NCBI GenBank assembly: GCA_043814015.1 | Contig: JBDRKM010000157.1 | Location: 7,010-71,009, forward strand | From: Pseudomonadota bacterium | Lineage (GTDB): Bacteria > Myxococcota_A > UBA796 > JAFGLY01 | DNA: 64,000 bases | Reading direction: 5' to 3' | Shown: positions 1-64,000 of the stretch, piece by piece | Layout: every line of letters starts with the position of its first letter | How positions within the stretch are numbered: the first letter of the stretch is position 1 | Position numbers and translations under genes: made by a program | The notes under the pieces: generated by a model | Databases searched by the model: none | Told to the model about the DNA's origin: nothing | The model's input: the letters and a program-made list of their open reading frames with translations, nothing else

Positions 1-2
1 TC

Positions 3-3000
3 ATCACCTCGCATGCCGACGGAGACGCGCTGCTCGAGGGCGACGCGGCCACCTTCGTCGGCATCGTGAGCGATCCAGACCACCCCGCCGAGGAGCTGAT
101 GGCCACCTGGCGGCTCGGCGGCGCGGAGATCTGCCCGGCCACCGTGCCCGGCGCCCAGGGGTTGACCTCCTGCGAGGCCACCGTGGGCCTGGACGACACC
201 TCCCTGGTGCTCGAGGTGCTCGATCCCCTCGGAGCCGCGGGCGCCGCGGTGCTGAGCCTGCAGATCGAGCCCACCGACGCCCCCGTGGTGAGCATCACGG
301 CGCCCGAGCCCTCCGCGGTCTACTACAGCGACCAGCTCATCCCCTTCGAGGGGCGGGTGTCCGACGCGGAGGACGCCGCCGACACCCTGGTGGTCTGGTG
401 GGAGAGCAGCCTGGAGGATCTCTCGGCGGTGAGCGCCGAGCCCACCTCGAGCGGTGAGGTCCTGGGCACGGGCTACCTGGGCGAGGGCGAGCACGCCATC
501 ACGCTGCACGCCCAGGACAGCACGGGCAAGACCGGCAGCGACAGCGTGGTGATCACGGTCGGGCCGCCCAACAGCGCGCCGGCCTGCGCCATCTTGGCCC
601 CCGAGAGCGGCGCGGCGGGCGATGAGGGCGCCATGGTCACCTTCGAGGCGCTGGTCACGGACGCCGACGTGCCCTCCGACCTGCTCGAGGTGAGCTGGAC
701 CAGCGACAAGGACGGCGAGCTCGGCCAGAGCACGCCCAACACGGATGGGACGGTCACCTTCCCCTACGGCGATCTCTCCGTGAACACCCACGTGGTGTCC
801 CTGTCCGTCCGGGACGAGGTGGGCGCCGTCTGCACCGACTCGGTGCTCTACACCGTGGGCACCCCTCCCACCGTGACCCTCGGCGCGCCCGGCGCCGGGG
901 AGGTCTTCGCCGAGGGGGCGGCCATCGCCTTCTCCGCCCAGGTGGCGGACAGCGAGGACAGCCCCACGGCCCTGGCGCTGAGCTGGAGCAGCGATCTGGA
1001 CGGCGTGTTCTCCACCCAGGGCGCCGACAGCTCCGGGCTGGCCCAGTTCACCAGCCGCGCGCTGAGCGCCGGCGGGCACACCCTCACCCTCACCGTCACC
1101 GACAGCGCGGGGCTGTACGCCAACGCCATGACCACCTTCACGGTCAACGCCCTGCCCACGGCCCCCACCGTCAGCATCAGCCCCGATCCGGCCACCACCT
1201 CCGACACCCTGGTGGCCCGCGCCTCGGGCTCGGTGGACCCCGACGGCAGCGGCACCGTGACCTACCGCTACGCCTGGTACGAGGCGGGCGCGCTCTCCAC
1301 GGCCAGCACCGGCGCCACCTTCCCGGCCAGCGCCACCACCCGCGGGCTCGACTACCGGGTGGTGGTGACCCCGAGCGACGGCCTCTCCGACGGCACGCCG
1401 GGCGAGGCCTCCGTCTCCATCGACAACAGCGATCCGGTGCTCGCCACGCCCGTCATCAGCCCCGCCACCGGGATCACCAACACCACCACGCTGACCTGCA
1501 GCGCCGCCGCCACCGACGCCGACGGCGACATCCCTACCGTCACCTACGCCTGGGACAACGGGGGCAGCGCCCTGGGTACGGGCGCGAGCCTCACCCTGCG
1601 CGCCAGCACGGCCACCCCCGGTGACGTCATCTCCTGCACGGCCACGGCCACCGACGACTGGCACGCCACGGCCAGCGCCGGCGCCTCGGTCACGGTGGAC
1701 AACAGCGCGCCCAGCGTCAGCGGCGTCACCATCAACCCCGGCAGCGGGGTGACCACCGCCAGCACGCTGACCTGCAGCGCCACCGCCAGCGATCCCGACG
1801 GCGACGCCACCACCCTCACCTACACCTGGAGCACGGGCACCACCGCCCTGGGCAGCGGCGCCAGCCTCACCCTGAGCCCCAGCACGGTCTCACCGGGCGA
1901 CAGCGTGACCTGCACCGCCACCGCCACGGACACCGGCGGCGCCACGGGCAGCGCCAGCGCCGGTGTCACCGTGGGCAACCGCGATCCGGTGGTGGCCGGC
2001 GTGCTCATCAGCCCCGCGAGCGGGGTCAGCACCTCCACCACCCTGACCTGCAGCGCCACGGCCACGGACCCGGACGGCGGCACGCCCACCCTCAGCTACG
2101 CCTGGAGCGCGGGTGCCGCGGCCCTGGGCAGCGGCGCGAGCCTCACCCGAGCCCGAGCACGGTCTCACCGGGCGACACGGTGACCTGCACCGCCACCGCC
2201 ACCGACGCGGACGGCGGCAGCGGCAGCGGCTCGGCCAGCGTCTCCGTGGAGAACAGCGCTCCCAGCGTGGCCTCGGTCAGCATCAGCCCCAGCCCGGCCT
2301 ACGCCGCCGACACCCTGACCTGCGCCTGGAGCGGCTTCTTGGACCCGGACGGCGACGCGGACGCCAGCAGCGCCGCCTGGACCGTGGGGGGCGTCGCGAC
2401 GGGCAGCGGCACCACCCTCTCCGGGGCCTTCTCCGGGGGTGATCTCGTGGTCTGCACCGTCACCCCCTCGGACGGCGCGGACTCGGGCACGCCCGTCTCG
2501 GGCAGCCTGGTGATCTCCAACACTCCGCCCGTGCTCGACGACGTCACGCTCGGCCCCGATCCCGCCTTCGAGGGCGACACCCTGACCTGCACCCCCGGCC
2601 TCTACGCCGACGACGACGGCGACTCGGCCACCTTCAGCTACGTCTGGGACGTGGCCGGGGTTGACCCGGGGGTCTACGGCGCCACCCTCTCCTCGGCCTA
2701 CTTCGACCGCGACGAGCTGGTGGTCTGCGGGGTCACCCCCAACGACGGCACCGACGACGGCGCCATGGTGGCCTCCAACCGGGTCACCATCTCCAACTCG
2801 CCGCCCAGCATCGCAGCCGTGACCATCAGCCCGGCCAGCCCCACGGCCGGCGACACCTTGACCTGCAGCGCCAGCGGCTACGCCGACGCCGACGGCGATC
2901 CCGACACCAGCACCTTCGCCTGGACCGTGGGCGGCGCGGCCGCGGGCACGGGCGCCACCCTGGCGGGCGTCTTCTCCGCGGGTGACACGGTCGTCTGCAT

Positions 3001-4186
3001 CGTCACCCCCGACGACGGCACCGACACGGGTACAACCGTCTCCACCAGCGTCACCATCGGCAACCAGCCCCCCGAGATCGACAGCGTCTCCCTCAGCCCG
3101 GCCAGCCCCACCACCGGCGGGGTGATCACCGCCACCGCCACCGCCCACGACGACGACGGCGACAGCGTCACCATCGCCTACGCCTGGTACGTGGACGGCG
3201 CCCTGGTGGCCGCCACCGGCGGCAGCCTCGATGGTTCGGTCTGGTTCGACAAGGGCCAGCAGGTCCACGTGGAGGTGACCCCCCACGACGGCACCGAGGA
3301 CGGCCCGAGCCTGGCTTCGAGCGCCGTGACCGTCGCCAACACCCCGCCCGGAGCGCCGGTGGTCTCCATCGATCCTGGCTCCCCCTCGGCCGGGGTGGAC
3401 GACCTCATCTGCCAGGTGGACACGGCCTCCTCGGACGCCGACGGGGACAGCGTCTCCTACAGCATGGCCTGGACCGTGGACGGGGTGGCCTACGCCGCGG
3501 GCGGCAGCGCCGACACCGGCGACACCGCGGGCTGGGTTGGCCCGACCACGGGCTCCTGGACCGACGACACCGTCCCGGCCGACGACACGCTCTCGGGCGA
3601 GGTCTGGGTCTGCACCGCGACCCCCCACGACGGCGACGACGCGGGGGCCACCGCCCAGGCCAGCGTGACCATCGCCTCCTCGGCCTGGTCCGGCGTGATC
3701 GAGATGCCCGCGACCGGCACGGTGGATGGTTTCAACCACGGAGAGTGGTCGGCGCTGAACAGTGGCGGCCGGGTGGCCTCGCGCGTCGTGCTCACCGCGG
3801 CCTGCGCCAACCCCATCCTCGCGTTCTACCAGCACGCCACCGCCGACACCTCCATCCACGGCTCCTACTACGTGATGGACGCCTCCGGCACCGTCCTGTC
3901 GTACACGCCGTTTGCCTACTACTCGGGCTGCCGCGACTGCTGGCTGCCCCACCCCACGCGTCTGTCCGTGACCATGAACGCGGGCACGACCTACTACCTG
4001 GGCTTCCAGAACGGCACGGGGCTCGGCGACATGTCCGGCCCCTCCATCTACCTGGACGCCAGCGCGCGCACCGTCGGCATCGCCACCATCGACGGCCCCC
4101 GGGCCGACAAGCCCGGCGCCGACATCCGCGGCCTGGCCACCACCTCCGTGAGTTGGCAGAACCGCTGGCGCATCGACTGCGAGTGA
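3..4186 (+). CDS. Large Ig-like/PKD-type repeat surface protein (5' end outside window), split by a 1-nt frameshift near 2148
   Basis: Frame is open from position 3 into ORF 66..2183 and continues in ORF 2180..4186. About 92-aa repeats (TLTCSATATDxDGxxxTxxYxW...CTATATD). Repeat copy 2 reads CTCACCCTGAGC while copy 3 reads CTCACCCGAGC, so one T is missing. Confidence 0.85.
1430..2270 (+). repeat. Three near-tandem 276-bp coding repeats (Ig-like units)
   Basis: CTGACCTGCAGCGCC recurs at about 1491, 1767 and 2043. Confidence 0.8.
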
Positions 4187-4198
4187 GCCGGCCGCGGA

Positions 4199-4298
4199 TC
4201 AGGGAGGCGACAGGACCTCCACGCCGGTCGCCCTGGCCGCTCTCAGCAGCGCGGTCTCGACCGTCGCGAGCGGCAGGGCCTCGCTCATGGCCAGGGCA
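4199..4298 (-). pseudogene. C-terminal remnant of a PIN/VapC-like toxin
   Basis: Minus strand reads ALAMSEALPLATVETALLRAARATGVEVLSPP*, resembling the VapC C-terminus (LA....LPLATLD..L..AA...GV). No N-terminal part is present. Confidence 0.5.
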
Positions 4299-4475
4299 GG
4301 TGGCAACGACGGAGCACCAAAAAGGGGGGGAGCCGTGGGGGTGCTGGGCCGCGGGAGCCTGCGCCGCGGACCCTTCCGTCGACCCGGATGGGGTCGATCC
4401 CATGAACGGAACCAGGCCAGCACCTTAGTTATCATACAAAGCCGTGTTTTGCGAGCTGCCCTGGGTTGTACCGGG

Positions 4476-4503
4476 TTGGACTGGGCTGAAAGTGTGGTAG
4501 TTT
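4476..4503 (+). promoter_or_regulatory. Candidate sigma70-type promoter
   Basis: TTGGAC-16 nt-TAGTTT with an extended -10 TG, in an AT-richer intergenic stretch upstream of GGAG RBS and ATG 4532. Confidence 0.35.
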
Positions 4504-4531
4504 CCCCGAACACCCCTACGGAGAAACACCT

Positions 4532-6085
4532 ATGCAGACCCGCTCGCTCGCCCTGATCGCCCTCGCCCAGCTCCTGCCCCTCGCCGCCGGCTGCGGCGAT
4601 GACACCGACACCGACGCCGTCTGGCAGGAGGGCTACGACGAGGGCTACGCCGCCGGCAAGGATGAGGTCGATGATCTCGCGGTCACGGTGGCCGCGCTGC
4701 AGGCGGCGCTGGAGGCCCTGCAGGCCGAGGTCGCCGCGAACGGCGCGGCGGACCTGGAGCAGCAGGCCGAGATCGATGAGATCCAGGCCGACTACCTCAC
4801 CAGCGCGGATCTGGCCGGGATCGCCACCGAGGCGTGGGTCCAGGAGCAGGCGTACCTGACCGCCGCGGATCTCGTGGGCTACGCCACCGAGGCCTGGGTC
4901 GCCGGGCAGGGCTACCTCACCAGCACCGACCTGCTCACCTACGCCACCCAGGCCTGGGTCGTGGACCGCGGGTTCGCCAGCGAGTTCGACCTCGACCTGG
5001 TCGATGGGCGGGTCGCCTATATCGAGGCGGACTACCTGACCAGCGCCGATCTTACGGGCCTCGCCACCGAGACCTGGGTCGAGGGCCAGGGCTACGCCCT
5101 GGACGCGGATCTCGACCTCGTGGAGGGCCGGGTGGACGCCCTGGAGGACGAGCTCGGCGCGCTGGATCTGGATGCCTTCGTGCAGCTCATCGACACCGAC
5201 ACCACCATCGCGGTCACCACCGCGGCGGAGCTCTCGGCCGCCATCGCGGATCTCGACGGCTACCTCATCGCCGCCGACGCCACCGTGACCATCGAGTTGG
5301 CCGCGGGCACCTACGCCTTCTCCTCGCCGCTGTACTTCTCCCACCCCAGCGGCGACCGCGTGGTGATCCAGGGCGCGGATGCCAGCACCACCATCCTCTA
5401 CTTCCCCAGCAGCGACGGCCTCGTGGTCGAGGGCGGAGCGACGCTCGGGTACGTTTCGGACGTGACGGTGATGGGGGCGGATGCGAGCGGGCAGGATGGC
5501 GTCGTGGTGACGGACGGGAGTGTGCTAGGGCTCGGCGTGGTCACGGTGCGGAACTTCGGGGCGGATTGCGTGACGGCGTTGTACGGTTCGACCCTCTTCG
5601 CGGACGAGGGCCTCGTCGTCTCGGACTGCGGGGACGATGGCATCGTGGTGGACTCCAACTCGTTCGCGATCGCAAGCTACGCCACGGTGTCCAGGTGCGG
5701 TGACGACGGGTTCATTTCCGGTGCCGGTGCCGCGATCCACGCGGGATACTCGACATCCACGGACAACGGAGACGAGGGATACTACGCTATATATAGCAGT
5801 GCCATCTACGCGGATAACGGAGAGGCGTCGGGTAACGGAGGCGCAGGGTATTACACCTACAAAGGTTCGCTCATTTCCGCGAATGGTGTGACATCCACTG
5901 GCAACGCGATTGGGTTCTACGCGTCGGTGGGTGGTTACATCCACGCCGGCTCCAGCACCGCGTCGTCCAACTCCAGCTACGACTACTACACCGCCGGTAA
6001 CTCCTTCATCAACGCGGACTCCGCCACCGGCACGACCAAAGCGACATCCAGCAACGACACCACCGATTGGGTCTACGGCAAGTAG
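4532..6085 (+). CDS. Lipoprotein with coiled coil, 20-aa YLTxxDLxxYATEAWV repeats and C-terminal right-handed beta-helix
   Basis: Signal ending LAAGC; heptad coil; repeats; C-terminal (S/N)xGxxG(F/Y/I)-type parallel beta-helix repeats. Confidence 0.8.
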   Translation: MQTRSLALIALAQLLPLAAGCGDDTDTDAVWQEGYDEGYAAGKDEVDDLAVTVAALQAALEALQAEVAANGAADLEQQAEIDEIQADYLTSADLAGIATEAWVQEQAYLTAADLVGYATEAWVAGQGYLTSTDLLTYATQAWVVDRGFASEFDLDLVDGRVAYIEADYLTSADLTGLATETWVEGQGYALDADLDLVEGRVDALEDELGALDLDAFVQLIDTDTTIAVTTAAELSAAIADLDGYLIAADATVTIELAAGTYAFSSPLYFSHPSGDRVVIQGADASTTILYFPSSDGLVVEGGATLGYVSDVTVMGADASGQDGVVVTDGSVLGLGVVTVRNFGADCVTALYGSTLFADEGLVVSDCGDDGIVVDSNSFAIASYATVSRCGDDGFISGAGAAIHAGYSTSTDNGDEGYYAIYSSAIYADNGEASGNGGAGYYTYKGSLISANGVTSTGNAIGFYASVGGYIHAGSSTASSNSSYDYYTAGNSFINADSATGTTKATSSNDTTDWVYGK

Positions 6086-6379
6086 CGCGGGCTGGTCCTG
6101 CTTGGTCAAGCCCCCCGTTTTGCACTACCCCCGCGGGTCAAGCCCCCGAAGATGCCCCATCCCGTGCGGCCTCGGTCGGGTACGTCACCATAGATAGCAC
6201 GTTTTCGCACAGTCAGGCTGGCGGTGCACCCCGTGGGCCGACCCCGATGGGGCAGAAACCGGGGCATGACCTCCGCGGACGGTGCATTCCCGGGGGCATG
6301 ACCCGGGGAGGGCGTGGACAGGCCCGGGAGCAGCCCCCGCGGTGTTCGCGCGGGCACGGGCGGGTGGCCGGTTCGTGGC

Positions 6380-6750
6380 CCCAGGCGCCCGACCCATCGC
6401 GTGGTCGCCTCGCTCAAGGGGTTGAGCCCGGAGGCTGTGGCAGCCATCCGGGTGGCGCTCGCGGCCGCGCGGGACGGTGAGACCGTGGTCCCCGTGGTGC
6501 GCGCGTCGGCGGGGGCGGTCGAGCGGCACCAGGTGATCGACAACCTGCAGTACCTGCCGCCGGCGGTGTTCGCGGCGCTGTGCTCGACGAGTTGCTGGCT
6601 GGGGGCGAGAAGGTAAATCCCAGCTTGGTCATCGAGGCGCTCACGCTGCACCGGTGCGTCGCGCCGGGCTCCAAGCTGGCCGCGTCGAGCTGGTATCCGA
6701 CCACGGCGCTGCCCGAGCTGTTGGGGGTCAAGGCGGGCCAGTCGTTGCTG
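6380..6750 (+). pseudogene. IS1634-like transposase N-terminal fragments
   Basis: Frameshifted pieces RPTHRVVASLKGLSPEAVAAIR... and VIEALTLHRCVAPGSKLAASSWYPTTALPELLG resemble the IS1634 N-terminal R..xPxSKL motif. Confidence 0.55.
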
Positions 6751-6959
6751 GTACCTGATACCTGATACCTGGCCCCTCATGTAGCCACCTGCCCTGTCAA
6801 GGGGCTGGAGTGATCTGTCGTAGTCGTAGGGCCTGTGGGCATGTGGGAAACCCGGAGGGTTTTCCAAGGGCGGTGGGCAACCCGCAGGGTTGTCCATCGA
6901 CCGTCATGTCCACAGGCCGCTGTGGAGGGGGGTCTGGGGGGAGGCGGAAAACCGGGGGT

Positions 6960-7135
6960 TCCCTCGCGCCGGAACCTCATACGTCCAGGGTCGGCTCCAG
7001 GGCCGCCCGCAAGTTCCATCATCCGGGCAGGGAGGGAGCCGGGAGAGGGCCGATTCTCACTCACGAGGTCGCCACCAGGGCGCCTCCAGGGGGCAGGGGC
7101 CTCTCTCCCGGTTCCCGGGGTCGTCTCGTCCAAGA
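6960..7135 (-). ncRNA. Candidate bridge/seekRNA of the IS110 element
   Basis: Two stem-loop modules (outer stem 7039-7047 with 7103-7111), with short sequences matching the flanks and element ends. Boundaries are approximate. Confidence 0.6.
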
Positions 7136-7144
7136 CCGCGTCGG

Positions 7145-8394
7145 TCAGGCGGCATCCCCCCCCTCGAGGGCGTAGCGCCTGGCCTGGAAGTCCACGTCGT
7201 CTCGCACCAGGGCGTGCATGATGCGCAGCAGGCGGCACTGGTTCGCCACGGCGGCCTTCATGGGCTCCACCTCGTGCTCCTCCACCATCCGGCGCCTCGG
7301 TTCGGCGGCACGCCGCCGCCAAGGCGCAGGGCCGCCAGGTAGAGCATCTGGCGCGCGTAGGCGCGGCCACGCCGGCTGATGTGCCGCTTGCCCCGGAGCT
7401 GGCCCGAGGAGATCTCCACCAGGTCCAGGCCCGCCATCTTGATGAGCTGCGCCGCCCGGTCGTAGCCCCGCAGGTCCCCGAACTCCCCCAGCAGCGTGGC
7501 CGTCGTGATCCGGCCCAGGCCAGGGATGCTCAGCAGCCGATGGGCATAGGGCACCGCCGCGAGCTGCCGCAGCATCTCCGCCTCCACCTCCTGGACCTGC
7601 CGCAGCACGTGCCCCAGCTCCTCCACCGCGTGCCGGATGGCCAGCGTGTGCCCCACGCGACCCTCGCGTGTCCCGATGCTCGTCAGCGCCGCCTGCCGTA
7701 GCTGCAGCGCCCGTTCCTGCCCGAGCTGCCCGCGGCTCGCCTGTCGCAGCAGGTCGGTCAGGGCATCGAGCTCCATGGTCAGCACGCCAGAGGGCGTCGG
7801 TGCCTTCCGCAGCAACGCCAATACCGTCGCGCAGATCGTCTTCGCGAACAGCCCCCGCAGCTCCGGAAATACCACGTCCAGGTGGCGGTGCAGGCGGTTC
7901 GTCGCGGCGCTGCGCTGCTTCACCAGCTGCTGCCGTCGGCGGGACAGCACCCGCAGCTCCCCGTACTCCCCGGTCTGCGCCCGCCAGGGCCCGCAGAGTC
8001 CCCGGCGGCACAAATCCGCGATGATCACGGCATCCTTGGCGTCCGTCTTCCGCCGCGTCCCGTCGTACAGTTCCTTCAACCGACTCGTGTGTTGAGGCTC
8101 CACCCGGAAGGTCTCCACCTCCCGCGACAGCAGCCAGCTCACCTGCGGCCAGCCGTAGTGCCCGGTGGGCTCCAGGGCGACCGCGAAGCCCGTCGCCTTG
8201 CTCGCACTCACTGCGCGCTCCGCGTAGGCCAGCAGGCCCAGGAATCCCTCGGCGCTCGTCTTGAAGCGAAGTGGCTTCGCAAGCGTGCCATCGCCCATCT
8301 GGGCGACCGCAACGTTCTCCTCCTTGGCGATGTCCACGCCGATCACGACGCGGTCGGACTGGATGATCGGGCACCGTAGTGTTCTCCTGCGCAT
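7145..8394 (-). CDS. IS110-family DEDD transposase/recombinase (1-nt frameshift near 7308)
   Basis: Motifs GVDIAK, ALEPTGHY, KTDAKDA, SIPGLG, SSGQ..KRHISRRG. The C-terminus KAAVA...LLRIMHALVRD continues in the adjacent frame. GGAGGAG RBS. Confidence 0.9.
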
Positions 8395-8870
8395 GCGCTC
8401 CTCCCTCGGCTCGGGGGCCGGCGGTGGGTGGATCTCACGGCCTGCAGTGGATCACTTCGCCGCCGCCGGGTGGTCGAGCGGGGGGCGGCGCTAGCAAGAT
8501 CTCCGATGCGCCCCCTGCCGTTTGTACCTACACGCCAAGCGCAAGTGGCTGTTTTGTCTCGTTTTTCATTTTTTCGTGGTCAACCTGGGGGCGGGCAGCC
8601 CCCTCTCGAACCTACCAGAAAGCGGGCAGCCCTCCACTGAACCTACCACTTCGGGGCCGCAGCGCGGCCGGGCCAGCCGAAAATCGGCATTTCATGGTCA
8701 GTGCCAGCCCCTCACGGGGGCCGGGTGGTAGGTTCAGCCCCGGCCTGCCCGCAGATCGGTAGGTTCGGCCCGACCCTGGCCGCGCTCGCGCGCCGCATGG
8801 TGCGGCATGGCTGCGCCAGATACGCCCTGAGGCCCCCGAGACGACTCGCGGCCGCCTGGAGCGCAGCCCC

Positions 8871-11280
8871 ATGGAATCACGAGCCCCCGCAGGCCGCATC
8901 ACCGCCGCGCTGCGCTGGCTGGCGGCGCCGCTGGGCTTCGCCGTCACCGCCGTGGTCGCCACCTGGCCCATGGTCACGAAGCTCGGCAGCCACCTGCCCG
9001 GCTACGGCCCCAACACCGACAACCTGTTCCACCTGGTGTTCTCGCGCTGGTTCGCGGTGGCGCTCGGCCACGGCCAGAACCCCTACCATGTCTGGTGGAC
9101 CCTCTTCCCCGCGGGCAGCGACAGCTTCCTGGGCAAGAACGGCACCTGCTTCAACGCCGCGCTCAGCGCCCCGCTGCAGCCTCTCTTCGGCGTGCTGGCC
9201 GCGGTCAACCTCACGGCCATGGGCTTGCTGGCCTTCAACGGCTGGGCCGCTTTCCGGCTGGTCCTCCACCTCACCCGCCACCGCGCCGCCGCCTTCCTGG
9301 CGGGCGTGGTGCTCATGATGGTGCCCTACAACGCCTCCATGCTGGGGGCGCTGAGCTACGACCAGCTCTCGGTGGGCTGGGCGCTGACCTTCCTGCTGTA
9401 CCTGCTGCGCACCGTGGAGGAGCCCGGCTGGCGCGCCCCGGCCCTCGCCGGCCTGTTCTTCTTCCTCACCTGCTTCTCCTTCCTGGGGTACGGGCTGATC
9501 TTCGGCGGCGTGGGCGCCCTCGTGCTCGCCTGGATGCTCATCGCTCGGCGCGCGCGCCCGGATCGCCACCTGCTCGGGCGCCTGGCGCTGGCCGCCCTTC
9601 TCACCGGCGCCCTGTGCGCGCCCCTGGCCCTGGCCTTCAAGCTCAGCGGCGGCGCCTCCTCGGTGGATCCGGCCGCGGCCGGGTCCTTCCCCATCGCCCT
9701 GACCCCGAGCACCGCCACCCTGGCCCGCCACGCCAACCGCATCGTGCTGGAGGGCTCGCTGCGCTGGCGCGATTTGTTGGCTCTGCAGGGGGTGGCCGCC
9801 CTGCTCGCCGCCAGCGGTCTCATCCTCAAGCCGCGCCGTGCCGCCCTGTGGGCCGTGCTGGCCCTGGGCTTCTACGTCCTGGCGCTGGGCCCCTACCTCG
9901 AGGCCGGGGGGCACTGGGTCCCGCTGCCCGGGCTCGTGATCTACCACCTCGGTGGCGTCTTTTCGCGCTTCCGCTTCCCTTTTCGCTTCGTCATCGTCAC
10001 CTGGGTCGCGGTGGCGGTCCTCGCCGGCCTCGGCGCCCGGGCCCTGGCCCAGCGCTGGGCGCGCACCCCCCGGCGGGCCCTCGTGGCCCTGGCCGCCGTG
10101 CTCGCCGCCCTGGCGGTGGAGACCGCCCTGCGCAAGGACAGCCTGCTGCCCATCCCGCACTTCCGCGCGCCCGAGGTGCCGCGCTACTACCGCGAGGTGC
10201 TGGCCCAGCAGCCCCGACGCCGCCGTGCTCTCCGTGCCCCTGCTGTTCGAGAAGCCCAGCAAGGAGGCCGAGCGGGCCTTCCCCGAGCCCATGTGGCACC
10301 CGCTGGAGATGTACTACCAGGTCTACCACGGCCACCGCATGATGGCGGGGCCCGAGACCGCGGTGCAGCCGCCGCCGGTCTTCACCGCGTTCGCGCGGGA
10401 GAGCGCCCTGGTGCGCAACATCACGGCCTGGCAGCAGGCCGCCGACGCCGCCCCCCAGCCCATCCCCGAGCGCGAGCTGCTCGCCCTGGACGAGCTGGGC
10501 TTCGGCTGGGTGGTGCTCAACGAGCGCTGGCTCGCGCGGCCCAACGCCGACGCCCTGCGCGGCTACCTCGAGCAGATCTTCGGCCCCCCCGAGCGCTACG
10601 TGGAGGACGGCATCGCCGTCTGGGACGTGCGCGGCCGCGGGCCCTTGCGCCTGGACGCCAGCTCCGACGACTGGCTCTACCCGCGGAGCCCCGCGGCGGA
10701 GGCCGCCCTGGCCGTGGTCGAGGAGGCGTTCCCCGTGGAACCTGAGGGGCCCGAGCCCTGGGAGGAGGCGGGACGGCTGGCCCTGGCTGCAGGGGAGCCG
10801 GAGAAGGCCGAGCGCTACCTGGCGCGCGCTCTGGAGTTGGGCAGCCGGAATGCCGAGCTCACCGTGCACTGGATGGGCCTCCGCTTCCGTGGGCAGCGTT
10901 GGGACGAGGTCGTGGAGGCCGCGCCGCCCGTGCTCGAGGGCCGCACGCTGGCGGCCCCTTTCGCCGACATCTTCTCGCGCATCGCGGCGGTGCAGATCGC
11001 CACGCATGAGGGCGAGGACCCCGCTGGCTGCCGGGAGTTGGCCGCGGTCTGCTTCCAGGAGCACTGGTGCCGCGAGGCGCTGCCCTGCCTGGAGGCCCTC
11101 CGCGACCGCAGCGCCGCTGAAGAAACCCTCCTTGGCCGAGCCTACGAGGCCCTCGGCTGGCCCTCCCTGGCGCTCGCCGCCTACCGCCGGGCGCTGGCCC
11201 TCGACCCGGCCGTCGAGGTGGACCTCAGCGGCGTTCTCGTGCCGGACACCGTCCACCCTATCGGCGGGCGCCGGCCCTGA
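8871..11280 (+). CDS. Polytopic membrane protein (GT-C glycosyltransferase-like) with C-terminal TPR; 1-nt frameshift at 10212-10215
   Basis: Many TM segments with LALGP and RFPFRF motifs. CAGCAGCCCCGAC has one extra C; removing it joins to AVLSVPL...MYYQVYHGH. C-terminal TPR helices (LGRAYEALG...AYRRALALDP). Confidence 0.7.
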
Positions 11281-11281
11281 G

Positions 11282-12166
11282 TCAGCGCGTTGGCAGCACG
11301 CTCCACGCATCAAGCTCGAACGTGGACGCCCCCGGCAGGATCTTCACGGCGGAGGCCTCCGGGCAGCCCTCGTCCGTCGCCAGCCCGGGCAGGGGAACGT
11401 CACGCGAGCGCTGCGCTCCGGTCAGCTCCCGCAGGTGCACCGTGCAGACCGCCTCCGGGTCGGCCAGCGAGGGGCAGTCGCCCTCGTAGAGCCACAGCAC
11501 GTCAGGGGATGCGGGCAGCAAGCCCACCTGGGAGGCCAGGACCTCCCCCGCGTAGGCGTGCCAGCAGGCGTGGACCTCGGCCCGCGCCAAGAGGTCCCCT
11601 TCGGGGCTCCAGGCGCACACGGGCGTGGACAGCCCCGGGGGCGGGCAGCACTCGGCGCTGGTCAGACCCCAGGTGATCAGGCGATCCCCGTCCCAGGCCC
11701 CGCCGCGCTCCGTACAGTCCAGCCGCGGCAGGGCCACGGCGCGCTTGTCTTCCAGCCGCACGATGCGACGGAGCTGCTGCCAGGCCCCGTCGGCCTGCAG
11801 CTTGTGGTTGGAGAGGAACAGGTACCGCCCATCCGCGGAGACCGACGATGGCCCCACCCAGTGGTCCACGTGGGTGTACAGGCCGTGGCGCTGGCCCTCG
11901 CGCAGGACCTCCACCACCCAGCTCATGTCGCTGGCCGCGGCCCAGCCGTAGACCCGCAGCGACCACGGCGCGGCCACCGGCACCTCCCACCGCTCGTCCG
12001 CCGTGGCCAGGGAGGCCTCGTCGAAGGCGGCCGGCTGCGGATCCCGGGGCGCGCCGGGTGCCGCGGTGGGCGTGCCCGGGGGCACGGTGGGCGGCAGCGG
12101 GCGGATGGGAGCCTCGGTCAGCGCGAGGGCGGCGAGGAGGAGGATCTGGCCCGGGGTGGGAGGCAT
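11282..12166 (-). CDS. Hypothetical secreted Cys-containing protein
   Basis: Hydrophobic N-terminus MPPTPGQILLLAALAL; coding-like codon usage. Confidence 0.6.
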   Translation of the reverse strand: MPPTPGQILLLAALALTEAPIRPLPPTVPPGTPTAAPGAPRDPQPAAFDEASLATADERWEVPVAAPWSLRVYGWAAASDMSWVVEVLREGQRHGLYTHVDHWVGPSSVSADGRYLFLSNHKLQADGAWQQLRRIVRLEDKRAVALPRLDCTERGGAWDGDRLITWGLTSAECCPPPGLSTPVCAWSPEGDLLARAEVHACWHAYAGEVLASQVGLLPASPDVLWLYEGDCPSLADPEAVCTVHLRELTGAQRSRDVPLPGLATDEGCPEASAVKILPGASTFELDAWSVLPTR

Positions 12167-12296
12167 GAAGGCAGCTAACCGGGGACCGCGCGCCCGCGGA
12201 AGAAACCGGTTGAACGGAGGGTGCGCTGGCCGCCCGCGTCGCCCCCTGTGGTTCTGGCGCGGCCGACCGGAGCCCCCGCCACCCAAGGAGCACCCC

Positions 12297-12752
12297 ATGA
12301 TCACCCGCAAACACCTCCCCATCCTGCTCACCCTCGGGCTCCCCTTCGCGTCGGCCTGCGTCTACTCTCCGCCCAGCGGGTGGTGGGCCTTCGACCTGGT
12401 CGATGCCGACGACGGCTGCAACCTCGACCCCAGCGACGACCTCGACATGGAGATGGAGGTGGGCGACGACGAGGTGGTCCTCTGGGCCGACGACGGCGGC
12501 CTCTCCGTGGACCGGGAGGGGAACGAGTTCTTCTTCTCCGACACCTACGCGGACAACTACGGAGACTTCACCCTCTACCTCGACGAGATCATCGACGGCC
12601 GGTTCACCAGCGGTCACTCGGCGGAGCTGACCATCGAGCTGGCCCTCGACTACTCCTCGCGCCCGGGGGTGACCGTGACCAACCTCGAGATCAACGGCGC
12701 CTCGGTGCCCTGCTCCACGATCATGTACTACGACGGCGAGTTCGACGAGTAG
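12297..12752 (+). CDS. Hypothetical acidic lipoprotein
   Basis: AAGGAG RBS; signal ending FASAC. Confidence 0.75.
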   Translation: MITRKHLPILLTLGLPFASACVYSPPSGWWAFDLVDADDGCNLDPSDDLDMEMEVGDDEVVLWADDGGLSVDREGNEFFFSDTYADNYGDFTLYLDEIIDGRFTSGHSAELTIELALDYSSRPGVTVTNLEINGASVPCSTIMYYDGEFDE

Positions 12753-12993
12753 CCCGCGCGCTCACGCGGGCGGCCCCCGGGTCACGGCCCCGCCGCAGCG
12801 CGGGCAGCACGCCAGGGGCTCGAGGGCCGCCCCGCCGCCCGCTCCGCAGCTCGGCGCGGGGCTCCAGGTCCAGGCGCAGGCGTCACAGCGGATCGTCATC
12901 GGGGTGCTCACGGGACCTCCCATACCCCCGCAGGGAACCGGTCGCCCTTGCACTCCGGGCTCCCGGCTGGCATACCTCGGGCCGGAGGTCCCC

Positions 12994-13722
12994 ATGCGAG
13001 GTGCGCTCATCCCCCTGCTCGGCGCTCTGCTGGCCGGTTGCCTGCCCCCGCCGGCCTGGTACAGCCCCGACGCCGACCTCAAGGCTCTGGCTGGCGGCGC
13101 CCTCGTGCGCGCCTGCCGCGTCGGTGACCCCGCCGCCTGCGCCGAGCTGGCGCGGCTGATCCAGGAGGCCGGGCCCTCCGACCCCGCCCGGGGTGCGGCC
13201 CTCTATGGCCTGCGCGTGGAGGCCTGCGAGCGCGGCGACGACGCCCTGGCCTGCGAGCGGCTGGGCCACGAGCACGTCTACGGCGACTGGCCCGACCTGG
13301 AGCCCCGGCGCAGCCACGCCGCCCTGCTGGCCGCCTGCCAGCGCGGCCTGAGCGACGCCTGCTACATCGCCGGCGCCGCCATCGAGGAGGGCCGGCCGGG
13401 CCCGGCGGACGAGAGGGCCTCCTTCGAGATCTTCCGCCTCGGCTGCACCCTCGACCAGCCGGAGTGCTGCGCCTACGTGGGCTTGAAACTGGAGTTCGGC
13501 CGCGGGGTCCCCCAGGACGACCCCAAGGCGGCCTGGTTCTACGAGCGCGCCTGCGAGCTGGGCGAGCGCAAGATCGGTTGTTTCAACCACGCCCTGCGCC
13601 TGGCCAACCTGCCGGAGGACCAGGTGGACCTCCCGCGGGTCCTGGAGCTGATGCGCGGCTCTTGCGAGGCGGGCACCCAGACCGCTTGTGAGAACCTGCG
13701 GGTGCTGGAGGCTGCGCGGTAG
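12994..13722 (+). CDS. Sel1-like repeat (HcpA-like, Cys-rich) lipoprotein
   Basis: LAGC lipobox; GRGVPQDDPKAAWFYERACELG and further AC..G...AC repeats. Confidence 0.85.
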   Translation: MRGALIPLLGALLAGCLPPPAWYSPDADLKALAGGALVRACRVGDPAACAELARLIQEAGPSDPARGAALYGLRVEACERGDDALACERLGHEHVYGDWPDLEPRRSHAALLAACQRGLSDACYIAGAAIEEGRPGPADERASFEIFRLGCTLDQPECCAYVGLKLEFGRGVPQDDPKAAWFYERACELGERKIGCFNHALRLANLPEDQVDLPRVLELMRGSCEAGTQTACENLRVLEAAR

Positions 13723-14781
13723 TCAGCGTCGCCGCATCCGGCTGCAGCACCCCGCGCATGCCGGGGGCAGCTCACCCGCCGCGCGCAGGAAGCGCCGGTG
13801 CCGGGCGGCGGCCTCGCCGTTCCAGACCTGGCGGAAGGACCGCTCGCGCAGGCTGCCCACCCACACATGGGGGCAGACGCCCAGATCGCCCTGGGCGGAG
13901 ACGATGAAGCGCATCCAGGGGAAGAGACAGTCGTGGGCCGCTGGGTCCCAGATCCCGCGGTAGAGGCCCACGATCTCGGGCTGGGGGCCGTCCGGGTTGA
14001 TCTGGACCGGCACCTCGGGCGAGGCGAGCACCTGCTCCAGGATGGGGGCCAGCTCTTCGGGCGCGATGGGCGTGGGCAGGCTGGCGGAGCCGCAGGAGGA
14101 GGGCTGCGCGGGGTCCATCACGTCGGGCGCGGAGCCGTGCACCGACAGCACCAGCTCGTCGGCGCCCATCTGGCGCGCCAGGGCGGGCAGGGCCGTGAGC
14201 CCGGCGAGTGTCTCCGGCTGGACCACGGCGCGGAGGGCGATGCGTGGGAAGCCGCGGCGGCCGCGCAGGCGCGCCACGTGCTGCACCCCGGCGGCGGCCT
14301 CGGCGAAGGCACCCGCGCGGCCCACCAGGCGGTCGTGGACGGCGGGCGGGCCGTGGATGGAGACCGAGAGGACCGCGAGGCCCGCGGCCGGGCGCAGGGG
14401 GCTGTGATCCAGGAGCCAGCGCGCTTCGGCTGCGTCGAGGCGGGTGGCGTTGGTCTCCAGCACCACGGGCCCGCGGGCCGCGGCGGCCTGGAAGATGTCG
14501 TGGAAGGCCGGGTGCAAGAGGGGCTCCCCGCCGGTCAGCGAGAGGAGGGCCGGGCGCGGCAGCCCGCGGATCAGGGCGACCCACTCCGAGCCGGTCAGCT
14601 CGGGCGCCGAGGGGGGACCCCCGGCGTGCGCCTTGAGGAAGCACATGGCGCAGGCCAGGTTGCAGCGGCGGGTGAGCAGCAGGTAGCCGACCCGCGGGAG
14701 CGGCGCGTGGGTGGCGGGCAGGCGGCGCGCGGCGCGGCCCGCGCCCTCGGACAGGCCGCGGTAGGCCGAGAACAGCTTCAT
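13723..14781 (-). CDS. Radical SAM protein with SPASM/twitch domain
   Basis: CNLACAMC, TGGEPLL, C-terminal CLFPW...GVC...CAGCC. Confidence 0.9.
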   Translation of the reverse strand: MKLFSAYRGLSEGAGRAARRLPATHAPLPRVGYLLLTRRCNLACAMCFLKAHAGGPPSAPELTGSEWVALIRGLPRPALLSLTGGEPLLHPAFHDIFQAAAARGPVVLETNATRLDAAEARWLLDHSPLRPAAGLAVLSVSIHGPPAVHDRLVGRAGAFAEAAAGVQHVARLRGRRGFPRIALRAVVQPETLAGLTALPALARQMGADELVLSVHGSAPDVMDPAQPSSCGSASLPTPIAPEELAPILEQVLASPEVPVQINPDGPQPEIVGLYRGIWDPAAHDCLFPWMRFIVSAQGDLGVCPHVWVGSLRERSFRQVWNGEAAARHRRFLRAAGELPPACAGCCSRMRRR

Positions 14782-15827
14782 CCCGCGCCCTCCGGGCCGT
14801 CGTAGGTGTCGCCCTGGAAGCTGGCGGCCGGGCAGGTGGCGCAGATGGAGATCCCGCGCGGGTCCTGGATGAGCCGGCGGCGGAACTCCCCGTAGCGCGG
14901 CCCGTTCCAGATGGCCGGCAGGCCGCCGGGGTCGTCCAGGTGGCCCATGACGAACTCCCCCTTGGTGTCGGCGCAGCAGGGCACCACCTCGCCGCCGGCC
15001 AGCGCCACCGTGCTCATCCAGGGCCGGTTGCAGGGCACGCGCAGGCGGGTGGGGGTGATGCCGTGGGAGCGGCGCAGATCGGGCCGGCGCGGGGCCAGGC
15101 GCTCCAGGCCCGCGTCGTGGGCCCAGACGAGCTGCCGGAAGCGCACGCGGTCGACCCCCAGCTCCTGCGAGAGCTTCTGGAAGGCGGGCATCTGCGCCTC
15201 GGTGTCCCGGGTGAGCACCATCTTCAGCTCCACCAGGGGCAGGCGGCTGCCCAGGCGGTCGCGTACGGCCAGGAAGCGGGAGACGTTGCGCGTGACCCGC
15301 TCGAAGTCGTCGCTGCCGTGCACCGCGCGGTAGGTGGCGGCGTCAGTGGCGTCCAGCGAGACGGTCATCAGCACCAGGCCCGCGTGGATCAGCTCCTCGG
15401 AGCGTGCCTCGTCCAGCAGCAGGCCGTTGGTGGTGAGCGCGGTGAGCAGCCCGTGCTGGGCTCCCGCCGCCACCATGGCGCCGAGCGCAGGGTGCAGCAG
15501 GGGCTCGCCCCAGTTCCACAGGGAGAGGATCAGCGCGTGGCTGCCCACGTCGGCCAGCAGGCGCCGGTAGAGGTCCATGTCCAGCAGGGTGGCTGGCCTG
15601 GCGTCGGGCAGGACCAGCGCGCACATGGGGCAGCGCAGGTTGCAGGCTGTGGAGGGCTCCACCTGCACCGCCCAGGGCAGTCCGCGCACGTGGGTGCGCA
15701 TGGCGGCCATGGAGGCCGCGGCGGCCGCCTGGTTGGCCAGCCGGCGGGGCTGCCTCAGGGTGCGCGTGGCCGGGCCGAGCAGCGCCCGCAGCTCCCGGGG
15801 GCTGAACTCGGCGTTGAGGAATCGCAT
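14778..15827 (-). CDS. Radical SAM protein with SPASM/twitch domain
   Basis: CNLRCPMC, NWGEPLL, TTNG, CNRPW...PCC...CATC; 4-nt overlap with the next gene. Confidence 0.9.
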   Translation of the reverse strand: MRFLNAEFSPRELRALLGPATRTLRQPRRLANQAAAAASMAAMRTHVRGLPWAVQVEPSTACNLRCPMCALVLPDARPATLLDMDLYRRLLADVGSHALILSLWNWGEPLLHPALGAMVAAGAQHGLLTALTTNGLLLDEARSEELIHAGLVLMTVSLDATDAATYRAVHGSDDFERVTRNVSRFLAVRDRLGSRLPLVELKMVLTRDTEAQMPAFQKLSQELGVDRVRFRQLVWAHDAGLERLAPRRPDLRRSHGITPTRLRVPCNRPWMSTVALAGGEVVPCCADTKGEFVMGHLDDPGGLPAIWNGPRYGEFRRRLIQDPRGISICATCPAASFQGDTYDGPEGAG

Positions 15828-16117
15828 GGGGGCTCCGCGGCCGGCGTGGTGGGGTTCGATATACCTCGAGGCCCCACCGACGCCTACCGACCGCGACGCC
15901 GGCACCTGGTGTCGCGTCCCACCGCCGGTCACCTGCTGAAGCGGCCTTCGCCCCAAGCCCGGCCACCAGCTCGTTGCCCACGCGTGCGCTCGCAGACAAC
16001 CCCAACCAGCCTTTGGGCAGCGAGGTGCCCCGAGAAGGGCGCGGTGGATGGGTACGGCCACCTTTACGCGGCCCCCCGGGCTCCTTATGGTCCCGCGGCC
16101 TCCAGGCTGGAGTCCTC

Positions 16118-17659
16118 TTGGACGACCGCGCCCGCACCACCCTCGCCCTCGTCTCCCTGTACCTGGTGGAGAACCGCGCCGTGCGCTGCCTGGCCGCGTT
16201 CCTGCGCCAGCGTGGCCGCCGCGTGGTGGAGATCTACCTGGGCGACTGGGCCAACAATCGCCTCGACGGCCCCACCCCGGATGACATCGCCCGCCTGCAC
16301 GAGGTGCTGCGGGCCGAAGGCGTCGGGCTGGTGGGCTTCTCGGTGACCGCCTCGGGCTACGAGGCCGTGGCCGCCGGCCTGACCCGCGCCATCCAGCGCG
16401 ATGCCGGGCTCCCCGTGATCTGGGGCGGCCTGCACCCCACCTCGGTCCCCGAGGACTGCCTGCGGTACGCGGACTACGTCTGCGTGGGCGAGGGCGAGGA
16501 GCCGACGCTGGCCCTGCTGCAGGCCCTGGATGCGGGCGGGGCCCCGGGCGAGGTCCCCGGGCTGTGGCGCCGCGGCCCCGCGGGCGTGGTGTCCGGTCCC
16601 CGCCGGCCCCTGGTCGCCGACGCCGACGACCTGCCGGATCCAGACTACGGCAGCCCCGACAAGGTCGCTATCAGCCACGGACGGATCCTGCGGGGCGACC
16701 CCTACGTCGGCTCCCCGCTGGTGGCCCTGCCGGCCTCGCTCGGTTGCCCCTACGCCACCTGCAGCTTCTGCGGCAACACCGTGCTGCGCCGCGTGCTGGC
16801 CCCCGACGGCGGCTTCTACCGCCTGCGCTCCCCCGCGCGGGTCATCGCCGAGATCCACGCCGCCCGCCAGCACTTCCGCCAGGTGCGCGCCGTGCGCTTC
16901 GAGGACGGCGTGTTCGCCTTCCAGCGGGCCTGGGCGCGGGAATTCGCCCCCCTGTACCGCCGCGAGGTGGGCCTGCCCTTCTCCTGCATGGCGGATCCGC
17001 GCGTGGTGGACCCCGAGTGGGTGGCCCTCATGCGCGACGCCGGCCTGACCGAGGTCTTCCTGGGCATCCAGCACACCGAGCGGGTCAGCCGGGAGCTCTA
17101 CACCCGCCCGGTCACCAACGCCCAGATCCGGGCGGCCGGCCAGGCGCTCTCCGCCGCCGGCATCCGCGTCAACTACCAGGTCGTGCTGGACGACCCCGTC
17201 TCCACCGAGCAGGACAAGCGCGATCTGTTGGAGCTGCTCCTCTCCCTGCCGCGGCCCTGCAACCTCTTCCTGTTCTCCATGACCGTCTTCCCGAAGAGCC
17301 CCCTGGCCGACATGCTGCTTGCGCAGGGGCTCATCACCGAGGACGACATCGAGGGCAGGGCCACCCGCATCTTCCAGCAGTGGCGCGTGTCCTTCGCCTG
17401 GCCGCGCACGCCGGAGGAGCGCTTCTGGCTGGCCCTGCTGGTGCTGGCCCCCAAGCGCGGCGTGCCCCGGGCGCTCATGCGCCGCCTCATGGACTCCCGC
17501 CGCCTGCGCCGCGACCCCCGCCCCCTGCTGGCGGCGGCCCAGGCCATGAACACCGTCAAGATGCCGCTGATGGCCCTGGACATGCTGCGCCGGGGCGAGG
17601 TGGACGCCCGCACCTTGAAGCGCTGGATCGGGCGGCCGGGCTCGTGGGTGACGGCTTGA
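16118..17659 (+). CDS. B12-binding radical SAM protein
   Basis: WGGLHPT, VCVGEGE, GCPYATCSFC (CX4CX2C). Probable TTG start after GGAG. Confidence 0.85.
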   Translation: MDDRARTTLALVSLYLVENRAVRCLAAFLRQRGRRVVEIYLGDWANNRLDGPTPDDIARLHEVLRAEGVGLVGFSVTASGYEAVAAGLTRAIQRDAGLPVIWGGLHPTSVPEDCLRYADYVCVGEGEEPTLALLQALDAGGAPGEVPGLWRRGPAGVVSGPRRPLVADADDLPDPDYGSPDKVAISHGRILRGDPYVGSPLVALPASLGCPYATCSFCGNTVLRRVLAPDGGFYRLRSPARVIAEIHAARQHFRQVRAVRFEDGVFAFQRAWAREFAPLYRREVGLPFSCMADPRVVDPEWVALMRDAGLTEVFLGIQHTERVSRELYTRPVTNAQIRAAGQALSAAGIRVNYQVVLDDPVSTEQDKRDLLELLLSLPRPCNLFLFSMTVFPKSPLADMLLAQGLITEDDIEGRATRIFQQWRVSFAWPRTPEERFWLALLVLAPKRGVPRALMRRLMDSRRLRRDPRPLLAAAQAMNTVKMPLMALDMLRRGEVDARTLKRWIGRPGSWVTA

Positions 17660-17662
17660 TGG

Positions 17663-19690
17663 TCAGGGCGCGAGCCCCTCGCCGGTGAGCAGCACCCGCA
17701 CCTCCTCCTCGTCCGGATCGTTGGAGCGGATGACCAGCTCGGCGGAGAACTCGCCCGCCGCGGCGGGGGTGAAGCTGACCGCGATGGTGGCATGCTGGAG
17801 GTGTTCCAGCGCCAGGCTGGTGGCCGAGGTGAGCAGGAACGGGCCCTCCGCCGGCTCGATGGCGATGGAGGAGATCTCCAGCGTCTGCCGGCCCAGGTTG
17901 TCCACGGAGATCTCCGCGGTGTCCGTCTCTCCGGCAGGGCGCGCGCCGAAGGCCCAGCTCCCGGGCTCCACCTCGATGTCCGGCTCCCGCTCGTAGATCC
18001 CCGTGTGGGGTGCCATGTACTCGCACACGCCCCAGCCGCAGGCCTGCACCCCCACCGTGGCCACCAGCCCGAGCACCACGGCGGCGTGCCGGGCCAGGCG
18101 CCCGCTGGGCATCCCACCCCTCGCCACCTGGTCGAGGCCGGTGCGGGCCGCCACGAAGGCGTCGAGACGGGCGCCGAGGGCGCGGTAGACCTCCCAGGCG
18201 CGCTCACGATCCGCGCGCTCCAGGGCGGCGATGGTCTCCACCTCGCGGCGCCAGGCCGGATCGACCGGGGTGGCGCGAGCGGCCAGGTCCACGACGGCAG
18301 CCAGGATGTCGATGGTGGCCGTGTTGACCTCGAGCTGGGCGACGTGGATGTCGGCCACCAGGCGCTGGGCCTCGGGCTCGGGGTAGAAGCGCGCGAGCGT
18401 GGCGGCCAGATGATCCATGCCGATCACGCGCTGCAAGAGGCTCTCGTGGGCCCAGCAGCGCTCCTGCAGGAGGGCCGTGACGATGTCGAAGGCGCGGTCG
18501 AGAGCCGGCTCGGCCATGGGGTAGCCACGGGCCAGGTAGTCCCCGGTGGCGCGGCCCTCGGCCAGCATGCGCCGCTCCAGCGGGGTGCCGGCGTAGATCT
18601 CGGCGCGGGCGAAGCCGGTGGGGTGCTGGGCGAAGCGGCGGAGGAAGTCGATGTCCGCTCGCATGCCGGCCAGCGTTGCGTCGGGGTGGAAGACCATGAG
18701 CCCGAACTGGGAGGAGATGCCCAGGTGGTCGCAGAGGTCGAGGGCTCGCTCCGAGTCGGCCACGGCCTGGCGCCGGCCCAGGGAGGCCAGCCCCTCGGGG
18801 GTGGCGGACTCCACGCCCATGAACAGGCGGATCAGGCCCATGTCCCGGAGCTCCTCGAGGATGCCGCGCTCGGCCTCCTGGGGGCGGCACTTGATCACCA
18901 GGGCGTGCTCGCCCACGCCCCTGGCGCGCAGGCCGTGGCGCAGGGCGGCCAGGCGCGCACGGTTGGCGCGCTGGGACGGCACCAGGAAGTTGTCGTCGTG
19001 GAACACGAACTGGCGAATCCCGCGGCCGTGGTAGAGATCCGCCAGCTCGGCGGCCACGTCGTCGGCCGGCCGCTGGCGGAAGCGCGGCCCGGGGCAGAGG
19101 CGGTGCAGGGTCTGGATGCAGCAGTAGTGGCAGTCGCCCAGGCAGCCGCGGGAGCCGAGCAGGTACGCGGTGGGCACCCCGGCCAGCAGGCGCACGGGGC
19201 CGGCGCGCAGGGGGCGCGGAAAGGCTGTCAGATCCGGCTCGATGGGTCGTACGGCCGTGACGCGGGGCCCCGCGGGGGTGCGCAGCACCAGCCCGGGTAC
19301 GGCGGTCCAGGCGGGCGGGTCCGCGCCCTGGTCTGCCAGCTCCACCAGGCTCTGCTCGCCCTCGTGCAGCACCACCGCGTCGATCTCGGGGTGGTGGGCC
19401 AGCAGCTCCTCGGCCGCACAGGAGGCGTAGTGCCCGCCGGCCACCACGGGCGGCCCGCCCGCCCGCCGCAGGGCGCGGGCCAGGCGCAAGAACTCCCGGG
19501 CGCGGGCCTGAAAGGCCATGGACAGGCCGACCAGATCGGCGCCCGCAGCGCGGCGAAGCACCTCTGGGAGCTGCCCCGCGTGCTCGAACGGCACCTGCTC
19601 GGCGCGGTGCCCCGCCCGCTGCAGGGCGGCGGCCAGATACGCCAGGGAGAGGTTCTCTTCGAGATCGGGGCCGACGAGCAGGACGTACAT
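17663..19690 (-). CDS. B12-binding radical SAM protein fused to a lipoprotein-signal-like segment and choice-of-anchor-D/ASH-type Ig domain
   Basis: ENLSLAYLAAAL, AGGHYAS, HEGE, SRGCLGDCHYC, FHDDNF, GVES; tail LARHAAVVLGLVATVGVQAC-GWGVCEYMAP...ISVDNLG...VSFTP...IRSNDPDE...LTGEG. Confidence 0.85.
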   Translation of the reverse strand: MYVLLVGPDLEENLSLAYLAAALQRAGHRAEQVPFEHAGQLPEVLRRAAGADLVGLSMAFQARAREFLRLARALRRAGGPPVVAGGHYASCAAEELLAHHPEIDAVVLHEGEQSLVELADQGADPPAWTAVPGLVLRTPAGPRVTAVRPIEPDLTAFPRPLRAGPVRLLAGVPTAYLLGSRGCLGDCHYCCIQTLHRLCPGPRFRQRPADDVAAELADLYHGRGIRQFVFHDDNFLVPSQRANRARLAALRHGLRARGVGEHALVIKCRPQEAERGILEELRDMGLIRLFMGVESATPEGLASLGRRQAVADSERALDLCDHLGISSQFGLMVFHPDATLAGMRADIDFLRRFAQHPTGFARAEIYAGTPLERRMLAEGRATGDYLARGYPMAEPALDRAFDIVTALLQERCWAHESLLQRVIGMDHLAATLARFYPEPEAQRLVADIHVAQLEVNTATIDILAAVVDLAARATPVDPAWRREVETIAALERADRERAWEVYRALGARLDAFVAARTGLDQVARGGMPSGRLARHAAVVLGLVATVGVQACGWGVCEYMAPHTGIYEREPDIEVEPGSWAFGARPAGETDTAEISVDNLGRQTLEISSIAIEPAEGPFLLTSATSLALEHLQHATIAVSFTPAAAGEFSAELVIRSNDPDEEEVRVLLTGEGLAP

Positions 19691-19823
19691 AGGCGTCTCC
19701 GTGGGGGGCGCGGAAGGAGCAGGGGACGTCGATGTGTGCCTGGCCTGACGTGGGTACCCTACCACGTGCCCCCGCACGCCTGAAGAGATCACCCGGATGC
19801 CGAATCGTCGGCTCCGCCGACGC

Positions 19824-19968
19824 AGCCGTCAGGTATCGGCGGTCAGCTATCAGCTCTCTCGAGCGGCACCTGGCGTCAGCGCACTTCACCCGCTGGGTGA
19901 TCACGTCCGAGCCGGGTGACTCGCGACGAAGGTGCTTGCTGAAACCTGATACCTGAAAGCTGATGGCT
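19824..19968. repeat. Imperfect 31-bp inverted repeat built from 7-mer units (REP-like element)
   Basis: AGCCGTCAGGTATCGGCGGTCAGCTATCAGC (19824-19854) pairs with GCTGAAACCTGATACCTGAAAGCTGATGGCT (19938-19968). Confidence 0.7.
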
Positions 19969-20131
19969 CTGTGTCCGGCTTCGGCGGATGCGGGAGAGTG
20001 GGGTCGAAGTTGCCGCGTTGCGATCAAAGCCGCCTCCAGGGTTCCACCTGCGCCGCCGGCGGCGCGGTTCGTCGAGCCTGTTGACCAACGAACGCCACTT
20101 TTCGCAAGTCCCGGCGCCTCGCCGGCCACTG

Positions 20132-20212
20132 CAGAGGCGCCTTCCCCGCATTCTGGCAACCCCAGAGGCGCTCTCCTCGCAATCTGGCAACTTCATGGGC
20201 GCTTTCCCCGCA
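20132..20212. repeat. Degenerate 31-bp tandem repeat (about 2.6 copies), intergenic
   Basis: CAGAGGCGCCTTCCCCGCATTCTGGCAACCC / CAGAGGCGCTCTCCTCGCAATCTGGCAACTT / CATGGGCGCTTTCCCCGCA. Confidence 0.75.
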
Positions 20213-20285
20213 CCTCCTCCCTGGATGTGATCGCTGGCGCGCGTTGAGAGCACCTTTCATGTGTGCCATCCGCAGGAGGACCACC

Positions 20286-21191
20286 ATGAGGCTGCCGACC
20301 GTCGTGTTCCTCGTCGTGCTCTCAGCCTGCCATCTGGGCGGTGTGGACCCCAACGGCGATCCCGCCGACACCGGCTCCGACTTCGAGGAGTCCAGCATGG
20401 CGGGCGGCCTGGTGCGCCTCCCCGCCGGCTCCTTCACCATGGGCAGCCCCATGGGCGAGACCGGGCGGGACCACGACGAGGTCCGGCACGAGGTCACCCT
20501 CACCCACGACGTCTGGTTCGGGCGCGACGAGGTGAGCCAGGAGATCTTCGAGGACTACGCGGGCTACCTCCCCGCGGGCTTCACCGACTGCGGCGTGGGC
20601 TGCCCCGTGGAGAGCATCACCTGGCACCAGGCGGCCGCCTTCGCCAACGCCGTGTCCGAGGCCGAGGGCCTGGAGCCCTGCTACGCCTGCACCGGCGCCG
20701 AGGTCTGGACGCGCTGTGAGGCCCAGCTCAACCCCTACGCTTGCGCCGGCTTCCGCCTGCCCACCGAGGCCGAGTTCGAGTACGCCGCCCGCGCGGGCCA
20801 GCAAGGCGCCTACCCCGGCGGGGGCCAGCTCACCCAGAACACCTGCGAGCCCGGCGAGCAGCTCTCCAACGGCGACCTCATCGAGGACTTCGCCTGGTAC
20901 TGCGGCAACTCGGAGGAGCGCCCCCACGCCGTGGGCACCCGCCCCGCCAACCGCTGGGGTCTGCACGACACCCTGGGCAACGTCTGGGAGTGGTGCGAGG
21001 ACGGCTACGGCGCCTACGAGGGCGGCGACGTCACCGATCCGGTCGGCCAAGGCATCGGCCTGACCATGGCCCTGCGCGGCGGCTCCTGGGACAGCCTGCC
21101 GCACAAGCTGCGCTTCGCCAACCGTGGCTCCGAGTCCGGCGAGAGCGCCAAGGACACCGTGGGCATGCGGCTGGCGCGGACGGCGGAGTGA
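20286..21191 (+). CDS. Formylglycine-generating enzyme (SUMF1/FGE-sulfatase) fold lipoprotein
   Basis: AGGAGG RBS; LSAC; GSFTMGS, FRLPTEAEFEYAARAG, NRWGLHDTLGNVWEWC, RGGSW, GMRLAR. Confidence 0.9.
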   Translation: MRLPTVVFLVVLSACHLGGVDPNGDPADTGSDFEESSMAGGLVRLPAGSFTMGSPMGETGRDHDEVRHEVTLTHDVWFGRDEVSQEIFEDYAGYLPAGFTDCGVGCPVESITWHQAAAFANAVSEAEGLEPCYACTGAEVWTRCEAQLNPYACAGFRLPTEAEFEYAARAGQQGAYPGGGQLTQNTCEPGEQLSNGDLIEDFAWYCGNSEERPHAVGTRPANRWGLHDTLGNVWEWCEDGYGAYEGGDVTDPVGQGIGLTMALRGGSWDSLPHKLRFANRGSESGESAKDTVGMRLARTAE

Positions 21192-21312
21192 GGGGAGCGC
21201 CAAGCGCGCCGGAGAAGGCGGTCGAACGCACCATTTCCGCCGGAGAACCCCGCCGGACGCACCGCCTGGCGCGGTCGGGGGTTCACCGCCACATCGCTGC
21301 GCGGCGTCGCCG

Positions 21313-22584
21313 TCAGGCCGACGTGGAGCCCTCCCCGGGGCCGTCGTATGGCAGCATCGCGAGGGCGGCGCGGGGGATCTCCGGATCGTAGGGCGGGGAG
21401 AGCTGCGGGCACTCCCGCGCCAGCCGCTCCCCCAGGGCCACCGCCTCCTCCAGCAGCGCGCGGGCGCCGGGCGTGTCGGTCTTGGCGTGGAGGCCGCCGA
21501 GCCGCTCCAGGCTGACGGCGAGCTCCCTGAGCACGTCGGGCCGGTCGCCGAGGGTGGCGCGGAGCTGGCGGGACAGCTCGAGGCTCTCCTGGAAGCTCCG
21601 CTCGGCCTGCTCGTGGCGCTGGCCGGCGGCCTGCACGTCGCCGAGCCGCTCCAGGCTGACGGAGAGGTCCCTGAGCACGTCGGGTCGGTCGCCGAGGGTG
21701 GCGCGCCGCACCCGCGCCAGCCGCACCGCCTCCTCTCCGGCCACCTCCGCCTCCTCCACACGCTGGATCGCGAGCAGATCCGTGGCCAGATTGGCGGACG
21801 CGACCATGGCCTCCCGCCCGAAGTCCCCACCCTCCAGCTCCTGCCAGGCTTCCGCCGCGGCCTCCTGCCACCTCGCGGCCGCCACCAGGTCGTTGCCCTG
21901 GCGCGCGGCCTGCGCGACCAATGCCATGGCCCGCGGCCGGGCGGGGTCTCGCTGGGGCAGCCACCCCAGCGCCGCCACGGCCGCGTCCCGCGCTTCGGCC
22001 TCGGCCCCGCGCTCCAGGGCCTGCTCGGCTTGCTGCAGCGACACGTGCGCCCGGGCGGGGTCGGCACGCTCCAGCTCGGGCAACTCCACGGCCTCCAGCG
22101 GGGCCTCGGGCCCGGGGGGCGGCGCGGGCGGCGCCAGGTCGTCCACCACCTGCACCAGGCTGCGGAAGGCCCACAGGTCCGGCGCGCCCTCCCGCAGCAG
22201 GGGGCGGCAGGCCAGGGGGGCGATGACCACCAGGCCGGCGCCGCCGGAGATCAAGCGCTGGCGGCGCTCGTTGAGCAGGCTCACCAGGCGTCGCAGGGGC
22301 CGGTCTGGCGCTCCGCGCGGCGGCGGCAGGATCAGCAGGGCGCGGGTTCGGCGCTCGGCGGCCTGGGTGAAGGCCTCGGCGGCCGGGGCCAGCGCCTCCG
22401 GCTCGCGGGGGGCCACCACCGTGAGAGGCCCCTCGGCCGCCAGGCGCGCGCGCAGCTCCAGCACGGTGGGGGTGAGATCGGTGAACACGAAGGCCAGCCA
22501 CGTGTCCTGGGCCCAGGTCTCGATGCGGCGCAGCTCTTCCCAGCAGCGCTCTCCCGCGGGGGTCAGGGAGTGGGGTGCGCTCAC
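21313..22584 (-). CDS. TPR-like repeat protein with N-terminal degenerate NTPase-like region
   Basis: GTG start overlaps the upstream stop; LNERRQRL...APDLWAFRS; two 40-aa RATLGDRPDVLR(D/E)L(S/A)VSLERLG repeats. Confidence 0.7.
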   Translation of the reverse strand: MSAPHSLTPAGERCWEELRRIETWAQDTWLAFVFTDLTPTVLELRARLAAEGPLTVVAPREPEALAPAAEAFTQAAERRTRALLILPPPRGAPDRPLRRLVSLLNERRQRLISGGAGLVVIAPLACRPLLREGAPDLWAFRSLVQVVDDLAPPAPPPGPEAPLEAVELPELERADPARAHVSLQQAEQALERGAEAEARDAAVAALGWLPQRDPARPRAMALVAQAARQGNDLVAAARWQEAAAEAWQELEGGDFGREAMVASANLATDLLAIQRVEEAEVAGEEAVRLARVRRATLGDRPDVLRDLSVSLERLGDVQAAGQRHEQAERSFQESLELSRQLRATLGDRPDVLRELAVSLERLGGLHAKTDTPGARALLEEAVALGERLARECPQLSPPYDPEIPRAALAMLPYDGPGEGSTSA

Positions 22585-23927
22585 GGCGCGCCGGACGCGG
22601 GGACCCGGGCCGCCAGCTTCACGACCTCCTCCGCCAGCAGCGGGTGCGGCCGGTACCACTCGGCACCGTTGCGGTAGGTGAGAACCAGGTGGCTGTCGAA
22701 CAGGCGGGCCAACTCCCCCAGCTTGTCGAGGTCGGGCAGGTGGGCCTCGCCGGTGCGGTCTATCTCGGCCAACCAGCAGGCGTCGGCCTGGCTGAGGGGC
22801 AGATAGCCGTTGCGCACCTCAGCGATGGCCCAGGCCAGGATGGGATCGGTGGCGACGACGGTGTTGTGCCGGGCGCAGGAGCTCAGCACGCCCCGCAGGA
22901 TGCGGAAGAGGTCGCGGAACTGGCCGCCGGAGGCCAGCGCGACCTGGTCGAGCTGGGCGCGGGAGAGCACCTTCTCCCAGTCGAAGCGCTGCGCCACCAC
23001 CTCGGCCAGGGCGTCGAGGCCGGGGCGGAAGGGCGCCCGGCTCACCTGATCGCGCACCTTGAGGCAGGGCAGGAGCAGCGCGTTGTCGTAGCCCTGGATC
23101 ACGTGGGGCGCCTTGACCTTGAGCCAGGGCGGCACCGTGTAGACCACGTGGACGCCCGGAACGCGCAGGAGGTCGGTGCGGTTGAAGGTGGCCACGATGT
23201 GGCTCGCCACCTCGGCGGCGCTCGCGCCGGTGCCCTGGATGTGCTCCAGGCTGTCGAAGAGGATCACCACGGGCTTGTCGCCGTGCAGCCGTTTCAGCTC
23301 GGCGACGACCTGCGCGTAGTAATCGCGGACCTCCTTGGCCAGCGCACCCGCCACGCCCGTGAGCTGCTCCTGCAAGCGCCGCTGGAAGGAGGGCGAGGAC
23401 TTCAGCGCCAGCTTGACCCCCAGCCCCACGCCGCCAGGCTCGCCCTTGATCTCGACCTCGTCCACGTTCACGTGGACACCTCTCAGGAACCCCACCAGGC
23501 GCTCCCAATAGGTGTTGGGCAGCGCCCGGCGCAGCGCCTCGTCGCGTTCGACCACCTCGGCGAAGGCCCCGGCCGTGGCCAGCAGGAGATCCGGCACGTC
23601 GGGCGGGGCGTCCATGTTGATGAATTCGGTCATGTCGCAGTAGACGACCACGGCCCCGGCGTGCTCCTCGAGGCGGTGCTTCAGGCGTGACAGCTCGGTG
23701 CTCTTGCCGCTGCCGCGATACCCCGAGAACAGGACGGCGCTGCCGTGGGGCGACCAGGTGATGTTCTGGTACAGGCGATCCACCGGATCGAGCTCGCGCA
23801 GATCCTCGCGGTCGTAGATGGAGACGTAGCGCGCGCGATCCTCGGGCTTGCTGGCGTCCAGCGCCCGCAGGCCCAGGGCCCGCCAGGCCTCCGCCAGGAA
23901 GTGCTCCTTGTCGATGGTCAGGGGCAT
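22581..23927 (-). CDS. P-loop (AAA+/STAND-like) ATPase
   Basis: Walker A GYRGSGKS, Walker B VVILFDSLE, SGGQFRDL; GGAGG RBS. Confidence 0.85.
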   Translation of the reverse strand: MPLTIDKEHFLAEAWRALGLRALDASKPEDRARYVSIYDREDLRELDPVDRLYQNITWSPHGSAVLFSGYRGSGKSTELSRLKHRLEEHAGAVVVYCDMTEFINMDAPPDVPDLLLATAGAFAEVVERDEALRRALPNTYWERLVGFLRGVHVNVDEVEIKGEPGGVGLGVKLALKSSPSFQRRLQEQLTGVAGALAKEVRDYYAQVVAELKRLHGDKPVVILFDSLEHIQGTGASAAEVASHIVATFNRTDLLRVPGVHVVYTVPPWLKVKAPHVIQGYDNALLLPCLKVRDQVSRAPFRPGLDALAEVVAQRFDWEKVLSRAQLDQVALASGGQFRDLFRILRGVLSSCARHNTVVATDPILAWAIAEVRNGYLPLSQADACWLAEIDRTGEAHLPDLDKLGELARLFDSHLVLTYRNGAEWYRPHPLLAEEVVKLAARVPASGAP

Positions 23928-23988
23928 CGGACCTCCGCGAGCAGGTCGTTCCTGCCCGCGCCAGCTTATCACGCTCGTGAAGGCCCGC

Positions 23989-25137
23989 TCACTCCCAGCC
24001 CGCCAGCCCCTCCCCCGCCAGGTCCTCCACCAGGGACAGCAGCGGATACGCCGGGTTGTAGTGCTTCCTCAAGAAATAGGCGTTGCGCTCGGCGTACAGG
24101 ATCGCGCCCACCCGATCGGCCGCGGCGATGCTCATCTGCTCATGGCGACACATGACGGGTGACACACCGTTGATGTCACCCGTGGCCTGGCGGTTGAGGC
24201 AGCCACAGGTGTGCTCGCAACGCTCCGTGAGGGCGCAGCCCTCGCAGAAGGCCTTGACAGGGCTGGAGCGCAGGGCCCAGCGCAGGCGCGCGATCTCATC
24301 TACACCCTGCCAGACATCGCCCATGCAGGAGGGGCTCTCCCGTCCGTCGTTGGCGAACTGCACGCAGGGGAAGAGGTCGCCTTCAGGCGAGACGGAGAGC
24401 TGGCGCACGCCCAGCTCGCAGCGGTCGTGGTGGCACTCCCCCTGGCGGATGTGGCTGGCCAGCTTCTTCTCGAAGGGCGCCAGGTAGAACTTGCGACCCG
24501 CGCGGGTCCAGTCCACGTAGCGCTCGGCCAGCAGGGCGTACTGGCCCTCCAGCACGTCGAGATCCTCGTCTGTCCAGGGCGCGGCGAAGTTGAGGCTGAA
24601 GCTCAGGTAGCGCACGCCCTCGTCCAGCAGGAAGGCCGCGGATTCGGCCATCAGGGGTGCCGTGTCGGGGTTCACCACCGCGTGCACCAGGCTGTAGGGG
24701 CGGACCTTCAACAGGCGGCGCAGGGCGTCCAGCGTGCGGTCGAAGGAGGATGAGCCGTCCGGGAAGCGGCGGTGGGCCTCGTGGGCGGCGCGCACGCCAT
24801 CGAGGCTGAGGGCGATGTGCACGCCTTTAGCGGCGGCGAAGGTGAGAAACTCGTCGTCCAGCGCGATGCCGTTGGTGGTGAGCTTGAAGCGCACGGGCGG
24901 GCGCCCGGGAGCCTCGAGGGCCTCGCCGTGGGCCACCACCGCCCGGATGAGGTCCTTGTGCAGCAGGGGTTCGCCCCCGAAGAAGGCGAGCCCGAAAGCC
25001 TCGCTGTTCTCGCGCAGGCCGAACTCCAGGGCGGCGATGGCCGTCTCCAGGCGCATGCCGGGCTCAGGGCGCGGTGGGGCGTAGCAGTAGTCGCAGCGCA
25101 ACTGACAAGCGCGGGTGAGGTGCAGGGTGAGGTGCAT
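23989..25137 (-). CDS. Radical SAM/SPASM peptide- or protein-maturase-type enzyme
   Basis: CQLRCDYC, FFGGEPLL, TTNG, SLDG; full SPASM Cys set CELG...FPC...CEGC...CEHTCGC...MC. Confidence 0.9.
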   Translation of the reverse strand: MHLTLHLTRACQLRCDYCYAPPRPEPGMRLETAIAALEFGLRENSEAFGLAFFGGEPLLHKDLIRAVVAHGEALEAPGRPPVRFKLTTNGIALDDEFLTFAAAKGVHIALSLDGVRAAHEAHRRFPDGSSSFDRTLDALRRLLKVRPYSLVHAVVNPDTAPLMAESAAFLLDEGVRYLSFSLNFAAPWTDEDLDVLEGQYALLAERYVDWTRAGRKFYLAPFEKKLASHIRQGECHHDRCELGVRQLSVSPEGDLFPCVQFANDGRESPSCMGDVWQGVDEIARLRWALRSSPVKAFCEGCALTERCEHTCGCLNRQATGDINGVSPVMCRHEQMSIAAADRVGAILYAERNAYFLRKHYNPAYPLLSLVEDLAGEGLAGWE

Positions 25138-25138
25138 G

Positions 25139-25330
25139 TCAGGGGGAGTCCTCGGCTTTGATCTCGGCGATGAAGTGGTTTGAGGCGGTCACCAGAGGGC
25201 CACGGGTCCACGCCTCCTCCGCGAGCCCCATCCAGTGCAGGTCGCTGCAAGCGTAGCGCAGACACTGCGCGAAGGCCTCCGAGGCGCCCGTGCCCAGGCA
25301 GTCCCCGTCGGCCACGAGATCGGCGCGCAT
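25139..25330 (-). CDS. 63-aa Cys-containing protein, shortened paralogue of the upstream gene's C-terminus
   Basis: MRADLVADGDCLGTGASEAFAQCLRYACSD...FIAEIKAEDSP; fills the gap between two genes with 11-nt and 1-nt spacing. Confidence 0.55.
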   Translation of the reverse strand: MRADLVADGDCLGTGASEAFAQCLRYACSDLHWMGLAEEAWTRGPLVTASNHFIAEIKAEDSP

Positions 25331-25341
25331 GGGGGCCCCGC

Positions 25342-26016
25342 TCAGCCTGGGGAGCCCTCCTGCTCCTCGATGAAACGGTCCACGACCTCGCGCATGTACC
25401 TCTCGGCGCCGTTGGGGTCGTCCTCGCAGGCGCAGGCTGGCTCGGCGGCGAACAGCGCGACGTCGGCACAGGCGAAGTTGAGGCAGGCCTCCAGGGCGTC
25501 CACCGCTACCCAGGAGTAGCAATTCCCCTCGGCGAGATCGACGCAGTTGTCGTGGGACCGTTGCCGAGGCTCGGTCATCACCGCCGAGTCCTCGATCCCG
25601 CAGCGCTCGTTCCCCGTGGCCAGCAACTCTTCGGCCGCCTGCTGGTACTCCGGGCACTCTTCCTCGGTGACGATCTCGGCGATCAGGCCGGCGTCCCAGT
25701 TGGCCAGATCGGGCTCGAAGGGCAGGACCATGGGACCCGCGCCTGCGTCGGCCGCCAGCGTGTAGCCGTGCGCGGCGAACTGCTCCTGGACGATGTCCAG
25801 GGTCTCGCCCTCGGACAAATAAACCGTGGGGCAGATGGTGACGCAGCCGAAGGTGCAGGCCGGGGCGGTGGCGACCGCCACCACCAGGCTCAGGCCGAGG
25901 GCGGAGCCGAGGACGCGGCTGGCGCTGGCCAATGGGCGGACGGCCGGATCGGCCAGGGCCTCGCGGCGGGTGCCGTAGGCGGGGGGAGCGTAGTCGCGGA
26001 GGGGGCCGGCGCGCAT
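25342..26016 (-). CDS. Cys-rich exported/lipoprotein, candidate radical SAM substrate
   Basis: GGAG RBS; leader MRAGPLRDYAPPAYGT, hydrophobic stretch ending APAC, then TFGCVTICPTVYLSEGE. Confidence 0.7.
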   Translation of the reverse strand: MRAGPLRDYAPPAYGTRREALADPAVRPLASASRVLGSALGLSLVVAVATAPACTFGCVTICPTVYLSEGETLDIVQEQFAAHGYTLAADAGAGPMVLPFEPDLANWDAGLIAEIVTEEECPEYQQAAEELLATGNERCGIEDSAVMTEPRQRSHDNCVDLAEGNCYSWVAVDALEACLNFACADVALFAAEPACACEDDPNGAERYMREVVDRFIEEQEGSPG

Positions 26017-26069
26017 GGGGGACTCCGGGCGGGGGGCGATGGACAGGTGCGCCCAGCGGGCCAGAGGGA

Positions 26070-27266
26070 TCACTCGAGCATGGCCCACAGCCCGCGCTGC
26101 TCATCCGAGACGCCAGCGATCCAGTCGCGCAGCCACGCCATCTCCGCGTCGTGCTCTTCCAGCGTGCACTCCCAGCGCGGATCGCTAGCCAGCTCCGGGC
26201 GCACGAGGGCGTCCACGGCGTCCAGCTCTGCGGCGAGGCCCGCGGCGTCCAGCAGCGCGGCGACGCGGTCCAGCACGGCCAGATACCCCGCGAGACAGGC
26301 CTCATCCGTGAAGCATGTGTCAGCGATACGGCCCATGGGAGCGCGCCAGTCCGAGTCCCACTCGTCGGCCGGGGTGAAGGTGAAGTCCAGATCCCAGGGC
26401 AGCAGCTCGGCCCGCCCCGTGACGGGGTCGAAGTACACCCGGTAGTTGTTGGCCTGCAGCGTGTAGCCGTCCACCTGCCCCACCCAGGCCTCGACGGCCA
26501 GCATGCGGGCGATGCGGGGCCAGTCCAGCACCTGGGCCGGCGCGCCGAACGCTGTCTCGCCGCCGTCGAGGGCCGCGGTCACGGCGCGCACGTCGGCGAG
26601 CTCCACGTCGCGCCCTTCGTCCAACTCGAACAGCTCCTGCAGTCCCGCCACGAAGTCCACCTGGCTCTCGAAGTCGCCGTCGATGACGTAGTCCCCGTCG
26701 TAGAGGTTGCCGTCGGGCTCCGGGTAGCGCAGGGTCAGGAATGGCTGGTCGAGGTTCTCGAGGAGCCCGTACAGCCCGAAGTCTTCGCCGTCGAGGGAGA
26801 GCCGGGCGTAGCCCGCGCGCGAGGCGGGCTGGCCCACCGCGGCGAAGGCCCGCAGGGCCAGCCGATCGCGTGCCGCGGCGCAGTCCACCACCAGGTTGTC
26901 GAGATCGATCTTCCGCAGCCCGGCCCATGACACATCGGCCTGGTATCGGTCGAGGTCGAGCTTGAAGCTCGGTTTGCCGTCGAGTTCGCGGAAGGAGCCG
27001 CTGCGGCCCTTGAGCCGCAGGCCCACCTCGCCGAGGGCGGCGCCGTCTACGGCCAGGTTGGCGTGCACGTAGTCGTAGGGGTCGGCCTCCAGGGCCTCGC
27101 GTGCTCCCTCATGGAGGGAGAGATCCACCGCGACCACGCGCTCCAGCCCGAAGAGGCTGGCGGCGGCGTCCTCCCGCGGCCAGGCATCTTCCCAGGTGAG
27201 GGCGCCGGTGAAGGGGTCGCCCATCGCACCTTGCGGAGCGCAGGCCAGCAACAGGCCCAACCACAT
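26070..27266 (-). CDS. CotH kinase family lipoprotein
   Basis: LLAC; GLRLKG..SFR..KPSFKLD, GLYGLLE, GNLYDG, DGY...NNYRVY, LLPWDLD. Confidence 0.9.
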   Translation of the reverse strand: MWLGLLLACAPQGAMGDPFTGALTWEDAWPREDAAASLFGLERVVAVDLSLHEGAREALEADPYDYVHANLAVDGAALGEVGLRLKGRSGSFRELDGKPSFKLDLDRYQADVSWAGLRKIDLDNLVVDCAAARDRLALRAFAAVGQPASRAGYARLSLDGEDFGLYGLLENLDQPFLTLRYPEPDGNLYDGDYVIDGDFESQVDFVAGLQELFELDEGRDVELADVRAVTAALDGGETAFGAPAQVLDWPRIARMLAVEAWVGQVDGYTLQANNYRVYFDPVTGRAELLPWDLDFTFTPADEWDSDWRAPMGRIADTCFTDEACLAGYLAVLDRVAALLDAAGLAAELDAVDALVRPELASDPRWECTLEEHDAEMAWLRDWIAGVSDEQRGLWAMLE

Positions 27267-27272
27267 GTCGGC

Positions 27273-27868
27273 TCACTCGTCCACGGGTACGGGCACCGGT
27301 GCTGCGGGCTCCACCGGCCGCTCCTCCACCACGGCGCGGGCGGCCAGCCAGGCGGCGGTGCCCTCGCCGGGGTGCACGTACCAGGTGGCCCAGGCGCCCG
27401 TGGGGGTGCGGATCTGGACCACGCAGGCGCGCTCCACCGGGAGGCGATCCTCGGCCATGCGGCCGTCCACCACGAGGTGGCCGGGCAGGCGGGCTTCGGG
27501 GCCGGGGCCGGCGCCCACGGCCTCCCGGTACAGGCGCTCCAGGCGGTCGCCCTCCTCGGACCAGCCTGCGGGGAGCATGAAGCCCGGCGAGACGGCGCGC
27601 AGGCCGCGGAAGCCGGCGCGCAGGGCGTCCTCGTCGCCGTCCAGCCAGGCCCGCGCGGTGTAGACCAGGTGCACGCGCTCCAGCGGCTCGCCCTTGAGCA
27701 CGTCGGACAGGTGATCCAGGTCGCGCTCCATCCCGGCCTGCGCCTGGGCGAAGGCCAGGTAGCGGTGCTCCTGGAAGGCGGTGAGGGCTTCGTCCAGGTG
27801 GCGGTTCAGCTCGTCCTGGTAGGCGGGGTAGTCGCCGGCCAGGGCCGCGGTGAGCACGAGCAGCGGGA

Positions 27869-27875
<7 letters not shown>
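27273..27875 (-). CDS. Hypothetical secreted protein
   Basis: Signal MLIPLLVLTAALA; overlaps the upstream gene. Confidence 0.7.
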
Positions 27876-29085
<1,210 letters not shown>

Positions 29086-29089
<4 letters not shown>

Positions 29090-30635
29090 TCCGGAGCCTC
29101 CTCGGCACCTTCGGGTGCGTCGTCCGGTTCGTCCCCCTCGATGGCGTCCCGGAAGGTCGCGCCGCTGGGCAGGGCCTCGGCCTCGCCCTCCGGCACGACG
29201 CGCCGCAGGATGGGGTTGCCGGCGGGCGAGAGCAGGCCGTCCCCCAGCACGGGCGCGGGCACCTGCTCGCCGTTCCAGGGCAGGACGATGGGGTCGCCCT
29301 CGTCCAGCACGGGGCCGTCCTGCAGGGCGCGGATGCGGGTGATGACGAAGTCGGCGCCGTCGCGGCCCCCCAGACCGGCCGGGTCGGTGTCGCCCATGCC
29401 GCGCCAGGCCAGGCGCGCGGGGCGCACCGAGAGGGCCACCAGCTGCTCGAAGACCACCCGGGCGCGCTCCGCTGAGAGGGCGTAGTCCGCGGCGGGGCTG
29501 CCGGCGCCGGCGGCGTGCCCTTCCACCACCAGCAGCTCGAGCTGCGGGAAGCTGTTGACCAGCGCGGCGACGGCCGCGAGCAAGGGCTTTGCGTCGGGCA
29601 GCAGGGTGGCGGTGCCGGGCTCGAAGGCCACGGCGGCCGCCAGCTCGAGCTGGCCGTGATCGATCCAGGCCGCGCCACGGGGTTGCACGGCAGGGGTGGG
29701 CTCCGGCAGCGCGCGGACGAGGGGTGGGTTCGGCGAGGGAACCAGCACCAGATCGGGCGCGCCTCGCCGCCGCGGGCGGCCGCTGCCCTTCACGGAGGCC
29801 ATCAGCCTGAGGTCGCCGGCGCCGTAGCCGTGGCCGATGCCGGTGCCGCCCAGCAGGTCGAGGCGGCCGAAGCGCCCGGCGCGGAGCCGCAGGCCGCCGA
29901 GCACCTCCGCGGGGTGGGCGCCACCCGCATCGCCCTGGCCCGTGAGGCCGTGGCGCGAGGAGATCTCCACGAGGCCGCCCAGCCAGGGCGTGGCCGAAGC
30001 CAGCAGGGCCGCCCCCAGCACGATCTCGGGTGCGGCGACGAGATCGGCGCCGCTGTCCACGGAGGCGCGGGTGAGGAACCCGGTCTGGCCGAGCAGGCGC
30101 AGGCGCTCGCCGCCCCAGGCCACCAGCAGGGCCGGGGCCCAGCGGGCGCGCCGTTCGGCGAACCAGGCCTCGCGGGTGCCCACGGGCAGGTAGACCCCCA
30201 GGGAGGGGCCCAGGCCGAACAGGGGGCGGTCCACCCAGGCGCTGCGCCAGGCCAGCGACACATCTCCCAACGCCAGCGGCGATGCCGGGGCCACGGCGGC
30301 CAGATCGCCGCCCTCCTGCAGGGCGCCGCTGGCCGCCAGCGACAGGGAGCCACGGCGCGATACAGCCACCGATACACCGAGGTCCACGGTCTGGCGCCAG
30401 GCGATGGCGGCGCCGCCGAGCTCTCCGTCCAGGTAGTAGTCCAGAGGCGCGCGCTCGTACTGCCAGGCGAGCCCAGCGGTGACGGTGCCGGCCAGATCCG
30501 CGCGGGGGTCGTCCACGGTCACCGCGGCCTGGGGACCCGGCGCGGGGTGCACCAGCTGGGTGTCGATGGAGCGATCCAGCGTCCAGTCCTCGGCGTAGGC
30601 ACCGGGGCAGGCCAGGGACAGGGCGAGCAGGGCGC

Positions 30636-30642
<7 letters not shown>
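29086..30642 (-). CDS. Outer-membrane beta-barrel + OmpA-like domain protein (TraB-like, no TSP3 linker)
   Basis: Signal; amphipathic strands (WQYERAPL, GTGIGHGYG..DLR); OmpA-like VAFEPG...VEGHA...YALSAERA...GMG. Confidence 0.8.
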
Positions 30643-31819
<1,177 letters not shown>

Positions 31820-31823
<4 letters not shown>

Positions 31824-33220
31824 GGGGCCTCCTCGGGCGCGATGTCGGCCCAGGGGACCAGCGCCGGGGGCAGCTCGGGCAGGGGGTCCAGTGGATCGAG
31901 CTGCTCGGCGATGAGGAAGAGCACGCGCCGGGACAGCGCCAGGCTGGCCTCGTCCGTGCCTGGAATGACCGGCACGGTCTCGCCCATGCCGCGGGTGGAG
32001 AGGCGCAGGGGGTGGACCCCGGCCTCCACCAGGGCCTGCACGATGGCGTGGGCGCGGCGGTTGGACAGGGCGTAGTTGTAGGCGTCCTCGCCCTCGACGG
32101 AGGCGTGGCCCTCCACCACGACCTGCAGGATCCAGGGGCTCTCGGCCAGGATGTCGGCCACGGCGAGCAGGGTCGGGCGGGACTCGGGGCGGATCTCTTC
32201 GGTGTCGTAGAAGAACTGGATGGGTTCGCGGATCTCGATGCGCGCGCGGTGCACGCGGGCGAGCTGGCCCTCCTCCCAGGTGGGCGGGGGCGGCTCGGGC
32301 TCCTCCGAGATCTCGATGGGGGGTGCCTCGAGCCAGGGCACCCTGGGCGAGGCCAGGCGCCGGGGGCTGCCCAGGTCGCGCCAGGCCAGGCTGACGGCGC
32401 CCCAGCCGCGGAACTCGCTGGTGCCGTAGCCGTCGGCCAGGCCCTTGCCGACGCCCAGCTCGATGGTGGCGAAGCGCCTGGGGTGCAGGCGGGAGCCCAC
32501 CAGAAGCTCGGAGGAGAGGGTGGCGCGCGGAGTGGGCACCAGCGGCCAGCGGTTCAGCACGGCGGCGGACAGATCGTACAGGCCGGGCCACGGGGAGACG
32601 CGCAGCCCGAGCCCCAGGGTGGCCTCGTTGCCCAGCTCGAAGTCGGCGTCCGTCTCGCGCAGGCGGCGCAGGCAGACCCCGAGATCGGCGTGCAGGCCGA
32701 TGCCATCGCCCTCCACGGCGGGCAGCAGCCCCAGGGCCAGGCGCGGGGCGCCCTCGCCCAGCCAGGCGTCACGGCGGCCGAGCGGCAGCAGGGCGTCGGC
32801 GCGCAGCGCGGCCTGGCCGGCGCCCTTCTGGGCGATGGTCCAGCGGGCGCCGAGGGAGGGATCCGCCAGGCCGGGGCCGTCGGCGGCCAGGGCGGGCTCC
32901 TCGCTGGCCCACTGCCATGCCACCGGCAGGCTCCCGCGCAGGGTGAGGTGGCGGGAGAGGTCGTAGGCCGCGGCGACCTGCAGGGTGTGGCGCTGGGCGA
33001 TGACCGCGCCGGTCTCGTCGCCCTCCACCATCAGCACCAGCGGATCACGGAGGTACTGGGCGAGAAACCCCATGGTCAGGGTCCCGGGCGCGGCGCCCGC
33101 GTGGTCCAGGCCGGCCAGGACCCCTGGGCCGAGCCAGGCGCGCTGCAGCTCCACGTCCACCGAGGCGCCCTCCGCGCGCGCGGCCGCGGACAGGGCGAGC
33201 CCCAGCAGCAGGGCGATCAT
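31820..33220 (-). CDS. Outer-membrane beta-barrel + OmpA-like domain protein (TraB-like, no TSP3 linker)
   Basis: Signal; QYLRDPLV, GKGLADGYGTSEFR; IQFFYD...VEGHAS...YNYALSNRRA...GMGE...SRRVLF. Confidence 0.85.
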
Positions 33221-34461
33221 GGCGCGGCCTCCTCGGGTGGATCCTCGGGCTCGTCGCCCCAGGGCTCGTCCACCCCCAGCTCCCGGGCCAGGTCGCGGTC
33301 GTAGGCCCCCACGAGGGCCTCGGCGTGTGCGCGGTCGTAGAAGCGGTCGGGGTGCCGGAGGCGGTCGGCGGCGCCCAGGCGCAGCAGCGGCGCGCCGCTG
33401 GCCACCAGGGCGCCGGACACGCTGACCACCACCCCGGTCCAGCCCAGCTGCAGGCCGTCGGTGCGCACGGCGTAGGTGTTGGCCGAGCTCGCCGTGTCGA
33501 AGCCCACGATCATCTGGGCGAGCCCCGCGATCTGCAGGGCGCCGGCCGACAGGCCCAGGGCCAGGGCCGGCAGGGCGCGGCTGCTCCGCAGGCGCCGCAG
33601 TCGGGCGGTGCCCGCGCTGTCCCCGAGCTGCAACGCGGCGTGCAGGCTGGTCAGGCTGGCGCCGTCGCCCCCCCGCAGGCTCCAGTCCGGGCCGCGGTCG
33701 GCCGGGCCGTCCACATCCACGATCCGCAGGGAGAGATCCCGGGCGAGCTGCTCGGGGCCGCGGGGATCGTCGGCCATGACCCGGGCGACACGGACCCCGG
33801 TGGAGGGCACCGGGCCGCAATCGCCCACCTCGTCCACCCGCCAGCGCGCGTCGGGAGCGGCCCGCACCAGGAGGCCGCAGGCGGCGTCGGCCGCGCTCAG
33901 GGCGGTGGGCATGGCGCTCATGGGATCGGGCTGCAGCGCGATCTGCACGGTGCGGACGGTGGCCCACTGCGCGAACTGGGTGGCCACCATGGTGGCGGCC
34001 TCGGCGCCGTAGGCCGCCACCACGACGCGCAGATGCTGCTCGACCGCGAGGTCCTGCACGCGCTCGCGCAGCGCCTCGCGGGTGAGGTGGCGGCGGCCCT
34101 CCACCAGCACACCGTGGCCCTCGTCGCAGCTGCCCCAGCGCCTCAGCTCCCAGCGGTCGCCGCCGCTCGGGCTGAGGGAGACCCCGCAGCGGGCGCCCTC
34201 CTCGCCCAGGGCCAGGGCCATCTGCACGGCGATGGGCTGGTCGTCGGCCAGCGGCACGAAGCGCAGGGGCAGGTCGGGCCGCACCCGCTGGACCCGCGTG
34301 CGCCAGGCGTCAGGCCGTTCGCCCTCCACCGCCACCAGGACCATGTCGCCCTCTACGATCTGGGTGAGGATCAGCTCGAGCACCGCGCGCCGGGCCTCCA
34401 GCGCGGCGGGCTCGGCCGCGGCCGCTCCAGCCAGGGCGATGGCGGTCAGGACACCGAGCAT
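33217..34461 (-). CDS. Hypothetical exported protein with two C-terminal hydrophobic helices
   Basis: Signal MLGVLTAIALAG; internal duplicated motif (A..ACG...W.....GxC); coupled to neighbours. Confidence 0.7.
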   Translation of the reverse strand: MLGVLTAIALAGAAAAEPAALEARRAVLELILTQIVEGDMVLVAVEGERPDAWRTRVQRVRPDLPLRFVPLADDQPIAVQMALALGEEGARCGVSLSPSGGDRWELRRWGSCDEGHGVLVEGRRHLTREALRERVQDLAVEQHLRVVVAAYGAEAATMVATQFAQWATVRTVQIALQPDPMSAMPTALSAADAACGLLVRAAPDARWRVDEVGDCGPVPSTGVRVARVMADDPRGPEQLARDLSLRIVDVDGPADRGPDWSLRGGDGASLTSLHAALQLGDSAGTARLRRLRSSRALPALALGLSAGALQIAGLAQMIVGFDTASSANTYAVRTDGLQLGWTGVVVSVSGALVASGAPLLRLGAADRLRHPDRFYDRAHAEALVGAYDRDLARELGVDEPWGDEPEDPPEEAAP

Positions 34462-34472
34462 GGGGGTGCCGG

Positions 34473-36011
34473 CTACCAGCAGGCGATGATCAGGGGGCTG
34501 CCCGCGGCATGCTGGACCTGGCCGCCGCTGTCCTGCCACGTGACCGTGGGCGCGGGGGTCTGGGTGCGGGGCAGGCAGGCCTCTTCGGTGAGCCCCAGGG
34601 TGTAGCCGATACAGGCGGTGTCGTAGATGGTCTGCTCGTCCGAGTCGGTGTCGATGGCGGCGTCCATGGCCAGCTGCCAGGTGTAGGTGACGCTGCCATC
34701 CTCGGCGGTGCTCTGGCTGCTGGGCGACAAGGTGAAGTCGCCCGCGCTCATGCCGGCGGGGATGGTCTCGGTGACCTCGGCCGTGGTGGGCTGGCGCCCG
34801 AGGTTGGTGGCCTGGATCTCGACGTAGGAGGTCCCGCCGGCGACGGTCTCGATGAAGCCCCGGGTGCGGCCCACGATCATCACGGGGTTCTCGTCGAGGT
34901 CCTGCCAGACCGTGCTGTTTGGATCCCAGTCGCCCGAGAGCATGGTGTCCAGCAGCATGGCGGGCACCTGGGCGCCGGTGAAGTCGAAGTCGGTGGCGTC
35001 ATCCGTCATCTGGGTCAGCTCGACGCACCACCAGGCGGGCACGTCCTGCATCCCATAGGCGAAGGTCACGCTGTCGCTGGGGGCCAGCTCGATGCTGCCC
35101 TCCTCGCCGTAGACGTGGGCCTCGACGTAGGCGGGGTCGCCGGCACCGGCGTCCTGGGTGTCGTCGCTGATGAAGACGTACCAGCGGTCGATGCACACAT
35201 CGAGGTCGTCGCCGCGGTTGCGCACCGTGATCCCGCCCATGTCGCCGGTCATGCGGACCAGATCGCGGGTATAGGCCTCGTGCAGGCCCAGGCAGGGGAT
35301 CTGGAAGAGGCCCTCGAGGGTGGCCACCTCGTGGCCCTCCAGATCGTTGGAGCTGGCCCAGAAGTAGCCGAAGTCGTCCATCTCGGCGGTGGGGGTCCAG
35401 GAGACCTGGACCACGGTCTCCTCGCCGGGCGCCAGGGTGCCGGGCAGCTCGGACTCGGCGGTGAAGCGCTCGCCCTGCAGGGCCCAGCTGTCCACCACGA
35501 GATCGGCCAGGCCGTCGTTGCGGGCGATGAAGCTGCCGTAGGCCGTCTCACCGTCGAAGGACTGCAGCAGCAGGTAGGGCGGGTCGAACACGAGGTCGGG
35601 CATGACGCCCTCGCCCAGGAGGTCCACCATGATGCGCGGGACCGTCGCGTCGCTGCTCACCACCACCTCGGCGGCATCGTCGGGGGTGGCCGGGGTGTAG
35701 AGCACCTCGACCGAGATGGCCTGGCCCGGGGCCAGGTCGCCCTCCACCGGGTCGCCCAGGAGGGTGAAGGCGCCCGAGCCGTGGATGTGGAGCTCGTCCA
35801 GCGCCACGGTGGCGGTGCCCACGCTGGTGATGGTGAAGCGATCGGCCACGGGCTCGCCGGCCATGACCTGTCCGAAATCGATGACCTCGGGATCCACGCG
35901 GAGCTGGCGATCACCGCCACCATCCGGGCCGTCGCCGATCTCATGGACCCGATAGTCTGGGCAGCCCCCGAGGAGGAGGGCGAGGGACAGCAGGGTGGGG
36001 CGTGCGGACAT
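34473..36011 (-). CDS. Lipoprotein with two choice-of-anchor-D/ASH Ig-like domains
   Basis: LGGC lipobox; VDPEVIDFG, LAPG...V.YTP, SSD/SND...LxG motifs twice. Confidence 0.85.
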   Translation of the reverse strand: MSARPTLLSLALLLGGCPDYRVHEIGDGPDGGGDRQLRVDPEVIDFGQVMAGEPVADRFTITSVGTATVALDELHIHGSGAFTLLGDPVEGDLAPGQAISVEVLYTPATPDDAAEVVVSSDATVPRIMVDLLGEGVMPDLVFDPPYLLLQSFDGETAYGSFIARNDGLADLVVDSWALQGERFTAESELPGTLAPGEETVVQVSWTPTAEMDDFGYFWASSNDLEGHEVATLEGLFQIPCLGLHEAYTRDLVRMTGDMGGITVRNRGDDLDVCIDRWYVFISDDTQDAGAGDPAYVEAHVYGEEGSIELAPSDSVTFAYGMQDVPAWWCVELTQMTDDATDFDFTGAQVPAMLLDTMLSGDWDPNSTVWQDLDENPVMIVGRTRGFIETVAGGTSYVEIQATNLGRQPTTAEVTETIPAGMSAGDFTLSPSSQSTAEDGSVTYTWQLAMDAAIDTDSDEQTIYDTACIGYTLGLTEEACLPRTQTPAPTVTWQDSGGQVQHAAGSPLIIACW

Positions 36012-36101
36012 GGGGGCTCCCGGCGCGGCAGCGTTCATCCTTGCTCGGAACCGGGGTGCTGGCAACTGGTGGTTTGTTGACCCGGTGTTACGGGCACCGC
36101 G

Positions 36102-36953
36102 ATGCACCCGCTATACGCCGACCCCAGCGAGCGCGCCGCCCTGATGTCCCTGTTGGACGCCACCTGGCCGGGCCTCGCCGCGCGCTTCGACGCCGCCGCC
36201 CGCCTCGGCTGGCCGGTGGGAGAGCACAGCACGCCCTTCGTCACGCGCGAGGGTGGGCGCCTCGCGAGCCACGTGGGCGTGCTCGACCTGCCGGTGATGC
36301 TCGGCGGCCGGGAGCGCCGCATCGCGGGCCTGCACGGGGTCTGCACCCTGCCGGAGGCGCGCCGGCGGGGGCACGCCCGCGCCGCCCTGGCCCAGGCCAT
36401 GGAGCACGTCGCGGCCCACTTCGGCGCCGCCAAGCTCCAGACCGACAAGCCCTGGCTCTACGGGCCCTTCGGCTTCCGCGTCGTCCCCCAGCACCGCTTC
36501 CGGTTGAACCGTCGCGGCCGCGCCGGGCCGGGCAGCGCGCCGGTGGGGGCCGAGGATCTCCCCTGGCTGCGCCAGGTCCTGGCCACGCGCGCGCCCCTCT
36601 CCCGGCGCTTCGCCGCGCGGGATGACGGCTGGCTGGTGGGCATCGACACCGTGCTGCGCCGTGGTGATCTCAGCCTGCTGCACCGCGTGGCGCACCTGGA
36701 CTGCGCCGTGGCCTGGGAGCTGCGTGGTCGCACGCTGCTGCTCGACCAGGTCATCGCCCCGCGCCTGCCCCTGCTCGTCGAGCTGCTCGCGGCCGCGCCC
36801 TGGGACTTCGACGCCGTGGAGTTCCGCTTCAGCCCCGACCGCCTGGCGCCTGAGGCCCTGCCCCAGCCCGAGACCGGCGAGGACGCGCTCATGGTCTGGG
36901 GCGACTGGCCCGCGCTGCCGCCCTTCGCGGTGCCGCCGCTGGAGCAGCACTGA
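36102..36953 (+). CDS. GNAT family N-acetyltransferase
   Basis: GVCTLPEARRRGHARA acetyl-CoA motif; LYGPFGF. Confidence 0.85.
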   Translation: MHPLYADPSERAALMSLLDATWPGLAARFDAAARLGWPVGEHSTPFVTREGGRLASHVGVLDLPVMLGGRERRIAGLHGVCTLPEARRRGHARAALAQAMEHVAAHFGAAKLQTDKPWLYGPFGFRVVPQHRFRLNRRGRAGPGSAPVGAEDLPWLRQVLATRAPLSRRFAARDDGWLVGIDTVLRRGDLSLLHRVAHLDCAVAWELRGRTLLLDQVIAPRLPLLVELLAAAPWDFDAVEFRFSPDRLAPEALPQPETGEDALMVWGDWPALPPFAVPPLEQH

Positions 36954-36956
36954 CCG

Positions 36957-37766
36957 CTACCGGCCGGCGTCCTGGCAGCACCTGAACCCGATCTCGTAGA
37001 AGCGGAACCCATCGCCGTGGGTGGTGACGGCGGACTGGCAGGTGCGGCTCTCGGCCCAGTAGCGGCCCTTGAGGCTGCCGTGGAAGCTGGCGCTGCCGCC
37101 GTCGGCCCGGCGGGTCCACTCCTCCACGTTGCCCACCAGGTCGAAGACCCCCGCCTCGCCCGCGCAGCCGGGGTTCTCCCCGCCGCCCTCACCTTGATAC
37201 AACGCTGATACATGGGTGGCGGCCTGGGCTCCGCCGGCGGTTCCGGCGGCGGCCTCCAGCAGCGCCTCCAGGCTCTCGATCCCGGGCCCGGACACATCCC
37301 AGGGCCAGAGGTTCAGCAGGTCCTGGTCGTACACGCGCCAGGTCTCCTCGTCGTTGCACACGCCGGGCTCATGGGTGTCGCCGTAGGGGTAGGCCAGGCC
37401 GGCCGCGCCCTCGCAGGCCGCCAGCCACTCGCGGTCCAGGCACAGGCGCTTGCCGTGGGCCGCGCACCAGGCCACGGCCTCGTCGAAGGTGTACATCACC
37501 AGGGGCGGGGCCCCGGCGCGGTTGGGCGCCTCGTACAGGTCCATGCAGGCCGCGCCCACCAGCGCCATGTCCGCGGGGCAGGGCGCGGGCGGGGCGGTGT
37601 CCTCGGGGGGCGCGCTGTCCCGGGGGCGCGATGTGTCGGATGTGTCACGGGGGGCTGTGTCATCCCGAGCGGGGGGCGCGGCGGGCTCATGGCGCGTCAG
37701 GCCGCCGCTGCCGCAGCCCAGCAGGCCGAGGGCGAGCGGGCCGAAGGGGAGCAGCGTCAGGCGCAC
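36957..37766 (-). CDS. FGE-sulfatase fold lipoprotein
   Basis: GTG start, LLGC; CPADM, CMDLYEAPN, GKRLC..EW..AC, DLVGNVEEW, GFRCC. Confidence 0.85.
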   Translation of the reverse strand: MRLTLLPFGPLALGLLGCGSGGLTRHEPAAPPARDDTAPRDTSDTSRPRDSAPPEDTAPPAPCPADMALVGAACMDLYEAPNRAGAPPLVMYTFDEAVAWCAAHGKRLCLDREWLAACEGAAGLAYPYGDTHEPGVCNDEETWRVYDQDLLNLWPWDVSGPGIESLEALLEAAAGTAGGAQAATHVSALYQGEGGGENPGCAGEAGVFDLVGNVEEWTRRADGGSASFHGSLKGRYWAESRTCQSAVTTHGDGFRFYEIGFRCCQDAGR

Positions 37767-38569
37767 CCGATCTCCAGCAGGAATGCGCGCAGCGCCGCGT
37801 TGAAGGCCTCCGGATCCTCCACCTGGGGGGAGTGACCCAGCCCCTCCAGCGAGACGAGGCGGGCTCCGGGGATGCGGGCGGCCAGCTGTCGTCCGTTGCC
37901 GGGTGGGCTCATGACGTCGGCGGTGCCGTGGATCACCAGGGCGGGCGGGCGCAGGCCGGGGAGGTCGTCCCAGCGGTCGAAGCTGTCCCAGGCCTGCCAC
38001 TGCCGCGCCAGGCCCGGTGCGGACTGGGGGTGGGCGGCCCACCAGCGCGCCAGGCGGTCGAGGCGCGCGGCGTGGCGCTCGCAGAAGCCGGGACCGAACA
38101 GGCGCGGCATCAGGCCCTCGCGCCAGGCCTCGGCGCAGAGGGTGCTCGAGCTGCGCAGCAGCTCGTGGGCCTGGGGATCGCCGGCGAGCTGCTCCGGCCC
38201 GCCGCCGGAGGTGGAGACCAGCACCACCCCGAGCGCGCGCCCGGGCCAGCCGAGGGCCAACTCCTGGACCACGCGCCCGCCGAAGCTGACCCCGATGAAC
38301 ACAGCCCGATACAGACCGAGGTGGTTCAGCAGCGCCACGAGGTCGCCGGCGAAGTCGTGGATGGACGTGTCCGCGTCCACCGCCTCGGAGCCGCCCACGC
38401 CGCGCTGGTTGTAGGTGAGCACGCGATGGGTGCGCTTGAAGGCCTGCACCTGGTGGTACCAGGACTCCCGCAGCCCACCCAGCCCGTTGACGAACACCAG
38501 GGCGGTGCCCCCCGCGGGCCCGCCCAGGCCGTACTCCAGCCGCGGGTGGGTGGGGGAGAGGGGTGACAT
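37757..38569 (-). CDS. Alpha/beta fold hydrolase
   Basis: GVSFGG nucleophile elbow, HGTAD, GH..Q.E.PEAF. Confidence 0.9.
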   Translation of the reverse strand: MSPLSPTHPRLEYGLGGPAGGTALVFVNGLGGLRESWYHQVQAFKRTHRVLTYNQRGVGGSEAVDADTSIHDFAGDLVALLNHLGLYRAVFIGVSFGGRVVQELALGWPGRALGVVLVSTSGGGPEQLAGDPQAHELLRSSSTLCAEAWREGLMPRLFGPGFCERHAARLDRLARWWAAHPQSAPGLARQWQAWDSFDRWDDLPGLRPPALVIHGTADVMSPPGNGRQLAARIPGARLVSLEGLGHSPQVEDPEAFNAALRAFLLEIGCA

Positions 38570-38588
38570 CGCGGGCGGGGTGGACCGG

Positions 38589-39308
38589 CTACCGGGGGAG
38601 GGTGAACCAGAAGCAGGCGCCCTGGCCGGGGGTGGACTCCACGCCGATCCCACCGCCGTGCAGCGTGAGGATCTTGCGGCAGATCGCCAGGCCCATGCCG
38701 ATCCCCGCGCGCGGATCGAGGCCGCGACCGAAGGGCTCGAAGATGGAGGCGTGCAGCCTGGGGTCGATCCCCTTGCCCTGGTCGTGCATCTCGAAGCGCC
38801 AGAATCCATCCTGGGCGTGCGCGACCAGGCGACCGTGGGGCGCACCGTCGCCGGGGAAGCGCAGCACGTTGCGGACCAGGTGCTCGATCACCAGCGCCAG
38901 CTGGTCGGCGTTGGCCACCACGATGGGCAGGCTGCCGCGCTCGATGGAACCCCCGCAGGCCGCCAGCTCCGGGCCGAGGCGGATGAGGACCTCGGCGAGC
39001 ACTGCGCCGGCGTCCACCTCGGCGCGGGGCGCGTGCGCCTCGAGGCGCATCAGGCCCACCAGCGCATCGATCATGTCGTTCAGGCGCTGGACGCCGTCCA
39101 TGGCCTTGTCGATGAGCTGCACCCCGCGCGCGTCGAGCAGCCCGCGGTACTTGAAGGAGATCAGCTCGACGTAGCCGGAGATGACGTGCAGCGGCTGGCG
39201 CAGGTCGTGGGAGACGCAGCGCGCCATGACCGCGAGCTCGGCCTCGAGGCGGGCGATCTCGGTGGTGTCGTCGCGTTCTTGCAAGACAGGGCTCCTGGGG
39301 GGTTCCAC
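38589..39308 (-). CDS. Histidine kinase core (HisKA + HATPase) without sensor domain
   Basis: SHDLRQPL, N-box LVRN, DQGKGID, IFEPF, GIGMGLAIC, HGG. Confidence 0.85.
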   Translation of the reverse strand: MEPPRSPVLQERDDTTEIARLEAELAVMARCVSHDLRQPLHVISGYVELISFKYRGLLDARGVQLIDKAMDGVQRLNDMIDALVGLMRLEAHAPRAEVDAGAVLAEVLIRLGPELAACGGSIERGSLPIVVANADQLALVIEHLVRNVLRFPGDGAPHGRLVAHAQDGFWRFEMHDQGKGIDPRLHASIFEPFGRGLDPRAGIGMGLAICRKILTLHGGGIGVESTPGQGACFWFTLPR

Positions 39309-39371
39309 GTGAAACGGATGTTTATCAGGTGAGGAGGGTTGCCGCCTGAGGGTGGGGCAGCGTCGAGGGCA

Positions 39372-39656
39372 CTACCCCTCCTCGATGGCCTGCCCCCATT
39401 TATCCAACTCCGCCCCGCACTGCTGGCAGGTCCAGCCGCCCCAGAGGGCCTGGCGCAGGCTGGTGGGTTTGCGCACGGCCGGCAGCTTCCAGCCGCAGCG
39501 CGGGCAGTCGGTGCGCTTCACGTTGATGCCCCAGCGGCCCTTCCGTTGGACGCTCTGGTAGATCATGAACCCCACCAGCGCGGTCATCGCGAGCCCAACG
39601 AGGGCGAACACGCCGAGGATGAAGAGGATGATCAAGGCTTCTCCGGCTCCCATCAT
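39372..39656 (-). CDS. Small membrane protein with zinc ribbon
   Basis: GGAGG RBS; TM helix; CPRCG...WGGWTCQQCG..LDKWG. Confidence 0.75.
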   Translation of the reverse strand: MMGAGEALIILFILGVFALVGLAMTALVGFMIYQSVQRKGRWGINVKRTDCPRCGWKLPAVRKPTSLRQALWGGWTCQQCGAELDKWGQAIEEG

Positions 39657-39671
39657 GGTGCTGTCCTCCGC

Positions 39672-40550
39672 CTACCAGCCGGTCTCGATCTCGGCGTCCT
39701 GGCCGTCGAGCAGCAGCACCCCCCACTCGGCGGCGTGGAAGCCCTCGCGGGACACGGGCGCGGCCTGCCAGGGCTCAGTCGGGTGGCAGCCGGCGCGGAT
39801 CGCGAAGTTCGCCCGCACGACCTGCTCGGGCGCGGGATCGATGATCAGCGGGTAGAGCTCGGGACCCTGGGGGTAGACGGTCTGCCAGGCCCGGCTGGGG
39901 AAGACCGGGTCCCAGAAGTCGGAGAAGTCCTCGATCTCGGCCGGCAGGAAGCCGAGATCGGCCATGGCGGCCTCGACGCTGGCCTGGGCCTGCGCCCCGC
40001 GTACGCACCAGCCGCGCTCCAGCTGCAGGGCGGCGCGGTCCAGCGCCAGCTCGTAGTAGAGGTAGTGCCGCGGGCCGCCGGGCGTGAGCACGGTGCCGCC
40101 GGGGAGGGCCAGCAGGTCCCATCCACCGCGCGGATACGGTGGTTCGGATTCGATCACGCGGCGGTGGTCGGGGAGCAGGATCGCGGTGGCCGTGGGCTCC
40201 TTCGGGTACAGGTAGAGGTAGGGCGCGCGCACCGCCTCCATCTCCACGAGGTCGAGGTCCAGGTCGGTGACCTCCCCCTGCGTGATGCTGACCCCGGCGC
40301 TCGCCGAGCAGCCACCGACCATGGCGCCCACCAGGTACTCTCCGGGCGCGAGCGCGGCGCCGAAGCCGTGCCCGCTGACCTCGAGCTCTTGCGCCGGCGG
40401 ATCGTCCTCGGTGTCCAGGGTGACCGTGACCGTCTCAGGCATGTCGCAGCCGTTCGAGGTGATGTGGCCGTCGAGGTAGCCCTCGGTGGAAGGGTCGAAC
40501 TCGGGGCCGCAGGCGGCGAGCAGGGCGAGCAGGGGGGTGATTGGGCGCAT
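39672..40550 (-). CDS. Lipoprotein with carboxypeptidase-regulatory-like domain and 'KPxIYLYP'-type domain
   Basis: LAAC; RAPYLYLYP, YLYYE, EIEDFSDFW, REGFHAAEWG. Confidence 0.75.
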   Translation of the reverse strand: MRPITPLLALLAACGPEFDPSTEGYLDGHITSNGCDMPETVTVTLDTEDDPPAQELEVSGHGFGAALAPGEYLVGAMVGGCSASAGVSITQGEVTDLDLDLVEMEAVRAPYLYLYPKEPTATAILLPDHRRVIESEPPYPRGGWDLLALPGGTVLTPGGPRHYLYYELALDRAALQLERGWCVRGAQAQASVEAAMADLGFLPAEIEDFSDFWDPVFPSRAWQTVYPQGPELYPLIIDPAPEQVVRANFAIRAGCHPTEPWQAAPVSREGFHAAEWGVLLLDGQDAEIETGW

Positions 40551-40623
40551 GGGGGCTCCTGGTGGCGAGGAGATGATAGCCCCGCGGGTGCGCGGGCGCC
40601 GAGATCTCTACCGCGCGGGGGGA

Positions 40624-40652
40624 TTGAGGGCGGGTACGCTTTCTCGTATACT
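40624..40652 (+). promoter_or_regulatory. Sigma70-type promoter, probably leaderless
   Basis: TTGAGG-17 nt-TATACT, then 7 nt to ATG 40660 with no RBS. Confidence 0.55.
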
Positions 40653-40659
40653 CGCGCCC

Positions 40660-41310
40660 ATGGCAGCCTCCCGCGCTCGGCTCCCCTCGTCGCGTCCCGC
40701 CCTGGTGGCGGCGCTGCCGTTGCTGGCCGGCTGCGCCATGCACGTGGGGTCGTCCTCCAGCGTGCTCCAGGCGCGTGAGCCGGTGGCCCTCGGAGAGGAC
40801 GGTTCGGATCTGCGCGCGGGCCTGCGCGGCTACGAGCTGGGCTTCCAGGTGCAGGTGCCCTACGCGGTCACCCTCCTGGGAGCCTCGGCCAACGTCGGGG
40901 AGGCCCGGGCGCTGGGGGTCGGCGCGCTGGAGGATGGCCAACTGGCGCCGCTCGTGCGCACCGCCGACGTGGGCTCCTGGCAGGCGATGGTGGGGCTGGC
41001 CGTGCCCCTGCCGGCCGTGAAGGGCGTCCGGCTGGCGCCCTACGGGTCCTGGAGCCACCGCCTCCTGCCCATGGACGAGCCCTCCATCGTCACCACCACG
41101 GAGCTGGGCCTGCAGATCCTGCCCCGGGAGCCCTGGGGTTTCTTTGGCGACGAGCTGCGGCAGGGCTTCGCCGCGCGCGTCGGCATCTGCTGGGCCAAGG
41201 GACAATTCGGCGACGAGGAATGGGAGAACCCGCCGTTCACCGCCCGGGGCCTGCTGTTCGCCATCGACTACCGCCTGCTGTTCTCCGACGTCGAGAAGTG
41301 GGAGCTGTGA
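40660..41310 (+). CDS. Hypothetical lipoprotein, beta-strand rich
   Basis: LAGC; alternating-pattern strands. Confidence 0.65.
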   Translation: MAASRARLPSSRPALVAALPLLAGCAMHVGSSSSVLQAREPVALGEDGSDLRAGLRGYELGFQVQVPYAVTLLGASANVGEARALGVGALEDGQLAPLVRTADVGSWQAMVGLAVPLPAVKGVRLAPYGSWSHRLLPMDEPSIVTTTELGLQILPREPWGFFGDELRQGFAARVGICWAKGQFGDEEWENPPFTARGLLFAIDYRLLFSDVEKWEL

Positions 41311-42179
41311 TGCTGGTCGGGCTCACCGCGCTGCTGCTGGCCACCGCCCCCGCGGGCGCCTCGGAGGCCAAGGAGGCGGCCCTGGTGCGGGGCGGGTACG
41401 CCGCCTCCTTTGGCGCCGCCATGCTCCCGCCCACCGCCTCCCGCGGCCTGGTCACCTCCCTCACCTACTACGAGTACAGCGGCCCCTTCGCGCGGATCCT
41501 GGCGCTCGCCTCGCGCAACCCGCTGCCGCCCAAGACCGAGGTCGAGCTGCTGGACGTGGAGCTCGAGTGCGAGCGTTTCTACGACAACTGCCACTTCGTC
41601 TACACCTACCAATTCACCTACCCCTCCGCGGCCGACTGGAGTCGGTATGTGTCGGATCTCGACCACTTCGACGAGGTGGCGCACGGCATCCTGCACAACG
41701 GCGTCCCCATCGAGGTCTCCTTCGACATCGCCTCGCCCTACCTGGGGGGCGACGCCTGGGGCGGGCAATTCCTGGTGTCACGCCGCTTCCAGAAGCTGGG
41801 CTGGGCGGGGCTGCCCGTGGTGCGGGTCAACGTCGGGGTGGGAGCCGGGGGCTACATCTTCAGCGACCTCGCCCGCACCGAGGTCAGCGCGGGCGATGAC
41901 GGCGTGCTGACCTCGGCCGAGGTCACGGACGACTACCAGTACACCTTCGTGGGGATGCCTCTGCGCATCACCGCCTTCCCCATCCCCTGGGTGGCGCCCT
42001 TCGCGCAGTACGACCTCAACGTGCTCTCCGCGCTGAGAGACCGCGACCACCAGCCCTCGCCCCTGCACGCCGGCCTGGAGTTCTACCTGAAGTTCGTCTA
42101 CCTGCGCGCCGAGGTGGTCACCACCGTCCGTCAGCCTGGGGCCCTGTCCTTCGGGGGGGAGGTGGGCTTTGGCGGCTAG
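41310..42179 (+). CDS. Hypothetical exported protein, probable outer-membrane barrel
   Basis: Signal; terminal strand SFGGEVGFGG; TGATG coupling with the upstream gene. Confidence 0.7.
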   Translation: MLVGLTALLLATAPAGASEAKEAALVRGGYAASFGAAMLPPTASRGLVTSLTYYEYSGPFARILALASRNPLPPKTEVELLDVELECERFYDNCHFVYTYQFTYPSAADWSRYVSDLDHFDEVAHGILHNGVPIEVSFDIASPYLGGDAWGGQFLVSRRFQKLGWAGLPVVRVNVGVGAGGYIFSDLARTEVSAGDDGVLTSAEVTDDYQYTFVGMPLRITAFPIPWVAPFAQYDLNVLSALRDRDHQPSPLHAGLEFYLKFVYLRAEVVTTVRQPGALSFGGEVGFGG

Positions 42180-42813
42180 CCTGCTGGTGTTCGCGGCCTT
42201 GCTCGGCGCCCTGGAGGCCCGGGCCGAAGTCCACTCCCACGGGCCCGTGCTGGGGTTCGAGGTGGGCAAGGCCGGCCTCGGGGACGAGGGCGCCACGGTC
42301 TTCGAGCCGGCCGGCTGGGGCAAGGGCCTGGTGCTCGGCTACCGCTACGACTGGCTCTCCGTCGAGGGGCACCTGGCCCAGGGCTATCACCTGGAGCCGC
42401 TGGACCCGCTCCTGGACGGAGACCTGACCCAGGGCAACCTGCGGATGACCACGCTGGGCCTGCGGTTCACGTTCCTGCGTCGCTTCTGGCTGGCCACGGC
42501 GTTCGCGGGCGCGACCCGGGCGAGCCTGCCCCTGCTGGTGGTGGACGACGCACTCTACCCCGGCGGCAACGTGACCCGCGACGATCTGCGGGGGGTCGGC
42601 CCCCTCGCCGGCGCGGGCCTGGGGTTGCCCATCCCGCGCACGACCCTGCAGGTGCTGGTGGAGGGCCGCATGGCGTGGTGCGCCTGGGAGCAGCCCCAGA
42701 CCTACATCTCCACGGTCGAGTCCACCGGCGGTGCCGTGACCTGGCAGACCAGCGTGGAGCCCCTGGCGCCCAGACCCTGGACCCTGAGCGTGGGCCTGCG
42801 GGCGGCGTTGTAG
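42169..42813 (+). CDS. Hypothetical small outer-membrane beta-barrel-like protein
   Basis: Signal ending ARA; LGYRY, LGLRF, terminal LSVGLRAAL. Confidence 0.65.
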   Translation: MAASLLVFAALLGALEARAEVHSHGPVLGFEVGKAGLGDEGATVFEPAGWGKGLVLGYRYDWLSVEGHLAQGYHLEPLDPLLDGDLTQGNLRMTTLGLRFTFLRRFWLATAFAGATRASLPLLVVDDALYPGGNVTRDDLRGVGPLAGAGLGLPIPRTTLQVLVEGRMAWCAWEQPQTYISTVESTGGAVTWQTSVEPLAPRPWTLSVGLRAAL

Positions 42814-42859
42814 CCCCGCGCGCCCGCGGCGCGCTACAGGCCCCGCCCCGGAGCCCCAC

Positions 42860-43516
42860 ATGACCCCCGCCGCCAAGGCCACCCGCATCGGCGCCGCGCT
42901 GGACGAGCTGTTCCCCCGCCCGGCCGTGCCCCTGCACCACACCGATCCCTTCACCCTGCTGGTGGCCACGATCCTCTCGGCCCAGACCACGGACAGGAAG
43001 GTCAACGAGGTCACGCCCGCGCTGTTCACCCGCGCGCCCACCCCCGCCGCGCTGGCGGCCCTGCCCGAGGCGGAGATCCACGCGCTCATCCGGGTGATCG
43101 GGCTGGCCAACGCCAAGGCACGGCACCTGCGGGCCATGGCCGCCCTGCTGGTGGCGCGCCACGGTGGAGAGGTGCCCCGCAGCTTCGCGGCGCTGGAGGC
43201 CCTGCCCGGGGTGGGCCACAAGACCGCGTCGGTGGTCATGGCCGGGGCGTTTGGCGAGCCGGCCTTCCCGGTGGACACCCACGTCCACCGCCTGGCCTGG
43301 CGCTGGGGGCTGTCGGACGGCAGGAGCGTGTCGCGGACCGAACACCACCTCGAGGCGCTCTTCCCCCCGGCCCGCTGGCACGCCGTGCACCTGCAGATGA
43401 TCTACTTCGGGCGGGAATACTGCCCGGCCCTGCGCCACGATTGGGCGGGCTGCCCCATCTGCGCCTGGGCCGGGGTGCCCGAGCGCCGTGAGGAGGAGGG
43501 ACGGAGAGGGCGCTGA
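42860..43516 (+). CDS. nth: Endonuclease III
   Basis: LLVATILSAQTTD, HhH LPGVGHKTASVV, PVDTHVHRL, FGREYC...CPIC. Confidence 0.95.
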   Translation: MTPAAKATRIGAALDELFPRPAVPLHHTDPFTLLVATILSAQTTDRKVNEVTPALFTRAPTPAALAALPEAEIHALIRVIGLANAKARHLRAMAALLVARHGGEVPRSFAALEALPGVGHKTASVVMAGAFGEPAFPVDTHVHRLAWRWGLSDGRSVSRTEHHLEALFPPARWHAVHLQMIYFGREYCPALRHDWAGCPICAWAGVPERREEEGRRGR

Positions 43517-43522
43517 CCGGGA

Positions 43523-43870
43523 TCAGGAGAGGTCCAGCGCGGCGCGGATGGCCTGCTCCACCCTGGCCACCAGCTCGGGCGGCAGTGTGCCCACGCGGCG
43601 GGTGAGCTTGTCCCGGTCGAGCGTGGTGAGCTGGTGGCACACCGCGACACCAGCACCTCGCAACCCGCCCGCGCCGTCCGGGAGCGCCACCACTGTGGGG
43701 CCGCGGCGCGCCTGCCGTGCCGAGGAGCTGAGTGGAACCACCGTGATGGAGCGCCAGCCAGGGACCCGCACGAAGCTGTCGTGGGAGATGATGAGCACGG
43801 GTCGCTCGCCGGAGATCTCCGCACCCGATCGGGGTTGGACGATGGCGATGTAGATGTCACCCCGCTTCAT
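43523..43870 (-). CDS. PemK/MazF family toxin
   Basis: MKRGDIY...GAEISGERPVLIIS...VVPLSS...CHQLTTLD. Confidence 0.9.
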   Translation of the reverse strand: MKRGDIYIAIVQPRSGAEISGERPVLIISHDSFVRVPGWRSITVVPLSSSARQARRGPTVVALPDGAGGLRGAGVAVCHQLTTLDRDKLTRRVGTLPPELVARVEQAIRAALDLS

Positions 43871-44118
43871 GGCTCGTCCGCAGCCATCAGGTGTTCGATC
43901 CCGGCCGCCTCGAGTTCGGAATCGAGGTCGCCGTACCCTCCGGCCTCGGCCTCGGCATAGGCCTGGATCTCCTGCGCGAGTCGCTGGCGGCGTTGGGCTT
44001 CGATCCAGGTGGAGAGCGCCTCGCGGACGAGCTCGGCTGCAGGTCGCCGCATGGCGCTGGCTTCAGCCTTGAGGGCGTCGTGCAGTGCCTCGGGCATTGG
44101 GACGTGGAAGGTTCTCAT
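43867..44118 (-). CDS. Ribbon-helix-helix antitoxin
   Basis: MRTFHVPMPEALHDALK...AELVREAL; acidic tail; ATGA overlap with the toxin. Confidence 0.8.
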   Translation of the reverse strand: MRTFHVPMPEALHDALKAEASAMRRPAAELVREALSTWIEAQRRQRLAQEIQAYAEAEAGGYGDLDSELEAAGIEHLMAADEP

Positions 44119-44134
44119 GGCGGTATCCGGGGTG

Positions 44135-44167
44135 ATGGCCATCATCATGGCCATAAAGCATGGCCAT
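44135..44167. promoter_or_regulatory. Three ATGGCCAT palindromes, probable TA operator
   Basis: ATGGCCAT at 44135, 44147 and 44160, directly upstream of the antitoxin start. Confidence 0.65.
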
Positions 44168-44505
44168 GATAGCGAGCAGGGGATGCGGCGGCAAGCGCTG
44201 TCCACGCCCCCTGTTCACCGGACATGCCCCGCAGCGGTACCAGCCACACCTCGTCCCCCTGCGCGTGCCAGGGCCGCGCGGCGGTCAGGGTGACCTCGTA
44301 GGGCCACCACCCCACGACAGCCACCCGATTCTGGACGCGATCGCGCCCTACCCGTCCAAGCCGCAGCGCGGGGCTGTGCCCGCAACCCAAAGTGATCGCG
44401 CTGGCCCCGCGCTGCTCCATTTTCTCGCGGGGGAGGGATGCCCTCCCCCGCACCGCTGGCGCGCCCCCTTCCCCGCGCCCTATTGGCGCGCGCGCCTGCG
44501 GCGCG

Positions 44506-44563
44506 TGAACTACTACTCGCGAAATCCTCTCGTGCCGCGCGGACTTTCGCGAGTAGTAGTTCA
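44506..44563. repeat. Perfect 19-bp inverted repeat at the valS stop (terminator or MITE-like)
   Basis: TGAACTACTACTCGCGAAA-20 nt-TTTCGCGAGTAGTAGTTCA. Confidence 0.8.
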
Positions 44564-47500
44564 GCCCAGCGCCCCCAGGCTCTCCAGGATGGCCTGCCGC
44601 TGGGCCTCGTAGCCCTCCTGGCGCTCGCGCTGCTGGGCCACGACCGCGGCGGGGGCGCGCTCCGTGAAGCTCGGGTTGGTGAGCTTCTTCTCGCAGATCC
44701 CAATCTCCTTCTCGACCCGCTCCAGCTCCTTGCGCAGGCGCTGGCGCTCGGCCTCGGCGTCGATGGCGTCGTGGACGAGCACCTCGATCTCGCCCACCAC
44801 CTTGGAGGCCATGCCGGGCAGACGGGCGGCCTCTGGGTCCACATGGAGCGCGGAGAGGTTCACCAGGTTGGCGATGAGGTGCCCCTGGGCGCGCAGATCG
44901 GCCACCAGGGCGGCAGGGCAGCGCAGGGTGACCTCCAGCGGCTGGCGCAGGGGGAGGTTCTGGGCGGAGCGGAACTCGCGCAGGCCGCCCACCAGAAGCT
45001 GGATCGCGCCGAACAGGGCGCGGGCTGGCTCGTCGCGCAGGCCGGGGCGGGCCTCGGGCCAGGGCGCCGAGATCAGCTCGGCGGCGGTGGGCGCGGTTGC
45101 CAGGCTGCCCAGACCGCGCACCGGGGCGCGCTCACCCAGCAGCTGCCAGAGGTGCTCGGTGATGTAGGGCACGAAGGGGTGCAAGAGGCGCAAGACCTGG
45201 TCCAGCGCGAAGGCCAGCACGGCCCGGGCCACGGCGGCGGAGCGGCCACCGGCGGTCAGGCGCGGCTTGATGATCTCCAGGTACCAGTCGCAGAGTTCGG
45301 CCCAGAAAAACTCACGGGCAGACGAGAGGGCGGCGCTGGGGTTGTAGTCCGCGAGCCCCCGCTGCACGCCCTCCACCGCCGCATCCAACCCGTGCAGCAG
45401 CCAGCGATCCTCCAGGGCGAGGTCAACGGCCGACACATCCGTGGCGGGGGCCTCCTCCAGGTTCAGGAAGGCGAAGCGGGCCGAGTTCCACAGCTTGGTG
45501 CAGAAGCCGCGGCCGATGTCGAAGCGCTCGGAGGTCAGCGTGGCCTTGGGCAGGTCGGGCAGGGTGCCGAGCACGTCGAACTCGGCGCCGCAGCCGCCCT
45601 CGCGGGGCCTGCCCTGCAGGGGCCGGCCGCAGAGGTAGGTGAAGATGCTGCCGCCGTGGCGGGTGTCGCCCAGATCGTTGCCGTGCCCGCACACCGGGCA
45701 GGTGGCGGTGACGGGCAGGCGGATGTCCTGCGTGCCGGTCTGCATGTCGCACAGCACGTAGCGCATGGCGTCGGTGCCGTAGGCCCCGATGACGTCCACC
45801 GGGTCGATGCCGTTGCCCTTGGACTTGGACATGCGCTCGCCCTTGCCGTCCAGGATGTTGGCGTGGATGAACACATCGCTGAAGGGGATGTCGCCGAGGC
45901 AATACAACCCCGCCAACACCATGCGCGCGACCCACAGGGTGATGATGTCGCGGCCGGTGACCAGGCAGGAGCCCGGATAATAGAAGTCGAGGGCGTCCGG
46001 GGCGGCGCCCTGGGCGGCCAGGGGGCGCTGGCCGGGCTCCACCGGGGCGCTGGCCGGATCGGGCCAGCCGAGGGTGGAGAAGGGCCACAGGGACGAGCTG
46101 AACCAGGTGTCCAGCACGTCCGGATCCTGCTGGAAGCCCTCGCTCTCCAGCAGCGCCAGCAGGGCGGGGTCGTCCTCCAGCAGGCAGATGTCGAGCACAC
46201 CGTCCTGGGCGTGCCAGGCCACGCGGGGATCGCCCTCGAGCATGTCGGCGATCTCGAGCACCTCGAGGCTGGCGGCCTGGCGGGTCCAGACGGGGATGCG
46301 GTGGCCCCACCAGAGCTGCCGGCTCACGGGCCAGTCGCGCTTCTCGGCGAGCCAATCGAGATACGTCTTGGTGTATCGCTGGGGGTGGATGGCCACACGC
46401 CCGTCAACCACGGCGTCCATGGCGGCCTGCACCAGGCCGGGGGAGCGGTGCTCCTTGCCCGTGCCGGCACCCATGAGGATACCGCCCTCCACATCGCCCA
46501 TGGTGATGAACCACTGGTCGGAGAGGTAGGGCTCGATGGGGGTCTTGGAGCGGTCGGAGTGGCCGATCTCGATCTCGCGGTCCTCGACGCGCTCCAGCAG
46601 GCCCTGGGCTTCGAGATCCGCCAGCACGCGCTCGCGGGCGACGAAGCGGTCGAGGCCCTGGTACGCGCCGGCGGCCTCGTTGAGGGTGCCGTCGGGGTTG
46701 AGGATGTTGATGACGCCGATCTGCTCGGGATGCCGCGTCCAGACAGCGTAATCGTTGGCGTCGTGGGCCGGGGTGATCTTGACGCAGCCGGTGCCGAGCT
46801 CGGGTTTGGCCCAGGCGTCGAGGATCAGGGGCATGGGGCGCTCCAGCAGGGGCAGGCGCACCATGCGGCCGTCCTGCGCCATGTCACGCAGCCGGACCAG
46901 CAGGGGCAGGACCTCGACCTCGCGGGCGCGCAGGCGAGCCAGCTCGGCCTCCAGGGCCGGACGGTCTCTCTCGCGGGCGGCGGCCAGCTCGGCCTCGGCC
47001 GCCGCGATGACCCGCGCGAGCTCGGCCTCGGGCGCGGGGTGGCAGGCCACGGCGGTGTCGCCCAGCATGGTCTCGGGGCGGGTGGTGGCCACCACCACGT
47101 GGGTGGGCTCCCCGGGCCGAGGATCGATCACGGGGTAGCGCATGTACCAGAAGTGACCCTGGACGGCCTCGTGGTAGACCTCGTCATCGGAGATGCTGGT
47201 CTGCAGGAAGGGATCCCAGTTGACCAGGCGCTTGCCGCGCACCACCAGACCATCTCTGAACAGCTTGAAGAACATGTGGCGCACGGCCCGCGCGCAGACC
47301 GGGTCCATGGTGAAGCGCTGGCGCTCCCAGTCGCAGGAGCAGCCCATGCGCTGCTGCTGGGCGATGATGCGGGCCTGGTACTGATCCTTCCACTGCCAGA
47401 TGCGATCCACCAGCCCCTCGCGGCCCAGATCGTGGCGGGTCTTGCCCTCCAGCTCCTTGAGACGCTTCTCCACCACGGCCTGGGTGGCGATGCCGGCGTG

Positions 47501-47764
47501 GTCGGTCCCGGGCATCCACAGGGTGTTGTCGCCCATCATGCGGTGCCAGCGGATCAGCAGATCCTGCATGACGTTGTCCATGGCGTGCCCCATGTGCAGC
47601 GCCCCCGTGACGTTGGGCAGCGGCATCATGATGACGTAGCGCCGGTCGCGCGGGCGCTCGTCGGGCAGGGCGGCGAAGGCGCCGCGCTGGAGCCACAGCT
47701 TGGTGATGGCGGGCTCTACGCCGGCGGGATCGTAGGTGCGGGGCAGGTCGCGGGTGGTGTCCAT
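44561..47764 (-). CDS. valS: Valine--tRNA ligase
   Basis: PNVTGALHMGH, PGTDHAGIATQ, ATTRPET, KITPAHD, SRQLWWGHRIP, DVLDTWFSS, RMSKSKGN, C-terminal coiled arm. Confidence 0.97.
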   Translation of the reverse strand: MDTTRDLPRTYDPAGVEPAITKLWLQRGAFAALPDERPRDRRYVIMMPLPNVTGALHMGHAMDNVMQDLLIRWHRMMGDNTLWMPGTDHAGIATQAVVEKRLKELEGKTRHDLGREGLVDRIWQWKDQYQARIIAQQQRMGCSCDWERQRFTMDPVCARAVRHMFFKLFRDGLVVRGKRLVNWDPFLQTSISDDEVYHEAVQGHFWYMRYPVIDPRPGEPTHVVVATTRPETMLGDTAVACHPAPEAELARVIAAAEAELAAARERDRPALEAELARLRAREVEVLPLLVRLRDMAQDGRMVRLPLLERPMPLILDAWAKPELGTGCVKITPAHDANDYAVWTRHPEQIGVINILNPDGTLNEAAGAYQGLDRFVARERVLADLEAQGLLERVEDREIEIGHSDRSKTPIEPYLSDQWFITMGDVEGGILMGAGTGKEHRSPGLVQAAMDAVVDGRVAIHPQRYTKTYLDWLAEKRDWPVSRQLWWGHRIPVWTRQAASLEVLEIADMLEGDPRVAWHAQDGVLDICLLEDDPALLALLESEGFQQDPDVLDTWFSSSLWPFSTLGWPDPASAPVEPGQRPLAAQGAAPDALDFYYPGSCLVTGRDIITLWVARMVLAGLYCLGDIPFSDVFIHANILDGKGERMSKSKGNGIDPVDVIGAYGTDAMRYVLCDMQTGTQDIRLPVTATCPVCGHGNDLGDTRHGGSIFTYLCGRPLQGRPREGGCGAEFDVLGTLPDLPKATLTSERFDIGRGFCTKLWNSARFAFLNLEEAPATDVSAVDLALEDRWLLHGLDAAVEGVQRGLADYNPSAALSSAREFFWAELCDWYLEIIKPRLTAGGRSAAVARAVLAFALDQVLRLLHPFVPYITEHLWQLLGERAPVRGLGSLATAPTAAELISAPWPEARPGLRDEPARALFGAIQLLVGGLREFRSAQNLPLRQPLEVTLRCPAALVADLRAQGHLIANLVNLSALHVDPEAARLPGMASKVVGEIEVLVHDAIDAEAERQRLRKELERVEKEIGICEKKLTNPSFTERAPAAVVAQQRERQEGYEAQRQAILESLGALG

Positions 47765-47916
47765 CGTGGTCCTCGGTCCCGAGGGGGAGGGGGCGAGCAT
47801 CTACGCCATGTGGGGGCCTTGATCAAGCCCGGAGGGAGCCATCTTCGGCGACATGCGAGGATGCGCGCCCGATCCCGGTGGGATAACGGGGCGCCCCTTG
47901 CGCCAGGAGGCCCCCC

Positions 47917-49122
47917 GTGAGCCCCGATCCCCGCCTGGCGGGTCGCATCTCCGAAGACCCCCGCTCGCCCGCCGCCACGCCGGTGGGCCCTTGCGTCGAC
48001 CGCGCCCAGCGCGAGAAGTTCGACAGCCTGGCGTTGCTCGCCGGGAGCGTGGCCCACGACTTCAACAACCTGCTGACCGCCATCCTCGGGCACGCCGAGC
48101 TGGCCATGATGCAGCTGCCCCAGGAGGCCGGCGCCCGGCACCAGGTGGAGCGCATCGCCGCGGGCGCGCGCCGCGCCGCCGACCTGGCCGCCTCCCTGCT
48201 CGCGTTCGCGGGTCGCGGGCCCGTGGTGCTGGAGCCGCTGGACCTCGGCCTGCTGGTGGAGGAGACCCTGCGCCTGCTCAAGGCCAGCAGCCCGGCGGTG
48301 GCGGCGGTGTCCCTGGGGGCCCGCCCGGGGCCCATGCCCGTCAAGGCCGACGGCGCCCAGCTGCGCCGCGCCCTGACCCTGCTGGTGGGCCACGCGCTGC
48401 GCGCCCGCGAGAGTGAGCCCGGCCCCGTGCTGGTGCAGTGCACGAACGGCAGGTTCGAACAGGATCAACTCGACGGCTGCCTGGTCGCCGCGGGCGGCCC
48501 CGGGCGCTACGCCTGCGTCGAGATCGTCGGGCCGGGCCCCGAACGCGGCGACCTGTGCGCCAGCTTCGTGCCCTACGCCACCGAGACGACGGACGCCCCG
48601 GCCCTGGGGCTGCCCTTCGTGCTGGGAGTGGCCAGGGCCCACGGCGGCGCGCTGTGTGTCCGGGGGAGCGTCGGCGTGGCCCTGCTCCTGCCCCTGGTGG
48701 AGGGCGCCTCGGTCGAGCCCGCGCTGCCCGAGCCGGCGGCAGCGTTGGCCCGGGAACGTTGTGTGTTGGTGGTGGACGACGAGGAGAGCGTGCGGGAGGT
48801 CATCCGCGAGATCCTCACCCGCGCGGGCTACCGCGTGCTGGTGGCGGCGGATGGCGCCGAGGCCCTGGAGATCTTCACGGCCCTGGAGGGCGAGATCCAC
48901 GGCGTGCTGCTGGATCTGACCATGCCGCGCATGAACGGGGTCGCCACCTTCCGCGCCCTGCGCGCTCGCGCCCCCCGGGTGCGGGTCCTGCTGATGAGCG
49001 GCTACTCGGAATCCGATTCCGTACAGCGTTTTGGGGAGGATGGGCTCTCCGGCTTCGTGCAGAAGCCCTTCGCGGCGCGCACCCTGCTGGCCGCGCTGGA
49101 GGCGGGGTTGGGGGGAGCCTGA
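47917..49122 (+). CDS. Hybrid HisKA-receiver protein with degenerate ATPase domain
   Basis: AHDFNNLL H-box; N/G boxes eroded; receiver VVDDE, LLDLTMP, MSG, KPF. Confidence 0.85.
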   Translation: MSPDPRLAGRISEDPRSPAATPVGPCVDRAQREKFDSLALLAGSVAHDFNNLLTAILGHAELAMMQLPQEAGARHQVERIAAGARRAADLAASLLAFAGRGPVVLEPLDLGLLVEETLRLLKASSPAVAAVSLGARPGPMPVKADGAQLRRALTLLVGHALRARESEPGPVLVQCTNGRFEQDQLDGCLVAAGGPGRYACVEIVGPGPERGDLCASFVPYATETTDAPALGLPFVLGVARAHGGALCVRGSVGVALLLPLVEGASVEPALPEPAAALARERCVLVVDDEESVREVIREILTRAGYRVLVAADGAEALEIFTALEGEIHGVLLDLTMPRMNGVATFRALRARAPRVRVLLMSGYSESDSVQRFGEDGLSGFVQKPFAARTLLAALEAGLGGA

Positions 49123-49174
49123 GCAACTCGGCGATGACGGCGGCCGGGGTCTTCGGGCTCCGGCCGCTCGTGCG

Positions 49175-52100
49175 TCAGGCCTGATCGAGCCAGGCGACCC
49201 ACCGCCCCACGGCCGCGGAGGCGGCCTGGCCGGTGCTCCTGGAGTCGGGCCAGGTGTTGGCGTCGATCTCCGCCCGGTAGGCCGCCAGCAGTCCTCGCAC
49301 ACCCTCGGCGTCGGCGGCCGTGGCGCCCCGAGACTCGGCCCAGGCGAGCAAGCGCTGCAGGGCGCGGGTGTAGACCGCCAGGGAGCTGGCCGCGAGGTCG
49401 TCGGAATCCGAGGTGCGCCAGGCATGGAAGGAGGCGCGCAGGTCGAGGCGCGGGCTGGAGGCGTCCAGGATGGGTGCGGCCGGGGCGGGTGAGCGTTGCA
49501 GCATGCCCAGCCGGGCCGGGGCCGGCGCGGGCGCCTCGACCGGGGCGCCCTCGGGATCGTCGTCTGGCTCGTCCAGCCCCTCGGGCTCGTCGGCCTCCAC
49601 CGGGTCGTCGTCCCGCACGCCGCCGCCGAAGCGCAGCAGATCCACCAGCTCGTTGGTGTCCAGCTTGGCCGCGGCGCCGGTGCCCTCCAGCAGGCCCTCC
49701 ACCAGGGCGCGCTTGCTGGCGTGAAGATCCAGGATGGCCTCCTCCACGGTGCCGCGGGAGACCATGCGGTAGACCGTGACCGGGTGCTCCTGGCCGATGC
49801 GGTGGGCGCGATCGGTGGCCTGGTCCTCCACGGCGGGGTTCCACCAGGGATCGAGGTGGAAGACATAGGTGGCGGCGGTCAGGTTGAGGCCGGTGCCGCC
49901 GGCCTTGAGCGAGATGAGGAAGACGTCGGCCTCGCCCCGCTGGAACGTGTCCACCTCGACCTGGCGGGCCTCGGCCGTGAGGCTGCCGTCGAGGTAGCGG
50001 CAGGTGACCCCATCGCGCTCCAGGGCGCGCCGCGCGCGGCCGAGCAGGGTGGTGAACTGGGAGAAGATCAGGGCACGGTGGCCGTTCTCCCTGAGCGCCG
50101 CGATGCGCTCACGCAGCACCTGCAGCTTGGTGGAGCGCAGCTTGCTCGTGGGATCCACCAGGCGCGGGTGGCAGGCGGCCTGGCGCAGGCGGGTGAGCGC
50201 GGCCAGCACCTGGATGCGGCCGGTGGTCTCGTCCAGCGGGCCGGCGGTGAGCCCCGCCAGGGCCGTGAGCCGCAGCTGCTCGTAGAAGGCCTTCTCCGCC
50301 GGGTCGAGATCCAGGGTGAGCTGGACCTCGGTGCGGGGGGGGAGATCCGGCTCCACCTCGCGCTTGAGGCGGCGCAGCACGAAGGGGCGCACCACGGCGG
50401 CCAGGGCGCGGCGGCGCTCGTCGTCCTGGTCGCGCTCGATGGGCACGGCGAAGCGGCTGCGGAAGTGGCCCCAGGAGCCGAGCAGGCCCGGGACGGCCAC
50501 CCGGAAGATGGACCACAGCTCGCTGGTGCGGTTCTCCACCGGGGTGCCGGTCAGGGCCAGGTGGAACTGGGCCTGGATGCGTTGGGCGGCGCGGGCGCGC
50601 AGGGTGTCGGGGTTCTTGATGGCCTGGGCCTCGTCCAGCACGAAGGTGGCGAAGGGCTGGGCGGCCAGGGCCTCCTCGTCCTTGGCCAGCAAGGTGTAGG
50701 AGGTGACCAGCACCTCGCCCGGGCCGAGGCCCACCAGGTGCCGCGCGCGGTCGGCGCCGCGGTGCAGGCGCAGGCGCAGGCCCGGGGTGAAGCGCTCGGC
50801 CTCGCGGATCCAGCCGAAGCCGACGGAGGTGGGGGCCACCACCAGGGCCGGGCCGAGCGGCGCGCGCTCCACCAGCAGCGCCAGGGCCTGGACGGTCTTG
50901 CCCAGGCCCATGTCGTCGGCCAGGCAGGCGCCGGGGCTCCAGGATGCGGTGCGCACCAACCAGCGGAAGGCGTCGGCCTGGTAGGGACGCAGCACCGGGA
51001 CGAGGCTGGCAGGCACGGCCGGATCGAGGTGCTGGGAGGCGCGCAGGCGCTCCAGCCAGCCACGCCAGGCGGAGGGGGCGTCCAGGCGCGCGCCCGCGGC
51101 CTCGAGATCCTCGACCACGGCCGAGGCCAACGGGGTGACCCGCAGGTTGCCGCGCACGACCTCGACGTGGTCGGAGAGGGGCCTCAGGCGCTCCAGGAAG
51201 GGCCGGGAGAGCTGCACCCAGGCCTGGCCGCTGGCGCGCACGAAGCGCCGGCCCTCCAGCACGGCCTGCATCACGTCGGCGAAGGGGACGCTGTGGCCGT
51301 CCACCTCGAGCTGGCCGCCCATGCCGAACCAGTCGCGCTGGGCGCCGACGCTGACGGACAGATCGGAGGGCTGGGCGCCGCGGGTGACCTTGGGGCGGGC
51401 GGCGCCGGCCCACTCCACGGGGCAGCGCTCCTCGCAGGCGCGCAGGGCGGCCAGGATTCCGAGGGCGGCCTCGGGATCGGTGATGTCCTGGACCAGGGCC
51501 CCGGGCTCGGGGACGGGGAGCTCGAGGGCGGCGAGCTGCGCGCGGGCCTCGGCCTCTTCGGCGTGCAACGCGCGCCGCACGATGCGGTAGCCCCCGGCGC
51601 GCAGGACCCAGACCTGCTCGGCGCCCTCGCCCGGGGAGAAGGCGGGGGCGTCCTCGGCGGGGCGCAGCAGGGCCTCCAGGCGCAGGGAGGCGTCGGGCTG
51701 GGCCTCCAGGCGCAAGACGAGGCGCGGCTCGGCGGGGACCTCCTCCAGCCCCAGGCTGGAGGAGAGGTCGAGGGAGACGCGCCCGGCCAGGGCGGGCAGG
51801 CGCGCCAGCAGGCCCGGGGCGGCCTCGGCGGGGAAGCGCTCGCCGCGGCGACCCAGCAGCTCCAGCAGTTTGCGGCCGTCGTCACCGACCTCCAGCACGG
51901 TGACGCGCTGCGCGGCCGCGTCCGCCAGCAGGAGGCGCCCGTCGGCCGCGCCCGCCAGGCGCTGGAGGAAGGCGGCGGCGCCGACAGGCTGCCCGCCCTG
52001 CACGGGCTGCAGCTCCAGGCCTCCGTCGTCGGTCTCGCGCAGGCGGAAGACCAGGGCCTCGCAGCGCACCTGCACGTGGACCGGGTTCTGGGCGCCCAGC

Positions 52101-53491
52101 AGCACACGGGGGTGGCCGGCGAGCAATTCCACGATGCGCACCGTTCGGCGCTCCAGATCGGGACGCGGCAGGTACTCGTTGCCCGAGGGGAGGATGGCCA
52201 GGATCTCGCGGTCGGTCTCGGTCTCGCAGCGCCAGGGCTCGTCCTTGAGGGTCGCGACGCCGATGTTGGCGGTGCGCAGGCCGGGCTTGGTGGCGTAGGG
52301 CTTGCAGAGGGCGGGCTGCACGCGGGGAGGCTCGCCGGGGGAGACGGTCAGGCGCCAGCCGAGCTGCCGGCCCTTGTCGTCCCGCTGGGCCGGGCGCCCG
52401 AGCACGGCATCGAGCTCGCCCAGCGCGCGCTCCCAGGGGCTGACAGCCAGGGCGGCGCGCACCTGACGGCGACCCTTCTCGGCGGCGGCGTCCGGGGAGG
52501 AGAGCAGATCGAGGCAGGCGTCGAGGGCCGAGAGCGCCACGGAGCAGTGGCCGCGACGGTCTGGCCGGCCGCGCTCCGGGGCGGGGCAGTCGCAGCGGAC
52601 GGTGGCCGGGTCGGCGCGCAGATCCACGCTCAGGCGGGGACGCATCCGCCCGCCGCCGCACCAGGCTTTGACCGGCTCGACGTAGATCAGGACGGGGGGG
52701 TCTTCCTCCAGGGTGAGGTGCTGGTGGGCGTCGCGTACCTGGCGGGGCTCGGCCTCGGCGCGCAGCGTGGACCGCGCGCGGGAGAGGCGCTCCCAGAGCC
52801 CCAGGAGGTGGGGATCGTCGGCGGCGGGCTGGCGCGGGAGCTGGTGGGACTGCTCCCAGGCCCGGCCCGCCTCGGCCTCCTGCACGACGCCCTCCACCAT
52901 GCGGATCGCGGCCTGCTGCAGCTCCGGAGAGGGCTCGCCGTGGCGCGGGTAGCGCCGCTGCGCCCGCACCTGGGCGCAGATCAGCTCGCGGATGGTCAGG
53001 TCGCTGGGGATGGACCACAGCAGGTAGCGCTCGTAGGGCGGGAGGTGGTCGGCCAGGGCGCCGACGCCCACATCCAGCCAGGCCTGCACACCCCGCTCGC
53101 GCGCCCAGGCCTCCAGCGGCTCGGGGGGCATGCCCGGCTGAGGCCGCGAGAAGCCAGCGCGGGGCGCGACGGCGGCCGCGCCCTCCCGCTCGACCCACTG
53201 GGCCAGGCTCTGCAGCAGGACCGGCATGGCCTGGGCCCAGATCAGCGCGCCCTGGGGCAGGCGGCGCACCTCGGCCTGGTCGATCCGCAACAGATCGCCG
53301 ATGGTGGCCATGGAGTAGCGCTCCATGAGCCGCGCCAGGGCCGAGCGCGGGTCGCGCCCCAGGCGCGCGTTCAGCGCCCAGTCGCCGAGGGGTTTGGCCT
53401 CCACCGCCTCCAGGTCCAGCGCCGCGAGCGCCTCCCGGAAGTCCCAGGGGGTGCGGGCGGCGGCGAGGCGGGAGAAACGGGAGGGAGGCAT
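49175..53491 (-). CDS. SNF2-family helicase/ATPase with SWIM-like region
   Basis: LRPYQ, LADDMGLGKT, DEAQAIKN, LTGTPVEN, LRRLK, FSQF, SLKAGGTGLNL, QATDRAHRIGQ; CDC...HC. Confidence 0.92.
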   Translation of the reverse strand: MPPSRFSRLAAARTPWDFREALAALDLEAVEAKPLGDWALNARLGRDPRSALARLMERYSMATIGDLLRIDQAEVRRLPQGALIWAQAMPVLLQSLAQWVEREGAAAVAPRAGFSRPQPGMPPEPLEAWARERGVQAWLDVGVGALADHLPPYERYLLWSIPSDLTIRELICAQVRAQRRYPRHGEPSPELQQAAIRMVEGVVQEAEAGRAWEQSHQLPRQPAADDPHLLGLWERLSRARSTLRAEAEPRQVRDAHQHLTLEEDPPVLIYVEPVKAWCGGGRMRPRLSVDLRADPATVRCDCPAPERGRPDRRGHCSVALSALDACLDLLSSPDAAAEKGRRQVRAALAVSPWERALGELDAVLGRPAQRDDKGRQLGWRLTVSPGEPPRVQPALCKPYATKPGLRTANIGVATLKDEPWRCETETDREILAILPSGNEYLPRPDLERRTVRIVELLAGHPRVLLGAQNPVHVQVRCEALVFRLRETDDGGLELQPVQGGQPVGAAAFLQRLAGAADGRLLLADAAAQRVTVLEVGDDGRKLLELLGRRGERFPAEAAPGLLARLPALAGRVSLDLSSSLGLEEVPAEPRLVLRLEAQPDASLRLEALLRPAEDAPAFSPGEGAEQVWVLRAGGYRIVRRALHAEEAEARAQLAALELPVPEPGALVQDITDPEAALGILAALRACEERCPVEWAGAARPKVTRGAQPSDLSVSVGAQRDWFGMGGQLEVDGHSVPFADVMQAVLEGRRFVRASGQAWVQLSRPFLERLRPLSDHVEVVRGNLRVTPLASAVVEDLEAAGARLDAPSAWRGWLERLRASQHLDPAVPASLVPVLRPYQADAFRWLVRTASWSPGACLADDMGLGKTVQALALLVERAPLGPALVVAPTSVGFGWIREAERFTPGLRLRLHRGADRARHLVGLGPGEVLVTSYTLLAKDEEALAAQPFATFVLDEAQAIKNPDTLRARAAQRIQAQFHLALTGTPVENRTSELWSIFRVAVPGLLGSWGHFRSRFAVPIERDQDDERRRALAAVVRPFVLRRLKREVEPDLPPRTEVQLTLDLDPAEKAFYEQLRLTALAGLTAGPLDETTGRIQVLAALTRLRQAACHPRLVDPTSKLRSTKLQVLRERIAALRENGHRALIFSQFTTLLGRARRALERDGVTCRYLDGSLTAEARQVEVDTFQRGEADVFLISLKAGGTGLNLTAATYVFHLDPWWNPAVEDQATDRAHRIGQEHPVTVYRMVSRGTVEEAILDLHASKRALVEGLLEGTGAAAKLDTNELVDLLRFGGGVRDDDPVEADEPEGLDEPDDDPEGAPVEAPAPAPARLGMLQRSPAPAAPILDASSPRLDLRASFHAWRTSDSDDLAASSLAVYTRALQRLLAWAESRGATAADAEGVRGLLAAYRAEIDANTWPDSRSTGQAASAAVGRWVAWLDQA

Positions 53492-53562
53492 GGGGGGCTC
53501 GGGGCGACCGCAGGGGATAATGGGCCGCGCCATCCGATGCACCCTTCCGCGGAGACCTTCGC

Positions 53563-54831
53563 ATGATCCCGGGCGCCCCTCAGATCCCCTTCCTCGAGGA
53601 CCTCGAGCGGCGCGGGCTGCTCGTGGACAAGACCGTCGACGTCGAAGAACCCGACTTCTCCCAGGCCCCGGTGCTGTACGTGGGCTTCGATCCCTCCGCC
53701 AGCAGCCTGCACGCCGGCAGCCTCATGCCGCTCCTGGGCATGGACCGCTTCCGCCGCCGCGGCGGGCAGCTCATCGTGCTCGTCGGTGGCGCCACGGGCC
53801 TCATCGGCGACCCCTCCGGCAAGGACCAGGAGCGCTCGCTGCAGCCCTACGAGGAGGTCGAGGCCAAGGTGGCCGCGCTGAGCGCGCAGATCGCCGGGTT
53901 CTTCGCTCGCACGCGAGGCCCCGAGCCCCTGTTCGTGAACAACGCGGACTGGTACCGCGGCATGGACGTGATCCACTTCCTGCGCGACGTGGGCAAGCAC
54001 TTCTCCGTGAACCAGATGCTCACGAAGGAGTCCGTGCGCGCCCGCATCGAGCGCGAGGGGCAGGGCATCTCCTTCACCGAGTTCTCCTACCAGCTCCTGC
54101 AGTCCTACGACTTCCTGCACCTGTTCCGCGCGCACGGCTGCACCTGGCAGATGGGCGCCTCGGACCAGTGGGGCAACATCGTCTCGGGCGTGGACCTCGT
54201 GCGGCGTTGCACCGCGGGCAAGGCGCACGGGCTCACCCTGCCGCTGCTGACCAACTCGGAGGGCAAGAAGTACGGCAAGTCCGAGTCCGGCGCGGTCTGG
54301 CTCGATCCGGAGCAGACCTCCCCCTACGCCTTCTTCCAATTCTGGCGCAACACGGCCGATGCCGACGTGGCCCGCTTCCTCACCTGGCTGACCGATCTCT
54401 CCCTGGAGGAGATCGCGGCCCTGATGGAGCACCCGGCCCACCTGCGGGTGCCCCAGGCCAGGCTCGCCGCCCTGCTCACCGCGCGGGTCCACGGCGACGA
54501 GCAGGCCGTCCTGGCGGACGGCGCCAGCGAGGTGCTGTTCTCCAACCGCTTCGAGCGCATCACCCCCGGCACCGTGGCCATGCTGAGCGGCGCGGTGCCC
54601 ACCTGCGCCGCGCCCGCCGGGGCGCCCTTCAGCGTGGCCGACGCCCTGCTGGGGCTCGAGGCCGTGAAGAGCAAGGGCGAGCTGCGCCGGCTGGTGCAGC
54701 AGCGCGGGGTGAAGGTGAACGGGGTGGTGGCCGAGAGCATGGACGACGATGTGCGCGCGCGGGGCGAGGGCCGCCCGGCGGTCATCGTTTCCATCGGCGC
54801 CGCCCGGCGCTTCCTGGTCCGCCTGGGCTGA
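53563..54831 (+). CDS. tyrS: Tyrosine--tRNA ligase
   Basis: YVGFDPSASSLHAGS, GGATGLIGDPSGK, EFSYQLLQSYDF, DQWGNI, KYGKS, S4-like tail. Confidence 0.97.
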   Translation: MIPGAPQIPFLEDLERRGLLVDKTVDVEEPDFSQAPVLYVGFDPSASSLHAGSLMPLLGMDRFRRRGGQLIVLVGGATGLIGDPSGKDQERSLQPYEEVEAKVAALSAQIAGFFARTRGPEPLFVNNADWYRGMDVIHFLRDVGKHFSVNQMLTKESVRARIEREGQGISFTEFSYQLLQSYDFLHLFRAHGCTWQMGASDQWGNIVSGVDLVRRCTAGKAHGLTLPLLTNSEGKKYGKSESGAVWLDPEQTSPYAFFQFWRNTADADVARFLTWLTDLSLEEIAALMEHPAHLRVPQARLAALLTARVHGDEQAVLADGASEVLFSNRFERITPGTVAMLSGAVPTCAAPAGAPFSVADALLGLEAVKSKGELRRLVQQRGVKVNGVVAESMDDDVRARGEGRPAVIVSIGAARRFLVRLG

Positions 54832-54843
54832 ACGCCCATCCGC

Positions 54844-55686
54844 ATGCCTGCCCCCCAGCCCCTCCCGTACCAGGGCAGCAAGCGACGCCTGGCCCCAGCC
54901 ATCCTGGCCCGCTTTCCGGCTGAGGTGGAGCGCCTGGTGGAGCCCTTCGCCGGCTCGGCGGCGCTGAGCCTGGCCGCGGCGTCCACCGGGCAGGCGCGGC
55001 GCTTCCTGCTGGGCGACGTGCTGGCGCCGCTGGCATCGTTGTGGGCGGAGATCCTTGGCGATCCCGAGGCGCTGGCCACCGCCTACGCCGCCCTGTGGCA
55101 GGCCCAGCTCAAAGATCCGCGCGGTCACTACGACGCGGTTCGCCGTGCCTTCAACGCCGAGGGTGGGGCCGCGCGCCTCTTGTACCTGCTGAACCGCTGC
55201 GTGAAGGGCGCGGTGCGCTTCAACCGCGCGGGGGAGTTCAACCAGGGACCCGACAACCGGCGGCTGGGGGCGCGGCCCGCGGTGGTGCGGGCGCGGCTGC
55301 GGGCGGCCCATGCGCTGCTGGCCGGCCGGGCCGAGGTGCGGGCCGCGGACTACGCCGCGCTGCTGGCGGAGGCCACGCCAGCGGACCTCGTCTACCTGGA
55401 CCCGCCCTGGGTGGGGGTGAGCGGCACCCGGGACGCGCGCTACCGGCAAGGGCTCGATCTGCAGCGCTTCCTGGCGGAGCTGGAGCGCGCCAACGCTCGC
55501 GGCCTGCGCTACCTCGTCAGCCTGGACGGGCGGCTCGGGGCGCGGTGCTATGGGCCGGCGTTGCCGGCTTCGCTAGGGTTGCGCAGGATCGAGCTTCCCG
55601 CGGGGCGCTCGGCTCAGGCCACGCTGCATGGGCGGGTGGAGGAGACCTTCGAGTCGCTGTACCTGGGGCCGGGGTTGGGGAAGTAA
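54844..55686 (+). CDS. Dam-like (D12 class) DNA adenine methyltransferase
   Basis: PYQGSKR, EPFAGSAA, VRFN..GEFN, VYLDPPW. Confidence 0.88.
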   Translation: MPAPQPLPYQGSKRRLAPAILARFPAEVERLVEPFAGSAALSLAAASTGQARRFLLGDVLAPLASLWAEILGDPEALATAYAALWQAQLKDPRGHYDAVRRAFNAEGGAARLLYLLNRCVKGAVRFNRAGEFNQGPDNRRLGARPAVVRARLRAAHALLAGRAEVRAADYAALLAEATPADLVYLDPPWVGVSGTRDARYRQGLDLQRFLAELERANARGLRYLVSLDGRLGARCYGPALPASLGLRRIELPAGRSAQATLHGRVEETFESLYLGPGLGK

Positions 55687-55714
55687 ACGCGGTGGGCGCC
55701 GGTTATCCGACCCC

Positions 55715-57115
55715 ATGCCCCGCCCCCTCCTCCCCCCGCTGCTCCTGGCCCTCGCGGCCTGCTCCTCCCCCCCACCGCCGCCCTCCACCCTGGCGGACGG
55801 CTCCCCGCGTCCCAACATCCTGCTCATCGACATCGACTCCATGCGCGCCGACCGCCTCCTGCTGGAGCGCGACGGCCGGCCCGTGGCCCCCCACCTGCAG
55901 GCCCTGGCGGCGCAGGGCGTGCGGTTCGAGCACGCGGTCAGCCAGGCAGGCTGGACCCAACCCGCCCTGGCGGCCCTGCTCTCGGGCCGCTACCCGCCCG
56001 CCATCGAGCAGCGGCGCGACAAGAAGCTCACCTGGCTGCCCGAGGGTACACCTTCCCTGCCCACCATCCTCGGCTGGTACGGCTACCACACGGCGGTGGT
56101 CTGGGGCCAGACCCTGCCCCAGGCCTTCCCGGAGCTCTCCAAGGGCTTCGACGAGGTCTACCAGGAGCCCGAGGGCGAGGCCTACGCTCCGGGCTCCTTC
56201 CTGGACGACTGGCTCGATGAGCACGCGGAAGAACCCTTCTTCCTGATGATCCACGAGCTGGACCTGCACTGCCCGCGCCCGCCCGCGCCGGATTCCTGGA
56301 TCGCCCCCTGGGCCGAGCCCCTGCCGCGGGACGAGGAGCCCTGCCTGCACGGGCTGATGCGCCGCTGGGGGCCGCAGCTCCCCGCCGCGGCCCTGCAGCC
56401 CCGCATGATCGCCCACTACGACGGCGGGCTCGCCTTCTACGACGACGTGCTCGGCGGCACGCTGGCGCGCCTGGAGGCGGCGGGCAAGCTGGCACACACG
56501 GTGGTGGTGCTGCTCTCGGATCACGGCCAGGACCTCTTCGAGCACGGCGAGATCGGCCACGGGATGCAGTGGGAGAGCGTGCTGCGCGTGCCGCTGGTGG
56601 TGCTGGATCCAACTCACGCCGCGCCCGGCCTGGTGCGCGACGAGGTGGTCCAGACGGTCGACATCGCCCCCACCCTGCTGGCGCTCGCCGGCATCCCCCT
56701 GGACCAGCAGATGGTGGGCCGCTCCCTGGCACCCCTGCTGCAGCCCGGCGAGGCCGACTGGCCCGGGCGCCCTGTCTGGAGCCTGACGGACCGCGAGGCG
56801 GCCTCGCTGCAGGACGGCACCTGGAAGATGCTCAGCCGACGCATCCCACCGGGCCCCCACAGCGGGCCCCACGGCGAAGAGATGCGCCAGGCCTGGGTGC
56901 GGTACGAGCTGTTCGATCTGGCGGCGGACCCGGGGGAGCGCCACGACCTCGCCGACGAGGACCCCCGCCGCGCCCAGGAGCTGCGCCGGCGCCTGGCTGC
57001 CTGGGTGCAGGAGCGCCTGGCCCAGGGTCAAGGAGCCTCGGGGCTGGAGCTGGGCGAGGAGCAGCGCAGGAAGCTGCAGGAGGGCGGCTACTGGGAGCGG
57101 GTGCGGGAGCGCTGA
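55715..57115 (+). CDS. Sulfatase-like (alkaline phosphatase superfamily) lipoprotein, Thr-type
   Basis: LAAC; PNILLIDIDSMRAD, WTQPA, SDHG, RVPL, VDIAPTLL, ELFDLAADPGE. Confidence 0.88.
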   Translation: MPRPLLPPLLLALAACSSPPPPPSTLADGSPRPNILLIDIDSMRADRLLLERDGRPVAPHLQALAAQGVRFEHAVSQAGWTQPALAALLSGRYPPAIEQRRDKKLTWLPEGTPSLPTILGWYGYHTAVVWGQTLPQAFPELSKGFDEVYQEPEGEAYAPGSFLDDWLDEHAEEPFFLMIHELDLHCPRPPAPDSWIAPWAEPLPRDEEPCLHGLMRRWGPQLPAAALQPRMIAHYDGGLAFYDDVLGGTLARLEAAGKLAHTVVVLLSDHGQDLFEHGEIGHGMQWESVLRVPLVVLDPTHAAPGLVRDEVVQTVDIAPTLLALAGIPLDQQMVGRSLAPLLQPGEADWPGRPVWSLTDREAASLQDGTWKMLSRRIPPGPHSGPHGEEMRQAWVRYELFDLAADPGERHDLADEDPRRAQELRRRLAAWVQERLAQGQGASGLELGEEQRRKLQEGGYWERVRER

Positions 57116-59130
57116 GCCCACCGCCACGCGCCGACGACCAGCAAGACCATCGCCGCCATACTTCCGATCCCGAGGGGCAGCCATGGGAATCGCCGCGGCC
57201 CGGGCGCGGCCTCCGCCTCGGGGGCCCGGGGTGCCTCGGCCGCGGGCGGCCCACCCGGAGGTGACCCACCTGGGCCACCTCCACGCGGCCCCGCAGGCGG
57301 CGCGCTCACCCCCGGCGCGCCCTGGCCAGGAGCGCCCTCGGGCAGCCAGGGCGGGGCCTCCAGGCGCAGGAGCGCGCCCTCGGGCTGGTGGCCTTCGGTG
57401 CTGGTGAACCAGGGGGCGACAGTGGTGCTGCCGCCGGCCACCAGCAGGGTGCCGCGGCGCTCGGCCACCCAGACCCGGCCGTCGGGCAGCCAGCCCACGG
57501 CGGCCGGATCGCCAGGCAGGCGCGGGCCGGCCGGGGTGCAGGCGCTCGGGGCGCAGGCCAGGATCTCGCCGGACTCCATGCCCACCAGGGCCTCATCTCC
57601 GCGGGCGGCGATGGCCGTGATCCGCGAGGGGGGCAGCTCGGCCACGCGCGCGCCCCGCAGCCAGAGGGAGCCGAGCAGGGCCAGCCAGTCCCCGGCCGCC
57701 CGGGCGCGGCTCCAGTCGGTCTGCGCCGTGGGCGCGGACGCCCAGATGGCCTCGGCCGGGGCGGCGCAGTCGGTCAGCAGCAGCACGCTCTTCGGGCCGA
57801 GCAGGTGGGCCTGGCTGCCGTCGCCATCGAGCTGCACGCCGCCCTGCTCGGGGCACTTCAGCCATTGGTCGTCCGCGTACCGCCAGAGCTGGCCACCCAC
57901 GTCCAGGCCCCACAGCGCGCCCTGGCCGCCGGGGGCCACGGCGGCGAGCCCGTTGCGGCGCCCGGCCTGGGGGTGCTCCGGGGTGGCCAGGCGCTGCCAG
58001 TGGCCGGCGGCGTCCAGCATGGAGAGGCCCTCGAAGTCGAGCGCGGCCAGGCCGCGGCCCAGGGAGACCACGCCGATGGCGTCGGTGACCGGGGCGTCGT
58101 GCCCGGACTGCTGGGCCCAGGAGGCTCCGCCGTCGGTGGACAGGTAGGTGCCGGTGCCCATCAGGGCCAGCAGCAGCCGCCCGCTCTCGTCGATGGCGGC
58201 GCCGCCGGTGACCGTGGCGAGGAAGCCGCTGCGGGCCGTGCCCAGGGCGCCGCCCTGCACCCGCAGGGGCCCCTGACGAAAGGTGCCCACCAGGGCGCCG
58301 TGGCCGGGCACGGACCAGGCCCCGGTGGGGCGCACCAGGCCCTCATCCAGCCCGAGGCCCGTGAGCGGGATGCCCTGGAGCTGCCCGTGGGCCAGCAGCG
58401 CCAGGGGGCCGGTGGGGCCGTGCTCGCCCGCCAGGGTCAAGACCGGCGTGCCGTCATCGTCGGCGATGCCGGTGACGATGGCGCCCGCGGCCTGCAGCAG
58501 GACCTCGCCCGCGTCCTGGTCCACCAGGCGGCCATCCGCCCAGCCTACCAGCAGGTGCCCGCCCACCAGGCCGAGCGCGCTGACCTGGCCGCCGCGCTCG
58601 GTGTGGTCGAAGGAGCGCCCGCCGTCGTCGGAGGACCACAGGCCGTCGTCCACGGTGCCGACCCAGACGTCATCGCCGCGGGCGGCGAGCACCCAGGGGT
58701 CCACGCCGTCCAGGGCGGTGGTGATGGCGCCGGTGGGCTCGACCCTCAGCACCCCGGCCGCCTCCCCGCGCACCGCCACCACGCCGCCACCGTCGCCCGC
58801 GGCCACGAGGTCCACCGCCAGGCTGCCAGCGGGCAGATCGCCCAGGGAGCGCGCCTCTCCGGCGACGAGCCAGAGGCTGGCCCCCGGGGTGGCCCAGGCG
58901 CCGCCGTCGACCAGGGCGGCGACGCGGCGTGTGTCACGGGGGAAGCGCGGATCCCGCTCCCAGCCGCTCAGCTCGGGCCCGCTGCGCAGCACCCCGACGC
59001 GGGTGGCGACCAGCACGACCTCGCCGGCGGCCGAGGCGTCCAGCACGTGCCCCCGCTCGGGCCCCACGGCCTGCCAGCCGTCGGCGGCCTGGGCGGCGAA
59101 GGCGGCGAGCAGGGCGAGGAGAGGGATCAT
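57088..59130 (-). CDS. Secreted beta-propeller (BNR/Asp-box) protein with Pro-rich linker and C-terminal membrane anchor
   Basis: Signal; WQAVGP, SSDDGGRSF, STDGGASW; TM helix followed by basic residues. Confidence 0.8.
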   Translation of the reverse strand: MIPLLALLAAFAAQAADGWQAVGPERGHVLDASAAGEVVLVATRVGVLRSGPELSGWERDPRFPRDTRRVAALVDGGAWATPGASLWLVAGEARSLGDLPAGSLAVDLVAAGDGGGVVAVRGEAAGVLRVEPTGAITTALDGVDPWVLAARGDDVWVGTVDDGLWSSDDGGRSFDHTERGGQVSALGLVGGHLLVGWADGRLVDQDAGEVLLQAAGAIVTGIADDDGTPVLTLAGEHGPTGPLALLAHGQLQGIPLTGLGLDEGLVRPTGAWSVPGHGALVGTFRQGPLRVQGGALGTARSGFLATVTGGAAIDESGRLLLALMGTGTYLSTDGGASWAQQSGHDAPVTDAIGVVSLGRGLAALDFEGLSMLDAAGHWQRLATPEHPQAGRRNGLAAVAPGGQGALWGLDVGGQLWRYADDQWLKCPEQGGVQLDGDGSQAHLLGPKSVLLLTDCAAPAEAIWASAPTAQTDWSRARAAGDWLALLGSLWLRGARVAELPPSRITAIAARGDEALVGMESGEILACAPSACTPAGPRLPGDPAAVGWLPDGRVWVAERRGTLLVAGGSTTVAPWFTSTEGHQPEGALLRLEAPPWLPEGAPGQGAPGVSAPPAGPRGGGPGGSPPGGPPAAEAPRAPEAEAAPGPRRFPWLPLGIGSMAAMVLLVVGAWRWAQRSRTRSQ

Positions 59131-59181
59131 GGACAGCTTGTAGCCTGCTGTTTTTGGTTAGTCCCCTCCCCGAGGTCCCCC

Positions 59182-59790
59182 ATGCTCAACGCGCGCTCCC
59201 TGCTCATCATCGTCCTCCTCCTGCCCGCCTGCTCGCGCTCGGGCCCGAAGCCTGGCTCGGTCCGGGTGGCCTCCTCCAGCGCGGAAGAGGCGGCGCCGGC
59301 CGTGCCGCACGTGGCCACCGCCGCGGACGACGCGGGCTGCGCGCCCCTGCCGCCCACCCCGGTCACGGGGCCCGACTGCCTCTCCGGCACGCTGTCCTGC
59401 GGCCAGCGCATCCGCACCACCACCGCGGGCGGCAGCCAGGTCTTCGACGGGGGCCGCTACCTGAAGTCCTACTGCTTCCCCACCGTGGCCGAGGCGGGCC
59501 GGGGGCCCGAGCGGGTGTACCGCTTCGAGCTGGCGGCGGGCCAGCGGGCCACCCTCACCCTCGACAGCCCCTGCGGCGAGCTGGCGCTGGTCGCGCTGCG
59601 CTGGGAGCCGGAGGAGGCCTGCCCGGGGCCCGAGGAGGCCATCTCCGAGTGCGAGGGCGCCTCCGCCTACGGCGGCGCCGAGGTGCGCCTCGAGGAGAAC
59701 CGCGACGCGGCCCACTACCTGGTGATCGTGGACGGAGCCGCGGGCGATGGGCTGCCCTTCACGCTCACAGCGGCCTGCGAAGGTCCGTAG
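59182..59790 (+). CDS. Cys-rich hypothetical lipoprotein
   Basis: GAGG RBS; LPAC; GPERVYRF...YLVIVDG (PPC-like module). Confidence 0.75.
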   Translation: MLNARSLLIIVLLLPACSRSGPKPGSVRVASSSAEEAAPAVPHVATAADDAGCAPLPPTPVTGPDCLSGTLSCGQRIRTTTAGGSQVFDGGRYLKSYCFPTVAEAGRGPERVYRFELAAGQRATLTLDSPCGELALVALRWEPEEACPGPEEAISECEGASAYGGAEVRLEENRDAAHYLVIVDGAAGDGLPFTLTAACEGP

Positions 59791-60607
59791 CGGGCAGCAC
59801 CTCGTTCATGGCGCCGGTGCGGTAGCCGGACAGATCGAGCGCCACGTAGCGGAAGCCGGCGGCGCGCAGGGCCTCGACGACCTGGGCGCGCAGTGGCTCG
59901 GCGGTCAGCCGCGGGATCTCGGCCGGGTCCACCTCCAGGCGGGCCACGTCGCCGTGGTCGCGCACCCGCAGGCGGCCGAGCCCGAGGGCGACGAGGGCGC
60001 GCTCGGCGGCGTCGATGCGGGCCAGGGTGGCGCGCGCGATGGGGCGGCCGTAGGGCACGCGCGAGGAGAGGCAGGCCATGGCGGGTTTGTCCCAGTTGGG
60101 CAGCCCGAGCGCCCTGGCCATGGCGCGCACCATGGGCTTGTGGATGCCCAACTCCAGCAGCGGGGCCAGGGCACCGGCCTCGCGGGCCGCCCGCGATCCA
60201 GGGCGGAAATCGCCGAGATCGTCGGCGTTGCTGCCCTCGAGGAGCGCGGCCAGGCCCTCCTCGTCTGCGACGGCGCGCACCAGCGCGAACAGCCCGCGCT
60301 TGCAGTGGAAGCAGCGGTCCGGGCCGTTGGCCACGAAGGCGGGGTCCTCCATTTCGCAGGTCTCCACCACCCGGACCCGCGCGCCCAGCGCGGCGGCCAG
60401 GGCCAGGGCGGCGGACTCCTCGCCGCCGGGCACGGTGGGAGAGCGGCCGAAGACCGCGAGGGCGCGGGGGCCGAGCGCCCGCTGGGCCGCGGCCAGCAGC
60501 AGGGTGCTGTCCACCCCGCCGGAGTAGGCCACGGCCACGGAGCCCAGCCCGAGCAGGTGCTCGTGCAGGGCGGCGAGGGCGCGGTGGACGGCGGCGGGCT
60601 CGATCAT
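59765..60607 (-). CDS. larE: ATP-dependent sacrificial sulfur transferase LarE
   Basis: AYSGGVDS, RCFHCK, GSNADD..DFRPG, WDKPAMACLSSRVPYG, RVRDHG, GYRTGAMN. Confidence 0.92.
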   Translation of the reverse strand: MIEPAAVHRALAALHEHLLGLGSVAVAYSGGVDSTLLLAAAQRALGPRALAVFGRSPTVPGGEESAALALAAALGARVRVVETCEMEDPAFVANGPDRCFHCKRGLFALVRAVADEEGLAALLEGSNADDLGDFRPGSRAAREAGALAPLLELGIHKPMVRAMARALGLPNWDKPAMACLSSRVPYGRPIARATLARIDAAERALVALGLGRLRVRDHGDVARLEVDPAEIPRLTAEPLRAQVVEALRAAGFRYVALDLSGYRTGAMNEVLPATDLRRPL

Positions 60608-60684
60608 GGTGGCCCGGGGAGTACCGCCGGTGGCCGGGCGGTGCAAGCGTGGGCCCGCGGCAGGGTGGGCGCGCTCACCGGGGG

Positions 60685-62061
60685 TCAGCGCGCCCCGCCC
60701 TCCGGCAGCAGGGCGTAGAGATCCCCGATGGGTTCGGAGTGGCCCACGAAGCTGCCGCGGGTCCAGCCGAGGTCCCAGACCACCCGCCCAGCCGGGGTGA
60801 TCTCCCGGATGCGCTGGGCCGTGCCGAGGTTGTGCAGGGTGTTGCCCCCCTCCAGACGCCAGGCCTCGCCCAGCTCGGCGCCGTAGATGCCCTCGTCTTC
60901 GCCGAACGCCCAGACCTGGCGCAGGGTGCTCGTGCCCTCATCAAGGGCGTACTCCCGCACGGCGGTCTCATCGGTGTGCTCGGCCACCCGGGTGGAGACC
61001 AGCAGGGTGCCGGCGGCGGTCAGCGCGGCGCCGTGCTGCCACCAGAAGGCGCTCTCCTCCGGGTCGAAGGCCCAGGCGCCGGGAAGCTGGCCGAACCAGC
61101 GCAGGGTCTCGCCCGTCGAAGCGTCGATCTGGGCCACGGTGTCGGTCGAGAAGAAGGAGAAGAGGAAGGTGTCGGTGGCGGCGTCCCACAGCAGCGTGTT
61201 GGCCGCGCAGGGCTGGAGCGAGCCGACCTGCTGGTGCAGGCTGGCGCAGGACCACAGCGCCTCCTGGCTGCCGTCGGGGTGCAGCAGCATGAGGTTCTCC
61301 GTCATACCGTCGGCCGCGGCCCAGGCGACGGTGCCGTCGCCGAGCTCGGTCAGGCCGTGGTGCAGGCCGGGGGTGTCGTAGAGGGCCAGCTCTTCACCGT
61401 CGAGCCCGACGCGCTGGACCTGGGAGGCGGCCCCGCCGTCGAAGATGCCCCAGAAGCTGTTGTGGTCGATGAGCAGGCCCTGGCTGTCCAGGGCCACGCG
61501 GGGGCTCATGGTGCGACGGTTGACGGGCGAGGCCAGGGCCCAGACCACCGCGCCGGCGCGGTCCACGAGGACGGTCCAGCAGGCGTCCGGGTCGGGCGCG
61601 TCCTCGCGGGAGTCGGTGGACAGCAGCAGGTAGTGCATCTCCGGATCTTCGGCGTCGGCCTCGCGGTGCAGCAGGGCCGGGGCGGGCAGGCCGGTGGGCA
61701 GCGGGGCGGTGGCGATGGTGAGGACCTCGGAGATGAGCGCCCCTTCTCCGCAGTCCTCCTCCAGGCGCAGCGCGACGGTGGCGCCGTAGGGCAGGCCCAC
61801 CACCAGCTGGCCGCGATCCCCGACCTCACGCTCCACTTCGGGGCCGCGCCGCCAGTCGCCGCCCTCGACGCGCGCGGCCACGGCGCCGCGGCAGGCCTCA
61901 CGCTGCTCCCAGGTGACCCGCACCAGGCTGCCGATCACCTCGTCCACCGCGGCCGAGAGATCCGCCACCGGCGGCCCGGGCGGGGCGGTGTCCGTGTCGT
62001 CGGGCTGGACGGCGGGGCCGCAGCGGCCGGCCAGCAGGAGCAGGGCGGGGGCGGGGCGCAC
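60685..62061 (-). CDS. Arylsulfotransferase-like beta-propeller exported protein
   Basis: HH, AN, QH motifs; L.GGNTL, IREITPAGRVVW. Confidence 0.65.
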   Translation of the reverse strand: MRPAPALLLLAGRCGPAVQPDDTDTAPPGPPVADLSAAVDEVIGSLVRVTWEQREACRGAVAARVEGGDWRRGPEVEREVGDRGQLVVGLPYGATVALRLEEDCGEGALISEVLTIATAPLPTGLPAPALLHREADAEDPEMHYLLLSTDSREDAPDPDACWTVLVDRAGAVVWALASPVNRRTMSPRVALDSQGLLIDHNSFWGIFDGGAASQVQRVGLDGEELALYDTPGLHHGLTELGDGTVAWAAADGMTENLMLLHPDGSQEALWSCASLHQQVGSLQPCAANTLLWDAATDTFLFSFFSTDTVAQIDASTGETLRWFGQLPGAWAFDPEESAFWWQHGAALTAAGTLLVSTRVAEHTDETAVREYALDEGTSTLRQVWAFGEDEGIYGAELGEAWRLEGGNTLHNLGTAQRIREITPAGRVVWDLGWTRGSFVGHSEPIGDLYALLPEGGAR

Positions 62062-62064
62062 GGC

Positions 62065-62631
62065 CTACTTCCACCCCAGCCGTTCGCCGCGGGACAGGCG
62101 CGCGATGGCCTCGTCCAGGCGGCGCAGGCGGGTGGGCTCGCGCTTGGCCTGGGTGATCCAGCCGACATACTGGCGGCGATGGGAGGGGGGCAGGGCGGCG
62201 AAGGCGGCGGCGGCCTCGGGCGCGGCCTGCAGGCGGGCGTCGAGCTCGGGAGGCAGGAGCTCGGGCGGGCGGGGCGGCTCCACCACGGGCGCATCGAGGG
62301 CATGACCCACCACGGCCAGGCCAGCCGGGGTCATGCGGCCCTCCGCCACCAGCGCCTTCAGGCGGCGGCGGTTGCTGACCGACCACTTGGCGGTGTTGGT
62401 GCGCGGGGTGAACTTCTGCAGGTAGGCGCGCTCGTCCAGGCGGCGCACGATGCTGTCGATCCAGCCGTAGCAGAGGGCCTCCTGCACGGCCTCCTCGTAG
62501 CGCACGCCGGGCTCGCCGGTGTGCTTCTTGTTGAACCGCAGCCAGATCACGCGCGCGCTGGCGTGGTGCTCTTGCAGCCACGCGCGCCAGGCGGCGCGGT
62601 CGGGGCAGGCGATGGTGGGGAGATCCTCCAT
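62065..62631 (-). CDS. YdeI/OmpD-associated family protein
   Basis: WRAWL, EALCYGWIDS, FTPR...WS..N, WITQAKREPTRLRR. Confidence 0.9.
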   Translation of the reverse strand: MEDLPTIACPDRAAWRAWLQEHHASARVIWLRFNKKHTGEPGVRYEEAVQEALCYGWIDSIVRRLDERAYLQKFTPRTNTAKWSVSNRRRLKALVAEGRMTPAGLAVVGHALDAPVVEPPRPPELLPPELDARLQAAPEAAAAFAALPPSHRRQYVGWITQAKREPTRLRRLDEAIARLSRGERLGWK

Positions 62632-62782
62632 GTGTGCTCCTCCTGGGCCCTTCTCCTATCGCACGCGGGGGCGGACTTCGCGTGTGCTTTTTTCCGCGCC
62701 CCCTCTCGCGACCCCCCGCCCGCCGCCATAGGCTGCCGGCCCGCGTCCGCTCACGGGCGCCGGCCACCCCCCGGGAGCCACC

Positions 62783-63277
62783 ATGGCAGACACCCCCCGC
62801 GTCGCGGCCAACAAGGTCGTCTTCATGCACTACACCCTGCGCAACAGCGAGGGGGCCGAGATCGACAGCTCCCGCGGCGGGCAGCCCATGCCCTACCTGC
62901 AGGGGGCCGGCGCCATCGTGCCCGGGCTGGAGCGCCAGATGGAGGGCAGGGCCCTGGGGGAGCGCTTCGAGGCGGTGGTGCCCCCCGCGGAGGGCTACGG
63001 CGTGCGCGAGGCCCAGCCCATGCCCGTGCCGCGCGAGCACCTGCCCGCGGATGTGGAGCTGGCCCCCGGCATGCAGCTGATGGGCGAGGACGACAACGGC
63101 CACCGGTTCCCCATCTGGGTCGCCAAGGTCGAGGGCGACACGGTCTGGATGGATCTGGAGCACCCCCTGGTCGACGTCACCCTGCACTTCGACATCGAGA
63201 TCGTCAGCCTGCGCGACGCCTCCGAGGAGGAGATCGCGCACGGGCACCCGCACCTGCCGGGGATGCACCACCACTAG
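62783..63277 (+). CDS. slyD: FKBP-type peptidyl-prolyl isomerase SlyD
   Basis: HYTL, IVPGLE, AEGYG, HPL...LHFDIEIV..RDASEEEIAHGH.H...HHH. Confidence 0.9.
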   Translation: MADTPRVAANKVVFMHYTLRNSEGAEIDSSRGGQPMPYLQGAGAIVPGLERQMEGRALGERFEAVVPPAEGYGVREAQPMPVPREHLPADVELAPGMQLMGEDDNGHRFPIWVAKVEGDTVWMDLEHPLVDVTLHFDIEIVSLRDASEEEIAHGHPHLPGMHHH

Positions 63278-63312
63278 GTGCGGTTCAGCCCCACATCGGG
63301 CACACTGCCCGC

Positions 63313-64000
63313 GTGATCCCCCTCGCCGCCATCGCCCTGTTCCTCGCGCCCGCCCCCTCGCGGGCCGACACGGGGCTGGTGCCCTCGGACCTGCCACCCT
63401 GGGACGGCCCGCCCGAGGACGGGGCCTTCGCCGGGGCGCCCCGCGGTCGGGTGACGCTGACCCCTGATCGGTTCCCGGCGCACACCAAGGTCACCCTCGA
63501 CTACCTCTACACCGCGGGCCCCGGGGGCCTGGATCCGGGCGACGGAGTCCGTATCGAGGACCCGATCCTGCACGGGATGCGCTGGGCCAAGTACGGGGTG
63601 AGCCAGCTGTCGGCGGCGGCCTGCACGCCCCTGGCGGAGGAGGGGGCGGCCTCGATCTCGCTGGTCAGCGTGTCCTCCGACAGCGCGGCGGTCCTGGGCC
63701 TCGCGCGCAGCGTCGAGGGCGGCGACATCCACGCCTACGGCTACACCGACGTCTGGATCGAGGCGGGTCGCCTGGAGGAGGGCGAGCAGCTGCGCGTGCG
63801 CTTCGGCGACCCAGCCGAGCACCCCGACTGCGGCCACCAGACGCCGGATCGGGCGTTCTCCGCGGTGGCCTGGCGGGCCTTCGAGGCCGCGGGCGGCGCG
63901 CTCGTGGCGCTCGACGCGCCCAGCTTCGACGTGCTGGCCCAGCCCGAGCCCGTGGCGCTGCACGCCGTGCTGCCCTCCTACGTGGCGGCGGGCGAGCCCG
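63313..64000 (+). CDS. Secreted protein, partial (runs off the window); possibly DUF3604-like N-terminus
   Basis: GTG start, signal IPLAAIALFLAPAPSRA; YTAGPGGLDPGDGVRI; open to the window end and not listed in the ORF track. Confidence 0.6.
   Translation, partial: MIPLAAIALFLAPAPSRADTGLVPSDLPPWDGPPEDGAFAGAPRGRVTLTPDRFPAHTKVTLDYLYTAGPGGLDPGDGVRIEDPILHGMRWAKYGVSQLSAAACTPLAEEGAASISLVSVSSDSAAVLGLARSVEGGDIHAYGYTDVWIEAGRLEEGEQLRVRFGDPAEHPDCGHQTPDRAFSAVAWRAFEAAGGALVALDAPSFDVLAQPEPVALHAVLPSYVAAGEP

What the first reader, a model, noticed from the sequence alone, without database searches (positions are those of the whole stretch)
17663..19690. B12 radical SAM enzyme fused in-frame to its own lipoprotein signal, short Cys motif and Ig domain
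Seen: a complete cobalamin-binding radical SAM enzyme runs without a stop into MPSGRLARHAAVVLGLVATVGVQA-C (basic, hydrophobic, lipobox), then GWGVCEYMAP and an extracytoplasmic-type Ig domain. The internal Met (18112) has its own GAGGGG RBS-like site. Established: B12 radical SAM enzymes are cytoplasmic and usually methylate unactivated carbons; enzyme-substrate fusions exist in borosin RiPPs. Inference: the enzyme modifies its own tail (CEYMAP region), which is then exported or cleaved as a modified surface lipoprotein, or the tail is also made separately as a 149-aa protein. I know of no described system with this layout.
Basis: partly seen in the sequence, partly recalled or inferred. Interest (0 to 1): 0.85.

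Follow-up and report, generated by a model that had tools for sequence, protein, structure and literature searches.

The report
Radical enzyme fused to exported lipoprotein
A vitamin-B12-dependent radical enzyme is truly joined, through an export signal buried inside the protein, to a small surface-type protein carrying a short conserved motif that related bacteria encode as the very next gene, so the enzyme is probably fused to its own substrate.

Summary
Window 17663-19690 (-) is one open frame of 675 codons. It reads: class B (B12) radical SAM core, a lipoprotein-signal-like segment (Met527-Cys551), GVCEYMAPH, then a choice-of-anchor-D Ig domain. An independent contig spans the junction without indels.

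It is a family trait. In 185 homologues the core is followed by a positively charged stretch, a ~16-residue hydrophobic stretch and usually a Cys. After that come 1-6 copies of G-[VCI]-x-E-x-A-P-P-P: 316 hits in tails, 0 in cores, about 3 in shuffled tails. The domains beyond it vary.

The motif occurs nowhere else in six genomes checked. No neighbouring gene is conserved.

Tail-less relatives carry, immediately downstream and often overlapping as ATGA, a separate gene for a signal-plus-motif protein. This held in 8 of 9 loci. In 40 metagenome loci, 21 had two or more motifs against 0 in controls.

The gene is therefore a fusion of a conserved enzyme-partner pair. Most likely the enzyme modifies the motif before Sec and lipoprotein export. 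No modification, cleavage or lipidation has been shown.

The closest published analogue is the DAG-RiPPs, which use MNIO enzymes and are not fused. No Pfam or NCBIfam family and no paper found covers this system.

The parts
17663..19690 (-). Whole gene: 675 codons plus stop (stop codon 17663-17665). It encodes a B12 radical SAM enzyme fused to an exported-type tail.
   Evidence: start supported by GGAG upstream and by the N-termini of homologues
19337..19657 (-). Cobalamin-binding domain, residues 12-118.
   Evidence: Pfam PF02310, 57.9 bits, E 1.2e-15
18644..19153 (-). Radical SAM domain, residues 180-349. It includes CxxxCxxC (C183, C187, C190) at 19121-19144.
   Evidence: Pfam PF04055, 56.9 bits; the three Cys are invariant in 120 sequences; Foldseek best hits are TsrM, OxsB, MgmA, AprD4, TokK and CysS, E 4e-20 to 8e-16
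18122..18508 (-). C-terminal helical domain of the enzyme, residues 395-523, with long helices at 439-472 and 478-517.
   Evidence: AF2 model, pLDDT mostly above 85
18117..18122 (-). GAGGGG, a Shine-Dalgarno-like site 4 nt upstream of the internal ATG.
   Evidence: read directly; the Met is not conserved in relatives
18038..18112 (-). Internal lipoprotein-signal-like segment, residues 527-551: MPSGRLARH (positive), AAVVLGLVATVGV (hydrophobic), QAC (lipobox-like, Cys551).
   Evidence: 0 and 2 amino-acid changes against 7 and 10 synonymous changes versus L001 and L002 over codons 530-560
17999..18031 (-). Motif GVCEYMAPHTG, residues 554-564. This is the window clade's divergent copy of the family motif G-[VCI]-x-E-x-A-P-P-P-[LM]-[KD].
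17675..17983 (-). Ig-like beta-sandwich (choice-of-anchor D / HYDIN-VesB type), residues 570-672.
   Evidence: Pfam PF22544 and NCBIfam NF012200 above cut-off; AF2 pLDDT 85-97, all beta

Best explanation
The gene is a natural fusion of a conserved two-gene cassette. The first part is a cytoplasmic class B (cobalamin) radical SAM enzyme. The second is its cognate exported protein.

The exported part starts with a lipoprotein-type signal: positive residues, about 13-16 hydrophobic residues, then a Cys. It carries a short acidic, Ala/Pro-rich motif just behind that Cys (GVCEYMAPH here) and ends in a variable extracytoplasmic domain, here a choice-of-anchor-D Ig fold.

Proposed course of events, all inferred. 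The enzyme domain folds in the cytoplasm. It acts on the motif of its own tail, or on the tail of a second molecule; C-methylation of an unactivated carbon is the first guess for this enzyme class. The internal signal then takes the tail through Sec. Where the lipobox is present, Lgt and LspA lipidate and cut at Cys551. That would release a modified lipoprotein and leave the enzyme behind.

Shown here: the fusion, its conservation, the exclusive link between enzyme and motif, and the split forms.

Inferred: that the motif is the substrate, the chemistry, the order of events, the cleavage and the lipidation.
For: 1. The fusion is real and conserved. All 120 best homologues (46-72% identity, 564-1072 aa) continue past the core.

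2. The hydrophobic stretch looks like a signal, not a transmembrane anchor. In 185 non-identical family proteins its median length is 16 residues. In 168 of 185 the 12 residues before it carry a net charge of +2 or more. In 134 of 185 a Cys sits at a fixed 8-18 residues from its start. A lipobox pattern, recalled from PROSITE PS51257, is met in 120 of 185 at residues 506-620, against 2 hits in all 185 cores.

3. The motif is specific to tails. G..E[YMFA][AMP][APV] gives 316 hits in 51,135 tail residues, 0 in 92,500 core residues, and a mean of 3.2 (max 9) in 200 shuffles. 150 of 185 proteins have at least one copy and 96 have at least two. The domains beyond the motif vary: TonB_C, CarboxypepD_reg, TSP3, ankyrin, LysM, Ig.

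4. The motif is confined to these genes. In the window's own 9.35-Mb genome, convincing copies lie only in this gene and in one paralogue on C303, which is also a B12-rSAM fusion with 4 copies. In 5 acidobacterial genomes, all 7 sites coding CCEYAA lie inside the fusion gene, and the reversed-pattern control gave 0.

5. No neighbouring gene is conserved across 80 loci, nor with the relatives at 71% and 63% identity. The unit is self-contained.

6. Split forms exist. Of 30 loci from the same phylum, 20 are fused, 9 tail-less and 1 cut. In 8 of the 9 tail-less loci, the next gene on the same strand encodes a protein with a positive stretch, a hydrophobic stretch, a Cys and then a motif such as GAVDPAPPPLE or GFGVVDPLP. 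In 5 of those 8 the start overlaps the enzyme's stop as ATGA. In 40 tail-less metagenome loci, an ORF of at least 60 aa starts at -60..+200 of the stop in all 40. Of these, 31 carry at least one motif (controls 4/33, 4/28, 5/29) and 21 carry at least two (controls 0/33, 0/28, 0/29).

7. The signal-plus-motif stretch is the most constrained part of the protein in the window's clade.

8. There is precedent for cytoplasmic modification followed by Sec or lipoprotein export: bufferins (passages of PMC11626156) and DAG-RiPPs (abstract and passages of PMC13056109).
Against: No chemical evidence exists for any modification. AF2 leaves residues 536-568 unplaced, with pLDDT below 50, so the model gives no sign that the tail docks in the active site.

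The window's own motif is a degenerate, single copy. The position held by Pro in 304 of 313 family copies is His here.

The motif lies on the exported side of the signal. The enzyme must therefore act before or during export, which for a fused protein is unproven.

35 of 185 family proteins lack the strict motif and have only looser variants; the ankyrin/TSP3 clade has at most SEVDA.

9 of 40 tail-less metagenome loci, including the clade of P0277 itself, show no motif by my pattern in the downstream protein, although that protein there is still a lipoprotein-like one. 1 of 9 phylum loci (L116) has no downstream partner.

Using up a 525-residue cofactor enzyme for each exported protein would be costly.
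Confidence: 0.55

Rival explanations
1. Membrane-anchored enzyme. The hydrophobic segment is an uncleaved signal-anchor that tethers a cytoplasmic radical SAM enzyme to the inner membrane. The enzyme acts on a lipid or another membrane substrate. The tail is a periplasmic anchoring or sensing domain, and the motif is only a Pro-rich spacer, as in TonB.
For: Many homologues carry TonB_C, LysM or CarboxypepD_reg tails. The charge distribution fits N-in, C-out. The weak best NCBIfam hits are lipid enzymes: HpnR at 79 bits and the ladderane-lipid rSAM at 61 bits, both far below their cut-offs. 51 of 185 proteins have no Cys at the end of the hydrophobic stretch.
Against: Tail-less relatives have no anchor at all, yet keep the signal-plus-motif protein as a separate adjacent gene. 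The hydrophobic stretch is short, with a median of 16 residues. A mere spacer would not keep an invariant Glu and Pro across phyla, and would not be confined to these genes. One clade has a motif-bearing partner without a clear export signal.
Confidence: 0.15
2. A partner but not a substrate. The motif protein binds or regulates the enzyme, or is escorted by it. The motif could be a docking or export-timing tag, or a pseudo-substrate. The enzyme's true substrate would lie elsewhere.
For: In the E[VLFI]LP[AST]P...VVDP[LMIV]PP class of split partners, one motif copy lies before the hydrophobic segment, where a leader or docking element would sit. AF2 shows no docking in the active site.
Against: No other conserved gene that could supply a substrate lies nearby. 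Multiple tandem copies, up to 6, fit repeated modification sites better than a single docking tag.
Confidence: 0.15
3. Two products in this organism. The internal ATG 18112, with its GAGGGG site, starts an independent 149-aa lipoprotein precursor. The read-through fusion would be minor or incidental.
For: From Met527 the product has a K/R in its first residues and Cys at position 25, as a lipoprotein precursor would. A Shine-Dalgarno-like site lies 4 nt upstream. Split forms with ATGA overlap show the ancestral state was two coupled genes.
Against: There is no stop between enzyme and tail in the window or in 185 relatives. The Met is absent in the relatives at 71% and 63% identity. A suitably placed Met is no commoner than chance, 24 of 120. 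G-rich hexamers are common in DNA of 72% G+C. No stand-alone homologue of the tail turned up among proteins of 81-261 aa: only 1 weak hit, covering the Ig domain alone.
Confidence: 0.1
4. Artefact. A sequencing or assembly frameshift joined two genes.
For: The window comes from a fragmented assembly of 507 contigs. Split relatives differ from fused ones by one frame at an ATGA overlap.
Against: The same fusion appears in all 120 best database homologues and in 80 genome loci from several phyla. A separately assembled contig spans the junction without indels. Purifying selection runs across the junction.
Confidence: 0.01

Closest known systems
DAG-RiPPs: RiPP-lipoprotein hybrids such as lipo-DybAH and lipo-NedABC (PMC13056109, PNAS 2026; abstract and passages read)
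   Same: A cytoplasmic maturase modifies a short conserved motif in a precursor that carries a lipoprotein (SPII) signal. The product then passes through Lgt, LspA and Lnt. The gene clusters are minimal, enzyme plus precursor, and some substrates are whole proteins over 30 kDa.
   Different: The enzyme there is an MNIO and the motif is a C-terminal CPxCGxG. Enzyme and precursor are separate proteins. The main text has 0 occurrences of 'radical SAM', 'cobalamin' or 'fused', and its genome mining was run on MNIO neighbourhoods, with AIPs as a preliminary note. Here the enzyme is a B12 radical SAM, the motif is acidic and Ala/Pro-rich and often repeated, and in most members the signal is internal to a fusion protein. 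Supplementary tables could not be read.
Bufferins: MNIO-modified small proteins with Sec signal peptides (PMC11626156; abstract and passages read)
   Same: Modification takes place in the cytoplasm, followed by export through the general Sec pathway. The substrate is a small folded protein rather than a short peptide.
   Different: Bufferins use an SPI-type signal, an MNIO enzyme with a DUF2063 partner, and Cys-to-thiooxazole chemistry. They are not fused.
Borosins (OphMA type), an autocatalytic enzyme-core fusion.
   Same: Enzyme and substrate sequence lie in one polypeptide, with the substrate at the C-terminal end.
   Different: The borosin enzyme is a SAM-dependent alpha-N-methyltransferase. 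There is no export signal between enzyme and core, and no radical chemistry.
Class B radical SAM enzymes that act on peptides or proteins, including MgmA, TsrM and proteusin/bottromycin C-methyltransferases. The structures come; the substrate chemistry is recalled.
   Same: The domain order is the same: B12-binding, radical SAM, then a C-terminal helical domain. Foldseek gives E 3.7e-20 to TsrM (6wtf) and 2.9e-17 to MgmA (9ccb).
   Different: Sequence identity is only 13-22%. No NCBIfam equivalog reaches its cut-off. None of these enzymes is fused to a signal-bearing substrate.
CUAEP/CCAEP-tail radical SAM (seleno)protein, NCBIfam NF040546 (mentioned as uncharacterised in bioRxiv 10.1101/2022.07.06.499078; passage read)
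   Same: It is a B12-type radical SAM protein with a short conserved Cys-containing tail motif. Acidobacterial members of the present family have GCCEYAA.
   Different: P0001 scores 60 bits against a cut-off of 500. That tail sits at the extreme C-terminus with no signal segment or exported domain. Its function is also unknown.
Anaerobic sulfatase-maturating enzymes acting on Sec-exported sulfatases (recalled from memory; no paper read)
   Same: A cytoplasmic radical SAM enzyme modifies a short motif of a protein that is afterwards exported.
   Different: Those are SPASM-type enzymes without B12. Their motif is C/S-x-P/A-x-R, which is absent here, and they are not fused.

Membership tests
Class B (cobalamin-binding) radical SAM enzymes | N-terminal B12-binding (Rossmann-like) domain | tested here: met
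   PF02310 at residues 12-118, 57.9 bits against a cut-off of 32.1
Class B (cobalamin-binding) radical SAM enzymes | Radical SAM core with a CxxxCxxC cluster motif | tested here: met
   PF04055 at residues 180-349, 56.9 bits; C183, C187 and C190 invariant in 120 sequences
Class B (cobalamin-binding) radical SAM enzymes | Overall fold like solved class B enzymes | tested here: met
   AF2 mean pLDDT 90.5; Foldseek hits to TsrM, OxsB, MgmA, TokK and CysS at E 4e-20 to 8e-16
Class B (cobalamin-binding) radical SAM enzymes | Binds cobalamin and cleaves SAM; methyl transfer or other radical chemistry | not testable with these tools
   needs biochemistry
Bacterial lipoprotein precursor (SPII signal) | Positive n-region, hydrophobic h-region and a lipobox ending in Cys | tested here: met
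   RLARH / AAVVLGLVATVGV / QAC; the pattern {DERK}(6)-[LIVMFWSTAG](2)-[LIVMFYSTAGCQ]-[AGS]-C, recalled from PROSITE PS51257, is met in the window protein and in 120 of 185 relatives
Bacterial lipoprotein precursor (SPII signal) | Signal at the N-terminus of the polypeptide | tested here: not met
   the segment starts at residue 527 of 675; in split relatives it is N-terminal, after an extension of 0-45 aa
Bacterial lipoprotein precursor (SPII signal) | Diacylglyceryl transfer by Lgt and cleavage by LspA | not testable with these tools
   no signal-peptide predictor or experiment was available
RiPP-lipoprotein hybrids (DAG-RiPPs, PMC13056109) | Precursor with an SPII signal encoded beside, and modified by, a cytoplasmic maturase | tested here: inconclusive
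   adjacency or fusion and the signal are shown; modification is not shown
RiPP-lipoprotein hybrids (DAG-RiPPs, PMC13056109) | MNIO maturase and a CPxCGxG or EGKCG motif | tested here: not met
   the enzyme is a B12 radical SAM; the motif is G-x-x-E-x-A-P-P-P
Enzyme-substrate fusions of the borosin kind | Catalytic domain and core sequence in one polypeptide | tested here: inconclusive
   the motif lies in the same polypeptide; that it is the substrate is inferred
Enzyme-substrate fusions of the borosin kind | SAM-dependent alpha-N-methyltransferase fold | tested here: not met
   no such Pfam hit; the fold is radical SAM
[quoted passage not shown] | Score above the curated cut-off | tested here: not met
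   60.1 bits against a cut-off of 500
Choice-of-anchor D domain (NF012200) | Score above the curated cut-off | tested here: met
   50.4 bits (whole protein) and 54.3 bits (tail) against a cut-off of 45
Anaerobic sulfatase-maturating enzyme with its sulfatase | SPASM domain in the enzyme; C/S-x-P/A-x-R motif in the substrate | tested here: not met
   no SPASM hit in P0001; no such motif in the tail

The most novel reading that the evidence does not exclude
A single polypeptide acts as a complete maturation-and-export module. The B12 radical SAM domain installs a radical modification, such as C-methylation, on the acidic Ala/Pro motif(s) of its own tail. The tail is then threaded through Sec by an internal lipoprotein signal and cut off at the lipobox Cys, giving a modified, lipid-anchored surface protein.

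That would be the first radical SAM enzyme fused to its own substrate. It would also be the first family-wide use of an internal SPII signal in bacteria. Hundreds of members in Myxococcota, Acidobacteriota and other phyla would share it, together with unfused two-gene versions.
Probability: 0.35. Interest if true: 0.9.

Novelty: new variant of a known kind. Interest (0 to 1): 0.8.

Why it matters
If the enzyme does modify the motif, this is a large, uncurated family of protein-modifying B12 radical SAM enzymes. The representative search gave 562 clusters (at 50% identity) at E <= 1e-30. The family is present in 37 of 401 sampled genomes of the window's phylum, and also in Acidobacteriota and Spirochaetota.

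The substrates are exported envelope proteins, not small antibiotics. That would extend the newly described link between RiPP-type maturation and the lipoprotein pathway to radical SAM chemistry.

The family also gives a natural fusion-and-split series, in which enzyme and substrate are identified by genome architecture alone. A new post-translational modification of bacterial surface proteins then becomes directly testable by co-expressing one or two genes.

An internal lipoprotein signal that works 527 residues into a protein would also interest people who study Sec targeting and LspA.

Tried and rejected
- **Complex prediction**. Core 1-525 with SAM and 4Fe-4S against tail 526-580 scored 0.02 against a mark of 0.32. 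The verdict was no answer, so it counts neither for nor against binding.

- **The look-up of sequencing runs**. No RNA holder was listed, so nothing can be said about expression or an internal transcript start. X2 and X3 hold small or no shares.

- **Stand-alone tails.** A search for shorter proteins with an acidobacterial tail (P0012 residues 525-844) gave 178 hits. The 12 I read all begin inside the fused protein's sequence, either in the helical domain or within the hydrophobic stretch, so they are fragments or internal-start gene calls. A search with the window's own tail (81-261 aa) gave 1 weak hit to the Ig domain only.

- **Conserved neighbours.** All-against-all comparison of 3949 ORFs from 81 loci found only the gene itself and its antisense shadows. 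The next real cluster occurs in 7 loci. The neighbouring B12-rSAM, SPASM-rSAM and FGE-sulfatase genes of the window are not conserved beside homologues.

- **Curated families.** No Pfam or NCBIfam model matches 14 split-form partner proteins. The protein atlas gave only generic radical SAM clusters, with scores of 0.88 or less.

- **Literature.** Five full-text searches were run. The terms included radical SAM, cobalamin, TonB, lipoprotein, lipobox, proline-rich, precursor, fused, signal peptide, and CUAEP/CCAEP. None found a paper on this fusion or cassette. Only open-access papers and bioRxiv are covered, and supplements were closed.

- **First automatic classifier for downstream partners** (13 of 40). 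It was too strict. Reading the loci showed clear misses, so it was replaced by the motif count with three controls.

- **Rejected ideas.** A Tat signal is rejected because there is no twin-arginine consensus. A ribosome-arrest peptide is rejected because tandem copies spaced 14 aa apart, and copies at the C-terminus, do not fit. A sulfatase-type FGly motif is rejected because there is no C/S-x-P-x-R.
Full report
**1. What is in the sequence**

On the - strand an open frame runs from 19792 to 17663. Translation from ATG 19690 gives 675 residues and a stop. That ATG has a GGAG 6 nt upstream, and homologues start at the same residue.

Pfam finds a B12-binding domain (12-118), a Radical_SAM domain (180-349) and an Ig-like HYDIN/VesB domain (570-670). 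NCBIfam calls the last a choice-of-anchor D domain, above its cut-off. No NCBIfam equivalog for any characterised radical SAM enzyme comes near its cut-off. The best is HpnR at 79 bits against 650, and the CUAEP-tail family scores 60 against 500.

Between enzyme and Ig domain lies MPSGRLARHAAVVLGLVATVGVQAC-GWGVCEYMAPH. Met527 is at nt 18112, Cys551 at 18040-18038 and the motif at 17999-18031. GAGGGG lies 4 nt before the internal ATG.

An AF2 model built on 120 homologues is confident for the enzyme and the Ig domain (mean pLDDT 90.5). Residues 536-568 are left unplaced, with pLDDT below 50. Foldseek places the enzyme with TsrM, OxsB, MgmA, AprD4, TokK and CysS.

A separately assembled public contig lies on 17663-19004 without any indel. 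It may come from the window's own source sample.

**2. The layout is a family trait, not an accident**

A search of 5.8 billion proteins gave 869 hits among the 8000 candidates scored. All 120 best (46-72% identity over the core, 564-1072 aa) go on past the enzyme core. Their C-terminal domains differ: TonB_C with CarboxypepD_reg, TSP3 repeats, ankyrin, LysM and Ig.

I pooled these with the complete proteins from 80 genome loci and the paralogue from the window's own genome, giving 185 non-identical proteins.
- The uncharged hydrophobic stretch after the core has a median length of 16 residues.
- In 168 of 185, the 12 residues before it carry a net charge of +2 or more.
- In 134 of 185, a Cys sits 8-18 residues (mostly 12-15) from its start.
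- A lipobox pattern, recalled from PROSITE PS51257, is met in 120 of 185 at residues 506-620. It is met only twice in all the cores.

This is the shape of a lipoprotein signal peptide, not of a 20-residue transmembrane helix.

**3. A short motif follows the signal**

The motif G-[VCI]-[CAS]-E-[AYM]-A-[PA]-P-P-[LMY]-[KD] occurs 316 times in 51,135 tail residues. It never occurs in 92,500 core residues, and it occurs 3.2 times on average (max 9) in shuffled tails.
- 150 of 185 proteins have at least one copy and 96 have at least two. The maximum is 6.
- Copies sit just behind the Cys, between domains, in tandem at 14-residue spacing, or within 25 residues of the C-terminus (20 of 185).
- The 35 proteins without the strict motif have looser forms, such as MSEMAPPP, IMSEIDAKPLD, HMCEMAPPP and NEYAPPP, or in one clade only SEVDA.
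- The window's copy, GVCEYMAPH, is a divergent form shared with its three nearest relatives.

In that clade the signal-plus-motif stretch is the most constrained part of the protein. Over codons 530-560 there are 0 and 2 amino-acid changes but 7 and 10 synonymous changes against the relatives at 71% and 63% identity. The Ig tail shows 68 and 66 amino-acid changes in 115 codons, and the core shows 127 and 178 in 525. An ordinary signal peptide or membrane anchor is not expected to be held so tightly.

**4. The motif belongs to this enzyme only**

A six-frame scan of the window's 9.35-Mb genome found the motif in context in just two open frames. One is the window gene. The other is on contig C303, which is also a B12 radical SAM core followed by a signal-like segment and four copies of THMCEMAPPP. 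These are the only two members of the enzyme family in that genome; other B12 enzymes there are about 30% identical.

In five acidobacterial genomes of 5.3-7.0 Mb, all 7 sites coding CCEYAA fall inside the fusion gene. The reversed pattern matched nowhere.

No neighbouring gene is conserved across 81 loci. The window shares none with its closest relatives either. The second B12 enzyme next door is a different family, 31% identical over 327 residues.

**5. Split forms**

A HMMER search of 1.84 billion cluster representatives with the core alone gave 562 hits at E <= 1e-30. Of the best 150:
- 95 have a tail with a hydrophobic segment, and 70 of those carry a broad form of the motif;
- 38 are tail-less;
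- 17 are fragments.

On a tree the tail-less forms make up their own clades.

In 401 sampled genomes of the window's phylum, 37 carry a family member. Of the 30 loci returned, 20 are fused, 9 tail-less and 1 cut. In 8 of the 9 tail-less loci, the next gene on the same strand encodes a protein of 74-256 residues. It has a positive stretch, a hydrophobic stretch and a Cys, followed by a motif. Examples are ...GLSTC-SGIGAVDPAPPPLE...VVMTGC-TGFGVVDPLPMD and ...VSTAC-GCDPVPHP. In 5 of the 8 its ATG overlaps the enzyme's stop codon as ATGA. The ninth locus, L116, has a lipoprotein upstream instead and no motif.

A second, independent set came from metagenome contigs. It contained 27 fused loci, 40 tail-less with at least 400 nt downstream, 6 tail-less without flank and 7 cut. 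In all 40, an ORF of at least 60 residues starts within -60..+200 nt of the stop.
- 31 of 40 hold at least one motif in their first 200 residues. Three kinds of control ORF gave 4/33, 4/28 and 5/29.
- 21 of 40 hold at least two motifs, against 0/33, 0/28 and 0/29 in the controls.

The 9 without a motif by this pattern include the clade of the query itself. There the downstream protein is still a lipoprotein-like one (MATTGRGLTIALATAGLIAC...).

One clade has a partner with 2-4 copies of [VIMQ]EPAH and no clear lipobox. This suggests the motif goes with the enzyme rather than with export.

None of 14 partner proteins matches any Pfam or NCBIfam family.

**6. Reading**

The window gene is a fusion of a conserved enzyme-partner cassette. 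The partner half is equivalent to a lipoprotein precursor. Three observations point the same way: the motif co-occurs only with this enzyme, it repeats within tails, and no other conserved gene is present. Together they make it most likely that the motif is what the enzyme acts on.

Cytoplasmic modification followed by Sec or lipoprotein export has published precedents. These are the bufferins (PMC11626156) and the DAG-RiPPs (PMC13056109). So a motif on the exported side is not an obstacle in principle.

The following remain inference: the chemistry (methylation is the usual reaction of this class, but not the only one), whether the enzyme acts in cis or on a second molecule, whether the internal signal is cleaved by LspA, and what the modified lipoprotein does.

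The main rival is a membrane-anchored enzyme with a periplasmic domain. It is weakened by the anchor-less split forms and the short hydrophobic stretch, but it is not excluded for the Cys-less members. A separate product from Met527 may exist in this organism, but it is not a family feature.

**7. Known or new**

Five full-text searches found no description of this fusion or cassette. They cover open-access papers and bioRxiv only, and supplements were closed.

It concerns MNIO enzymes, and its main text does not mention radical SAM, cobalamin or fused forms.

Two earlier notes of this scan describe the same kind of fusion in other genomes. They agree with this report but are not independent evidence.

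I therefore class the finding as a new variant of a known kind. It is a radical SAM (class B) counterpart of RiPP-lipoprotein hybrids. Its added and so far undescribed feature is that enzyme and precursor are usually one polypeptide, joined through an internal lipoprotein-type signal.

Noticed in passing
window 14778-16061 (-) and 15974-17659 (+): A radical SAM/SPASM protein and a second, unrelated B12-binding radical SAM protein (31% identity to the finding's enzyme over 327 aa) lie head to head right beside the finding. The second one converges on the finding's stop, with 3 nt between the two stop codons. They are not conserved next to homologues. They may form a separate maturation cluster.
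   Followed up: partly
window 20244-21191 (+): An FGE-sulfatase (SUMF1-like) domain protein with a lipoprotein-like N-terminus lies upstream of the finding on the other strand (Pfam 132 bits). It is not conserved beside homologues.
   Followed up: no
G000 contig C303, 1580-4297 (+) (L081): This is a paralogue in the same genome, 905 aa. It has a B12 radical SAM core (43% identity), a signal-like segment ending in ...LAAPAC, and four copies of THMCEMAPPP separated by domains of about 110 residues that match no Pfam family. The last copy lies 12 residues from the C-terminus.
   Followed up: partly
L133, L135, L145, L156, L158, L160, L161 (metagenome loci): A tail-less clade of the enzyme has a downstream protein of 263-305 aa with 2-4 copies of [VIMQ]EPAH (for example DWVEPAHP and VQEPAHWFD) and no clear lipobox. 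It appears to be a non-exported variant of the partner. It matches no Pfam or NCBIfam family.
   Followed up: partly
L103, L104, L110, L142, L168, L173, L179, L190, L194 and others: Split-form partners of one class carry a first motif copy, E[VLFI]LP[AST]P, 20-35 residues before the hydrophobic segment. A second copy, VVDP[LMIV]PP, follows the Cys. The first copy would stay on the cytoplasmic side and could act as a docking or leader element.
   Followed up: no
L092, L093, L095, L107, L111-L113, L115 (same-phylum loci): Fused members of sister clades have tails made almost wholly of tandem [MV]V[VA]DP[PL]PPD or DPLPPP units, up to about ten copies. Some end in ...DPLPPPTMKK. These look like long polyproline spacers, or like multi-site substrates.
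   Followed up: no
P0012 and about 50 of the 120 best homologues (Acidobacteriota): The commonest tail in the database is CarboxypepD_reg, then a LysM-like stretch, then a TonB C-terminal domain. Public annotations therefore call these radical SAM fusions 'TonB family protein' or 'anaerobic Mg-protoporphyrin cyclase'.
   Followed up: partly

Follow-up and report, generated by a model that had tools for sequence, protein, structure and literature searches.

We consider it somewhat probable that the locus described here represents a two-gene cassette of wide distribution, in which an RRE-less radical SAM/SPASM enzyme resembling CteB and PapB is paired with an exported protein as its substrate, a thioether in a Cys-containing segment of that protein being the most likely modification. 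The cassette would probably serve maturation at the level of a whole protein by a RiPP-like logic, with a Cys-centred crosslink made before export. Behind this reading stand the observed pairing of the genes, the conservation of their motifs, the family placement of the enzyme and a predicted docking that stood up to its controls.

The window, that is, the whole stretch of 64,000 nucleotides that was analysed, contains three minus-strand ORFs in a tight unit, namely geneA, geneB and the radical SAM/SPASM gene, which are separated by gaps of 11 nt (25331-25341) and 1 nt (25138). The three-gene unit with these gaps had been proposed in an earlier note made from the sequence alone, and it is borne out by the ORF coordinates. 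The features are as follows.

26016..25342, minus strand: geneA, 224 aa, ATG start
25915..26016, minus strand: geneA N-terminal extension, residues 1-34 (P12-A-Y14-G-T16), predicted enzyme-docking element
25858..25914, minus strand: geneA hydrophobic signal-like stretch V35-A53, its A-P-A end lying immediately before C54
25804..25857, minus strand: geneA core C54-TFG-C58-VTIC-P63-TVYLS-E69-GE71, candidate modification site, with the family-wide G-C and L-S-E motifs
25330..25139, minus strand: geneB, 63 aa, ATG start
25137..23989, minus strand: radical SAM/SPASM enzyme gene, 382 aa
25084..25107, minus strand: enzyme C11-x3-C15-x2-C18, ligands of the radical SAM [4Fe-4S] cluster, without variation in 29 of 29 aligned homologues
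24148..24420, minus strand: enzyme SPASM region from C240 to C330, auxiliary-cluster cysteines, an invariant Cys set
24022..24117, minus strand: enzyme C-terminal region 341-372 (D341, G344, L347, Y348, K358-H-Y-N-P-A-Y-P365), predicted docking surface for the partner extension

Two other associations of the locus were considered and rejected. An FGE-sulfatase gene (20244-21191) was dismissed as a functional link because the comparison of regions did not find it beside the cassette in other loci. Passages of PMC7159879 describe SPASM enzymes of STAND/vWA conflict systems that pair with FxSxx peptides; membership in such a system was rejected because the enzyme scores only 68.8 bits against the FxsB cutoff of 370, and because the adjoining AAA_16 ATPase is kept neither in the related loci L094 and L095 nor in the region-comparison clusters.

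The sequence of geneA reads as the earlier note had claimed for this 224-aa gene, with a YAPPAYGT-bearing extension (M1...Y9-A-P-P-A-Y-G-T16) followed by the hydrophobic stretch V35-A53 and then by C54-TFGCVTICPTVYLSE69. The ATG at 26016 is backed by homology, M1 lying 13 residues ahead of Y14, a spacing that matches the canonical relatives. The best hydrophobic 15-mer averages 2.33 on the Kyte-Doolittle scale, and the stretch runs into T-A-P-A-C54, which is not a canonical lipobox (judged against [LVI][ASTVI][GAS]C at the signal peptide end) and whose A-P-A would equally suit signal peptidase I. There are 11 Cys among the 224 residues; the label "Cys-rich" applied earlier holds for the window's sub-clade and fails for the family as a whole, in which a single Cys is conserved.

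By sequence, geneA is a divergent, Cys-rich member of an unnamed partner family. It matches the partner HMM with E=3.1e-10, a match that covers only residues 1-27 and 56-89, and its sequence identity reaches 69% with the first partner gene of L094 and 30% with the partner of L095. These two loci and L083, its closer relatives, bridge geneA to the canonical partner form, including the C-terminal helix, with which the geneA tail R-Y-M-R-E-V-V-D-R-F-I-E-E aligns, its Trp lost. Position 15 is Gly in place of Pro, and in the window's sub-clade the motifs H-G-E-G-R-G, V-E-F-V-S and F-Y-D-P are either absent or diverged. Pfam and NCBIfam scans of geneA, geneB and five canonical partners returned noise only (E at least 0.059). 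The predicted model of P0002 has a mean pLDDT of 72.2, with several blocks of the Cys-rich C-terminal half at 47-70, too low a confidence to support a conclusion on disulfides or fold in that half.

The partner family comprises 2082 cluster representatives at 50% identity, has no Pfam or NCBIfam model, and consists of proteins of about 220-330 aa in which an N-terminal extension with P-x-Y-P-T is followed by a hydrophobic stretch resembling a signal, by the core G-C…P-P-x-F-L-S-E and, at the C-terminus, by a conserved helix (L-L-R-x-Q-V-x-D-F-x-x-W-L). Conservation was counted over 92 full-length partner ORFs from 63 loci. Within the extension, P12 is kept in 86, Y14 in 89 and P15 in 91, and position 16 is T in 71, D in 10 and one of six further residues in the other 11; within the core, the counts are 84 for G85, 85 for C86, 85 for P91 and 90 for E97, and W262 of the helix is kept in 91. 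The core Cys is absent from 7 of the 92 ORFs, and at least one Cys-bearing copy is present in 61 of the 63 loci, none being seen in L058 (1145 nt of upstream DNA) and L025 (5000 nt). The charge before the hydrophobic stretch has a median of net +4 across the family, and a loose lipobox-like motif occurs in 48 of the 92. Export of the partner is suggested by the short hydrophobic stretch, this charge pattern and the many cysteines. One database protein, P0029, is a single ORF running from the partner directly into the enzyme, a fusion that, if real, would sit poorly with export.

Relatives of the enzyme were found on 344 stretches, from many phyla, in a one-genome-per-species collection, and the best 80 of these 344 loci were kept for neighbourhood analysis. 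A partner HMM, built from 49 ORFs of the same 80 loci, identified a partner-family ORF in 76 of the 80. The partner lies on the same strand and ends no more than 300 nt upstream of the enzyme in 72 loci, and four more have it next to the enzyme in a different arrangement; of the four loci without a partner, two have no upstream DNA in the locus. In genomes of the window's own family the two genes stay adjacent when their orientation changes, lying divergently in L083 and tail to tail in L085 and L090. An all-against-all comparison, with shadow ORFs over both genes set aside, revealed no other gene family common to more than 4 of 81 regions among the top 25 clusters. Carriers belong to Planctomycetota, Verrucomicrobiota, Hydrogenedentota, Acidobacteriota, Myxococcota and Bacillota. 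The earlier note had stated that the motifs YxxPxY(P/G)T and GCxxxxPxx(F/Y)LSExE occur near such enzymes, and had proposed HMM co-occurrence as a check; both motifs do recur beside this clade, so that a lack of motif-bearing neighbours, which the note had named as refuting, was not observed. Its further idea, that a protein rather than a small peptide is modified, stands as far as the conserved neighbour is a family to which the 224-aa protein belongs, and its chemical part is a proposal. Full-text literature searches on radical SAM/SPASM maturases and on RRE/leader recognition returned no description of this cassette, and the text of PMC10288494 mentions neither Planctomyc-, lipoprotein nor signal peptide and uses no RRE-less phrasings.

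In 32 of the 76 partner-bearing loci, at least two partner ORFs (up to five) form a tandem array beside one enzyme. This observation bears on a reading in which the partner binds without being a substrate, its tail recruiting or regulating the enzyme at the membrane and the target being a lipid or another protein. Such arrays look more like multi-precursor RiPP clusters than like anchors, and the nearest characterised relatives of the enzyme all act on peptides or proteins, although published abstracts do describe SPASM radical SAM enzymes acting on the lipids of membranes.

The enzyme is recognised by Pfam PF04055 (58.9 bits, above the cutoff of 29.5), and the Pfam SPASM HMM scores 17.1 bits, below its cutoff of 21.5. 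SPASM domains carry a seven- or eight-Cys pattern of the form C-x9-15-G-x4-C ... C-x2-C-x5-C-x3-C ... C. Here the corresponding residues are C240-x12-G253-x4-C258 ... C298-x2-C301-x5-C307-x3-C311, with C313 and C330 in addition, and these, like the radical SAM cysteines, are invariant in the 29 aligned homologues; the full SPASM Cys set claimed earlier is indeed complete. C271 and the majority of the named residues of the 341-372 region are kept in at least 90% of homologues. The C-terminal sequence N-P-A-Y-P-L-L-S-L-V-E-D of the enzyme resembles P-A-Y-G-T-R-R-E-A-L-A-D in the partner extension.

The best NCBIfam match is PapB (NF047865), with 178.1 bits against a cutoff of 340. The SCIFF maturase (TIGR03974; 134.9 bits, cutoff 425), QhpD (TIGR03906; 119.2 bits, cutoff 453) and anSME (TIGR03942; 77.9 bits, cutoff 349.45) models are also below their cutoffs, and weaker matches include FxsB (68.8 bits) and YhhB (66.3 bits). 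The PapB, SCIFF and QhpD models each score above the anSME model, and the neighbour of the enzyme is a 224-aa protein, not a six-Cys SCIFF peptide. No curated NCBIfam cutoff is reached, so homology does not allow a chemistry to be assigned to the enzyme. The closest relative of known structure is CteB (PDB 5wgg; 183 bits, E 5.6e-53), and the anSME structure 4k37 scores 79.5 bits. The enzyme belongs to a large, unnamed clade and is nearest to the thioether-forming CteB and PapB. Clustering with sulfatase maturases had been named beforehand as a refuting outcome, and the opposite was found, with CteB at 183 bits and PapB at 178 bits compared with 79.5 and 78 bits for the respective anSME matches.

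The enzyme has no N-terminal RRE, because the alignment with CteB covers only CteB residue 99 onward. Its start lies 10 residues before the cluster motif, with M1 and H2 conserved; for comparison, a section of PMC12715619 places the RRE of PapB at residues 1-86.

An anSME-like activity is one alternative for the chemistry. The single conserved Cys would then be oxidised to formylglycine or another oxidised form, yielding a catalytic residue in an extracytoplasmic enzyme and no crosslink. Known anSME likewise has no RRE and alters a single residue of its full-length protein substrate ahead of export, its relatedness to the present enzyme is detectable (TIGR03942 and 4k37), and the partner, rather than being a peptide, contains a folded alpha/beta domain some 180 residues long. 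There is also one family-wide Cys (85 of 92), although a thioether too needs only a Cys and an acceptor, so that this count does not discriminate. However, similarity to anSME is much weaker than to the thioether maturases and falls far under the anSME cutoff of 349. Sulfatases are modified within the motif C/S-x-P/A-x-R, which is missing around C58 or C62, and Pfam and NCBIfam scans of the partner detected no sulfatase domain. We regard this alternative as unlikely.

The enzyme and partner were also examined as a predicted complex. The ipSAE was 0.83, 0.83 and 0.81 over the runs, with a best control of 0.00; in benchmarking, 116 of 157 solved complexes scored that well, as did 2 of 215 mismatched pairs, counts that are only roughly applicable here, own alignments having been used and ligands included. 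The partner has a pLDDT of 64-68 in the complex, and at least 75% of contacts are common to the runs. The most confident contacts, those with the lowest expected error, link residues 12-17 of the partner with 229-230 and 341-349 of the enzyme and so involve the extension, not the core. The predicted interface also takes in core residues 56-61 and 65-74 of the partner, enzyme residues 51, 81-85, 105-107, 146-150 and 176-181, and SPASM residues 240, 258, 298, 301, 311, 313 and 330. Thirty-five of its 65 residues are at least 90% conserved, as against 132 of 382 overall (hypergeometric p = 3.6e-4). The model suggests that the extension docks on the C-terminal helices of the enzyme while the Cys core is laid across the barrel and the SPASM cysteines. 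The likeness of the extension to a leader, noted earlier, is consistent with this docking, and in terms of what defines a RiPP precursor the adjacent maturase is present and an enzyme-binding N-terminal segment is predicted (ipSAE 0.83).

A docking prediction speaks to binding and not to turnover, which would suit a partner that merely recruits or regulates the enzyme, and the likeness between the enzyme C-terminus and the partner extension could reflect a regulatory exchange. The presence of the core segment in the predicted interface with barrel and SPASM residues argues against this reading, which, together with the tandem arrays, leads us to consider it very unlikely.

Another possibility is that the P-x-Y-P-T motif is itself modified, for example as a three-residue Tyr-x-Thr/Asp cyclophane on a retained cytoplasmic tail of a membrane-anchored protein, the G-C core being an unrelated feature of the outer domain. 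The same genome encodes a radical SAM paralogue, 38% identical, that lies directly after lipoprotein-like ORFs, a second clade that also counts in favour of the substrate cassette, and these ORFs have only an N-terminal x-Y-P-D/T extension in common with geneA; the motif is thus the only one common to the partners of both enzyme clades. Y14 and P15 rank with the best-conserved positions of the family (89 and 91 of 92), the lowest-error predicted contacts are at residues 12-17, and modification before export would no longer be required. Cyclophane-forming SPASM enzymes act on an aromatic-x-x pattern, which Y-x-T/D fits, and such families are among the weaker matches of the enzyme (FxsB and YhhB). 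These families, however, lie more than 100 bits below the thioether families, position 16 is variable, and the window's own geneA has Gly in place of Pro at position 15. Moreover, the predicted contacts of Y14 (229-230, 341-349) are in the C-terminal helices, and not at the C11/C15/C18 cluster or the G54-G55-E56 site, and look like docking, not catalysis. This possibility appears quite unlikely.

In its predicted model, the canonical partner forms a folded alpha/beta domain of about 180 residues (mean pLDDT 90.9), and the G-C segment is placed inside this confidently folded domain (pLDDT 87-97) rather than in a free peptide, so that modification would have to precede folding. RiPP precursors are short peptides whose core is released as the product; the partners are instead proteins of the length given above with a folded domain. 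Structural matches to the domain were Bax1, NGO0050, I-Bth0305I, VRR_NUC and Vsr, with Z from 5.8 to 5.1, below the search tool's trust level, and when the PD-(D/E)xK fold was considered, the V-E-F-V-S strand of the partner was found to have no Lys. A Foldseek search of the PDB with the partner model gave no match at E <= 0.001; with this result and a Z of at most 5.8 in the VIA wide search, no fold was assigned. Look-alike clusters in the ESM Atlas are all annotated "hypothetical protein" and have no Pfam family in common.

The modification, its site, its chemistry and export of the product are all proposed from genomics and predicted structures. For the favoured thioether cassette, the partner would be unfolded in the cytoplasm when its P-x-Y-x-T extension, ahead of the signal-like stretch, docks on the C-terminal helices of the enzyme. 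The segment after the hydrophobic stretch (G-C58...P...Y-L-S-E69) would then be placed across the barrel opening, by the SPASM clusters, and modified there, most likely through a thioether that links the conserved Cys with the carbon of a side chain close by, the conserved Glu ten residues on (90 of 92) being the first candidate acceptor. The protein would finally be exported, and the extension may leave together with the signal. A bolder and rather doubtful interpretation is that the cassette embodies a new logic for whole-protein radical SAM maturation, in which the leader is built into the N-region of a secretion signal, signal peptidase doubles as leader peptidase, the RRE is replaced by C-terminal helices bearing a P-A-Y-P leader mimic, and at least two enzyme clades serve unrelated exported substrates. 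If true, it would imply a large hidden class of radical-SAM-matured extracytoplasmic proteins, possibly with a new fold.

Among known systems, CteB/SCIFF (5wgg, TIGR03974) and the ranthipeptide pair PapB/PapA (NF047865) share with the cassette a radical SAM core, a SPASM domain with two auxiliary clusters and an adjoining substrate gene, in which an N-terminal recognition segment precedes a Cys-containing core. They differ in having an RRE, whereas recognition here is predicted to involve the C-terminal helices of the enzyme, which scores below both curated cutoffs. Their substrate is a peptide of about 50 aa with repeated C-x3-D or six-Cys motifs, whereas the partner here is a 220-330-aa protein with a signal-like stretch and one conserved Cys.

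Passages of PMC13692751 describe QhpD as a SPASM radical SAM enzyme that forms Cys-Asp/Glu thioethers in QhpC, the gamma subunit of quinohemoprotein amine dehydrogenase, which ends up outside the cytoplasm, and that binds the QhpC leader through an RRE. The cassette resembles this pair in the protein nature of its substrate, and TIGR03906 is among the top matches of the enzyme (119 bits), but QhpD has an RRE, the score is far under 453, and domain scans and region clusters revealed no dehydrogenase genes near the cassette. The nearest precedent in concept, likened here by its description in passages of the same source (PMC13692751, 2026), is CrpC/CrpA of Methanococcus voltae, in which a SPASM radical SAM enzyme encoded nearby modifies a large protein with thioethers in a RiPP-like manner. 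That system is archaeal, with a predicted RRE in CrpC and a high-Cys CrpA, whereas the present one is bacterial and RRE-less, with one conserved Cys and a putatively exported partner. SPASM maturases are known mainly from small peptides, and whole-protein cases are few (sulfatases, QhpC and, in 2026, CrpA). The cassette would add a large family of radical-SAM-matured whole proteins, would give a function to a conserved, unannotated, putatively exported protein across the six phyla named above, and offers a directly testable case of RRE-independent substrate recognition, relevant to understanding and engineering SPASM enzymes.

The small geneB, on which the earlier note made no comment, shares 75% identity over 61 residues with positions 169-229 of the second partner gene of L094, which is 229 aa long, and it is the remnant of a second tandem partner paralog that has lost about 166 codons through an internal deletion. 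Extension, signal and core are all missing from it, and for want of the extension and core it cannot be this kind of substrate; as a C-terminal piece of a paralog, it was likewise rejected as a true small precursor. An assembly artefact was also rejected, since contigs from two studies span the junction of the short form.

The enzyme, a radical SAM/SPASM protein, is encoded at the end of a minus-strand unit (window G+C ~73%) in which the earlier note had proposed a maturase modifying a neighbouring Cys-rich exported protein. The ORF coordinates bear out a three-gene unit, with gaps of 11 nt between geneA and geneB and 1 nt between geneB and the radical SAM gene:

26016..25342, minus strand: geneA, 224-aa ORF, the candidate substrate
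25330..25139, minus strand: geneB, 63-aa ORF, the middle gene
25137..23989, minus strand: radical SAM gene, 382-aa ORF, the enzyme

The layout of geneA is also as described in that note: an N-terminal extension (M-R-A-G-P-L-R-D-Y-A-P-P-A-Y-G-T, ending in the noted Y-A-P-P-A-Y-G-T), a hydrophobic stretch (V35-A53) and a Cys core (C54-T-F-G-C58-V-T-I-C62-P-T-V-Y-L-S-E69), with 11 cysteines in all.

In the enzyme, the cluster motif C11-x3-C15-x2-C18 is invariant in 29 homologues, as are C240, C258, C298, C301, C307, C311, C313 and C330, confirming the full SPASM Cys set reported previously. The Pfam Radical_SAM model matched above its cutoff (58.9 bits against 29.5) and the Pfam SPASM model under it (17.1 against 21.5). 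None of the best 25 of 68 NCBIfam families attained its cutoff, including PapB (178.1 bits, cutoff 340), the SCIFF maturase (134.9, cutoff 425), the nif11 maturase (123.9, cutoff 518.7), QhpD (119.2, cutoff 453) and anSME (77.9, cutoff 349.45). Among solved structures, the enzyme family profile matched CteB (5wgg; E 5.6e-53, 183 bits), followed by ChlB and anSME at ~80 bits. The alignment spans only residues 99-445 of CteB and therefore excludes its N-terminal domain. In PapB the RRE comprises residues 1-86, according to PMC12715619. The window's enzyme starts 10 residues ahead of the cluster motif, a start conserved among homologues, and on this sequence evidence has no RRE. Its clade is large: 460 proteins matched at E <= 1e-20 among 8000 candidates, named at source no more precisely than 'radical SAM protein' or 'uncharacterized protein', and scanning a single genome from each species confirmed 344 relatives in Planctomycetota, Verrucomicrobiota, Hydrogenedentota, Acidobacteriota, Myxococcota, Bacillota and other phyla. 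Of 10 genomes in the window's own family, the window's included, 8 contain an enzyme match at E <= 1e-40.

We analysed the loci of the best 80 of these 344 relatives. Among ORFs ending near the enzyme start, almost every locus had a protein of ~250-350 aa with the tail ...L-L-R-x-Q-V-x-D-F-x-x-W-L-K-x-Q-G-x-I. The plan of this partner family begins with K-P-V-x-x-Y-x-x-P-x-Y-P-T-R-x-E-V-L-A-D-P-x-L-L, followed by a short hydrophobic stretch, often with Cys next, the core V-A-P-I-F-E-H-G-E-G-R-G-x-x-G-C-V-V-V-x-P-P-V-F-L-S-E-E-E-A, then V-E-F-V-S, F-Y-D-P and the C-terminal tail. An HMM trained on 49 ORFs of 230-330 aa, caught by the tail pattern in these loci, identified a member in 76 of the 80; of the memberless loci, L010 and L056 contain no upstream DNA, and L068 and L076 have upstream DNA in which the HMM found no member. 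The nearest member lies on the same strand and ends <=300 nt upstream of the enzyme in 72 loci and is otherwise adjacent in 4; two to five partner ORFs, often in tandem, occur in 32. All-against-all ORF clustering of the 80 loci and the window gave enzyme and partner as the sole cluster found in every region. The seven clusters that followed were alternative-frame or antisense shadows of these genes, and no other cluster of the 25 largest listed occurred in more than 4 regions. In genomes of the window's family, adjacency persists despite changed orientation (divergent in L083, tail-to-tail in L085 and L090). These observations support enzyme and partner as one unit.

Scans of the partners found no Pfam or NCBIfam model for the family, and its ESM Atlas look-alikes were 'hypothetical protein' clusters with no Pfam family. 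Against 1.84 billion representatives, the partner profile matched 2082 proteins at E <= 0.001, 1659 at <= 1e-10 and 1018 at <= 1e-30, and the called proteins run from the Met of the extension through to the tail. Conservation was counted over 92 full-length partner ORFs from 63 loci, covering HMM positions <=12 to >=270, in the numbering of the canonical partner L038: P12 (86/92), Y14 (89/92), P15 (91/92), T16 (71/92, with Asp in 10), H77 (79/92), G85 (84/92), C86 (85/92), P91 (85/92), E97 (90/92), D157 (83/92), Y216 (87/92), D217 (84/92) and W262 (91/92). At least one Cys-bearing copy is present in 61 of the 63 loci, the exceptions being L058 and L025. C58 and E69 of geneA show no variation in alignment A4; most Cys-less paralogs are excluded from its 67 rows, so the 92-ORF counts are the fair figures.

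The partner HMM matched geneA (E=3.1e-10) over residues 1-27 and 56-89 only. Closer relatives bridge it to the canonical form: L094 and L095, from a metagenome scan, with enzymes 90% and 76% identical to the window's, and L083, from a same-family genome. The L095 partner (275 aa) has the extension and Cys-rich middle of geneA, shares the core C-x-F-G-C-x-x-x-C-P-T-V-Y-(L/M)-S-E with it, and ends in the canonical tail, W-Y-L-Q-R-E-V-D-L-F-V-A-Q-L-Q-Q-E-G-V-L. By these comparisons geneA is a divergent member of the partner family. The window's sub-clade is without the H-G-E-G-R-G segment and has acquired some eight additional cysteines; as these are confined to it, the earlier description of the partner as Cys-rich holds for the sub-clade as a local trait and not for the family.

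AlphaFold2 modelled L038 (alignment A3, 88 rows) with mean pLDDT 90.9 and pTM 0.76, as short N-terminal helices, a helix across the hydrophobic stretch, a low-confidence linker, and an alpha/beta domain that starts near residue 70 and closes with a long C-terminal helix (233-266); the G-C segment is within the confident part. The model of geneA itself was weaker (mean pLDDT 72.2). Foldseek with the L038 model had no PDB hit at E <= 0.001. A VIA wide search returned the restriction-endonuclease-like Bax1, NGO0050, I-Bth0305I, VRR_NUC and Vsr at Z 5.8 to 5.1, a consistent theme, but with Z under the level taken as trustworthy.

A complex was predicted from the enzyme (alignment A1), geneA residues 1-100 (A4), SAM and three [4Fe-4S] clusters. 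The ipSAE values were 0.83, 0.83 and 0.81, against 0.00 in all three controls, with partner pLDDT 64-68 and contact agreement of at least 75%; of 157 solved complexes, 116 attain the tool's mark, as do 2 of 215 mismatched pairs, a calibration only rough here because our own alignments and ligands were used. Expected error is lowest where partner residues 12-17 contact enzyme residues 229-230 and 341-349, and where partner 4-6 contact enzyme 301-302. Core residues 56-61 and 65-74 also lie in the predicted interface, which on the enzyme side takes in residues 51, 81-85, 105-107, 146-150 and 176-181 and SPASM cysteines 240, 258, 298, 301, 311, 313 and 330. Conservation of 90% or more is seen at 35 of the 65 interface residues, compared with 132 of the enzyme's 382 (p = 3.6e-4). 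One CteB-peptide complex has been solved, in which the leader is bound by the RRE; since the window's enzyme has none, it is improbable that the docking result merely echoes that structure. The prediction supports enzyme-partner binding, with the N-terminal extension as predicted docking element and the Cys core presented to the active-site region. In two rival readings, the Y-P-T motif might itself be the modified site, or the partner might be a tether and not a substrate. The enzyme tail K-H-Y-N-P-A-Y-P-L-L-S-L-V-E-D (residues ~355-372, window 24022-24075) resembles the geneA extension P-P-A-Y-G-T-R-R-E-A-L-A-D (residues 11-23, window 25948-25986), and its residues 360-366 contact the partner in the predicted complex; it could be a built-in leader mimic or a chance likeness.

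The nearest characterised enzymes, CteB, PapB and QhpD, form thioethers from Cys to side-chain carbons, and in CteB a substrate Cys binds an auxiliary cluster. By analogy, the partner Cys would be linked by a thioether to a side-chain carbon; formylglycine-type oxidation is the rival chemistry. The candidate acceptor for a thioether would be the invariant Glu ten residues past the Cys, in analogy to the Cys-Glu and Cys-Asp links that QhpC carries (PMC13692751). Radical SAM enzymes being cytoplasmic, modification would have to precede export, which is suggested by the hydrophobic stretch, the positive region before it and the sub-clade's many cysteines. A short hydrophobic stretch (mean Kyte-Doolittle >=1.6) is present in 67 of 92 members, the region ahead of it has a median net charge of +4, and a loose lipobox pattern follows it in 48 of 92; the window's A-P-A-C is a non-canonical lipobox. 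The database protein P0029 (637 aa) is one ORF that continues from the partner (...W-L-K-E-K-K-V-I-Q-K-Y-T-P-R-R-A-A-L-E-E-S) directly to the enzyme (M-H-L-T-L-H-L...), perhaps through natural fusion, loss of a stop codon or an error in sequencing; a real fusion would fit poorly with partner export.

The closest concepts are QhpD/QhpC, anSME/sulfatase and CrpC/CrpA, the last described in 2026 with thioethers on a large protein (PMC13692751). The cassette differs in its RRE-less enzyme, its recognition segment ahead of a signal-like stretch, its one conserved Cys and a partner family without an existing model. Full-text literature searches did not find a description of it.

The middle gene appears to be a remnant of a second partner. 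L094 has two full-length partner genes ahead of its enzyme, the second (1779-2468, 229 aa) with its own extension, hydrophobic stretch and core, and residues 3-63 of geneB are 75% identical to its last 61 residues. The window is ~500 nt shorter than L094 here (MAFFT; gap placement imprecise), and geneB keeps its start codon and shares its first three codons (M-R-A) with geneA. An in-frame internal deletion of ~166 codons is the simplest reading. We rejected an assembly artefact, as contigs from two public sequencing runs cover the junction without insertion: that of X1 (573 nt, spanning 25235-25787) has zero differences and may derive from the window's source sample, and that of X3, another study (1483 nt, spanning 25076-26034), has 42 substitutions and three 1-nt indels. 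By our own count among the differences listed (19 further differences exist), 5 of 7 X3 substitutions within geneB fall at third codon positions. Codon comparison with L094 gave dN/dS of 0.30 for geneB, 0.30 for the first 158 codons of geneA and 0.125 for the enzyme; the value for geneB suggests that it may still be translated. Having no signal, extension or core, it cannot be a substrate the way geneA can. The X3 and X4 contigs, from related strains, have one base missing at window 25987 (geneA codon 10) and diverge to unlike sequence past 26034, so the first geneA codons and the upstream neighbour differ in these relatives.

Around the unit, the gene immediately upstream of geneA is of the CotH family (26070-27266, minus; Pfam CotH, E 3e-32). 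A 1030-aa ORF occupies its position in L095 (7-3099), CotH-like by eye in its C-terminal part, and L094 apparently retains only fragments; ORF clustering showed that the gene is not common to the 80 wider loci. Further upstream, a thrombospondin type 3 repeat protein (27869-29089, minus, 406 aa, D-x-D-x-D-G repeats) and an OmpA-domain protein (29086-30642, minus, 518 aa) suggest a cell-envelope gene neighbourhood. An AAA_16/STAND-like ATPase (463 aa) begins 16 nt downstream of the enzyme, followed by a TPR protein (448 aa; together 21313-23972, minus) and, on the opposite strand, an FGE-sulfatase-domain protein (20244-21191, plus, 315 aa); none of the three is conserved beside the cassette in the 80 clustered loci, L094 or L095.

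The same genome encodes a second radical SAM/SPASM paralogue (G000:C114:24806-25894; L091 1501-2604), 38% identical to the window's enzyme. Ahead of it, and in L087-L089, L092 and L093, are lipoprotein-like ORFs of 184-190 aa (L091 911-1483) that start M-x-R-x-K-K-...-P-x-Y-P-D/H-(I/V)-K-A-F, followed by a hydrophobic stretch and T/A-G-C; a second tandem paralog is frequent among relatives of this clade, whose partners have only the N-terminal x-Y-P motif in common with the geneA family. An orphan ORF on another contig (G000:C502:19907-20647, minus), where tblastn with the window's enzyme gave no match at E <= 1e-5, starts like a leader (M-E-R-Q-K-V-I-R-S-A-A-P-A-Y-P-A-R-V-E-L), continues with a hydrophobic stretch and L-A-A-C, and matched the leader HMM weakly (E=0.19).
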